From positions 1 to 40,687 of the forward strand of contig CAXNJQ010000001.1 in the NCBI GenBank assembly GCA_964202705.1: a DNA stretch of 40,687 nucleotides, read 5' to 3'. The notes under the pieces are model-generated. The model searched no databases. It saw only the letters and a list, made by a program, of their open reading frames with translations, and was not told the origin of the DNA. Source of the DNA: Holosporaceae bacterium (GTDB taxonomy: Bacteria; Pseudomonadota; Alphaproteobacteria; Holosporales; Holosporaceae). Positions 1-40,687 of the stretch are shown here, piece after piece; within the stretch, counting starts at the first letter, position 1, and each line of letters begins with the position of its first letter. The position numbers and the translations under genes were made by a program.

Positions 1-2
1 AG

Positions 3-503
3 CAAGGAGAAGATCTGATCGGTGCGGATAATGATATGCCAGGAGATCTCTTTCCAGGAGAAGTTCTGCCAGAAGTGCCCTCAAAAGAAGCCAAAGTCCC
101 AGCACAGCCTGTGGTATATCCTGAATTTAAAGGTAACATTGAAAAAGACTTGGCCAATCCCGTAGAATTGAAAAAATCCACCATGGGGTGTCCGGATGTC
201 TTGCTAAGCAGCCAGTTGGCCTCTGATCCAGAAGTCGTTCTGGCCTTTACCTATGTCTATTCATTATGCCTGATGGAATTATCATTACAAAAATACTTGC
301 AAACGGAACCCTATTTACAAAAAGAGGCAAAAGGGTTGTTGGGGCCGTCCAAGGACGCGTTGCGAGAAGTACAAAGAATTTTGCCATCCTATTTGGTGGG
401 TTTAGATGCCATGGTCAAAGGATTTGCCGATGGACACTTGCGTGAGGTCATTGATGCGGGGCGACAAGCATCCCAACAGAATGAAAGTGGCATAGGGTTA
501 TAA
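3..503 (+). CDS. hypothetical protein, C-terminal part (frame open to the window edge)
   Basis: The frame is stop-free from nt 3 to TAA at 501-503, with the first ATG at 36, so the gene probably begins upstream of the window. No family motif recognised. Confidence 0.4.
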   Translation, partial: QGEDLIGADNDMPGDLFPGEVLPEVPSKEAKVPAQPVVYPEFKGNIEKDLANPVELKKSTMGCPDVLLSSQLASDPEVVLAFTYVYSLCLMELSLQKYLQTEPYLQKEAKGLLGPSKDALREVQRILPSYLVGLDAMVKGFADGHLREVIDAGRQASQQNESGIGL

Positions 504-521
504 GTTTTGTGGCATTTAGGC

Positions 522-550
522 TTGCATTGTGCGCTAAAAGCCGCAATAAT
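522..550 (+). promoter_or_regulatory. candidate sigma70-type promoter upstream of rpsU
   Basis: TTGCAT (522-527), 17-nt spacer, AATAAT (545-550), about 30 nt upstream of the rpsU ATG. Pattern match only. Confidence 0.35.
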
Positions 551-579
551 GAATGGGTATTCTTCTAACATAGACCATC

Positions 580-786
580 ATGTTACCAGTCGTTGTACGC
601 GACAACAACGTGGATAAAGCACTGAAAACGCTGAAAAGGGCCGCACAAAAAAGCGGTCTAAACAAAGAACTGCGGAAACGCAGAGCCTTTATTAGACCTT
701 GTGAAAAGCGTCAGCAAAAAATAGCCGAATCTCGTCGTCGGATGTTGAAAAATATGCGTCGCAGAATGCTAAAAGAAGGCTATTAA
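580..786 (+). CDS. rpsU: 30S ribosomal protein S21
   Basis: 68 aa and very basic. VVVRDNNVDKALKTLKR...RRAFIRPCEKRQQK matches the classic S21 pattern (VxVRxNexxdxALrxxKr...yekPsekr). Confidence 0.9.
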   Translation: MLPVVVRDNNVDKALKTLKRAAQKSGLNKELRKRRAFIRPCEKRQQKIAESRRRMLKNMRRRMLKEGY

Positions 787-834
787 TGCGTGTGTTTTCC
801 CAATAGAGAAAGATAATGCGCGCTCTGTTTCGTA

Positions 835-2046
835 ATGGGAAAAGCATCCTATATCGTCCAAGAGCCCATGAATTCTTTTGATTTTTGGTATTGCAGTTTG
901 GGTTATGGTGTGTTGATGCAAACAATACACCACTCTGTTTTTTCACAAGGCTTGTCTGGAACATATTCTGGAACACCCCATGCCTGCTCTATTCTTATCC
1001 AAGGTCCAAAAGGCGTTGGAAAACGCTCTCTTTCACGGATTTTGGCCCACCAATTATTGACGGGATATCCCTGGCTGTCTGGCTCTGCATGCCCAGATTC
1101 CACTGTACAAGAACCATTAGGTTCCGATATGATGTCCGTTGGTCTGGATGCCTCTGGCTCTAGGGCTTTCAACAATGGGGTACACAACCCATCCCAACCG
1201 CTGTCAGCGCTGTCTAATCATTGGAAAGATGCTGCTTTGGCATGGGAAAAAGACCATAAAACATTGGATTCTCATCCAGAATACCTGGTTCTTGCAGCCG
1301 GTTCCGGCATTGATGATATTCGAAAACTGCGACAACAGTTATCCTATACACGTTTGGGAGATTCTGTTCGGGTTGTGGTGTTGCCAGAGGTTCAATCTTT
1401 GGGGTTGTCCAGTATGAATGCCCTGTTGAAATGGATTGAAAATCCCGGACCGCAAACGATTTTTATCCTGACGGCATCGGGTGCATTGCCTGAAACTGTT
1501 CGATCGCGGTGCATAGAGTATAAGATGCCAGCGCTGGATTTGGAAGATTTTTCCAGGGTGCGTTCCTGTATTCAGGCCTTTTACGCATCAACGGGTGGTG
1601 GTTTGCATGCCATTGATGGCCCTGATTCTAATCAGGAACCCTTGGACAAAAGGGCGCAGCACCATCTGTTTAAAATTTCCCAGGGTGCCTTGGTGCGTGC
1701 ACACTATTGGCAAGATCATTTGCCTTGGGTCATGCAGACATGGTCTGTGTTGTATCAATGTGCCACAGAATCCCCCATTGTTGATCCTGAATGGTTGAGC
1801 ACAGCGGTGCGATTAGGGGATGGGGTTTGGGATGTTTTTTATATTTGGGCAAGAGACGTGGGTACTTTGGCCTATGGGCAAGAATTTTTACACCATTGGG
1901 ATTATTTTTGGCATGATACCTGGGATCTAATGGTACAGCACCACATTTACCACACAGAGCAATCCAGTGTGATACAAGCCGTCGCAGCTCGAATCCATGG
2001 GTTTTTTACCTATTATGGCGTTCGCCCCATGCAGGAACCTTTATGA
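835..2046 (+). CDS. holB: DNA polymerase III delta-prime subunit (clamp-loader AAA+ protein)
   Basis: ILIQGPKGVGKRS P-loop, ALLKWIENPGPQTIFILTA and ETVRSRC (SRC motif), typical of HolB. The ATG at 916 (MQTIHH...) is an alternative start. The C-terminal half is long and divergent. Confidence 0.8.
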   Translation: MGKASYIVQEPMNSFDFWYCSLGYGVLMQTIHHSVFSQGLSGTYSGTPHACSILIQGPKGVGKRSLSRILAHQLLTGYPWLSGSACPDSTVQEPLGSDMMSVGLDASGSRAFNNGVHNPSQPLSALSNHWKDAALAWEKDHKTLDSHPEYLVLAAGSGIDDIRKLRQQLSYTRLGDSVRVVVLPEVQSLGLSSMNALLKWIENPGPQTIFILTASGALPETVRSRCIEYKMPALDLEDFSRVRSCIQAFYASTGGGLHAIDGPDSNQEPLDKRAQHHLFKISQGALVRAHYWQDHLPWVMQTWSVLYQCATESPIVDPEWLSTAVRLGDGVWDVFYIWARDVGTLAYGQEFLHHWDYFWHDTWDLMVQHHIYHTEQSSVIQAVAARIHGFFTYYGVRPMQEPL

Positions 2047-3209
2047 TGAACGCTTTGAAATGGACTGGGGTAAAAATGGCAAAAATTCTATCTTTTTTGT
2101 ATGGCTGTAGCACCATTTTTGTTATATTATGTTTTATCCCCATTATAACATCTTTTTCTGTAAAAAATCATGGTATTGATGATGTTCTGCGCTGTAAAAC
2201 CCTGTGGGATTATTATGGCTTTTGTTCAAAAGAACAGAAAAAAGCCATTGCTTTTTTGTTGAAACAGACAGGAATTGATTGGAAAGATCCTGTGATCAGT
2301 AGGAGTCTTACCAAATCAGATTTGTGGAAAATCATGACCTTGGTGCAAAAGACACAACGTCAATGGGTGCGCAGAGCGCCCAAACAAGAACGCTGGGATG
2401 TTATAAAAAACGATGATAGCCCAGAGCAGAAAAAGACAATGTTACGGTGTTTAAAAATATTGGGTGTGGTCCATGGGTGCTTTCCCCTCAAGTCCAGTCC
2501 CAGTCATGCCATTTGCGTCCTGGGGGCAACGGGACCGGTGATGAATAAAAGGTTGAAATTTTTAGAACGCTGTATCGAGAAAGGTCTGTTTCGTCGTCAA
2601 AACATATTATTACTGTCAGGAGAACGCCCATTACAATCCCGTGTCGATGATCCAGAGTACAATGATTTGATTCAAAAAAAAGGTCCAAATTCCAAAGAGG
2701 TGGGATTAGAGCGTGATTTATTACAGCATTTATATGATTCCAGCCCGTCTGCTAAGCGTAAATGGCCTGTAACCATGATTCATGGTAAAAAAGGAGATTT
2801 GCCCAGAGCCACAACGGAAAGCACGGTTAAAACCCTTTTAAATTGGCTGAAAAGCCATCCAGAGATTAAAACCATTGTCTTTATTTCATCCCAACCCTAT
2901 GTTTTATATCAAAAAGCAATCATTGGTTCTGTGGTTAAATCCTGTGGCAGTGATTTAAATGTTCAGGTGGTGGGGGATGGGGCCAAACTCAAAGAGGTTG
3001 ATCAGCTGTTGGCAGAACTGGGGTCGTATATTTGGGCCATAACGCCCTCTGTTTTGTCGTCCATACCTCTGCCCAAATTATCGGATGGGGATCAGCAAAA
3101 CCTTTCTGATTTTTTGAATACCTGTTATGGCGCACAAAAATCTTTGTATCACATTTTGCCAAAAATGTTGAAAGTTTCCCCAAAAAACAGGCCCCATGGA
3201 CTGCCCTAG
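2043..3209 (+). CDS. hypothetical membrane-anchored protein (weak DUF218/YdcF-like resemblance)
   Basis: Overlaps the holB stop (ATGA-type overlap). The N-terminal TM segment ILSFLYGCSTIFVILCFIPIITSF suggests a start at ATG 2076. HAICVLGATGP...LLLSGERP...TTEST...IVFISSQPYV loosely recalls the DUF218 fold pattern; this is low-confidence. Confidence 0.55.
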   Translation: MMNALKWTGVKMAKILSFLYGCSTIFVILCFIPIITSFSVKNHGIDDVLRCKTLWDYYGFCSKEQKKAIAFLLKQTGIDWKDPVISRSLTKSDLWKIMTLVQKTQRQWVRRAPKQERWDVIKNDDSPEQKKTMLRCLKILGVVHGCFPLKSSPSHAICVLGATGPVMNKRLKFLERCIEKGLFRRQNILLLSGERPLQSRVDDPEYNDLIQKKGPNSKEVGLERDLLQHLYDSSPSAKRKWPVTMIHGKKGDLPRATTESTVKTLLNWLKSHPEIKTIVFISSQPYVLYQKAIIGSVVKSCGSDLNVQVVGDGAKLKEVDQLLAELGSYIWAITPSVLSSIPLPKLSDGDQQNLSDFLNTCYGAQKSLYHILPKMLKVSPKNRPHGLP

Positions 3210-3370
3210 CAGAGTCGGGTCATCCCAGGGTGCGGCCTTCAGCCGTGCCATCGGACAGAACCGAGTAGTACCAAGTTCCATTCAAAATCCAGCCAAACAG
3301 AGTGTGAAGAGGGCATCCTGTGACAACTGTGACGCTGTGCCATAACAACTGGGAGCACCAAAACAGGCCA

Positions 3371-4294
3371 TCAGTGCACCGATAAAATACGTGCAGGGAA
3401 ATCTTTAACCGACACACGCTTTTCCAATACATCCCATATGGCATGAATAATAGGCGTCCGTGCCCGTGATTCCTGGTCTCTCAGTGTGTGGTTTATCAAG
3501 GTGCGTAACGTATCCAGACCCTCGACCAAACGGGTGGGTTCTTTGGGAAAATGTTGACCATAGGCACGATTTCTGCCTTGTGGACAATGGCTGGTTAGGA
3601 TTAAATCACCCATACCCGCAAAAGACAACGTGGTTTCAGGGCACCCACCTTTTTTCAGAACAATGCCGCTGATTTCTTTGGCACAGAGGATTAAAAATGT
3701 GGCCGACATGTTGTACCCCATATCGCTTTGTTGCAATAAACCGTAACCAATGGCCATGACGTTTTTCAATGCACCCCACCAGGATACGCCTGCGACATCC
3801 GTACTGGTTTCCACCAGCATTCGTTGGGGAAACAAGCGTTTTCCTTGCAACAAAACATCTGGATTTTCACAGGCAATGGTTATGCCACAGGGCAAATGAT
3901 TGGTAATTTCGCTGGCAATATTTGGACCGCTGATGACCCCAACCATTGATGATGGAAAATATTCTTGCACGCAAGTGTAAAGAGGATTACCGGATGCAAG
4001 ATCCAACCCCTTGGACGCAATCCAAATGACCGATGGTGTCATATTTTCTGATTTCAGAATATGGCAAAAAGACCCCACATACTGGACAGAAATGGCAATA
4101 ATAATATGAGATTGGGGGGTTAAAGACTCTGTCATACAGGTGGAAGACCCCGGTTTAGGGGTGCGATTCCACAATGCAACAAGGTGCTGGTTTTCTCTGA
4201 TTAATTCAGCCAGCGCAGACCCCCACGCGCCAGCCCCAAAAATCTTAACAGAGGCAGGCTGTAACGTTAAAGGCACAGATCCTGAGGCCATCAT
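3371..4294 (-). CDS. gpsA: NAD(P)H-dependent glycerol-3-phosphate dehydrogenase
   Basis: KIFGAGAWGSALA Rossmann motif, GPNIASEI, LKNVMAIGYG and GDLILTSHCPQGRNRAYG are GpsA signatures. Confidence 0.9.
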   Translation of the reverse strand: MMASGSVPLTLQPASVKIFGAGAWGSALAELIRENQHLVALWNRTPKPGSSTCMTESLTPQSHIIIAISVQYVGSFCHILKSENMTPSVIWIASKGLDLASGNPLYTCVQEYFPSSMVGVISGPNIASEITNHLPCGITIACENPDVLLQGKRLFPQRMLVETSTDVAGVSWWGALKNVMAIGYGLLQQSDMGYNMSATFLILCAKEISGIVLKKGGCPETTLSFAGMGDLILTSHCPQGRNRAYGQHFPKEPTRLVEGLDTLRTLINHTLRDQESRARTPIIHAIWDVLEKRVSVKDFPARILSVH

Positions 4295-4321
4295 TGATGG
4301 ATCCTTTTGGATGAATACGCA

Positions 4322-4645
4322 TTACCCAACGGTGGCTGGATTGATTTTCTCGCGCAATTGAGACCCCGGACGAAAGGTGGGAACCACAGAGGCTTGGACA
4401 TGGATTTCTGCTCCCGTTGCAGGATTGCGTGCAGTGCTGGCTTTACGATCACGGGTACTGAAAATGCCAAAACCCGTCAAGCGCACGTCATGGCGTTGTT
4501 GCAAATGATCGGATGTAATGTCGATAAAGGAATCGAGCACTTTTTCCACATCACTTTGTGACATGTGCAGATGATCGGAAATTTCTTTGACCAGATTCTT
4601 TTTTGTGATTTTTGACTGGCTAGCAAGTGTATTTGTAATGGACAT
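4322..4645 (-). CDS. hup: HU-family nucleoid DNA-binding protein
   Basis: VRLTGFGIFSTRDRKASTARNPATGAEIHVQASVVPTFRPGSQLREKI has the HU/IHF arm motif (GFGxF...RNPxTG...P.F..G..L). The R-x-AS..RNP.TGAE form resembles alphaproteobacterial HU. Confidence 0.85.
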   Translation of the reverse strand: MSITNTLASQSKITKKNLVKEISDHLHMSQSDVEKVLDSFIDITSDHLQQRHDVRLTGFGIFSTRDRKASTARNPATGAEIHVQASVVPTFRPGSQLREKINPATVG

Positions 4646-4683
4646 GGTTGGGCTCCTGAAAATGAAATGAATGGTGTAAGGGG

Positions 4684-6177
4684 TTAAAATTGAACTTTGA
4701 CACCCACAATCGCGGTGTTCGTAAAATTGGATTTGCCTGGTACGCCAGAAAAATCAAATCGTGTAAGGGATGGAATCATGGTGCTGGTGTATGCCCAATC
4801 TGGATTGCTCAACTTGAACGTTCCAAGTTCGACATACGGTACAACACCAGGCATGGCATTGTATTGGGTGGACAGAATGTATCCCTGGCAAGTGGCTTTT
4901 TCACTTTTGGTTTGACCTTGCCCTAAAAATCCAGTCCTGACGCTGGATTGCAAATAGGACAAGCTGACACCATAGGTATCACCCGTATACCCCAGGGACA
5001 TGTTAACGATTTTCCCATTACCAGAGGCAGAGGCCACATATTCTTTGGATTCAAAGGTGGTTTCTGATCCATTGAACTCAATGGTGCCTGGAGTAATGCC
5101 CGAGGATACCTCGTTGCCCTCTTCATCCAATATGATGGGATTATAATCGTTTTTCAGCATATGGGATTTGCCGTTATGCATATACTCGATTCCAAAGGAA
5201 ATAGGCCCCAGCGTGATGACACCACCCAATTGATAGGCATTGGTGTTAAAACGCTGTAACTCGTCACCCGTCAGTTCAGGCGATCCCTTTTGGGTGACTT
5301 TATTGTCTACGCTGATTTGATTCACTGCGTCTTGGGGCAGCAAGGGTTTTTCTGCTTGGGTTTTTGCCGTGATTTGAACAAAGGACAATCCAAAGCTGCC
5401 CTTGTTCCATTGGGTTAAATAATTAATGCCCCAGGCAATGCTGTTCAGATCAAAGGGGGCAAAGGGTTCACGCAAGGGTGAAACGCCAGTATTGAGACTC
5501 ATTTCACCGCGATGCAGCGTATTGGGTGTATAGGAAACAGAGGCCTGTAATCCTTTCAGCACCCCCTGTTTGATGCGTGAAGAAATATAGCGAACCTTGG
5601 TCGCTGTCCCCGTATATCCTGCAATACTGGGATAGAGTAAAACCCCTGTGGTTGCTGGTAAAAACTTTCCAAAACCTGTCCCATAAAATGCCCCTGATCC
5701 TTGGGCCACGTCCCCTGCACCCATGGGGGTGACATCTTCCACACCATAGGCGTTACCAAGCGCAAGGGTTCCAAACAATTCATTATCGAACAGGACATAG
5801 GCCTCTTTGACCGCACCCTTGCCACCAGCACCTTGGTTGATGTTATAAGACCCAACCAACGATATGGTCCAATCGTTGACTTGTTTAGATGCCGTAATCG
5901 TAAATCTTGAACTGTTAATCAAGAACATATTGTTGGCATTATAGGTATTAAACGGTGTGCTGTCTGTTTGAAACAATTTTTGAAATCCAGAACCAGAAAA
6001 CAAAAAGGTTTGCTGTTTTTGATTCTGACCAAACGGCATTTCAAACATCATTTTTCCACTAAACACCACTTCGAACCCGTTAGCAGAGGACAAGGAAGGT
6101 CCTTTTGCTGGAGCAGCCACAACCGCGTAAGTATACAGTGAACAGCATAACGCTGCTAAAAAATGATAGCGCAACAT
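4684..6177 (-). CDS. outer-membrane beta-barrel porin-like protein
   Basis: Signal peptide MLRYHFLAALCCSLYTYAVVAAPA, a Gly/Tyr/Ser/Thr-rich alternating pattern throughout, and a C-terminal ...AIVGVKVQF ending in Phe (OMP signature). Confidence 0.6.
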   Translation of the reverse strand: MLRYHFLAALCCSLYTYAVVAAPAKGPSLSSANGFEVVFSGKMMFEMPFGQNQKQQTFLFSGSGFQKLFQTDSTPFNTYNANNMFLINSSRFTITASKQVNDWTISLVGSYNINQGAGGKGAVKEAYVLFDNELFGTLALGNAYGVEDVTPMGAGDVAQGSGAFYGTGFGKFLPATTGVLLYPSIAGYTGTATKVRYISSRIKQGVLKGLQASVSYTPNTLHRGEMSLNTGVSPLREPFAPFDLNSIAWGINYLTQWNKGSFGLSFVQITAKTQAEKPLLPQDAVNQISVDNKVTQKGSPELTGDELQRFNTNAYQLGGVITLGPISFGIEYMHNGKSHMLKNDYNPIILDEEGNEVSSGITPGTIEFNGSETTFESKEYVASASGNGKIVNMSLGYTGDTYGVSLSYLQSSVRTGFLGQGQTKSEKATCQGYILSTQYNAMPGVVPYVELGTFKLSNPDWAYTSTMIPSLTRFDFSGVPGKSNFTNTAIVGVKVQF

Positions 6178-6354
6178 CCATGTTTGTTTTCAATGCTTCA
6201 GTACGTGTATATCACGGGTTTTTCCAGAAAACAAGGGAAAGTGCCTCTTTCTTAGCGTTTTTTTTACAAATGACCTGTGGGATATGCTTTTTACAGTCAT
6301 ACAGCCCCATCCAAATGATTTTTTAAAAGATAATCATCGGTTCCGTTTTCTATT

Positions 6355-7188
6355 TTATTGAAAGAAAAGGGACGTCAAAAAATAGTTTAACAGCAAGATG
6401 TACGTACTGGATTGGACCACACTGCGGGTTGTGGACAAACCAACGCCTTGGGTTCCCCCTGTGGCGTAATACCCCTCGTAACACCCGATCAAGGAAATGG
6501 TCAGTCCAAAAACACTGGCCTTGATCATGCCGGCCCCCACATCGGACCATACCAAGACATCTAAAATTTTGACGATATATTGGCTCCACATCATGGAACA
6601 ATGGCTGGTGGCAATGATTCCACCGCCCACGATTCCCACCACATCGGCCAACAGGATTAAACAGGGCATGGCCAACGTGGCCGACAATATTCGCGGTACA
6701 ACGAGATATCCCAAAGGGTTGGTGGACAACGTCACCAAGGCATCAATTTGATCTGTCACGCGCATGGTTGACACCTCGGCCGTCATGGACGATCCCCATC
6801 GACCGGCCATCATCAATCCGCCCAATACGGGGGCCAACTCCCTGACAATGGACAAGGTGACGATGTGGGGCAAGGTGGCTTCGGCAGAAAAACTGGCAAA
6901 GGCCGATGCACTCTGAAGGGCCAAAACCATGCCCGTAAATAGGGCCGTTAAGGCCATCAAAGGAATGGATTGAAACGCCATCGTTCGCCATTGATTCAGA
7001 AAAATGGTTCTGTAAAATGGTCCCTGAATGCCGGCCGTTAATGTACGCACACAAAACCAGAAAAAAGTAAGAGACTGGCAAAAAACCCAAAAAGCATTTT
7101 TGATGTTCGTACACAATTTTTTCAGTATAAAAAAACCCTGGGACATAAAATTTTTCATGCGTTGCACCTGTTCTTTATTTATACGCAC
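6355..7188 (-). CDS. mlaE: MlaE-family ABC transporter permease (lipid asymmetry maintenance)
   Basis: Multi-TM protein with MlaE-type conserved blocks: IVRELAPVL, TAEVSTMRVTDQIDAL and LIGCYEGYYATGGTQGVGLSTTRSVV. Confidence 0.85.
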   Translation of the reverse strand: MRINKEQVQRMKNFMSQGFFILKKLCTNIKNAFWVFCQSLTFFWFCVRTLTAGIQGPFYRTIFLNQWRTMAFQSIPLMALTALFTGMVLALQSASAFASFSAEATLPHIVTLSIVRELAPVLGGLMMAGRWGSSMTAEVSTMRVTDQIDALVTLSTNPLGYLVVPRILSATLAMPCLILLADVVGIVGGGIIATSHCSMMWSQYIVKILDVLVWSDVGAGMIKASVFGLTISLIGCYEGYYATGGTQGVGLSTTRSVVQSSTYILLLNYFLTSLFFQ

Positions 7189-7246
7189 AGATTGGCGAAA
7201 AGGCTATGTTTTTGTTTGCCTGTTCACTGGATCAGCCGTGCCGCAT

Positions 7247-7987
7247 TCAGGCCATCCATTGCCCACCGTTAACATGAATGGTGGACCCTGTAATGAACGA
7301 GGCAGGTTTAGAGCATAAAAACAGGACCAAATCTGCAACTTCCTCTGGTATGCCCATGCGTTTCAAGGGAATGGATTTCATGCATGATTCCAAAACATCT
7401 GGGCAAACCCGATCAATGTCATCGGTGCGGATATGACCTATGGCCACCATATTGGCCGTGATACCATGGGGGCCGACTTCATGGGCCAATGCCTTGGTAA
7501 ACCCCATAATTCCCCCACTGACTGTGCTGGTTATACAGGCCAATTTTGAACTGCATACGCCATGAAAAGACCCCACCGTAATAATACGGCCATAGCCCTG
7601 ACGACACATGTTTTCCGTTACAGAGTGGGTTAATGCAAACATGCCGTCTAATGGAATATTGACACCCGATTGCCATTGCTGCATGGTGGTGTGATTTAAT
7701 GACTGATTGGGATAGGCGCGTACATTGTGAATTAAAACAGAAATATGGCCCCAGTGGGTTGCAATATCAGATACGGCGCTTTGACAATCTGACCAAGAGG
7801 ACAGGGGCCACTCCATAATGGGAATACCCGTTTCTGCGGTAAAAGAGCGGGCCAAAGACCAATCATTTTGATGGTGCGCAACGACCGTATAACCTTCTGA
7901 GTGCAGGGCCTTGCAGATGGCCGCCCCGATGCCATGAATGCCGTGAGTCACCAGCGCTATTTTGTTGGAAGAGGGTTCTTGACTCAT
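7247..7987 (-). CDS. short-chain dehydrogenase/reductase fold protein (FabG/PhaB-like) with degenerate catalytic motifs
   Basis: Colinear with FabG: KIALVTHGIHGIG, GRIITVGS, GFTKALAHEVGPHGITANMVAIG and ITGSTIHVNGG. The YxxxK positions read T....S, and NNAG reads HNVR. Confidence 0.75.
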   Translation of the reverse strand: MSQEPSSNKIALVTHGIHGIGAAICKALHSEGYTVVAHHQNDWSLARSFTAETGIPIMEWPLSSWSDCQSAVSDIATHWGHISVLIHNVRAYPNQSLNHTTMQQWQSGVNIPLDGMFALTHSVTENMCRQGYGRIITVGSFHGVCSSKLACITSTVSGGIMGFTKALAHEVGPHGITANMVAIGHIRTDDIDRVCPDVLESCMKSIPLKRMGIPEEVADLVLFLCSKPASFITGSTIHVNGGQWMA

Positions 7988-8143
7988 TTAGTTCACCATT
8001 CCAGCATTGAATTGCTCGACAAAATAGGGGTCCGTTAGGGATTGATTTTCAATCACATTTACTCCTGAAAATACAGGCCCAACCAAGAGACAAACCCCCA
8101 CCATCAGTCCTGTTATTTTTGACAACATTTGGGATCGTTTCAT
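7988..8143 (-). CDS. possible small secreted/membrane protein (51 aa)
   Basis: Read by hand because it is below the track threshold: MKRSQMLSKITGLMVGVCLLVGPVFSGVNVIENQSLTDPYFVEQFNAGMVN. Its TAA stop directly abuts the ATG of the downstream SDR gene (TAAATG). Signal-like N-terminus. Confidence 0.3.
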   Translation of the reverse strand: MKRSQMLSKITGLMVGVCLLVGPVFSGVNVIENQSLTDPYFVEQFNAGMVN

Positions 8144-8220
8144 TAGAAGTATTATTCAAAATTATCATGGTGGATTTAAAAAATCATCAATGATAAACAC
8201 AGGATTGTTTCGTAAAATAT

Positions 8221-8736
8221 CTAATAAAAATGATGCAAATCTGTGGCCCCAAAATCGGATGTGATGGTGGTGGTACTGGGTGAAACAAACATAGCCCGAA
8301 TGCCAAATAAATCCATACCGCCTGATACACCTGCATAATTTTGCATCAAAGCAGAGGAGTTTTGAGCACTGGTGGATAAAATGGCCAAATATTCTGGCGG
8401 CATGCCCTTTAAAGACAAGGTGCCATCGGGTGATCGATTTTCCAATGGTTCTGGATTGGAAAAGATGTTAATATCCTTGGCCGTTACCGAGGTGCGGGAT
8501 GAAGGATTCTGGCGTTTATCTGTCCTCTTTCCCAATTGGTTCAGACACAAGGGTTTCCAAGATGCAGACAGCTGGCGCATGGGTTTTTGCCCCTTTTTCC
8601 CCCGTAACCCAACGGCATTGAATCGGGTCGTGTTCAGCCCCATGGCATTGAATGGTGTTTGTGTGGGCCAAACATCACATGGAACGGCCTGGGTTAAACC
8701 CAGCAACATCACGAATTTTAAAAATAGAGTGCGCAC
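8221..8736 (-). CDS. hypothetical secreted protein
   Basis: 171-aa ORF with leader MRTLFLKFVMLLGLTQA and a short internal repeat FNAMGL/FNAVGL. No family motif. A 134-aa ORF on the opposite strand competes with it. Confidence 0.4.
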   Translation of the reverse strand: MRTLFLKFVMLLGLTQAVPCDVWPTQTPFNAMGLNTTRFNAVGLRGKKGQKPMRQLSASWKPLCLNQLGKRTDKRQNPSSRTSVTAKDINIFSNPEPLENRSPDGTLSLKGMPPEYLAILSTSAQNSSALMQNYAGVSGGMDLFGIRAMFVSPSTTTITSDFGATDLHHFY

Positions 8737-8805
8737 GTTTTACATTTGTTTTTGTACAATAGTGATTGAATTATAAGTTTAGAAAACATAATAATGCATC
8801 TATTT

Positions 8806-9336
8806 TTACAGTGTTTTTGATTTGTTTTGTTGAAAATCACAACATAAAGTGGCCAGGCGTTTGGACCACATCAACATGTCTGATTCTGTGCACCCATTCC
8901 CCGATATACCGTACAGTGGCGGTATGGTTTGGGAAATAACATTTCCATGCCGATTAACCCAGTGATGGCCCCCTGTATCAATCCAGGCTTTTTCTTGCTG
9001 CTCTTTGTCTAATAGATCAAAAAAAGAGGCGCTAAACACAGTCCATTCGGGTGCGGCCAGCCCTTTGGCAAAGGATTGACCGGCTCTGGTTGCGGTAAAG
9101 GGACCAGGTTCGTGTAATGTGGCCATACTGGTGATGTTCTGGTTTTGGGGCATTTGGTGCCATAATTGTGGCAACAAGATTTCACAGGCGGGTTTGGGGT
9201 CAGAATGCATGGCGCATGCTGTGGGTATAGGCTGGAATAGAGAAGAGTGAGGGCAGGGCGTTTGCATCAGGTCATCTTTACACCATATCACCATGGCCAA
9301 GCGGGGAAAGGTCAACAGAGTTAAGATATGAGACAT
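8806..9336 (-). CDS. hypothetical protein
   Basis: ORF open to 9426. The internal ATG at 9336 (MSHILTLLTFPRLAMVIW...) gives a hydrophobic N-terminus. No recognisable motif. Confidence 0.4.
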   Translation of the reverse strand: MSHILTLLTFPRLAMVIWCKDDLMQTPCPHSSLFQPIPTACAMHSDPKPACEILLPQLWHQMPQNQNITSMATLHEPGPFTATRAGQSFAKGLAAPEWTVFSASFFDLLDKEQQEKAWIDTGGHHWVNRHGNVISQTIPPLYGISGNGCTESDMLMWSKRLATLCCDFQQNKSKTL

Positions 9337-9464
9337 TTGAATACAGTGCAGGGGGTTTTGTCTGACCATACCAATGGATGGGTGTGGATGCAATCCTGCA
9401 GGGGTTTTAAAACCAGAGGAGATCACCCCCCTGGTATACTGGCCCTAATAAGAGTCCAGTGGCT

Positions 9465-9755
9465 TTACATGCCGCATGGATCACATGGATTGCAAGTGTT
9501 CATGACAACGGGTTCTGGGCAGACTGTTGCACATGGGTTGCATGCCGTTGGAACGAGGCTGACCGTTGCTATTTTTTTACCACAGTAATCTTTGCTGATG
9601 CAAACGCTGGTGGCCAATTGCTTTGTGTTCAAGCTGTTTGTGGCAATGGTGACGACCTGTGATGAGCATGGGGATACTGCAAAGGTGTCGCAGCTGGCAG
9701 CATTAACGCTGAAAACGCAAGACAACAGGGCCAATGTGGCGATTAATTTTTTCAT
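9465..9755 (-). CDS. small cysteine-rich secreted protein (96 aa)
   Basis: Internal start ATG at 9755 is preceded by AAAAGGAGAA (reverse complement of 9761-9770) at correct SD spacing. Leader MKKLIATLALLSCVFSVNA. The mature ~77 aa contains 12 Cys, including two CNPC motifs. Confidence 0.6.
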   Translation of the reverse strand: MKKLIATLALLSCVFSVNAASCDTFAVSPCSSQVVTIATNSLNTKQLATSVCISKDYCGKKIATVSLVPTACNPCATVCPEPVVMNTCNPCDPCGM

Positions 9756-9989
9756 AAGAATTCTCCTTTTTGTATTTTTAAAAATAGCTGTTAAAAGCTC
9801 TGGTTTTATTTTATTATGAAATATTTGAAAAAATTCTGAACAATACATATCAGATTGAGATTTTTTTGAATTTTGTTTATCCTGAATTTGGCGATGATAT
9901 CTTAAAAATGTCAAAAACTAGAGAATATTAAAAAGGAATAAAAATGCTGTATCCATTGACCGCTGTATGCTTTTTGTAAACAATAAGAA

Positions 9990-11729
9990 ATGATATTAAT
10001 GGGGATGGGAGTGGTTCTTTACACATTCAAAAGATGCTCCACCATTGGTGTGATGGCGTTATGTTTGTTTGGGTGTTCTAAAAATCGGTACCACGATCCG
10101 TTGATCGGGCAGACCAAGGCATCCTATCGCGCGTTAACAGCACCTGTTTCTCCGGCCTTTGCATCCAAAACACCGCCCGTATACCAGCCACCGTATTCGG
10201 CTTTGCCGCCCGCATTTTATCAAAAAGTGTCTTTGTCTTTATCCGGTCAAATTCCTTTGAAACAAGCCTTTTTTGAATTGGCCCGTCAAGCAGGATTGAA
10301 CATTATTTTGGAATCCAGTTTTCCGAAAAAAAGCAACTTTTTCTTTACAGCCCATCAACAGCCGCTGATCGATGTTTTGGAAAATCTGTGCTTGATTGGG
10401 AAATTGCGTTATACCATCAACAATAATGCCCTGTACATCGGGGCAGATCGACCCCATTTGAAAAATCACAATGTTCAATTTTTGCTGGGGTGTCGAAAAA
10501 CCCAAACCCAAACATCGGTAAAAACGGATATTTATTCCAATGGCATGACGGGATCAAAAAACCTGCTGGATAATGGGGCGAACATTACCCTAAATACCAG
10601 CCATACTGTGGATTTTTGGGAGGAATTAGAGCGCACCATCGCCATGGTATTGAGTACGGATTAAGTCAAGAACAAGCCACGCTATTCCGTCAATCGCTAT
10701 GCGGGAATTTTGTCTGTGTATGGGACTCAAGCCCAGCATCGTCAAATTGAAGGATATTTAAAACAATTGCGACAAGCCACCATGACACAAATTTTGGTCG
10801 AGGCAAAAATCATTGAAATTGATTTGTCCGAAGAGTATCAAAATGGGATCGATTGGACTGTCTTTATCAATAAAGTCAAGAATGGTGTGGGCATCAATCC
10901 CCTCATCGGTGCAGGGCTGTCCCCATTGGCCACAATGAAATTCAATGCAGAGGGGCGCTCTGTGGTTTTGGCAACCGATCAATTAGAGGCCATTATGAAT
11001 TTGATGGAGGAATTTGGCACCATCCGTACCTTGGCCAATCCTCGACAAACCGTGATTAACAATCAATCTGCCGTATTAAAAGTGGCACACAACGAAGTAT
11101 TTTTTGATCCTGAAATCCAGGACGACAGTTTTGCCAACAGTACGGGTCCATTGGCGTCAACCCGCCAACGGGTACGCAGCAATATACAAACCGTTCCCAT
11201 TGGATTAATTTTGTATGTTCACCCATCTGTGAATTGGGAAACGGGCGATATTATGGTGTCCTTGCACCCCACCATTTCACGGGTACAGAAAACGGTGGCC
11301 TGTCCAACATTATTTGGCGCGTATACGCCTGTTCCGGGCAGAGATCATGGAAAAAACATGGCTGAATATTACGCACAATTGAATGCGTCTTGCCAAGTGC
11401 CCATTGTGCAAATTAGGGAAATGGATTCGGTCATTGTGGCCAAAGAAGGTCAAGTCATTGTAACGGGTGGATTAATGGAGGAACGCGTCAGCATTAATGA
11501 TCGGGGTACACCGGGGTTGTCTGCTTTGCCTGGCGTAGGAGGCTTGTTTACCCACAAAGGTAAAAAACGCCATGTGACAGAGCTGATTATTTTGTTAAAA
11601 CTGACCATCGTACGGGATGGAAATACCGTCACACCGGCCGATCAGCGCCTGTACACCTGTTTTACGGCTGATCCACGGCGTGTCAATTTACAATCAAAAA
11701 GTGGGGGGCAGGGGGTTGCGCGCGCATAA
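9990..11729 (+). pseudogene. MshL/PilN-like lipoprotein secretin interrupted by one in-frame TAA (10662-10664)
   Basis: Track ORFs 9990-10664 and 10710-11729 are in the same frame and read through as ...VLSTD*VKNKPRYSVNRYAGILSVYGTQAQH.... Lipobox LCLFGCS. Secretin core motifs present: QILVEAKIIEIDLSEEYQNGIDW, TIRTLANPRQTVINNQSAVLKV and PGLSALPGVGGLF...ELIILLKLTIV. Confidence 0.75.
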
Positions 11730-12503
11730 TTCCAGACCGATTGGGGCATGATCGCTGGGTTGATGTTGCCCGCGCCAATGTGGGGAAACCCAAGAGCTGG
11801 ATAAAAGATCACTTGCCCCAGGGGACAACAGAAACGAATCAATGCACAGCCCATGTTGTTTTGGCCATGCACCATGTTGATAGGCCCACCACGTCGCTGG
11901 GTTTTTCTGCCCTTTCATGTGCCGTTGGGCCATGGTCCATCCCGTCCACAAGATTTTACGCAATTCTTTTCGTTCCGGGGTCGAGCACATGACCCGATTA
12001 CGCCATAAATCGGCATCCCACACATCCTCATCATGAAGGGCAATGTTGAAATCGCCACCGATAATGGTGGGGGTAAAATCCTGAACATAAGGTGCCATAT
12101 GGTGGGATAGTCCATTTAAAAACGCCAACTTTTCCCCAAAAGCAGGTCGATCAAAATCTTGGCCTTGGGGGATGTACACGCAACAGATGCGAAAACCTTG
12201 GGTTATGGCTTGGATACAGCGTGCGGCGCCTGTGCCATTTAAATCCAAACGCACCACATCGGATAGAGGCCATCGGGATAAAATGGCCACACCATTATAG
12301 GTTTTTTGCCCCCAAAATGCACAGTAATAGCCCGCATTACTGAAGGCTTGTTCCGGAAAATCCCCATCCATCACTTTGGTTTCTTGCAGCAAAGCCATGT
12401 CGATGCGCTCTGTTTTTAACCAAGATTCCACCAACGGCAGACGTACGCGTAAAGAGTTAACGTTCCAGCATCCAATGCGTACAACAGGGGACAGGATGGT
12501 CAT
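11694..12503 (-). CDS. xthA: exodeoxyribonuclease III (AP endonuclease)
   Basis: IGCWNVNSLRVRL, LLQETKV, GGDFNIA and SDHAPI are ExoIII/EEP motifs. The 3' end overlaps the secretin 3' end by 36 nt (convergent). Confidence 0.9.
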   Translation of the reverse strand: MTILSPVVRIGCWNVNSLRVRLPLVESWLKTERIDMALLQETKVMDGDFPEQAFSNAGYYCAFWGQKTYNGVAILSRWPLSDVVRLDLNGTGAARCIQAITQGFRICCVYIPQGQDFDRPAFGEKLAFLNGLSHHMAPYVQDFTPTIIGGDFNIALHDEDVWDADLWRNRVMCSTPERKELRKILWTGWTMAQRHMKGQKNPATWWAYQHGAWPKQHGLCIDSFLLSPGASDLLSSSWVSPHWRGQHQPSDHAPIGLELCARNPLPPTF

Positions 12504-12573
12504 TCTTAATGGATGTGTGTGAATCGGTCTGTTTTTACGATATCATAATTAATGAGCCATAGAGGATGCGTGT

Positions 12574-14595
12574 ATGTTACGAACCTATCAAAAGGATTTG
12601 ATTAAACTGTTGCGCATTGTGATTTATGACGGTTCTGCCCTGATTTTATTGGGTTGGAGTCTGTTTTTGTTGGTGGCTTTGATTTCCTATGACCCCATGG
12701 ATCCATGTGCAGATGTGATCGGTCCGCAAGAGGTGCAAAACAGCATGGGCGCTGTGGGGGCGTGGATTGCCTCGTTTTTATTTCAATTTTTTGGCCTAGG
12801 TGCTTGGGGGCTGCCTCTGGTTTTTATGGTCTGTTTTTACCAATTATCCAAAGGAAAAGCCATTGGAAAAACATTGGGTTATGGTGTGGTGTGCTGTGTG
12901 ATGATGGCGGTGATGATTCCGACCCAGATCAGTTCTTATGCCTGCGCTGTGGGGGTGATTTCCCAGGCGTGGATACCGTCTTATTTGTGGACGGCCGCAA
13001 TCATGGTGTCGGGATTGATTTGGGGATTGATGCGCTGGAAACCGTTACGTTATGTGGAAAAAATTGTTCAGGCCGCAGAGGAAGAAGCCCCACCCGTCAT
13101 CAAGGCCCCGACCCCAAGGGTTCAAAGACCGTTAAAGGTCAGTTCGGCGCTGCCCCCGCTGGATTTATTAAAAGATCCTGTGGCATCCAAGGCCGATCGG
13201 CGTGGTGAAGTTTATATTGATCGATTGCAAGAAGTTCTAGAAGATTTTGGGGTAAAGGGAACCGTACTGCGGGCCCATCCTGGGCCCATTGTCACGTTGT
13301 ATGAATTAGAGCCTTCTGCGGGGGTAAAATCATCGCGTATCATCAGTTTGGCCGATGACATTGCCCGATCCATGAGTGCGCTGTCTGCTCGTGTAGCCGT
13401 TATTTCTGGTAAAAATTTGATTGGCATTGAGCTGTCTAATGTCCATCGGGAAATGGTGTATTTAAAAGATTTACTGGGGTCGTCAGCATACAGTGATTTT
13501 CAGGCGCCATTGGCTTTAACCTTGGGAAAGGACATCAGTGGCAATCCCGTTATTTCGGATTTGGCGAAAATGCCCCACGTTTTGGTGGCGGGAACCACGG
13601 GTTCTGGAAAATCGGTGGGCATTAACAGCATGATTTTATCCCTGTTGTATCGACTCAGTCCAGAGCAATGCAAAATGGTGATGATTGACCCAAAAATGCT
13701 GGAATTATCGGTTTATGATGGCATTCCCCACCTGCTGACCCCTGTGATTACAGAGCCAAAAAAAGCCATTATGGCGCTGAAATGGGTGGTGCAAGAAATG
13801 GAAAATCGGTATCGTTTGATGTCACAAGTCGGGGTGCGCAACATTACGGGGTATAATCAGAGGTTAAAAACAGCGCAAAAGGAAAAAGAGCCCATCGTGC
13901 GGAAATTGCAGGTTGGATTTGATGAGGAATCCAGACCGGTCCTAGAAAACCAACAATTGGATGTGGCGGATATGCCTTTTATTGTGGTGATCGTGGATGA
14001 AATGGCGGATTTGATGCTGGTGGCGGGTAAGGATCTAGAGTTTTTAGTCCAGCGTTTGGCCCAGATGGCGCGTGCCGCAGGCATTCATATTATTATGGCC
14101 ACCCAACGGCCATCGGTGGATGTGATTACAGGAACCATCAAGGCCAACTTTCCCACACGCATCAGCTTTCAGGTGACATCAAAAATTGACAGTCGCACCA
14201 TTTTGGGGGAACAAGGGGCAGAACAATTGCTGGGGCAGGGGGATATGTTGTCCATGGCGGCGGGGGGTCGTATTATGCGGGTGCATGGGCCCTTTGTCAG
14301 TGACGGTGAAATCGAAGGCGTGGTGAATTTTTTAAAACAATTGGGCCAACCCCAGTATGTAGACATGACGGTGAGAGAAGACTTTTCCGATGCATCCTCT
14401 GGGGAAGAGGGCGGCGATGATTTGTATCGTCAGGCTGTGGAAATTGTGCGCCGAGATCGTAAAACATCCATCAGTTATTTACAGCGCCAACTGCAAATAG
14501 GGTATAACCGTGCGGCTCGATTTATTGAACAGATGGAAAAAGATGGCATTGTGTCAGAGGCCAATCATTTGGGGAAAAGAGAGATCTTGGGGTGA
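12574..14595 (+). CDS. ftsK: DNA translocase FtsK
   Basis: N-terminal TM segments, HVLVAGTTGSGKSVGIN Walker A, IVVIVDEMADLM Walker B, ATQRPSVDVITG, and a C-terminal winged-helix gamma domain (SISYLQRQLQIGYNRAARFIEQME). Confidence 0.95.
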   Translation: MLRTYQKDLIKLLRIVIYDGSALILLGWSLFLLVALISYDPMDPCADVIGPQEVQNSMGAVGAWIASFLFQFFGLGAWGLPLVFMVCFYQLSKGKAIGKTLGYGVVCCVMMAVMIPTQISSYACAVGVISQAWIPSYLWTAAIMVSGLIWGLMRWKPLRYVEKIVQAAEEEAPPVIKAPTPRVQRPLKVSSALPPLDLLKDPVASKADRRGEVYIDRLQEVLEDFGVKGTVLRAHPGPIVTLYELEPSAGVKSSRIISLADDIARSMSALSARVAVISGKNLIGIELSNVHREMVYLKDLLGSSAYSDFQAPLALTLGKDISGNPVISDLAKMPHVLVAGTTGSGKSVGINSMILSLLYRLSPEQCKMVMIDPKMLELSVYDGIPHLLTPVITEPKKAIMALKWVVQEMENRYRLMSQVGVRNITGYNQRLKTAQKEKEPIVRKLQVGFDEESRPVLENQQLDVADMPFIVVIVDEMADLMLVAGKDLEFLVQRLAQMARAAGIHIIMATQRPSVDVITGTIKANFPTRISFQVTSKIDSRTILGEQGAEQLLGQGDMLSMAAGGRIMRVHGPFVSDGEIEGVVNFLKQLGQPQYVDMTVREDFSDASSGEEGGDDLYRQAVEIVRRDRKTSISYLQRQLQIGYNRAARFIEQMEKDGIVSEANHLGKREILG

Positions 14596-14684
14596 TATCC
14601 TGAAAAAATCTCATTTTTGAATGGGTTTGTCCCCTTTTTTCCCATAGTATTTTCATAAAAATGTGATTATAATTATGGGTATGT

Positions 14685-14762
14685 GGCGGGCGTAGCTCAG
14701 TTGGTTAGAGCGCTAGGTTGTGGTTCTAGAGGTCGCCGGTTCGATCCCGGTCGCCCGCCCCA
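14685..14762 (+). tRNA. tRNA-His (anticodon GTG) with encoded G-1 and CCA
   Basis: Hand-folded cloverleaf: G-1, acceptor GCGGGCG/CGCCCGC, D arm GCTC-AGTTGGTTA-GAGC, anticodon arm CTAGG-TTGTGGT-TCTAG, T arm GCCGG-TTCGATC-CCGGT, discriminator C, CCA encoded. Followed by TTTTTT. Confidence 0.9.
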
Positions 14763-14839
14763 TTTTTTACATAATCCATATCTGGTATTCCAATTTTGTT
14801 CAGAGTACACTTTTGTCAAAATCATAGGCATGATTGGGT

Positions 14840-15646
14840 ATGATTAATAACGCGAAATCAGTGAGAGCGGTGTGCCTGGGGCATGTCGGTATCATCGGAT
14901 TATCTGGACGCATGGGACAACGAATCCTGTCTGCCTTGGAAAAACAAGGTGGATTTCAATCTGTTTTGGGGTATGGTCGTTCATTCGATGAACCAGGGGA
15001 AAAGGGAGGATTTTGTTCCAGTTTGGATGAATTGTTCGAAAAATCCAGTGTTGTCATTGATTTTTCCACGGCCAGTCTGTTTCCCGATATTCTGGATGCG
15101 GCATTGAAAAATCCCAAACCCATGGTGATTGGGACAACAGGCATTGATCCAGACATTCTGGGTGGTATACAGGCATTAGGACACAGCGTCCCCATTGTGG
15201 TGGCACCAAACACCAGCTTGGGGGCTGTGATTCAGCGATGGATGGCTGGAAAGTTGGCAAGGGCTTTACCCGATTCCTATGACATTGATATTGTGGAACA
15301 CCACCATCGACACAAGCAGGATGTGCCATCGGGTACGGCCAATGCTTTGGCCGATGCCATGATTCATGCAAAAAAGGATCAGGGCCAGGATTTCAGCGCT
15401 GGAAACACCACGTCACCACGGCAAGATGGTCGTATTGAAACGCATGGGTTACGCTGTGGTCACGTTTTTGGAATGCACGAGGTCATTTGGACGGGAAGGG
15501 ATGATCGTTTGGTTTTGGGACATACGGTTTTTTCACCCCATATTTTTGCCGACGGGGCCCTTGCTTTGGCACGCTGGGTGATGAACGGTCAAAAACCTGG
15601 AATCTATGGGGCAGAGGACGCCTTGGGTCTAACCACCTTGGTTTGA
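14840..15646 (+). CDS. dapB: 4-hydroxy-tetrahydrodipicolinate reductase
   Basis: GLSGRMGQ, VVIDFS, VIGTTG, APNTSLG and EHHHRHKQDVPSGTA are DapB signatures. The track ORF begins at TTG 14834; ATG 14840 is preferred. Confidence 0.9.
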   Translation: MINNAKSVRAVCLGHVGIIGLSGRMGQRILSALEKQGGFQSVLGYGRSFDEPGEKGGFCSSLDELFEKSSVVIDFSTASLFPDILDAALKNPKPMVIGTTGIDPDILGGIQALGHSVPIVVAPNTSLGAVIQRWMAGKLARALPDSYDIDIVEHHHRHKQDVPSGTANALADAMIHAKKDQGQDFSAGNTTSPRQDGRIETHGLRCGHVFGMHEVIWTGRDDRLVLGHTVFSPHIFADGALALARWVMNGQKPGIYGAEDALGLTTLV

Positions 15647-15713
15647 TCTCCTAAATTTTGGGTAAATTCCTCTGAATTGTAGTGTTTTTTCTCCAATTCT
15701 ATGGCGCCAGCGA

Positions 15714-16352
15714 TTAACCAGGCTGTGACAAGGAAAAACGTGCGAACATGGAATGGGCAGAAGGTTGGTTGTGCACGCGGCATCGTTCGCTCTGTATAAT
15801 AGACCAGGCTTGGGCTGTGGCCCGATGCAATTCATCATTGGTAATGACATAATCGTAATGAACACAGGTTTGAATTTCGTTGTATGCACACGACAGGCGT
15901 TCTTTGATGCGTTGGGGGCTGTCTTTTCCTCTGTTAATCAATCGTTTTTCCAGGTCGGATAATTGTGGGGGCAACACATAAATCAAAACGGCTTGTTTTC
16001 CATAAAAATCCCGCATGGTTTTTGCCCCTGCCCAATCAAGGGCCAAAAGGCTGTCTTTGCTGGCGGAACTGTTGCGCTCTAGTGGGGTTTTTAACGTGCC
16101 ATAATGGTGATTGAAAATTTTGGTATATTCCAAAAATTCTTGATGATCAACGGATTGTAAAAAGGTTTTTTCGTCTAAAAAATAGTAATCTTGCCCATGA
16201 ATTTCACCATCCCTGGGCCTGCGCGTGGTGGCGGAAATGGATGGCTGTAACTGGGTATCTTTTTCCAGCAATGCACGAGAGATAGACGTTTTTCCCGTTC
16301 CAGAAGGGGCAGAAAAAACAAAAAACAAACCGGCTCTCTGTGCGCTTTGCAT
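15714..16352 (-). CDS. gmk: guanylate kinase
   Basis: SAPSGTGKTS P-loop and SISATTRRPRDGEIHGQDYYF. Confidence 0.9.
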   Translation of the reverse strand: MQSAQRAGLFFVFSAPSGTGKTSISRALLEKDTQLQPSISATTRRPRDGEIHGQDYYFLDEKTFLQSVDHQEFLEYTKIFNHHYGTLKTPLERNSSASKDSLLALDWAGAKTMRDFYGKQAVLIYVLPPQLSDLEKRLINRGKDSPQRIKERLSCAYNEIQTCVHYDYVITNDELHRATAQAWSIIQSERCRVHNQPSAHSMFARFSLSQPG

Positions 16353-16498
16353 GGACCAATTTTCTTAAAAGAGAAACAATAATACCACAATAATATTAAA
16401 CAGTCACCCTAAAAACATACCAATCTGTGTGGTGTTGGGCCTTGTGGATCGCCCAGCAAGGCTTTATGATGAATAAACTGTTCGTACGGTAAATCCTT

Positions 16499-17077
16499 TT
16501 GTCTCTTTGTATCTGCATCGATCTCGTTATCACAGATCCAATGTGTCAGGATGCGGACATTCTTGATCAAAAACACATTGCATTTTTGTTGAATGACGTT
16601 TTATTGAAAACGAAAAAATCCTTTGAAAAAATGGTTCATGCCAGCATTGTGGTGATGAACGATGCCGATATTGCCCAATACAACCAACAGTTTCGGCAAA
16701 AAGATCAACCCACCAATGTACTGGCTTTTGGAACGGTGGAACGAAACCAGCGTTGGCCCGTATGGCCCAATCACCCCATTCTTTTGGGGGATATTTTCAT
16801 CAGTTGGCCTCGCGTCATTGCAGAGGCCCATGCCCAGGGCAAAACGTTGCATCATCATGCCATGCATTTGCTGATCCATGGATTTTTGCATTTATTGCAT
16901 TATGACCATGAAACAGCGGATGAGGCCCAGGAAATGGAGGCCATAGAGCGTGGCATTTTTCAACAATTTGGATGGCCAGACCCCTATGCCGATGACCATT
17001 TTGGTGCCGAAGATTTGGAGAGTTTGCCCGTAGACAGCCCTGTTGCATCAGAGAGGGCATCCCATGCAAATCATTAA
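16499..17077 (+). CDS. ybeY: rRNA maturation endoribonuclease YbeY
   Basis: HLLIHGFLHLLHYDHE zinc-binding motif (HGxLHLxGYDH). TTG start in the track, so the exact start is uncertain. Confidence 0.85.
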   Translation: MSLCICIDLVITDPMCQDADILDQKHIAFLLNDVLLKTKKSFEKMVHASIVVMNDADIAQYNQQFRQKDQPTNVLAFGTVERNQRWPVWPNHPILLGDIFISWPRVIAEAHAQGKTLHHHAMHLLIHGFLHLLHYDHETADEAQEMEAIERGIFQQFGWPDPYADDHFGAEDLESLPVDSPVASERASHANH

Positions 17078-17104
17078 TTTTTATATCTAAAACTGTGGAG
17101 TTTT

Positions 17105-17917
17105 ATGTCCTTTTTTCAGTCTGTAAAAAAGCTTTTTAATCACGTTCGGACCAAACCAACAGAGGGTGAGGTTCAGCATAATCAAGCGCTGGATGATTTT
17201 TTAGATCAAACGTTGGATGCCGTTATGATTCAACGCAGCGACATTGTGGCCATTCCAACCCATATGCCCTGCGATGAGGTGGTACGCAAGTTTTTAAAAA
17301 CCGGTTTTTTGTGGTTTCCCGTGTTCCGAGATACCTTGGATACCATTGTGGGTCTGGTCAGTGTGCATTGTATTTTATCCTTAAGAGAATCATCGGATAC
17401 ATCTGAACATCAGTGGTGTCGGCATTTGAATGCACCTACATTTTGTCCCAGCGCCATGACCGTCAGAGAAGCGTTACGTACGTTACAAGATCATCATAAA
17501 ATTCCCATGCTCTTTGTGGTGGATGAATATGGTGGGGTGCAGGGCATCGTCACCAAAGATCACCTGTTAAGGGATTTATTTGATTCCTATATCGATGATT
17601 TTTCAGATGAGGAAGAGATGATTTTGGGAAAAGATCCCGTTTGGGTGATCAATGGGCGCATTAATTTAGAAGATTTTGTCGAAGAATTTAACGCCTCTGC
17701 ATTACTGATTCCCGAAGATGAGGGCCGAATTCACACCTTGGGGGGTTGGATATGTGCCTATGTAGGGCGTGTGCCGTTAACGGGAGAAATCATTACGCAC
17801 CCTGGGGGTTGGACCTTTGAAATTCGTCAAGCCAATCCCCGACAAGTTCATCAAATTGCGTTATTACAGACGCCCGTTGATGATCACCACAATCTAGAGA
17901 AATTGCCAGAAGCGTAG
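17105..17917 (+). CDS. corC: CBS-pair / CorC-HlyC domain protein (TlyC/CorC family)
   Basis: Directly follows ybeY, as is common. Two CBS-like repeats, then a transporter-associated C-terminal domain (INGRINLEDF...HTLGGWICAYVGRVPLTGEII...FEI). The TAG stop overlaps a GAATTC site. Confidence 0.85.
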   Translation: MSFFQSVKKLFNHVRTKPTEGEVQHNQALDDFLDQTLDAVMIQRSDIVAIPTHMPCDEVVRKFLKTGFLWFPVFRDTLDTIVGLVSVHCILSLRESSDTSEHQWCRHLNAPTFCPSAMTVREALRTLQDHHKIPMLFVVDEYGGVQGIVTKDHLLRDLFDSYIDDFSDEEEMILGKDPVWVINGRINLEDFVEEFNASALLIPEDEGRIHTLGGWICAYVGRVPLTGEIITHPGGWTFEIRQANPRQVHQIALLQTPVDDHHNLEKLPEA

Positions 17918-18163
17918 AATTCGGATCCTGCCTGCAGAGTTTATCTCTGGGCGGATAGACACGCAGCACTGAATTGGTCGTGTTCTGGATAGAGGTTTCC
18001 GGCCCATATTATTTACAGATTCATGACCCTATACAGAGCCATTGCTGGATGGGCATTCCAAAAAAGTATCGTTCATTAGAATGAAAACAAACGATCAGCA
18101 TCTATGATAAAAATAATTAATGATGTATCATGGCAACAAAATGCGGGCCTTAACAGCTGATTA

Positions 18164-18343
18164 ATCGTTTTAAACTATATTTAAAACCAACAATCATGAA
18201 CAATGACAGGTATTTATGGTTGTTGAATCTGTTGTAAATAAATACTTTTAAAAAAAGAGGATGAATTTAAAATGAAAAATAATTATATGATTTGCATGAT
18301 GGCTATTCTCAGCCTATATAATATAGGGATTAATGCCGTTGAA
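18164..18343. repeat. direct repeat copy 1 (leader + signal-peptide module of ORF-A)
   Basis: Aligns by eye with 18682-18860. The upstream ~108 nt show about 6 mismatches and 1 indel. The first 72 coding nt are identical. Similarity decays over the next ~45 nt. Confidence 0.85.
18167..18187. repeat. AT-rich inverted repeat GTTTTAAA-N5-TTTAAAAC upstream of ORF-A (possible operator)
   Basis: Perfect 8-bp arms with a 5-nt spacer. An identical-arm copy lies at 18685-18705 upstream of ORF-B. Confidence 0.6.
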
Positions 18344-18691
18344 CCACAGAGCAGTGATGTCAAAAATACTGTTCAAAAAACTAAGGAGGAATGGGCGCGC
18401 GAAAGAAAAGAGTCTATCATTAGAACGTTGAAAGATGCGAAAAGTAAAATATTAAACTATGGGGATAGAGACATCTTTAACATAGATATGATTAACCAAG
18501 AAGGTCTCGGCGGAGGCAACTGGCTGGAACTAGACAACTGGCTGGAGACAACCTACGCTAGCTCAGCAATAAGAGAGTTAGCCAAGCGTCATTTTGACCT
18601 CGTCCGGAAATATCTAAATGGCACAGCCACTATGGATGATTTAATGCCGGCTATTTCTGAGATTTCAAAAATGAACTTTATATCGTTTTAA
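18272..18691 (+). CDS. ORF-A: small secreted protein, no recognisable family (139 aa)
   Basis: AGAGGA lies ~10 nt upstream of the ATG. Leader MKNNYMICMMAILSLYNIGINA. Paralogue of ORF-B, with an identical leader and a related C-terminal motif. Confidence 0.6.
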   Translation: MKNNYMICMMAILSLYNIGINAVEPQSSDVKNTVQKTKEEWARERKESIIRTLKDAKSKILNYGDRDIFNIDMINQEGLGGGNWLELDNWLETTYASSAIRELAKRHFDLVRKYLNGTATMDDLMPAISEISKMNFISF

Positions 18692-18860
18692 ACGATATTT
18701 AAAACCAACAATCATGAACAATGACAGATATTATGGTTGTTGGATCTGTTATAAATAAATACTTTTAAAAAAAGAAGATGAATGTAAAATGAAAAATAAT
18801 TATATGATTTGCATGATGGCTATTCTCAGCCTATATAATATAGGGATTAATGCCGTTGAA
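18682..18860. repeat. direct repeat copy 2 (leader + signal-peptide module of ORF-B)
   Basis: See copy 1. The period is about 517-518 bp. Contains the inverted repeat at 18685-18705, which overlaps the ORF-A stop codon, and a hairpin at 18706-18742. Confidence 0.85.
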
Positions 18861-19364
18861 TCACAGAGCGATGATGGCAAAAATAATATTGTGAAAAAAA
18901 CTGAAGATTTTCTTGAGGATAAAAGTGATGCAGACATAATAGCTATTGAGCGTGTAGTGTACTGGGTAAAAAGGAGAAGGATTTATGACGCGTTGAGATC
19001 AAAAAATCCGGAGGATTGGAGTATCATTGAATCATTAAATTGTGAAAAAAACTCAGCATTAAGTCTCTATGATAACGACAAAATAGACAGAAAAATAAAC
19101 CTTATTAAGGACCTGATGGTGATAAAATATTATTTTGATCCTATTCCTGAATCAAATGAAGGTGAAGAGCTGCACCAATTACAGGAGCAGATTCAGAACA
19201 ATGAATATGATCGAAATAAACCTGAGTTGATTTCGGAAATCCCACTTGATAGAGAACAATTCATCGAAGAATATTTCCTCCTTTTTAAATCATATAGAGC
19301 TGGAAAGAGCACTGCGATGGATTTACTAAATGCTATAAATAAATTTTTTCATGCGCGCGAATAA
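18789..19364 (+). CDS. ORF-B: small secreted acidic protein, no recognisable family (191 aa)
   Basis: The first 24 codons are identical to ORF-A, the middle is divergent, and the C-terminal YFLLFKSYRAGKSTAMDLLNAINKF aligns with ORF-A HFDLVRKYLNGTATMDDLMPAISEI. Confidence 0.65.
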   Translation: MKNNYMICMMAILSLYNIGINAVESQSDDGKNNIVKKTEDFLEDKSDADIIAIERVVYWVKRRRIYDALRSKNPEDWSIIESLNCEKNSALSLYDNDKIDRKINLIKDLMVIKYYFDPIPESNEGEELHQLQEQIQNNEYDRNKPELISEIPLDREQFIEEYFLLFKSYRAGKSTAMDLLNAINKFFHARE

Positions 19365-19530
19365 ATTTTTGATGCGCTCGCTTTGTATAATAATAAATAA
19401 ATAATTAACCCTATTTCGCCATCCCAATAAACGTGAACTAACATCATGGCTAGCCGTTTAAACACACTCGACATTTCAGAAAAATATCCTGAAAGAGAAA
19501 AAATAATATCGTCCATAGAGGAATTTAGAA

Positions 19531-19560
19531 TTGCCAACCAGGATACTTTTGTATTATAAT
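19531..19560 (+). promoter_or_regulatory. candidate sigma70 promoter for tRNA-Thr
   Basis: TTGCCA (19531-19536), 18-nt spacer, TATAAT (19555-19560), 10 nt before the first tRNA base. Confidence 0.45.
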
Positions 19561-19570
19561 TTTATCTGTA

Positions 19571-19643
19571 GCCGGATTAGCTCAGATGGTAGAGCGGCTG
19601 ATTTGTAATCAGTAGGTCGTTGGTTCGATTCCGACATCCGGCA
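19571..19643 (+). tRNA. tRNA-Thr (anticodon TGT)
   Basis: Hand-folded: acceptor GCCGGAT/ATCCGGC, D arm GCTC-AGATGGTA-GAGC, anticodon arm GCTGA-TTTGTAA-TCAGT, variable AGGTC, T arm GTTGG-TTCGATT-CCGAC, discriminator A. CCA is not directly encoded. Confidence 0.9.
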
Positions 19644-19824
19644 CCCCATTTTTTACAAAAAATAACTCAAAATATTTCCTATGGCTAATCACAGCGGCTG
19701 AGGGGATTTTTTTGTGGTCAGATGGTTTTTTTACCCAACGATTCACAGTGGATTTTTATATCGTTTTATTTAAATAAACTTTTTCCTGATATTCTGTGAA
19801 CCATAATTATTTTAAAAATCAGCC

Positions 19825-22065
19825 ATGCTCTCTTGGATCATTGTTTTTACTGGTTTATTTGCTCTAAGCTCCACCGTTCAGTCCGCACAAAGAGTTCCGT
19901 TGCCAAAAAACATCAAACTTAAACCCAAACCCAACATCAAACTTAAACCCAAACCCAAGATCAAACACAAACTTAAACCCAAGGACATGGGGCAAGGCAT
20001 CAGCCATACGGTGGATCGGTGGTTTTATTTTTGGTCCAAGTATGCGCCCCCTCATTCTGAAAAACATCTTGTTTCACGTTCTAAAAAACCCAGAAAAATT
20101 GTTTTGGATTACCCACAAGGATACGTCATTGTGGATAAGGCATGTCAGGCCTCTCTGTACGAGTCTATACCGGCCAATACATGGGTTGATCACAACACTG
20201 GAATGATTATTAATGATTATCACGAAATAAGCAGAATTGAAATGGTTGAAGGCCAAATTTCATGGTATAATAAAAATAAAGCCAATGAAAAAATAGATAT
20301 TGGATATTTGACTATACTGGACACGGCAGAAAAAAGGGGTGATTTGGATGTTCAGATTGTGGATGATGTGATGACTTTGTCTGCTTTTATGAAAAAAGAA
20401 AAGGCGGGTAAAGCCACCAACAAGCCCACAGAATTGAGGGTGAATGGGTGGAGTTTTAAATTAAACGAGACCAAAGAGGGCACTTACGGTGTGGGCGTCA
20501 AGGGTAAAAAGTCCATAACATTATACCGACAGCACCGTTATCGGCCTGGGATTGTTCGGTCATCAAATAAAGATTTGGTCTGCTCGGCCATTGAACAAAA
20601 AGATGATTCCTTGCAGGTCTATACCTTTGATGGCGTGATCACAGGTAAACAGATGGCGCAAAAGGTTTTGGTGCGTGAACTGTCCAATGCCCTTGGCCGT
20701 GCAATCCAGTTGAATGATATTACTTGGGTCAATGCTGCTGATTTGGACAATAAGGCAATGTTTGTTCCATCTGCTACAGGGATACCGAAACCATTGTTTA
20801 AACGAAACCATCAGCCTATTGTCCACAGGGCTGATGGGAATAGGGTGTACAGCGAAATCCCTTTTGAGAGGGGTCAGCTGAAAAATATCCCCTTGGGTTG
20901 TTTACACTTTGGAATATCGAAAAAAGAAAACCGAAGGGGCGTGTCAGACCGAACAGGAGCCTATTATGTTTACGTCGATTATGTGGTGTCCAAAGAGCAA
21001 TCGGAAAAAATGGATCGGGATTTGCTGAGGAGGATTTTGGAAAAAATGAGCTTTTATCGATTCGAAAAGGTCAACGGGCTGTCCTATGATGAAAAAAAAC
21101 GGATCTCTAAACCCGTAAGCCAAGATGGAGAGAGCGGTTTTGGCGACACCCATGTCAGCCTTTTTCCCAGTTCAGAGTGCGGATACGATCATAATCGCTG
21201 CAGCAACCTGGGTAGAGTGGTCAGTCCTCCTGTTCAAAATCAGGGCATTCATTTTACCTTGCCAACCGATGAGTATGGGCATCTATTGGAAAATGGGGGA
21301 TTTTATGCCTATAGCCGCGTTCAATCCGGAATGGATTGGAAAGAAGAATTACGGCGTATGGCTGAAAATATTGAAAATGCGGATTGTGATCATAATAAAA
21401 ATGCGAGGAGTGCAAAAGAAATTCGATTTAATGAATGGAATATAATTTTCTATACTGGGGAAAATGGGGTGTACGGGTTTGCCGACAATGGCGGACGCAC
21501 CATCAGTTTCTGTCAAGTGAAAAACCAAGGTATGCCTGTGAATATAATCGATATTTTTTACAAGGCATGGAAAATTTTTAACAAGAATAAAAATGTGCAC
21601 CTGTTTTTCAAATTAAAAAACAATGAAACGGAACCAGAGATGGTCGATATTTTGAATAACACATTGTTTGAACTGACTGGTCAACACCTGAATCATATAA
21701 AATTGCAATCAGAATATGTCCAGGATGTTCCATTTAAAATGGCCACGGTTGTATTGAAAACGCAAAATAAAATCACAGGTATTTTAAAATATGGAATATC
21801 AGATCAATCGAGACGACCAGGCAGTCCGCCCATGATGATCATTGTCGGCAATGGTTCTGGATTGGAAAAAAAGAAAAAAACCTCCTCTCCTATAGAGGCA
21901 TCCATGGTTGGTTTGCTGGAAAAAGATTTAGGTATGGATTTTTCCTGTCTTGCCAAAGGATTTGGTGTCGAGAGCCCCATGGATTCCATGGCATTTTCTC
22001 CTGATGTGGGGAATCCAGAAGGGATTTGGAAATCGTATACCCAGCTTGCTCTGTCTGGATTATAA
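19825..22065 (+). CDS. ORF-C: large secreted lysine-rich protein, no recognisable family (746 aa)
   Basis: A 746-codon stop-free frame in AT-rich DNA. Leader MLSWIIVFTGLFALSSTVQSA, then the NIKLKPKP repeat linker. Two internal related modules at aa 203-236 and 532-565. No obvious SD. Confidence 0.8.
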   Translation: MLSWIIVFTGLFALSSTVQSAQRVPLPKNIKLKPKPNIKLKPKPKIKHKLKPKDMGQGISHTVDRWFYFWSKYAPPHSEKHLVSRSKKPRKIVLDYPQGYVIVDKACQASLYESIPANTWVDHNTGMIINDYHEISRIEMVEGQISWYNKNKANEKIDIGYLTILDTAEKRGDLDVQIVDDVMTLSAFMKKEKAGKATNKPTELRVNGWSFKLNETKEGTYGVGVKGKKSITLYRQHRYRPGIVRSSNKDLVCSAIEQKDDSLQVYTFDGVITGKQMAQKVLVRELSNALGRAIQLNDITWVNAADLDNKAMFVPSATGIPKPLFKRNHQPIVHRADGNRVYSEIPFERGQLKNIPLGCLHFGISKKENRRGVSDRTGAYYVYVDYVVSKEQSEKMDRDLLRRILEKMSFYRFEKVNGLSYDEKKRISKPVSQDGESGFGDTHVSLFPSSECGYDHNRCSNLGRVVSPPVQNQGIHFTLPTDEYGHLLENGGFYAYSRVQSGMDWKEELRRMAENIENADCDHNKNARSAKEIRFNEWNIIFYTGENGVYGFADNGGRTISFCQVKNQGMPVNIIDIFYKAWKIFNKNKNVHLFFKLKNNETEPEMVDILNNTLFELTGQHLNHIKLQSEYVQDVPFKMATVVLKTQNKITGILKYGISDQSRRPGSPPMMIIVGNGSGLEKKKKTSSPIEASMVGLLEKDLGMDFSCLAKGFGVESPMDSMAFSPDVGNPEGIWKSYTQLALSGL
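19909..19983 (+). repeat. 24-bp coding tandem repeat (AACATCAAACTTAAACCCAAACCC x2 plus a degenerate third unit)
   Basis: Units at 19909-19932 and 19933-19956 are identical. 19957-19983 is a diverged unit. Together they encode NIKLKPKP NIKLKPKP KIKHKLKPK. Confidence 0.9.
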
Positions 22066-22143
22066 TTTTTTTAGATATTTTTTTTGCAAAAGATTTAAAA
22101 AATATTATAATAAAGAAAATAGGCTGCAGTTCAGGAGTTTTTA

Positions 22144-23214
22144 ATGTTTGATCAGGGCAAGTATAGATGGGCGGTTTTATTTTTTGCGACAACTGTTTTT
22201 TCAAACGCACCAGTTTTGGGTGAAAGGTCAGGCCAAGGGGGTCAAAAAGATAAAATAAAGCCGAACAATTTTAAAACAAAGGATTTTGTATGGGACGTCA
22301 CAGACCCAAGTGAAGAATTTTTACAGAAAACCATGGAAAAAGCCATTAAAAAGCTGAACCCAAAAAACAGAAAAACAGTACCGTTCAATTGGTTAGAGTG
22401 TCCCATCAAAAAAGGATGTCTCGCCAGTATGGGGAGGAGCGTCATTTATCTGGATGGTAAAAAAGCTGTGGAAATTCCTGTAAAAAGGGGGGAGTCTTAT
22501 GAAAAAATAGCCGAGAAAATATACTCTGTTTGTGGAGTAAAGGCTGAAAAAACAGTGTTGGGCATGCTGAATAAAAATGTACAATCTGATACGGCCATAC
22601 CTGGACTGATCAAGAAAATATTCGAAAAAAATAATCTGAAAAAGGGTCAAGAAGAAAATACAAAAAAAGAGGCGGCAAATATTAAGAAGGGGGCAAAGAG
22701 TAAGGAAGAGGTTAAGAAAAAAGGTGCTGCGCCCCAGGCAAAACAAAAGTTTGCACCAAAGGTTACGTTTTCAAAAGTTGAAAACAACACCCTAAGCATC
22801 GATGGAAAAGATATTCAGTGTTTTACCTGCACAAAAAAAACCGTTCGTGGAGCCATTAAAAAACGATTGGTTAGAAAAAATAATGAATCTGTGTTTGGTT
22901 TTATGTTTAAAAACAAAAAAGACAAATGGGTCTATTATATGGAATTGTTTGGTGGCAAAAAAGGTGGCCTGATCACAGAGCCCGGTTGGAAAACCAAGTA
23001 TGGGAAATTGATCAAAAAGCATGATGCAGATTCTTCTTTAAAAGAGAAAACCACGTGGCAGACCAAAGGGAATGAGGATGATAGAGGTTCCAAGAACAAT
23101 GAGAATCGTACGGATTTGTCAGATCATTTTATTCAAAATCCAATGGAAAAAGATCAAAACCAGACCTCAGATTTTTTCAAAACGGCAAAATTTAACGATA
23201 TGACGACAGATTAA
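22144..23214 (+). CDS. ORF-D: secreted lysine-rich protein, distant paralogue of ORF-C (356 aa); possible LysM-like segment
   Basis: GGAG lies 6 nt upstream of the ATG. Leader ...WAVLFFATTVFSNAPVLG. Shares the RK.V...K.C.AS patch and the ESVFGFMFKNKK module with ORF-C. aa 111-146, IPVKRGESYEKIAEKIY...LGMLNKN, loosely fits a LysM pattern (weak). Confidence 0.75.
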   Translation: MFDQGKYRWAVLFFATTVFSNAPVLGERSGQGGQKDKIKPNNFKTKDFVWDVTDPSEEFLQKTMEKAIKKLNPKNRKTVPFNWLECPIKKGCLASMGRSVIYLDGKKAVEIPVKRGESYEKIAEKIYSVCGVKAEKTVLGMLNKNVQSDTAIPGLIKKIFEKNNLKKGQEENTKKEAANIKKGAKSKEEVKKKGAAPQAKQKFAPKVTFSKVENNTLSIDGKDIQCFTCTKKTVRGAIKKRLVRKNNESVFGFMFKNKKDKWVYYMELFGGKKGGLITEPGWKTKYGKLIKKHDADSSLKEKTTWQTKGNEDDRGSKNNENRTDLSDHFIQNPMEKDQNQTSDFFKTAKFNDMTTD

Positions 23215-23233
23215 TTGGCACCCTTTTTTCCTT

Positions 23234-23249
23234 GCCCCTTTTTTGGGGC
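23234..23249. terminator. weak bidirectional hairpin between convergent ORF-D and trmL
   Basis: GCCCC-TTTTTT-GGGGC followed by TTT. Only a 5-bp stem. Confidence 0.3.
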
Positions 23250-23281
23250 TTTCCTGAAAAATGGTTGCAGAAAGGGGGATA

Positions 23282-23899
23282 TTAAACACATGGGTTTTGG
23301 GTTTTAAACAAACCCTCTGCCCATACAAGGGCACCCGCAATGGCGAGATTCATGGATCGAGCTGACGGCTGCATGGGAATGTGAATGCTGTGGTCGCATT
23401 CAGAAATGATCCTTCGGGGCAGTCCGCAACTTTCTGACCCCATGATCAGGTGATCACCTGGATGAAAAACAAAATCTCTGTAGGACACCCCTTCGCGCGG
23501 CACAACGGCAATGGTTCGGTGTGGTGCCTTTGCCCAGTGGTTTTGATAATCCCACCAGGAATCGTGAATATTGGGTTTACAATATTGGGCATAATCCATG
23601 CTGGCCCGTTTTAAATGTTTATCCGACCACACAAATCCCAAGGGGCCAATCAAAACCAAAGGCGCATTCCAACAGGCCGCCAGACGCATTAATGTGCCGG
23701 TATTGCCGGGAATTTCTGGTTGATACAATACACAAGCCACGCCATCCTGTCTATGCAGTGGCCGTGCATCCTGTTGGCAGACCACTTGCCGAGAACCAGC
23801 TGACTGTACTGAACCCTGCAGATCCAGATGATCAAGGGGCTGTTCTAAACAAGAGGGCGTCACCAGATTTTCAGACGTTACCGTATCAGATTTTGTCAT
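23282..23899 (-). CDS. trmL: SpoU/TrmL-type tRNA 2'-O-methyltransferase
   Basis: LYQPEIPGNTGTLMRLAACWNAPLVLIGPLGFVWSDKHLKRASMDY and the C-terminal knot region IMGSESCGLP...IHIPM..SARSMNLA are as in TrmL. There is an N-terminal extension of about 50 aa, so the start is uncertain. Confidence 0.8.
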   Translation of the reverse strand: MTKSDTVTSENLVTPSCLEQPLDHLDLQGSVQSAGSRQVVCQQDARPLHRQDGVACVLYQPEIPGNTGTLMRLAACWNAPLVLIGPLGFVWSDKHLKRASMDYAQYCKPNIHDSWWDYQNHWAKAPHRTIAVVPREGVSYRDFVFHPGDHLIMGSESCGLPRRIISECDHSIHIPMQPSARSMNLAIAGALVWAEGLFKTQNPCV

Positions 23900-23903
23900 G
23901 ATT

Positions 23904-26489
23904 TTATGGTGTCAACGGCACAAGATCATCCAACGATCCGCGTAAAATCCAGCCGTCTTTTTGGGCACATTGTACAACAGCAATCATCAATTCATGCAAT
24001 TCTTTGCTGGAAAATGGTCCACTAATGGGTTGAAAAATGCAACGGATGGTGATGGAGCGGGTGTGCTTTGGTTCCGGCTTATCTGTCTGTGCACAGCCAT
24101 CCTGGGCTTCCTGTTTCTCATCATCAAACATATCTGTAATCAGAATATGATCCAGTTCTGGTATGTCCAAAGAACGCAACCTATCCAGCGTATGACCGAC
24201 CAAATGCTTGTCTGAAATGTAAAAAGACAGATCTTTACCCACAGGCTGCAAGGTTTTCACCCCATAGGCTGGACTCTTTTCAGGCCTTTGCCATGCATTT
24301 AAATACAGCTCTGCCCCGAAAAATGGCATGTTTAAACGGGGATGCAGTTGCCCAATGGTGGCCAGTACCATGTCTTTACCATCTTTTTGATGCACCAACT
24401 GACCGGATCGACCAGGATGATACCAGGGCTGACTGGCACGAATCCACGATGTGTGCGTAATGCCAAGAGCCGTAATGCACCGATCAACCATGGCCTTGAT
24501 GTCGTAAAATGACCATTCTTTTGACCCATTTGGATCATTGGGCAACCAGGATTCCGATTTTTTAATGGGCCATAATGCGGCCAAATGTTCGTCTTGTGAT
24601 TCGGGGGATAGGCCTAAAAATCGAGGACCAATTTCAAAAATGGGTTGAAAGGCCAATCCATATTTTTGGTGATGTTGGGCAACAGAAACCAACGAGGGCA
24701 AGATGCTGGGACGCAAAACACCCAATTCTTTGGATAAGGGATTGCACAAATGCAACTGATGCCATGATTCCTCTGTTCCAACAAAAAAGGGTTGGGCCAT
24801 GGATGCCGAAACAAAGGACCAGGTTACGGCCTCGTACAGGCCCATGGCCATCCAAAATGATCGCATTGATCGCGCCAGATCATAATCCACAGGGGCCAAT
24901 CCCTTGCTGATATGCTGCAGAGTAGGTTCATTGGCTGGTTCTCTGCCAAAAGGCGTAACGGGGACCTCTGCATAACCTTGCCCACGCAATGTTTCCGTAA
25001 CGCAATCCCACGAATCTTGCCAATCCCAACGCCATGATGGTGGGGTAACCATCCATGGGGATTCTTTTGGTTGTAACTCTGGCGCCATGCTGGGGTTGAC
25101 CTGATTTTCTGTTGATTTTTCGTCCCAATGCCTAGGCCTAACCTGGGGTTCTGGATTGATCTGGACGTGAGCACCCCAACTTTCCAATCGTGTGCGGATG
25201 GTTTTTTCCGATAATGTGACCCCACATCGTTCAGATACAGCCTTTGGATTAAAAGGTATGAATCGTGCACCAGGCAACTGGCCGCAACGCGACACCCCAT
25301 CCATCACAGCACGTGTGTTTTGGCCCAGCCATTGGGCCGATTGGGCAAGGACAGGGATGGACAGAGCCGGGTCCACACCACGCTCGAATCGAGCCCGAGA
25401 GGCACTGTTCATGCGCGTTAATCGACCTGTACGTGCAATGCCAGCAGGATCAAAGCACGCTGATTCTAATAAAATACGCCGTGTGGTGGCCTGACACCGT
25501 CCCCGCATGCCCCCCATGATGCCCGCCAAAGATAAGATGCCCTCTGCATCAGAAATCACCGTACACCCACTGGGTAATGTATGGGTTTCACCATCTAGGG
25601 CACAAAATATTTCGCCCTCCGTGCTGTTTCGGACCTGAATCGTGCCAGAAATGGCGTCGGCATCAAAAACATGCATGGGTTGGCCCGTATCCTCTGCCAT
25701 ATAATTGGTCAGATCCACACAAGAGCTGTGCAATTTTGTGGATAATTCCACCAAACGGCGTTTCATCCAAGGGGGCGTTTCTTTTTGATCCACCTGATCC
25801 ATTTGACACAGTTGAAAAAACCGGCATCCCGTTGCCGTTAATTGCACAAAATCAGGATCCAGCAAGGTCATGGAACACGATGCAGGATAGGACAAAAACT
25901 GATCCGTCACCGTTGTTTTTTTGTGCCCTAAACCCAAAGCCACCAATTCCCGAGCCACCCCGCGATGGCTGAATAAATCCCCACGATTGGGTGTGACATT
26001 CAATTGTAACAACCCATCATCCAGGGGTAAAAAATCGCGCAATGGTTTTCCAACAGGGGTATCCTCTGGCAATTCAATCAAACCATCCGTATCGTTCCAA
26101 ATGTCGTGCATGGATAATTCACGGGCCGAACACAACATGCCATGGCTGGGGACACCACGCAGAACACAGGTGGCCAGTGGGGCTGAATTGCCCGGCAACA
26201 GACATCCTGGTAACGCCACAATGGTTTTTAAGTTGGCTCTGACATTGCGTGCCCCACACACAATAGATGCCGTGGTGCCGTTGCCCAAATCCACCGTACA
26301 CACCTGTAAATGTTCTGCATTGGGATGAGGGGATACGGACAAAACACGGCCCACTTGAAACCCAGCAGACCAAGCGTATACGGGTATCATCTCTGCTTCT
26401 GTTCCAGAGTGCGTTAAGGCCGATATCACCTCATCGATGCTGTGGGTCACAGAAAGGTGATCGTTTAGCCAGCTCCATAAAATTTTCAT
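23904..26489 (-). CDS. pheT: phenylalanine--tRNA ligase beta subunit
   Basis: MKILWSWLNDHL... N-terminus, tRNA-binding OB domain (GRVLSVSPHPNAEHLQVCTVDLG), B3/4 and B5 regions, and a C-terminal anticodon-binding-like domain. pheS is not adjacent. Confidence 0.95.
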   Translation of the reverse strand: MKILWSWLNDHLSVTHSIDEVISALTHSGTEAEMIPVYAWSAGFQVGRVLSVSPHPNAEHLQVCTVDLGNGTTASIVCGARNVRANLKTIVALPGCLLPGNSAPLATCVLRGVPSHGMLCSARELSMHDIWNDTDGLIELPEDTPVGKPLRDFLPLDDGLLQLNVTPNRGDLFSHRGVARELVALGLGHKKTTVTDQFLSYPASCSMTLLDPDFVQLTATGCRFFQLCQMDQVDQKETPPWMKRRLVELSTKLHSSCVDLTNYMAEDTGQPMHVFDADAISGTIQVRNSTEGEIFCALDGETHTLPSGCTVISDAEGILSLAGIMGGMRGRCQATTRRILLESACFDPAGIARTGRLTRMNSASRARFERGVDPALSIPVLAQSAQWLGQNTRAVMDGVSRCGQLPGARFIPFNPKAVSERCGVTLSEKTIRTRLESWGAHVQINPEPQVRPRHWDEKSTENQVNPSMAPELQPKESPWMVTPPSWRWDWQDSWDCVTETLRGQGYAEVPVTPFGREPANEPTLQHISKGLAPVDYDLARSMRSFWMAMGLYEAVTWSFVSASMAQPFFVGTEESWHQLHLCNPLSKELGVLRPSILPSLVSVAQHHQKYGLAFQPIFEIGPRFLGLSPESQDEHLAALWPIKKSESWLPNDPNGSKEWSFYDIKAMVDRCITALGITHTSWIRASQPWYHPGRSGQLVHQKDGKDMVLATIGQLHPRLNMPFFGAELYLNAWQRPEKSPAYGVKTLQPVGKDLSFYISDKHLVGHTLDRLRSLDIPELDHILITDMFDDEKQEAQDGCAQTDKPEPKHTRSITIRCIFQPISGPFSSKELHELMIAVVQCAQKDGWILRGSLDDLVPLTP

Positions 26490-26572
26490 GATGATTCAGA
26501 AATGCATACCTTCTTGTCATTATAAAATGTAACGCATGAAAAGTCATGCCTGTTACCCCAACAAAGTCTGGC

Positions 26573-27319
26573 CTAGCAACACTGGCTGGAACAAATGGAA
26601 TCATGAAAGGATTGCCAACGTTCTGGCGTTAAAATATCCGTACTTGTTCCGCATATATACTGATTTCTAGCCAGCAACAATGTGTCTGGAAAATGCTGCA
26701 ACGCACGCAACCGATTGTGATGAGAGAGCAAAATAATGCGCCCCTGATCTTTCCATTGTTGAATCACCACGATTAAATCGTCGATGATGCGTTCGTCTAA
26801 TCCAGCAAAGGGTTCGTCCAAAAACATAATGGGGGTGGGTTTAATCCATAATCGGGCAAACAACAGGCGTTGAAATTGCCCCTCGGATAAGGATTGAATG
26901 GGCGAATGAACATAGGCCCCCAGTTTAAATTGATCCAAAGCAACCGATATATCGTGATGGGACAATGTGGGATGGCTGATGTTTAGAAATTCTTGAACAC
27001 GCAGCGGAAAGGATCGATCGCCTTGAAAACGTTGGGGTAAATAGGTCCAATCCTGCTGTTTTAACCCATATTTTTTGCCATTTTCTTGCCAACCCCAATG
27101 ACCAGAGGCCGGTTTTCTGATGCCCGACAATGTGTGAAACAGCGTGGTTTTGCCTCCACCATTGGGCCCCATAATGGATAAAATGGTTCCAGAATGGACA
27201 GAAAAACTTAGATCTTTTAAGATTTCAGCATCATCGTGATGGGCGGACAGTGCATGTACAAAAAAATGCTTTCCAGAATGGCTGCTGTAATCTTCGTAAC
27301 AATAAGGATCCATGGTCAT
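26573..27319 (-). CDS. ABC transporter ATP-binding protein (ZnuC/metal-type)
   Basis: GPNGGGKTT Walker A, LSEGQFQR signature, IMFLDEPFAGLD Walker B and LLSHH H-loop. The track ORF extends to 27547, but the first ~76 codons look non-coding. The start is placed at ATG 27319; 27313, 27334 and 27352 are also possible. Confidence 0.75.
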   Translation of the reverse strand: MTMDPYCYEDYSSHSGKHFFVHALSAHHDDAEILKDLSFSVHSGTILSIMGPNGGGKTTLFHTLSGIRKPASGHWGWQENGKKYGLKQQDWTYLPQRFQGDRSFPLRVQEFLNISHPTLSHHDISVALDQFKLGAYVHSPIQSLSEGQFQRLLFARLWIKPTPIMFLDEPFAGLDERIIDDLIVVIQQWKDQGRIILLSHHNRLRALQHFPDTLLLARNQYICGTSTDILTPERWQSFHDSICSSQCC

Positions 27320-27379
27320 ACGAGAAGGCTGCATGCTGGGGTACGTACGCATCACAATGGAAAAAGTATAGCACGATTT

Positions 27380-28492
27380 TTGCTCCCCATCATTGGGTTT
27401 TTTGCCTGTTGTTTTTCGGTCTTTTGTACGGAAAATCAGCCAAAATTTACCCCACAGCTGCACCCGCAATATGCCCAATGGACCTTGTGCCTGCAGGATA
27501 TGCGTACCCATTGGGCGAACACGCAACGCCCTGTGATTGCGGTGCATGATTTGGACTCAAAACATCCCGATTTTACGATTCTGGTACAGACATTGGAACA
27601 ATTGCATTTTCTGCCAAAGGATTCACAGCCAGCGGTGGATGGATCCGTTGTTGACGTTTTGGCCGTTCAAAATGCCTTAAAAGTCCTGCAAGGGGTGATG
27701 CATCTTCCCGTAACGGGCCTATTGGATCAAAAAACCGTTGATGCTTTAAATACGGAAAACAAGATTTTGCTGGAAAAAATAGACCATGTGCAAAAAGAAT
27801 GGCAAAAAATGGGTCCCTTGCCTAAACGTTACATTGTGTGCAATATTCCAGCCTTTACACTCGATGTCATGGACCATGGGGTGTCTGTATTGCACAGCCG
27901 GGTTATGGTGGGCAAAGTCCAATCCAAAACCCCAGAATTTTCTGGATTTATTTACAACATTGTTTTTAACCCTACATGGGTTTTACCCCGTTCTCAGTAC
28001 AAAATTTATGGCCCTTTGGTGGGCACAGAGGGCTATTATTGGAGTCATGGTAAATTATTGCAAAAACCTGGCCCCAAAAATCATTTGGGTCAAGTCAAAT
28101 TTTTAACCCGCCGCGCCGATGCCATTATTTTACACAGCACCCATGAACCAGAGTTGTTTTCTGACCCCCAACGGGCCCACAGCCTGGGCTGTATTCGTGT
28201 AGAATCTTTTCAAGATTTGGCGGAAAAGATTTTGTCCTGTGATGGGGTAAAATTATCCATTCCCAGCATATTGGATAAAAAAATTCAAAAACAAGTGACT
28301 TTAAAGCATCCTTTTCCCGTTTACGCCCTATACCACAGGTTGTGGATACAGAACGGTGTGATTCAATATTTTTCAGATGTTTATGACCATGATTTGGTGA
28401 AAAAAACTGGCGATTTGGTCCAAAACCATCGTCCGCTGGTGTCTCTTTTTCAAAAGGGTCGAATAAAAAATCAAAAAAAACAAATCCATTAA
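27380..28492 (+). CDS. L,D-transpeptidase (YkuD domain) with peptidoglycan-binding domain
   Basis: PG-binding-1-like VQNALKVLQGVMHLPVTGLLDQKTVDAL. YkuD core IPAFTLDV...NPTWVLP...ILHSTHEP...HSLGCIRVES (catalytic His/Cys). The track ORF starts at GTG 27236 but would then overlap the divergent ABC gene. TTG 27380 precedes the hydrophobic PIIGFFACCFSVFC segment. Start uncertain. Confidence 0.8.
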   Translation: MLPIIGFFACCFSVFCTENQPKFTPQLHPQYAQWTLCLQDMRTHWANTQRPVIAVHDLDSKHPDFTILVQTLEQLHFLPKDSQPAVDGSVVDVLAVQNALKVLQGVMHLPVTGLLDQKTVDALNTENKILLEKIDHVQKEWQKMGPLPKRYIVCNIPAFTLDVMDHGVSVLHSRVMVGKVQSKTPEFSGFIYNIVFNPTWVLPRSQYKIYGPLVGTEGYYWSHGKLLQKPGPKNHLGQVKFLTRRADAIILHSTHEPELFSDPQRAHSLGCIRVESFQDLAEKILSCDGVKLSIPSILDKKIQKQVTLKHPFPVYALYHRLWIQNGVIQYFSDVYDHDLVKKTGDLVQNHRPLVSLFQKGRIKNQKKQIH

Positions 28493-28546
28493 CCTGTAAA
28501 AAATATCATCCGTGAAATAATAACAAAAAAGTTATGGAGAAAAACC

Positions 28547-28867
28547 ATGGAGAAAAAAGATCATCAGCAAACGTTGACCCGTGCTTGTTTACGCGATGCG
28601 TTACAAAACCAACTGGGTATGTCAATGGAAAAAGCCAATGTGATACTGGAATCGATTTTAACAGAGCTCAGCCATTTGATTGCAAAAAGCGACTATGTCA
28701 AAATTATTGGATTTGGTACATTTTTGATTCACAATAAAAAGGAACGCTTGGGCAGAAATCCAAAAACCAAAGTAGCGGCCGTTATTGCTGCGCGAAAAAG
28801 CGTCAGTTTTCGACCATCCTTGAATTTGCGCCAAGTGGTGAATAAACAGGGCCAGCATACGGCATAA
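28547..28867 (+). CDS. ihfA: integration host factor subunit alpha
   Basis: LTRACLRDALQNQLGMSMEKAN...VKIIGFGTFLIHNKKERLGRNPKTKVAAVIAARKSVSFRPSLNLRQVV matches the IHF-alpha pattern. Confidence 0.8.
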   Translation: MEKKDHQQTLTRACLRDALQNQLGMSMEKANVILESILTELSHLIAKSDYVKIIGFGTFLIHNKKERLGRNPKTKVAAVIAARKSVSFRPSLNLRQVVNKQGQHTA

Positions 28868-28914
28868 CAGAATCCCCATCTGGCAGTGTTTCCCGCAGAG
28901 CCCATGGTGGGGGC

Positions 28915-28978
28915 GCTGTAATAGGTCTGGCAACCTAGATGGGCTGTAATAGGTCTGGCAACCTAGATGGGCTGTAAT
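28915..28978. repeat. 28-bp tandem direct repeat, 2 full units plus 8 nt
   Basis: GCTGTAATAGGTCTGGCAACCTAGATGG occurs at 28915-28942 and 28943-28970, then GCTGTAAT at 28971-28978. Overlaps the last codons and TAG stop of trmB on the minus strand. Confidence 0.9.
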
Positions 28979-29697
28979 TGCCAAATGCTGAATGCGCAGG
29001 GAATATGATTAGCCACGGCTTTATCTCGATAACGCGATGACGGCCAATGCTCTGGCCAATGGGGAAAATGGGCTGCATCTGCTGTTCGTGCACCATCGAT
29101 ACACTGCCAGCGTGGGTGTTCATGCAAAATGGTTAGGGTGTGTTCAATTAATCCAGGATGATCGCTGGCAAAATGAAATAATCCACCTGGTTTAACATAA
29201 CGGGCACACAAGTCTAAAAACGCCGGTTGAACCATGCGCCGGCCAGCATGGCGTCGTTTGCGCCATGGATCTGGAAAAAACAGGATAACGCCGTCCAGGC
29301 ATGACTGTGATAAGCTGGGCCACAACTCTTGTACTGGGTCGGAAAAAATGGCACAGCGTTCTTCAAAGGCCTCTGGTAAAGCTTGAACACAATGAATGAC
29401 CCCGTTGATAAAGGCCTCGACACCGATGATGCTGCGCTGGGGATATTGACACAGCCATTGATTCAAGTGCTCGCCAGATCCAAACCCAATTTCTAACCAT
29501 AATTCCTTTGGCCATTGTTCTTGCCATTTTTTCACATCCAGATTTTTTAAACGATCCATGGTGTGCTGATATAACGTTTTGGGTAAAACGCGTCCTTTTC
29601 GGCGACCATAAAATACTGGTTTGCGTAAATCTGGATTGTGGGCATCAGGCCCCTGGGGGGTGCCATCACGGATGGGATGTTCGAAATCGTTAAGCAC
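28963..29697 (-). CDS. trmB: tRNA (guanine-N7)-methyltransferase
   Basis: LEIGFGSGEHL SAM motif and FFPDPWRKRRHAGRRMV, a TrmB signature. The track ORF runs to 29835 inside glmM. GTG 29697 gives a GTGCTTAA overlap with the glmM stop and a ~244-aa protein. Confidence 0.85.
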   Translation of the reverse strand: MLNDFEHPIRDGTPQGPDAHNPDLRKPVFYGRRKGRVLPKTLYQHTMDRLKNLDVKKWQEQWPKELWLEIGFGSGEHLNQWLCQYPQRSIIGVEAFINGVIHCVQALPEAFEERCAIFSDPVQELWPSLSQSCLDGVILFFPDPWRKRRHAGRRMVQPAFLDLCARYVKPGGLFHFASDHPGLIEHTLTILHEHPRWQCIDGARTADAAHFPHWPEHWPSSRYRDKAVANHIPCAFSIWQLQPI

Positions 29698-31156
29698 GGT
29701 TGCCCTCCAGTGCGCACTGTTGTTCGTCCAGATCTTTGGCAATGGTTTGGGCCAGATGAGAGACAAATTCCTGGCTTGCCCCTTCGACCAAAATGCGTAA
29801 CAAAGGTTCTGTACCCGATTGCCGCAGCAAAACACGCTGGCCCTCTCCCATTTGGCTCTGTATTTTTTGATAATAATCTAAAAATTTTGGATGCTGAGAA
29901 AACTGGGGCACCCGTAAAGTCATGTTCACCATGGCCGATGGGGTGGGCTGAAAAATGGGGAACAGGGATGGATCATGGCGTCCAGTGTTCCCATAACGAT
30001 GAATGTGGGTTCCAATATGATGCAATGCGTGTAATCCGGCCAATAATCCGTCACCTGTGGGTAATGCATCGGCCAGGATAATATGACCGCACGATTCCCC
30101 ACCCAAGGTCCATCCCAATTCTTTTAGTTTTTGAGCAATCCATCGATCGCCCACATGGGTGCGTACAAAAGGAATGTGCTTGGATTGTAAAAACCGCTCC
30201 AAACCCAGATTAGACAGCACCGTACCCACCACACCAGAGGATGCCGGCTGGGGCACCTGGGGTTCAGAGGCGCTGTTCCCAAAATGTTCCGGCCCTGTAT
30301 CCATGGTGCCCAGTCCAATGAGTGCCTTGTGTGCCCCAAACCTCTTTTCCGCCAAAAGAGCCAAAATTTGATCGCCATCTTGGATTTTACCATCAGCCGT
30401 TACCAAAATAACCCGATCCCCATCGCCGTCAAAACTGATGCCCACATCGGCGCCATGGTGTACCACGGCATACGCCAGACGTTGGGGATAAACGGACCCA
30501 CATTCCGCATTAATATTATGGCCATCGGGGCTGGCCCCCAAAACATCCACCACATGTGCGCCCTTTTCTTGCAAAATATGGGCCGCAGTGGTGCTGTACG
30601 CCCCATGGGCACAATCGACCACAATACGTAAACCGGGTAATTCCGGACTGTTTTGGATTAAAAAATCTCGGTATTCTTGTACATAATCGGGCCCACTGTA
30701 AATGGGCGTGCTGGCGGAACCGTAATGGTTTTCGCCGCTATGATCCCCTGAAATATAAGAAGAAATAACCTGCTCTTGATCAATGGACAGTTTCTCGCCA
30801 ACGCGGTTGAAAATTTTAATGCCATTGTACATGGCCGGATTATGAGAGGCTGAAATCATTAATCCTGCAGAGGCGCTGTGGGCGCGGGTTAAAAAAGAAA
30901 CGGCTGGCGTAGGGGCACACCCAATGGAAATGGTGGATATGCCACAAGAGCCCAAACCACCACACAAGGCCTGTTCAATGGCGTGACATGATGCCCGCGT
31001 GTCTTTACCAATGAATACAAAGGGTTTCGTCGAATCGTGATCCAAAATCCATCGACCCAAAGCCACGCCCAGAGACCACATCCCCATAGGTGTCAGCGGG
31101 TAATGCCCATACAGTCCACGAATGCCATCGGTTCCAAAAAAACAACCCCCCTTCAT
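29690..31156 (-). CDS. glmM: phosphoglucosamine mutase
   Basis: FGTDGIRG, SASHNPAMYNGIK (active-site Ser), FDGDGDRV and GGESCGHI. Carries an extra ~25-aa segment (GTMDTGPEHFGNSASEPQVPQPASSG) not seen in typical GlmM. Confidence 0.95.
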   Translation of the reverse strand: MKGGCFFGTDGIRGLYGHYPLTPMGMWSLGVALGRWILDHDSTKPFVFIGKDTRASCHAIEQALCGGLGSCGISTISIGCAPTPAVSFLTRAHSASAGLMISASHNPAMYNGIKIFNRVGEKLSIDQEQVISSYISGDHSGENHYGSASTPIYSGPDYVQEYRDFLIQNSPELPGLRIVVDCAHGAYSTTAAHILQEKGAHVVDVLGASPDGHNINAECGSVYPQRLAYAVVHHGADVGISFDGDGDRVILVTADGKIQDGDQILALLAEKRFGAHKALIGLGTMDTGPEHFGNSASEPQVPQPASSGVVGTVLSNLGLERFLQSKHIPFVRTHVGDRWIAQKLKELGWTLGGESCGHIILADALPTGDGLLAGLHALHHIGTHIHRYGNTGRHDPSLFPIFQPTPSAMVNMTLRVPQFSQHPKFLDYYQKIQSQMGEGQRVLLRQSGTEPLLRILVEGASQEFVSHLAQTIAKDLDEQQCALEGNRA

Positions 31157-31761
31157 TCTTCAACCTTTCGGGTATAACGCCACAGATTGGCCGGAGGAAT
31201 ATTGCTCCAAGCACGCCCCATATGGGTTTTGCCCATGCCATAACGTTCTTCTGAAATGGATGAAAATGGACTGTATGTAATTTGTAATAAAGATCCGCAA
31301 GGGTGTAAAACCTCTAGACACGATTGCAGAATTTTTTCTTGAACAACAGCAGACAGGCTTAACATGGGCAAACCAGAAACAATGACCCCAACCCGACCAA
31401 TGAGTTCTTTTGGCAACAAATCCGTTAAAAAAGCCGCATTTCCCTGGATAATCGGCAGGCTTGGAAATCGATTTTTTAAAAAAGAAATCAAAGTCGGATC
31501 CAGTTCCATGGCAATCAAACGTTCTGGGGATAATCCCGCATCCAGCAAACCCTTTGTAAACCGCCCCGTCCCCGAACCCAGTTCCAAAACAATACAGTCA
31601 TCAGACAAACCATCCAGAGCACATCGCGAAATTAAATTGGTCAATGCCCGAGAACTGGGCATAATGGACCCCATTTGAAAAGGATTGCGCGCCCACTGTT
31701 TGATAAACGTCACCGTTTCTCGAAAGGTCTCTTTTTGGGTTTTCGTCATAAAAAAGGGCAT
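31153..31761 (-). CDS. class I SAM-dependent methyltransferase (COG3963 / phospholipid N-methyltransferase-like)
   Basis: NPFQMGSIMPSSRAL N-terminal block followed by VLELGSGTGRFT and LIAMELDP. The stop overlaps the glmM start (4-nt overlap). Confidence 0.65.
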   Translation of the reverse strand: MPFFMTKTQKETFRETVTFIKQWARNPFQMGSIMPSSRALTNLISRCALDGLSDDCIVLELGSGTGRFTKGLLDAGLSPERLIAMELDPTLISFLKNRFPSLPIIQGNAAFLTDLLPKELIGRVGVIVSGLPMLSLSAVVQEKILQSCLEVLHPCGSLLQITYSPFSSISEERYGMGKTHMGRAWSNIPPANLWRYTRKVEE

Positions 31762-31808
31762 AACGGTACATCAGGTTCGTAACATGATAATAAAAATATA
31801 TAGAAATA

Positions 31809-32372
31809 TCAAGAATCGGCACGCTTTTTTCTGGAAAACACGTGGCTGACCAGGATCACGCAGCTGATGATCCCAAAGACAACCCATTCAATATTCTTCA
31901 TATTATCCCCCAACAGATGGCCCAAAAAATACCCCAAGGCACAGCTGATGATGGTCCATAATCCGGCAGATAGGATATTGAGAATGGAAAACCGTTTAAA
32001 GGAAACCCCTTGGGCACCAATAATAAATGGACTGATGATGCGAATGCCGTAAATAAATCGAAAGGACAAGATGTATACGGTTTCATTCCGTTTGATGAAA
32101 TCCAATGCCTTGTTGATATTGTCCTGCCAGCTGGGAAAACGGCGTTTTAAAGCCTGAACAGAGCGCGGTCCATAATGATGCCCTAAAAAGTAAATCATTT
32201 GATCGGCCATCAGGGTTCCTGTAAAGGTCAAGGCTGCCACACCCCAAATGGATAGAATACCCGTAGACGCCAAGGCGCTGGCCGTTAAAATGATGCTTTC
32301 ACCCTCGATCATGGCGCCCAAAAAAACGGTCAAATATCCGTAATCTTGAATAAACTCTTGCAGTGAGAACAT
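31809..32372 (-). CDS. dedA: DedA-family inner-membrane protein
   Basis: YGYLTVFLGAMIEGESIILTA..., the ...F(R)FIYG.R...P.. pattern, and multiple TM segments. Confidence 0.8.
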   Translation of the reverse strand: MFSLQEFIQDYGYLTVFLGAMIEGESIILTASALASTGILSIWGVAALTFTGTLMADQMIYFLGHHYGPRSVQALKRRFPSWQDNINKALDFIKRNETVYILSFRFIYGIRIISPFIIGAQGVSFKRFSILNILSAGLWTIISCALGYFLGHLLGDNMKNIEWVVFGIISCVILVSHVFSRKKRADS

Positions 32373-32520
32373 AGATAATCAAAAATAAATCCGTAATTTA
32401 ATCTTAACATAGGCCACACCAAAGAATCAAAGCCCGGCCAATAACGCGTGCCAGAGGGCAGCTTTTCCTGGACTTTGTCTTGGGTTATACTGTGGAAACC
32501 ATCAAGGAACAGGAACAGTC

Positions 32521-35193
32521 GTGGACGCCCATTATGCATTTCAATCGTGTGAATCCCACGTTCGCATGTGGTGGGACCAGGTTCATGCTGGGCGTAAGGG
32601 GGACAACAAACGCCAGGATGAGGCCAAAAAACCCTATACCATTATTATGCCACCGCCCAATGTCACAGGATCACTGCATTTAGGGCATGCTTTGTCGTCG
32701 ACTTTTCAAGATATTTTGGCCCGTTTTCATCGCATGAAAGGTCGAGACGTGGTCTGGGTTCCAGGCACCGATCATGCAGGGATTGCCACCCAAATGATGG
32801 TGGAAAAACAGGCCATATCCCAGGGCACCACGCGGGCAGAATTGGGAAGAGAAGCCTTTGTTGGGTGCATTTGGGATTGGAAAAATCTGTACGGCGATTT
32901 GATTATAGAGCAAATGAAACGCTTGGGGTTTTCTGCCGATTGGGATCGATTATGCTTTACCCTCGACCCCCATATGAATGCAGCCGTCAATCACGCCTTT
33001 GTGACGTTGCACGACCGGGGGCATGTGTATCGTGCCCAACGCTTGGTGAACTGGGATGGTCAGCTGAAAACGGCGTTATCGGATCTAGAAGTTACCAATC
33101 AGACCATGGCTGGAACCTTGTGGGATATTGCTTATGCCATAGAAGGTGGGCAAGCAGGCCAATCCATTGTGGTGGCGACCACGCGCCCTGAAACCCTGTT
33201 TGGCGATGTGGCCATTGCGGTGCATCCAGAAGACGTACGATACCAATCCTTGGTGGGCAAGCAGGTGCGCATTCCCTTAAGCCATCGCAGCATACCCATT
33301 ATTGCAGACTCTGGCGTGGATCCTGAAAAGGGAACGGGCGCAGTAAAGGTTACCCCAGCCCATGATTTTAAGGATTTTGATATGGGGCAACGCCATGGAT
33401 TGCCCATGGTGTCTATTTTAACCGACGATAATACCCTGAATGATCAGGTGCCTGAAATGTTTCGTGGTTTGGGTTGTTCGGATGCGCGCACGGCCGTTCT
33501 AGAAGCTCTGGCAGAGGCCGTTGTGGGGCAAACCAACATTATGCATGCCGTTCCCATCAGCGAACGTTCCGGAACCATTGTGGAACCACGGGTCACATTG
33601 CAATGGTTTATCGATATGCAAACCATGGCCCATCAGGCCATTGATGCCATAGAAGCAGGAAAAATGCGTTTTGTGCCCAAAGAATGGACCAATAATGCTT
33701 TGCAATGGTTGCGCAATATTCAACCCTGGTGTGTATCGCGCCAATTGTGGTGGGGCCATCGATTGCCGGTCTGGTATGGTCCGGAAAACAGTGTTTTTGT
33801 GGCCCATGATGCCGATTCAGCCCAGGCTTTGGCCGCAGAAAAGTGGGGCACAAACGTTGTCTTGCGTCAAGATGACGATGTGTTGGACACGTGGTTTTCT
33901 TCTGGATTATGGCCTTTTTCAACGTTGGGTTGGCCCACAGAAACGACCGATTTAAATGATCGATACCCCACGGATGTATTGGTCACAGGTTTTGATATCA
34001 TTTTCTTTTGGGTCGCCCGCATGATGATGTTGGGGTTGGAACTGACCAATCGTGTGCCCTTTGGTGACATCTATATTCACCCATTGATTCGTGATGCTCT
34101 AGGTCAAAAGATGTCAAAAACCAAGAAAAATGTGGTTAACCCCCTGGAAATAATCGATTCTCATGGGGCTGATGCGTTACGTTTTGCCCTCAGCAGTGCC
34201 ACATGCGGCAAGCAGCACATGCGATTTAGTCTGAATAATGTGGAGCAATCCAGTCAATTTATCAACAAAATTTGGAATGTCATGCGCTTTGCAAATGCCC
34301 GCGGGGTGATGGCCTCTATGCACAATCCAGAAACGGTATTGTCTGTTCCTGTTGATGTAAAGGATCCCTTGAATCAGTGGATGTTGGTGCGTGTATCGGA
34401 AAGTCTAGAGTGCATTAATGGGCACATACAGGCCTATCGATTTTCCGATGCAGCAAGGGCTGTGCATCACTTTATTTGGCATATCGTGTGCGATTGGTAT
34501 GTGGAATGGGCCAAAAGAGAGTGGGATCATGCCAGCCGCGGTGCAGAAGTACAGCGCGTATTCTTGTTTATATTGGGATTTATGATTCGCATTTTGCACC
34601 CCTTTATGCCCGTCATTACGGAAAAAATATGGCATGATCTGACGGGGGAAAAAGGGACGCTGTTTTTAACCAACTGGCCAGAATATTGTGCAAAGGATAC
34701 GCCTGTAACCCAAGCTTGGGGCCTGATACACGAAGCCATCATGATGGTTCGGCGTGTGCGATCCTTGTTTGCCATCCCTGTGGCCCATTGTTTAGGACAG
34801 TTGACGTTGCATCATGCCTGTCCAGAGGTGCTGGGCTGTGTGGCCCTTTACCAGGATGGATTATGTCAGTGGTTGGGATTATCTGGGTTCAGTGTGGACA
34901 GGGCAGACCTTGCTGTTTCTGGGCAATTGGTCTTTTCTTTGTCATCAGGGGTGCTGGTTATTCCCATCAGTGAATCTGTGGATACGGCTGCGGCCTTGTT
35001 GCGCTTGAAAAAAGATCAAGAAAAAGAGCAAAAAGAAATAGATAATCTGGAAAAACGTCTGCTTGATGTGCGTAATCAGCCATTAACGCCCGAAGAAATC
35101 ATCGAAGATTTGGAAATCCGTTATGGTGATAAAAAAATAGCACTAGAGCACATTAACCAGACCATTCACGCGGTTTTGGCCGTTGCGCTTTAG
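32521..35193 (+). CDS. valS: valine--tRNA ligase
   Basis: PPPNVTGSLHLGHAL (HIGH), KMSKTKKN (KMSKS), CP1 editing domain and a C-terminal coiled coil. GTG start in the track. Confidence 0.95.
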   Translation: MDAHYAFQSCESHVRMWWDQVHAGRKGDNKRQDEAKKPYTIIMPPPNVTGSLHLGHALSSTFQDILARFHRMKGRDVVWVPGTDHAGIATQMMVEKQAISQGTTRAELGREAFVGCIWDWKNLYGDLIIEQMKRLGFSADWDRLCFTLDPHMNAAVNHAFVTLHDRGHVYRAQRLVNWDGQLKTALSDLEVTNQTMAGTLWDIAYAIEGGQAGQSIVVATTRPETLFGDVAIAVHPEDVRYQSLVGKQVRIPLSHRSIPIIADSGVDPEKGTGAVKVTPAHDFKDFDMGQRHGLPMVSILTDDNTLNDQVPEMFRGLGCSDARTAVLEALAEAVVGQTNIMHAVPISERSGTIVEPRVTLQWFIDMQTMAHQAIDAIEAGKMRFVPKEWTNNALQWLRNIQPWCVSRQLWWGHRLPVWYGPENSVFVAHDADSAQALAAEKWGTNVVLRQDDDVLDTWFSSGLWPFSTLGWPTETTDLNDRYPTDVLVTGFDIIFFWVARMMMLGLELTNRVPFGDIYIHPLIRDALGQKMSKTKKNVVNPLEIIDSHGADALRFALSSATCGKQHMRFSLNNVEQSSQFINKIWNVMRFANARGVMASMHNPETVLSVPVDVKDPLNQWMLVRVSESLECINGHIQAYRFSDAARAVHHFIWHIVCDWYVEWAKREWDHASRGAEVQRVFLFILGFMIRILHPFMPVITEKIWHDLTGEKGTLFLTNWPEYCAKDTPVTQAWGLIHEAIMMVRRVRSLFAIPVAHCLGQLTLHHACPEVLGCVALYQDGLCQWLGLSGFSVDRADLAVSGQLVFSLSSGVLVIPISESVDTAAALLRLKKDQEKEQKEIDNLEKRLLDVRNQPLTPEEIIEDLEIRYGDKKIALEHINQTIHAVLAVAL

Positions 35194-35456
35194 GGCGCAG
35201 AGATTAAAAAAGAGAATGGTTTCAGAGGGTGGCATAGAGTGACCGGGGCCCAGTGGTACGTGAGCACGGGCGGCAGGATAGCAGAGGTGAAGAGGCTGCA
35301 GTGAAGGAGAAAGTGGTGCCAACAGATCATACTGGCCAGCATTCGGCAGTGATGGGGGGCATCCCCTTTTCTCTGGTTGCCTTCTTGTTGTAATACCAGG
35401 CAAAGCGGCTATCCGTTAAAGCCCTTGCGCTGGTTTCCTTAACATGGAAAACCCAG

Positions 35457-37307
35457 TTATTGGTGTTTTTGTAACAAAGAATACCACTCATTTTCCCATT
35501 CAACCAATTGTTTTTCCAGGGAATCTTTTTCAGATTGCTCTTTGGCCCATGCCACAGAAGTCGTCTGTTCGTACAGCGTAAGATCGGATAAAGACATGTT
35601 CAAAGCATCAATTTTTTTCTGCAATTCTGTTATTTTCTTTTCTATTTTGGACAGTTTTTCTGTTTTTTCCTTGCTGTCTTTGATGTTGTTTTTGGGGAAG
35701 GATTCCCTAGAATCGGGCTCTTTTGCGGATTCCTTTTTCCGTTCTTTTAACAACCAATCGGCATAGGATTCCAAATCCTGATCATAGGCGGAAACATTAC
35801 CATGGGATACCAACCAAAACTGATCCACCACGGTGCCCAATAATTGTCGATCATGAGACACCACAATCACGGCCCCTTCAAATTCTTGTAAGGCCAGCGC
35901 CAAGGCTTCTCTGGTTTCCAGGTCCAAATGGTTGGTGGGCTCGTCCAATAATAATAAATGGGGTTTTTGCCAGGCCAACAGGGCCAATACCAAGCGGGCT
36001 TTTTCCCCACCCGATAATACGCCAATGCGGCTGAATGCCATATCGCCAGCAAACCCAAATTGGCCTAAAAAACTGCGCAACACGGTGGGGGATGTGCCGG
36101 GGGAATCCCGTTCTAAATGCCAATAGGCCGTTTGCTCTGGTTCCAGTAAATCCAATTGGTGTTGGGCAAAATACCCAATTTTCAGTTTCGGACTGCGCGT
36201 ATACTGGCCTGACACCATTTGCAATTGTCCAGACAAGGTTTTGATCAGCGTGGATTTTCCAGCACCATTGGCCCCCAACAGACCAATGCGATCTTTTGGT
36301 CCGATCTGCAGGGTCAGGTTTTTCAGGATTGGTTTGTCGCCATATCCCAAAAATGCATCTTTGAAATAGGCCACAGGATTGGGACAGTTTTCGGCCGCAG
36401 GCAGATTAAATACAAAATTGGTTTGATTGGGAATTTTGGACAACACATCCATTTTTGCCAACATTTTTAATCGCGATTGGGCCTGTTTGGCCTTGCTGGC
36501 CTTGGCGCGAAAACGATCCACAAAGGATTGTAAATGGTCGCGTTTTTGTTCTTGCTTTTCCACCATTTTTTGATGCAACTGAATTTTTTCCGCACGCCAT
36601 ACAATAAAGTCAGAATAATTTCCCTTGTGGGATTCGAATTTCTTTTGATTCAACCACACAATTTTTTGAACCACATTGTCTAGAAATACGCTGTCGTGGG
36701 ATATGATGATCAGCGTGCCAGAAAAGCGTTGCAACCAACGTTCCAGCCACACAATGGCATCCAAATCCAAATGGTTTGTCGGTTCATCCAACAGCATCAA
36801 TTCGCAAGGTTTCATCAGGGCGCGTGCCAAATTCAGGCGCATTTGCCAACCGCCAGAAAAGGATTGGGTGGCCCAGTTTTGTTGGGATGCAGAAAATCCC
36901 AGACCATGCAATAATTCAGCCGCCCGAGCAGGCGCACTGTACCCATCAATGGCGGCCAATCGATCATGCAATGCCACAATTTCTGATGTGTTTCCCTCTT
37001 GTTCAGCCACGGTCAACTGTTTTTGAATGGATGACCATTCCTCGTCGCCTGACAATACGAAATCAATGGCCGTTGTGTCGCTTTGTTCTAATTCTTGGGC
37101 CACAGACGATATACGCCACTGCTTGGATAGGATGACATCGCCGGCGTCTTCTTTTAATTCTTTGCGCAACAGGGATAATAAGGTGGATTTTCCCGAACCA
37201 TTGGATCCAATTAATCCAACCTTTTCACCAGGATGAATGGATAAATTAGCCTGATTCAGTAATGTTTTGGCCCCGCGATTCAGAGAAACGCCTTTAAGTT
37301 CGATCAT
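35457..37307 (-). CDS. ABC-F family ATPase (two ABC domains, Uup/YheS-like)
   Basis: Two Walker A motifs (GSNGSGKST, GANGAGKST), two signature motifs (FSGGWQMR, LSGGEKAR), two Walker B motifs (LLLDEPTNHLD x2), an inter-domain linker, a Lys/Glu-rich C-terminal coiled coil and no TM domain. Confidence 0.9.
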   Translation of the reverse strand: MIELKGVSLNRGAKTLLNQANLSIHPGEKVGLIGSNGSGKSTLLSLLRKELKEDAGDVILSKQWRISSVAQELEQSDTTAIDFVLSGDEEWSSIQKQLTVAEQEGNTSEIVALHDRLAAIDGYSAPARAAELLHGLGFSASQQNWATQSFSGGWQMRLNLARALMKPCELMLLDEPTNHLDLDAIVWLERWLQRFSGTLIIISHDSVFLDNVVQKIVWLNQKKFESHKGNYSDFIVWRAEKIQLHQKMVEKQEQKRDHLQSFVDRFRAKASKAKQAQSRLKMLAKMDVLSKIPNQTNFVFNLPAAENCPNPVAYFKDAFLGYGDKPILKNLTLQIGPKDRIGLLGANGAGKSTLIKTLSGQLQMVSGQYTRSPKLKIGYFAQHQLDLLEPEQTAYWHLERDSPGTSPTVLRSFLGQFGFAGDMAFSRIGVLSGGEKARLVLALLAWQKPHLLLLDEPTNHLDLETREALALALQEFEGAVIVVSHDRQLLGTVVDQFWLVSHGNVSAYDQDLESYADWLLKERKKESAKEPDSRESFPKNNIKDSKEKTEKLSKIEKKITELQKKIDALNMSLSDLTLYEQTTSVAWAKEQSEKDSLEKQLVEWENEWYSLLQKHQ

Positions 37308-37329
37308 CTTGTCTTTGGTTTAAAAAGTG

Positions 37330-37416
37330 CGGATGGGGTGGGATTCGAACCCACGAAACGCTTGCACGTTTGCCGGTTTTCAAGACCGGTGCTTTTAACC
37401 ACTCAGCCACCCATCC
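37330..37416 (-). tRNA. tRNA-Ser (anticodon TGA)
   Basis: Reverse complement folds as acceptor GGATGGG/CCCATCC, anticodon arm CCGGT-CTTGAAA-ACCGG, long variable arm AAACG-TGCAAG-CGTTT, T arm GTGGG-TTCGAAT-CCCAC, discriminator G. Confidence 0.9.
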
Positions 37417-37487
37417 AATGGTTCTAATTATAGGGTAAGAAATGTCAAAAATCTATCCCTAAAAAGAAGGCTCTGGCCCGGTATGGG

Positions 37488-38153
37488 CTAAAATCCTGGT
37501 TTTGGATTCAGTTTTTCAAAAAATGCCCGAACATAATGGATGCGTTTTTCCAAACCATGGTGGCCCCCGTTCACCCGGAATGTGATGTGTTTGATGGTTT
37601 CTGGGGTTATGCCCTGATGGCAGACGGGAAATAACAGCTGGTCATGGAAAAAAAAGAGACCCGAAACCAAGGGATACTTTTTCGCCACGGCATCAGGATC
37701 AAGAACACAATCGTATCCAATAAACGAACTGAACCGGGTATACTGATCGCGACCCGTTAATTGCAGATATCCGCGACCACGAAAACGAAACCCATCGCCC
37801 GATGATTCGTCCCCATTGCCCATGCGTTCAGCATAAATCCTAGACGCAATTTCTTTGCCAGATTTGGCATATTTTTTTGCGGTGCTGGAATCTGGAAAGT
37901 ATTTTGGAAACAATGTTTTCAGACGCTGGGCAGAATAATTCAGATTTTCATAAGTGCGTTTGAAGCCATCAGATTCATGGGCACACTGGCCCAGAAAGTG
38001 GGCCAAACGCAGGGCCAAGATGGTGGTGTTGCTGGGGTCAGCTGTTGGCGCCCAAACCCAAATGGTGTCGGACAAACCAGACAAAACTTTATGGGGAATC
38101 ATGCCAGAAAGTCGCTGTAAAACATCCCTTGGACTGGGGTTTTCATTGGACAT
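37488..38153 (-). CDS. glycoside hydrolase family 19 / phage-type lysozyme-like protein
   Basis: LAHFLGQCAHESDGF...E, GDGFRFRGRGYLQLTGRDQY and RVNGGHHGLEKR match the GH19 (COG3179) pattern. The track ORF extends to 38405 across the rlmB 3' end. ATG 38153 (MSNENPSPRD...) is preferred. No signal peptide. Confidence 0.75.
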   Translation of the reverse strand: MSNENPSPRDVLQRLSGMIPHKVLSGLSDTIWVWAPTADPSNTTILALRLAHFLGQCAHESDGFKRTYENLNYSAQRLKTLFPKYFPDSSTAKKYAKSGKEIASRIYAERMGNGDESSGDGFRFRGRGYLQLTGRDQYTRFSSFIGYDCVLDPDAVAKKYPLVSGLFFFHDQLLFPVCHQGITPETIKHITFRVNGGHHGLEKRIHYVRAFFEKLNPKPGF

Positions 38154-38352
38154 GGTGCGGAAAATAACGGAATGCCTTTGGTATAGCATAGCCCTCTGGG
38201 ACACATAAAATCCAATTTTGATACAGAAAATCATAGGGATCTTGCCCGGAATGAACCAGGAGGAATATGGAAAAACAGAGTGGCAAAACAGAGTGGGCAA
38301 AAGGGTTGCCCACTGATGGCTATGCCGAACTGGTGAAATAGAGCAGGGGGGG

Positions 38353-39081
38353 TCAGTGCCGTAGGCCGATTTGAAATCCTTTTTGCAGAGCAATGGCACC
38401 AGCAACGGACGCGTTCAGGGTGGAAAAAGCACCAGCCGATGAAATGGAAACCAGGGCATCACAGCATTGTCGCGTCAGACGACGCAATCCAACGCCTTCT
38501 GAACCAATCACCAGTGCCAGCGGCCATAAATCCAAATTGTCCAAGGGAATGGATCCTTCTTCGGCCAGACCAACGCAGAAAAAGCCTGCTGTCTTAAGGG
38601 TTTCCATGGCACGCACCAAATTGCTGACCATGATGCATGGGACCAGTTCGCTGGCACCACAGGCGGTTTTGGACACGACGCCATCCAAAGGAGGACAATT
38701 GTTTTTGGTCACAATCAGGGCGGATGCCCCGAATACGGCCGCACTGCGCCACAAAGCCCCCACATTATGGGGGTCCACAATGCCATCCAACATCAAAACC
38801 ATGCCTTGTTTTGGATCCAATTCAGAAATATCGGGTGATTTCAAGGGACTCGTGCGTACAGCGATTCCCTGGTGCACCGCACCGTGGGGCAACCATTTGG
38901 ATAGTTGATCGGCTGTGACGGTACGGATGGGGCACCGTTGGGTATTAAAGGGGGGTTCTGGAATGGTGTTGAGGGTATAGAGACACTCTACGTGACGGTG
39001 AGGATTTTGCAGTACCGCCTGAACGACATGCTTGCCCCACAATAAAACGGACGAATTATTTTTTGTTTGTGTCTGACTCAT
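38353..39081 (-). CDS. rlmB: 23S rRNA (guanosine-2'-O)-methyltransferase, SpoU family
   Basis: LWGKHVV..AL substrate-binding N-domain, LDGIVDPHNVGALWRSA, LVIGSEGVGLRRL and LNASVAGAIAL. Confidence 0.85.
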   Translation of the reverse strand: MSQTQTKNNSSVLLWGKHVVQAVLQNPHRHVECLYTLNTIPEPPFNTQRCPIRTVTADQLSKWLPHGAVHQGIAVRTSPLKSPDISELDPKQGMVLMLDGIVDPHNVGALWRSAAVFGASALIVTKNNCPPLDGVVSKTACGASELVPCIMVSNLVRAMETLKTAGFFCVGLAEEGSIPLDNLDLWPLALVIGSEGVGLRRLTRQCCDALVSISSAGAFSTLNASVAGAIALQKGFQIGLRH

Positions 39082-39096
39082 GGTGGATTTTTGTCA

Positions 39097-39756
39097 TTAG
39101 AGTGATGCGGGATTAGGCCAGATGGTATCCGACAGAATCCATCCATATAGACGATGTTCTGGTTCCACCACATAAATCCATTTCCCGTCCGTGTGCCTAA
39201 TATACCGTACGATGGCCCCCTTTTTCAATAGGGCGTTTGGTGGGCTGCCTTTCCGATCTTTGCTGTACAAAGGGGTGTCTTTGGTGATCAGCAGGGTCGT
39301 TTTGAATCGCAACATGCCGCCTTTTACCCAGCCCAATTCCCCTGTGAAATCTTTGATATAGTACCAATTGCTGTACTTTTTTAACACAACAACGGGCCAA
39401 TCAGGAGATTCATAAAACCACACCATGTCATGATCAGATCCAGGGCCAGATCGCCAATTGACCTTCTTTCCTAAACAGGCATACCGAGAATGGCATTGTT
39501 GGGGCCGTGGAATTGTTTTGATCAAACGTGTGTGCGCAGTGGGCTTTTTGGGCACGATGCGTGGGGTGATTTTTGCAGAAGGGGGGTGCTTGATGGTTTT
39601 TGCAGCAATGCGGCTGTGGGTAATCAGGGTTTGGGCCGAGTTTTTGGGGTAAATAATGGCCATTGATAAACAAAACAATACGGACGTTTTTAGAATTGAC
39701 CAGGTCGGTTTTTTGTAAAAATCAACCAGAATCAAGGACTTCATTGGAAAAGGCAA
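39097..39756 (-). CDS. bacterial SH3-domain protein (DUF1058/COG3807-like)
   Basis: VNWRSGPGSDHDMVWFYESPDWPVVVLKKYSNWYYIKDFTGELGWV, plus a second SH3-like half ending GWILSDTIWP. N-terminal TM/leader. Start uncertain. Confidence 0.7.
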   Translation of the reverse strand: MPFPMKSLILVDFYKKPTWSILKTSVLFCLSMAIIYPKNSAQTLITHSRIAAKTIKHPPSAKITPRIVPKKPTAHTRLIKTIPRPQQCHSRYACLGKKVNWRSGPGSDHDMVWFYESPDWPVVVLKKYSNWYYIKDFTGELGWVKGGMLRFKTTLLITKDTPLYSKDRKGSPPNALLKKGAIVRYIRHTDGKWIYVVEPEHRLYGWILSDTIWPNPASL

Positions 39757-39897
39757 TGGGTTAGATTTTTCGTATGGTTACAGTATAAATTTTTTGGTTA
39801 GGGAAAACAAATGGTGGCCGTTTTGTCCAACTGACGGTATTGACTTTGGGTGATAAAACGCGTGTAGTAAAAGTAATATTTTTGATCAATTAATAAA

Positions 39898-40371
39898 ATG
39901 TCCACAGCAAAAAAGCCTCTAATGGCGGCATTGTCTCAGTCAGAAACATTACAAAATTTAAAGCAAGCTTTTGCAGGCGAAGCTCAGGCCAATCGACGCT
40001 ATATGTACTTTGCAGCCAAGGCGGATATCGAGGGAAAAAGCGACATAGCAGACTTATTTCGATCCACAGCAGAGGGTGAAACAGGCCATGCCCATGGCCA
40101 CATGGACTTTTTATCTTTTGTTGGTGATCCCGTAACCGATTGTCCCATCGGAACAAGCGAAGAGAACCTGAAGTCGGCCATTCATGGTGAAACCCACGAA
40201 TATACAGATATGTATCCGCATATGGCCCGAAAAGCCAGAGAAGAGGGTTTTGAGGAAATTGCCGAATGGTTTGAAACCCTGGCAAAAGCCGAACGATCTC
40301 ATGCCAAACGTTTTGAACGTGCCTTGGACGCCTTGCGTGCTAGCCAAGATCATGAAAAGACAGAGCACTGA
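39898..40371 (+). CDS. rbr: rubrerythrin-family diiron protein lacking the rubredoxin domain
   Basis: [30 protein letters not shown] and [10 protein letters not shown] form the two ExxH diiron pairs. 157 aa with no C-terminal CxxC pairs. Confidence 0.85.
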
Positions 40372-40405
40372 CACATCATGTCTCTGTCACCAGGAAAAAA
40401 CGCTT

Positions 40406-40687
40406 ATGGTTCGTGAAAAAATCTTTAATTTGCGCAAGAAAAAAAAGCCATCATCCAGTCAGTGGTTGTTGCGACACATGAACGATCCTTATGTGCACAA
40501 AGCCCAAGCCAAAGGGTATCGATGCCGGTCCGTGTTCAAACTGGAAGAAATCGATAAAAAGTTTCGCATTTTGAAACCGGGCATGCATGTTTTGGATTTG
40601 GGGTGTGCACCAGGAGGTTGGTGTCAATGGACCTTGCCGCTGATTGGTAAAAAAGGATTTTTGATGGGGGTCGATTTATTGCAAATG
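40406..40687 (+). CDS. rlmE: 23S rRNA (uridine2552-2'-O)-methyltransferase, 3'-truncated by the window
   Basis: Hand translation from ATG 40406: MVREKIFNLRKKKKPSSSQWLLRHMNDPYVHKAQAKGYRCRSVFKLEEIDKKFRILKPGMHVLDLGCAPGGWCQW.... This is the FtsJ/RlmE N-terminus with the SAM motif DLGxAPGGW. The frame is open to the window end. Confidence 0.8.
   Translation, partial: MVREKIFNLRKKKKPSSSQWLLRHMNDPYVHKAQAKGYRCRSVFKLEEIDKKFRILKPGMHVLDLGCAPGGWCQWTLPLIGKKGFLMGVDLLQM

What the first reader, a model, noticed from the sequence alone, without database searches (positions are those of the whole stretch)
17918..23280. AT-rich ~5.4-kb accessory segment around tRNA-Thr encoding two paralogous pairs of Sec-signal ORFan proteins
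Between the corC stop (17917) and the trmL stop (23282) the sequence changes character.

- **Composition.** Hand counts of single 60-nt lines give 14-20 G+C inside the segment (lines starting 18841, 21541, 22621). Flanking genes give 24-32 (lines starting 17341, 23401).
- **Content.** The segment has tRNA-Thr(UGU) in the middle and four + strand ORFs. All four begin with hydrophobic Sec-type leaders: MKNNYMICMMAILSLYNIGINA twice, MLSWIIVFTGLFALSSTVQSA, and WAVLFFATTVFSNAPVLG. None shows a catalytic or family motif I can name.
- **Coding evidence.** Stop-free frames of 746 and 356 codons in DNA this AT-rich are very unlikely to be noise.
- **Paralogy.** The ORFs form two pairs. A/B share a leader and a C-terminal motif. 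C/D share an N-proximal patch (C aa 87-111 KKPRKIVLDYPQGYVIVDKACQASL, D aa 73-96 PKNRKTVPFNWLECPIKKGCLASM) and a G-aromatic-G module. C and D are strongly lysine-rich, and B is net acidic by my count.
- **Mobility genes.** No integrase, transposase or phage gene is present.

Hypotheses, as inference only: a lineage-specific secreted or surface host-interaction family, or large basic envelope-directed proteins with small periplasmic partner or immunity-like proteins.
Basis: partly seen in the sequence, partly recalled or inferred. Interest (0 to 1): 0.75.

Follow-up and report, generated by a model that had tools for sequence, protein, structure and literature searches.

The report
Fast-evolving exported-protein locus at tRNA-Thr
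In a protist-endosymbiont relative of 'Candidatus Finniella', the gap between two housekeeping genes holds three families of proteins found nowhere else, all with export-type leaders and all changing far faster than their neighbours, which makes them candidates for contact with the host, though their function is unknown.

Summary
The sequence facts hold. The interval 17918-23281 is AT-rich (GC 0.379 against 0.464 elsewhere). It contains tRNA-Thr(UGU) and four + strand ORFs with N-terminal hydrophobic leaders, and no mobility gene. None of the four matches Pfam, NCBIfam, PHROGs, PADLOC or PDB.

The interpretation needs correcting in three ways.

1. A and B are true paralogs. They share a 217-nt duplicated 5' module and a C-terminal motif. 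C and D are not detectably related (hhalign probability 0.13%).
2. C and D are not accessory. All seven related loci that could be read, from Holosporales MAGs including 'Ca. Finniella inopinata', have C-D-trmL, and the five that reach upstream have corC and tRNA-Thr. C and D are low-GC in all of them. Only A/B is variable, and it sits between a probable decayed tRNA-Thr copy and the intact one.
3. The locus is hypervariable.
   - Flanking proteins are 83-96% identical to those of relatives. C is 37-59% identical and D 26-77%.
   - The body of B has dN/dS of about 1.8.
   - One relative's D is a mosaic that contains a window-like tract of about 900 bp.
   - tRNA-Thr and C are duplicated in other relatives.

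Best reading: these are clade-restricted, Sec-exported envelope or host-facing proteins that diversify by selection and recombination. Biochemical function remains unknown.

The parts
17938..18019 (+). Probable decayed copy of tRNA-Thr with its short flanks, lying where relatives have the intact tRNA (about 43-46 nt after the corC stop)
   Evidence: MAFFT places it on the tRNA. The local alignment score has z = 4.5, is reached by 0 of 1000 dinucleotide shuffles and by 3 of 546 other window segments. It is not detected by Rfam or ARAGORN. The same remnant is present in L009.
18164..18380 (+). 5' module, copy 1: an upstream region that begins with the ATCGTTTTAAAC palindrome, a GAGGA ribosome-binding site and the first 36 codons of A (leader)
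   Evidence: Direct repeats D1 and D2 are 92-96% identical to copy 2 at a spacing of 517-518 nt. The 51-nt leader core is identical in both copies.
18272..18691 (+). ORF A, 139 aa, a small acidic protein with the leader MKNNYMICMMAILSLYNIGINA|VE
   Evidence: The C-terminal motif YLNGTATMDDLMPAI is shared with P0026 (L010).
18682..18897 (+). 5' module, copy 2
18789..19364 (+). ORF B, 191 aa, acidic (pI 4.9), with the same leader as A. Its mature body is under positive selection.
   Evidence: Against the L009 ortholog, the leader has dN 0.013. The body has dN 0.446 and dS 0.252, giving dN/dS 1.8 with a bootstrap 95% interval of 1.11-3.06. Under neutral change the ORF would stay open with probability of at most 0.3%.
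19531..19560 (+). Promoter-like site in front of tRNA-Thr (TTGCCA, 18 nt, TATAAT)
   Evidence: 11 of 12 consensus matches. The TATAAT is conserved in relatives.
19571..19645 (+). Intact tRNA-Thr(UGU)
   Evidence: ARAGORN. Rfam tRNA score 72.4 bits.
19825..22065 (+). ORF C, 746 aa, basic (pI 9.3). It has an N-terminal hydrophobic leader, a Lys/Pro-rich low-complexity stretch, and then a large body with conserved blocks.
   Evidence: Against the closest relative, dN/dS is 0.54 and dN 0.266.
19909..19982 (+). 24-nt tandem repeat, 3.1 copies, inside C, coding for NIKLKPKP units
   Evidence: This post-leader region is the most variable part of the family alignment.
22083..22111 (+). Promoter of D (TTGCAA, 16-17 nt, TATAAT) in the C-D spacer
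   Evidence: The sequence TTTTTGCAAAAGATTTAAAAAATAyTATAATAAAGAAAA is nearly invariant in six related loci and recognisable in the distant L005.
22144..23214 (+). ORF D, 356 aa, 18% Lys (pI 9.7). It has a leader, two alpha/beta domains (aa ~40-160 and ~205-305) joined by a Lys/Glu-rich linker, and a disordered tail.
   Evidence: Against the closest relative, dN/dS is 0.40.

Best explanation
The interval is a hypervariable locus next to tRNA-Thr(UGU) in the chromosome of a 'Candidatus Finniella'-like member of the Holosporales, which are obligate endosymbionts of protists. The locus is inherited vertically.

**What it encodes**
- Three unrelated protein families restricted to this clade: the small acidic A/B family, the large basic C family, and the Lys-rich two-domain D family.
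- Each family keeps an N-terminal Sec-type leader even where the rest of the protein has diverged beyond 25% identity.

**Proposed mechanism (inferred)**
- The proteins are exported across the inner membrane. They act in the envelope, on the cell surface, or after release into the host cytoplasm.
- Contact with host factors, or host switching, then drives rapid amino-acid change.

**How variation arises (shown)**
- Positive selection on point substitutions in the body of B.
- A coding tandem repeat in C.
- Homologous recombination between strains. The conserved 5' module of A/B, the conserved D promoter and the duplicated tRNA-Thr copies are available as patches of homology for this (the role of these patches is inferred).

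**History (inferred from shown facts)**
- C-D next to tRNA-Thr is the ancestral state of the clade.
- A/B entered a sub-lineage together with a second tRNA-Thr copy. The copy next to corC has since decayed.

Shown: the gene families and their restriction to the clade, the synteny, the elevated rates, the recombination mosaic and the tRNA duplications. Inferred: export, cellular location and the role at the host interface.
For: **Organism**
- Relatives are Holosporales MAGs, including 'Ca. Finniella inopinata'.
- The review PMC11909080 describes Finniella as a cytoplasmic endosymbiont of cercozoans and ciliates with a genome of about 1.8 Mb and 44% GC.

**Restriction to the clade**
- The C profile found 7 hits among 1.84 billion representative proteins, all of this family.
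- The D profile found 12 hits.
- The A/B search found 5 entries, which amount to three distinct proteins.
- There are no Pfam, NCBIfam, PHROG, PADLOC or PDB sequence hits, and no significant fold match.

**Synteny**
- C-D-trmL is found in L003, L004, L005, L008, L009+L011, L012 and a JGI contig. The loci that reach upstream also have corC and tRNA-Thr.

**Real genes**
- The ORFs are intact in nearly all loci; the exceptions are recorded under Noticed in passing.
- The D promoter is conserved.
- dN/dS is below 1 for C and D.

**Fast evolution against the closest relative (flank dS 0.17-0.29)**
- dN is 0.016-0.083 in the flanks, 0.139 in D, 0.266 in C and 0.35 in B.
- The body of B has dN/dS 1.8, although a neutral ORF would almost surely have acquired a stop.

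**Deep allele types and recombination**
- Window against L008: C has dS 2.7, while the flanks have 0.33-0.37 and D has 0.22.
- L008 and L012 have pheT 99% identical, but D is only 71-73% identical.
- L008 carries a tract of about 900 bp that is 92-100% identical to the window.

**Copy-number dynamics**
- L012 has tRNA-C1-tRNA-C2. L008 keeps only a 157-aa remnant of C1.
- The window has A and B. L009 has only a B type. L010 has an A-like gene followed by a remnant of the 5' module.

**Leaders**
- All 16 family members tested have a hydrophobic N-terminal segment followed by small residues at -3 and -1. They have no other membrane-spanning segment. Four cytoplasmic controls lack the pattern.
Against: - Export is inferred from a simple heuristic, not from SignalP or experiment.
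- C has no positive charge before its hydrophobic segment. Its first 18 mature residues carry net +4, which is unusual for Sec substrates. By the positive-inside rule this could instead mean an N-terminal membrane anchor with the body in the cytoplasm. The C1 and C2 types are acidic in this region.
- Nothing links any of the proteins to a host target.
- Elevated dN/dS for C and D (0.4-0.5) is also what weakly constrained genes show.
- The positive-selection result rests on one pairwise comparison by the NG86 method.
- All comparison sequences are metagenome assemblies, so the mosaic D allele could be a strain chimera. The identical protein P0013 may come from the same lake.
- The decayed tRNA copy is only moderately supported and is invisible to Rfam.
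Confidence: 0.55

Rival explanations
1. The whole 5.4-kb interval is a recently acquired genomic island that integrated at tRNA-Thr. Its low GC is foreign DNA, and its integrase has since been lost.
For: - The interval has low GC and GC3 and is adjacent to a tRNA.
- tRNA-Thr is duplicated or has left a remnant in the window, L008 and L012. In L008 and L012 the repeats share the 3' 52-56 nt of the tRNA at 96-98% identity, as att sites do.
- A/B is absent from L003, L004, L008 and L012.
Against: - C and D sit at the same place in every relative, including the distant L005, and are low-GC in all of them.
- No integrase, transposase or phage-like protein is present here or in the related loci.
- The other low-GC ORFs of the window are also ORFans outside this interval, which fits AT drift in weakly constrained genes.
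- The window's remnant covers both the 5' and 3' parts of the tRNA, not just a 3' att core.
- The idea can only hold for the 1.5-kb A/B insert and for the C1 unit of L012.
Confidence: 0.12
2. The locus is a toxin and immunity (or bacteriocin-like) module. C would be a large exported toxin, and D or the small A/B proteins would be periplasmic immunity or partner proteins that diversify through competition between bacteria.
For: - The layout is a large protein next to smaller proteins that all carry leaders.
- Divergence is rapid and recombination occurs, as at polymorphic toxin loci.
- Weak fold-level resemblance of D to the Mog1/PsbP/EagT6-type sandwich, with TM-scores of 0.33 or less.
Against: - No toxin, immunity or delivery domain was found in any library.
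- Variation in C is spread along the protein rather than confined to a C-terminal tip.
- A/B is separated from C by a tRNA gene with its own promoter and is absent from relatives that keep C.
- D has its own conserved promoter.
- An obligate cytoplasmic endosymbiont meets few competitors (general knowledge; lifestyle from PMC11909080).
Confidence: 0.1
3. The genes are weakly constrained or decaying lineage-specific ORFs with no important function. Their fast change and low GC reflect relaxed selection in a small endosymbiont population.
For: - dN/dS is 0.4-0.5 for C and D, and local windows reach about 1.
- The composition is AT-shifted.
- Some copies have clearly decayed: the C1 remnant in L008, the disrupted leader of C in L004 and the truncated variant P0018.
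Against: - ORFs of 700-790 and 350-400 codons stay open in seven or more lineages at 37-59% identity, with many invariant columns.
- The D promoter is almost invariant.
- The leaders are conserved (dN 0.013 in the leader of B).
- A neutral B ORF would stay open with probability of at most 0.3%.
Confidence: 0.15

Closest known systems
Periplasmic stage-specific proteins of Holospora obtusa (89-kDa, 63-kDa PRP1 and 5.4-kDa proteins)
   Same: - They belong to the same order of protist endosymbionts.
- They are proteins 'with little homology' to anything else and carry a putative signal peptide. They are stored in the periplasm and released into the host during infection (PMC11909080; PMC9866348).
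- This is the nearest functional precedent for Sec-exported ORFan proteins at the host interface.
   Different: - No homology is detectable. The exhaustive profile search for C found nothing outside the Finniella-like clade.
- PRP1 has a Pfam D5_N domain, while C and D have no Pfam match.
- Finniella lives in the cytoplasm and is not known to have Holospora's infectious form.
- A direct sequence comparison with the Holospora proteins was not done, because their sequences were not at hand.
Hypervariable surface-protein genes of other obligate intracellular alphaproteobacteria, such as Wolbachia wsp and the Anaplasma msp2/p44 family (from my own knowledge)
   Same: - They are envelope proteins with leaders, restricted to a lineage.
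- They show very fast amino-acid change, positive selection and mosaic alleles made by recombination, inside an otherwise conserved genome.
   Different: - Those are outer-membrane beta-barrel proteins of known families with defined hypervariable loops. msp2/p44 uses pseudogene cassettes and one expression site.
- Here the folds are unknown and no donor pseudogene array was seen.
- Surface location is not shown.
tRNA-associated genomic islands or plasticity zones
   Same: - The locus is adjacent to a tRNA gene and has low GC.
- Its content varies between close relatives.
- tRNA sequence is duplicated at the borders.
   Different: - There is no integrase or other mobility gene.
- The main cargo, C and D, is fixed in the clade.
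- The duplicated tRNA copies are full length and decay gradually. Rfam scores are 72, then 52, then 46 bits, then undetectable.
- The variable units are single genes.

Membership tests
Integrase-mediated genomic island at a tRNA gene | A tyrosine or serine recombinase (integrase) gene inside the element | tested here: not met
   The interval has only four long ORFs, and none hits an integrase, transposase or phage family. None is called in the related loci either.
Integrase-mediated genomic island at a tRNA gene | Direct repeats of the 3' part of the tRNA at both ends | tested here: inconclusive
   - In the window, a degraded full-length tRNA-like remnant lies at 17938-18019 (z = 4.5), with the intact tRNA at 19571. 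Together they bracket A/B only.
- L008 and L012 have second tRNA-Thr copies that share the 3' 52-56 nt at 96-98% identity.
Integrase-mediated genomic island at a tRNA gene | Presence or absence polymorphism among close relatives | tested here: inconclusive
   Met for A/B, which is absent from L003, L004, L008 and L012. Not met for C and D, which are present in all loci.
Sec-dependent exported protein with a type I signal peptide | N-terminal n-h-c region with small residues at -3 and -1 | tested here: met
   - By heuristic only, all 16 family members have a 10-residue hydropathy maximum of 1.7-2.8 within the first 25 residues. Candidate cleavage sites lie at positions 20-26.
- Cytoplasmic controls score 0.3-1.7.
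- SignalP was not available.
Sec-dependent exported protein with a type I signal peptide | Neutral or acidic early mature region and a positive n-region | tested here: inconclusive
   Met for A, B, D and the C1 and C2 types. Not met for the window's C, which has no Lys or Arg before the hydrophobic segment and net +4 in the first 18 mature residues.
   BLASTP best E is 2.1. hhalign of the two family profiles gives probability 0.13%. Domain-by-domain hhalign gives 0.8% or less.
Paralogous pair A/B | Detectable similarity beyond the leader | tested here: met
   - The first 50 aa are 64% identical, and there is a 217-nt DNA repeat.
- The four-member alignment shares the C-terminal motif LFKSYxxGxxTxxDLxxAI.
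- The middle parts are not alignable between A and B.
Polymorphic toxin / immunity module | A recognisable toxin, delivery or immunity domain | tested here: not met
   No hit in Pfam, NCBIfam or PADLOC, for single proteins or for all family members.
Holospora periplasmic proteins (PRP1 / 63-kDa) | Sequence homology, for example the D5_N domain reported for PRP1 | tested here: not met
   C and D have no Pfam match. The C profile found nothing outside its own clade. A direct pairwise comparison was not done.

The most novel reading that the evidence does not exclude
The corC-trmL interval may be a dedicated diversification locus for host-facing proteins in a protist endosymbiont. Single-gene cassettes would be gained, lost and swapped between co-occurring strains by homologous recombination. 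The recombination would be anchored on three conserved elements: duplicated tRNA-Thr copies, a conserved promoter-plus-leader module, and the invariant D promoter. No integrase would be needed. The three ORFan families would be a new set of effectors or surface proteins that decide host range or persistence in Finniella-like bacteria.
Probability: 0.2. Interest if true: 0.6.

Novelty: new member of a known kind. Interest (0 to 1): 0.4.

Why it matters
No effector or host-interaction protein has been tested experimentally in Holosporales outside Holospora itself. The 2025 review says there are no experimental data on secreted molecules (PMC11909080).

This work singles out a short locus in an otherwise very conserved backbone. 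Its proteins carry export leaders, exist only in this clade and show arms-race-like evolution. That gives concrete candidates to test in the culturable Viridiraptor / 'Ca. Finniella inopinata' system.

The locus also shows how variable genes can turn over at a tRNA gene without any recognisable mobility gene. If the proteins turn out to be ordinary envelope components, the result is only a set of three new ORFan families.

Tried and rejected
- **Family searches.** Pfam, NCBIfam, PHROGs and PADLOC were searched with the four proteins, and Pfam with all members of the C and D alignments. Only sub-threshold noise came back: PIN, FliZ, BON and RnlA_toxin at E of 0.002 or higher.
- **PDB sequence searches.** Single proteins and profiles gave nothing.
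- **AlphaFold2 of C.** With a 5-sequence alignment the mean pLDDT was 38.7, which is unusable. The Foldseek hits had TM-scores of 0.09 or less on the query and were disregarded.
- **AlphaFold2 of D.** Mean pLDDT was 62.5, with two domains at 70-89. Foldseek against PDB and BFVD gave no hit at E of 0.001 or below. The PsbP and EagT6 resemblance is too weak to use.
- **C/D paralogy.** Rejected.
- **Relation of A/B to C or D.** Rejected by hhalign and tblastn.
- **Metagenome scans.** Two scans of JGI metagenome contigs, for A/B and for D, found no confirmed locus.
- **The tRNA remnant.** The Rfam E-value search of 17900-18300 found only chance hits. A stringent local alignment of the remnant was not significant. 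Only lenient scoring supports it.
- **Promoter and terminator scans.** Counts were not above shuffled expectation. Only the two promoters that are conserved in relatives were kept.
- **Chimeric A+B query.** The search with A joined to B did not return A itself or any A-specific hit. A's relatives beyond P0026 therefore remain unsearched.


Full report
**1. What is in the sequence**

The window is a 40.7-kb metagenome contig (ENA ERZ27280275). Its genes are ordinary bacterial housekeeping genes: holB-like, gpsA, mlaE, fabG-like, a secretin, xth-like, ftsK, dapB, gmk, ybeY, corC, trmL, pheT, an ABC ATPase, a YkuD transpeptidase, trmB, a phosphoglucomutase, leuS and others.

- ORF A, 18272-18691
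- ORF B, 18789-19364
- tRNA-Thr(UGU), 19571-19645
- ORF C, 19825-22065
- ORF D, 22144-23214

All are on the + strand. The interval has GC 0.379 against 0.464 elsewhere. Against 30 other ORFs of the window, the four genes have GC z-scores of -1.9 to -4.8 and GC3 z-scores of -1.3 to -3.9. The central part of C has near-normal GC.

No ORF in the interval hits an integrase, transposase, phage, defence or any other family. The only Rfam match is the tRNA.

**2. Paralogy**

A and B are paralogs of an unusual kind.
- A 217-nt block is duplicated at 92-96% identity with a spacing of 517 nt. It covers about 108 nt of upstream sequence plus the first 36 codons.
- The proteins are 64% identical over their first 50 residues.
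- The rest of each body does not align, except for a C-terminal motif.
- Two more family members were found, P0025 and P0026. They have an almost identical leader (MKNNYMICMMAILSLYNIxINA|VE) and the motif LFKSYxxGxxTxxDLxxAI.

C and D are not paralogs. BLASTP finds nothing. Comparing the two family profiles gives probability 0.13%, and no pair of domains gives more than 0.8%.

The G-aromatic-G module is, at most, a weak internal repeat within C. Residues ~203-234 and ~532-563 align with E 1.2e-3 and probability 19%.

**3. Organism and distribution of the families**

A genome-collection scan with the C alignment found three loci, all in Holosporales MAGs. One is labelled 'Candidatus Finniella inopinata'. 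Finniella species are cytoplasmic endosymbionts of cercozoan amoeboflagellates and of Euplotes, and the sequenced genome has about 1.8 Mb and 44% GC (PMC11909080). The window fits this description.

The families are extremely narrow:
- The C profile was read against 1.84 billion representative proteins and found 7 hits, all family members or fragments.
- The D profile found 12 hits.
- The A/B search returned 5 entries, which amount to three distinct proteins.

**4. Synteny: the interval is not one accessory island**

| Locus | Order of features |
|---|---|
| L003, L004 | corC - tRNA-Thr - C - D - trmL - pheT |
| JGI contig (3300059473) | C - D - trmL - pheT (contig starts just before C) |
| L005 (more distant, low GC) | C - D - trmL |
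| L012 | corC - tRNA-Thr - C1 (745 aa) - tRNA-Thr - C2 (794 aa) - D - trmL |
| L008 ('Ca. F. inopinata' MAG) | same as L012, but C1 is reduced to a 157-aa remnant, 92% identical to the matching part of L012 C1 |
| Window | corC - decayed tRNA-Thr - A - B - tRNA-Thr - C - D - trmL |
| L009+L011 (closest relative) | corC - decayed tRNA-Thr - one B-like gene - tRNA-Thr - C - D - trmL |
| L010 (1-kb contig) | A-like gene - remnant of a second 5' module - tRNA-Thr |

A and B have no tblastn match in L003, L004, L005, L008, L011 or L012. So C and D are a fixed feature of the clade at this position, and only A/B is accessory.

C and D are low-GC in every relative. C has GC 0.37-0.43 and D 0.32-0.37, against 0.43-0.52 for the flanking genes. 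The other lowest-GC ORFs of the window are also ORFans. I therefore read the composition as AT drift plus Lys/Asn-rich coding in weakly constrained genes, not as a sign of recent import.

**5. The tRNA copies**

In L003, L004, L008 and L012 the tRNA starts about 45 nt after the corC stop. At that place the window has a sequence that aligns to tRNA-Thr plus its short flanks, with an internal deletion.
- With lenient scoring its alignment score has z = 4.5. It is reached by 0 of 1000 shuffles and by 3 of 546 other segments of the window.
- With stringent scoring it is not significant.
- Rfam does not see it.

I call it a probable decayed copy.

The second copies in L012 and L008 still pass as tRNA but score lower, at 52.4 and 45.8 bits against 72.4. 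They share only the 3' 52-56 nt with the first copy at 96-98% identity.

The picture is repeated duplication of tRNA-Thr together with one downstream gene, followed by decay of the redundant copy. Whether an integrase once did this cannot be told. None is present now.

**6. Rates of evolution**

Identity of the window's proteins to those of relatives:

| Protein | Identity |
|---|---|
| corC | 91-96% |
| pheT | 83-90% |
| trmL | 70-81% |
| C | 37-59% (23% to the C1 type) |
| D | 53-77% (26% to the distant L005) |

Comparison with the closest relative (L009+L011), where flank dS is 0.17-0.29:

| Gene(s) | dN | dN/dS |
|---|---|---|
| ftsK, gmk, corC, pheT | 0.016-0.046 | 0.07-0.24 |
| ybeY, trmL | 0.065-0.083 | 0.29-0.37 |
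| D | 0.139 | 0.40 |
| C | 0.266 | 0.54 |
| B | 0.350 | 1.50 |

Splitting B gives a leader with dN 0.013. The body has dN 0.446 and dS 0.252, so dN/dS is 1.8 with a bootstrap 95% interval of 1.11-3.06. A simulation of neutral substitution at the observed divergence leaves the body open in at most 0.3% of trials. The excess of amino-acid change is therefore diversifying selection, not decay.

Along C and D, local dN/dS ranges from 0.2 to about 1. C also has a coding 24-nt tandem repeat (NIKLKPKP, 3.1 copies). It lies in the region after the leader, which differs completely between alleles.

**7. Recombination**

- Between the window and L008, C has dS 2.7. The flanks have 0.33-0.37 and D has 0.22. 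C therefore exists as deeply diverged types on a nearly uniform backbone.
- L008 and L012 are almost the same organism (pheT 99%, trmL 95%), yet their D proteins are 71-73% identical.
- A sliding comparison shows why. L008 follows L012 at 92-99% identity up to about window coordinate 22400 (88% in the next window). It then follows the window at 88-100% from about 22500 to 23400. In that stretch L008-L012 identity falls as low as 54%. L008 then returns to 100% identity with L012.
- That tract of about 900 bp covers the second half of D, the D-trmL spacer and the 3' end of trmL.
- The same mosaic protein occurs in a JGI data set (P0013, 100% identical).

The caveat is that all of these are short-read metagenome assemblies, possibly of the same lake, so a strain chimera is not excluded.

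**8. Signs of expression and export**

- D is preceded by TTGCAA, 16-17 nt, TATAAT. The sequence is almost invariant in six related loci and recognisable in L005, although the coding sequences on either side differ.
- tRNA-Thr has an 11-of-12 consensus promoter.
- A has a GAGGA ribosome-binding site.
- All A/B, C (including C1 and C2) and D proteins keep an N-terminal hydrophobic segment with small residues at -3 and -1 near positions 20-26. They have no other membrane-like segment. Four cytoplasmic controls lack this.

This is a heuristic, not SignalP. One reservation concerns C. In the window and its nearest alleles, the hydrophobic segment has no preceding positive charge and is followed by a strongly basic stretch. 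That could make it a membrane anchor with the body facing the cytoplasm. The C1 and C2 types are acidic at that position, as exported proteins usually are.

**9. Structure**

- The C model is unusable (pLDDT 38.7).
- The D model has two alpha/beta domains at pLDDT 70-89 (residues ~40-160 and ~205-305). They are joined by a Lys/Glu-rich linker and followed by a disordered tail.
- It has no significant neighbour in the PDB or in BFVD.

**10. Interpretation**

The best-supported account is a hypervariable locus of an obligate protist endosymbiont that has long resided at this position. It encodes three clade-restricted families of probably exported proteins, which diversify by positive selection, repeat variation, gene duplication and loss, and recombination between strains.

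By analogy, I infer that the proteins lie in the envelope or reach the host. The analogies are the ORFan periplasmic proteins that Holospora releases into its host (PMC11909080, PMC9866348) and the hypervariable surface proteins of Wolbachia and Anaplasma (my own knowledge). This functional step is inference only.

Three rivals are each contradicted for the bulk of the locus. They are a recent tRNA-targeted island, a toxin-immunity module, and decaying junk. The island idea remains possible for the 1.5-kb A/B insert.

**11. Verdict**

The locus is a good, concrete candidate for host-interaction genes in a poorly studied group, but it is a familiar kind of thing: fast-evolving, lineage-specific, exported ORFan proteins next to a tRNA. 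No function has been established. Interest is 0.4, and the novelty class is new member of a known kind.

Noticed in passing
window 9990-11729: The secretin gene seems to be split into two ORFs. One is 224 aa with a FecR_C-like N-domain, and the other is 339 aa with the Secretin domain. Relatives L003 and L009 have one ORF of 559-579 aa. This could be a frameshift, a pseudogene or an assembly error.
   Followed up: partly
L012 4897-9925 and L008 5517-8976: Two relatives carry two tRNA-Thr(UGU) copies. L012 has two tandem, deeply diverged C-family genes, C1 (745 aa) and C2 (794 aa), which are 24% identical. L008 keeps only a 157-aa remnant of C1. The second tRNA copies score 52 and 46 bits against 72 for the first.
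   Followed up: yes
L008 ~9400-10330 (window coordinates ~22500-23400): This is a mosaic tract. L008 switches from about 97% identity with L012 to 88-100% identity with the window across the second half of D and the 3' end of trmL, and then switches back. The identical D protein occurs as P0013 in a JGI data set.
   Followed up: yes
window 18164-18190, 18682-18708 and 19760-19782; L009 ~10700-10720: The motif ATCGTTTTA, followed by an AT-rich palindrome (GTTTTAAAC...TTTAAAAC), occurs three times in the window. All three lie upstream of A, B and C, where 0.4 would be expected by chance. TCGTTTTAAAC also lies just upstream of the C start in L009, with one-base variants (TCGTTTGAAAC, TCGTTTCAAAAC) in L003 and L004. 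It could be a shared operator, or a trace of how the A/B module arose. Two of the three copies come from the duplication.
   Followed up: partly
L004 ~2725-2816: In the MAG GCA_016870135.1, the leader-coding start of C (MRHWIFFYRLVCSRLTRSLC*) is cut off by a stop, and the gene was called from a downstream ATG (699 aa, no leader). This is either a frameshift or an assembly error.
   Followed up: partly
P0016 (ENA contig of 1022 nt) and P0018: P0016 joins an LptE-like N-terminal part (PF04390) to the C-terminal third of a D protein. P0018 joins residues ~87-190 of a C protein to an unrelated tail. These are either chimeric assemblies or further rearranged alleles.
   Followed up: no
window 2043-3209, 4684-6177, 8806-9426, 9465-9914: Four further ORFs outside the interval, of 388, 497, 206 and 149 aa, have no Pfam match. 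Two of them, 9465-9914 and 2043-3209, are the lowest-GC ORFs of the background set at 0.39 and 0.41. Low GC seems to track ORFan status across the window.
   Followed up: no
L009 end (10893) and L011 start: Two contigs of the closest relative come from the same sample. They break inside C just after the leader, in the basic low-complexity or tandem-repeat region. This suggests that the region is polymorphic or repetitive enough to stop the assembler.
   Followed up: no
L001 8089-8664 (a second assembly of the same organism): The B protein differs by one residue, Trp59 to Cys, between the two assemblies of what is otherwise the same sequence (P0022 against P0023). This points to within-population polymorphism in B.
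   Followed up: no
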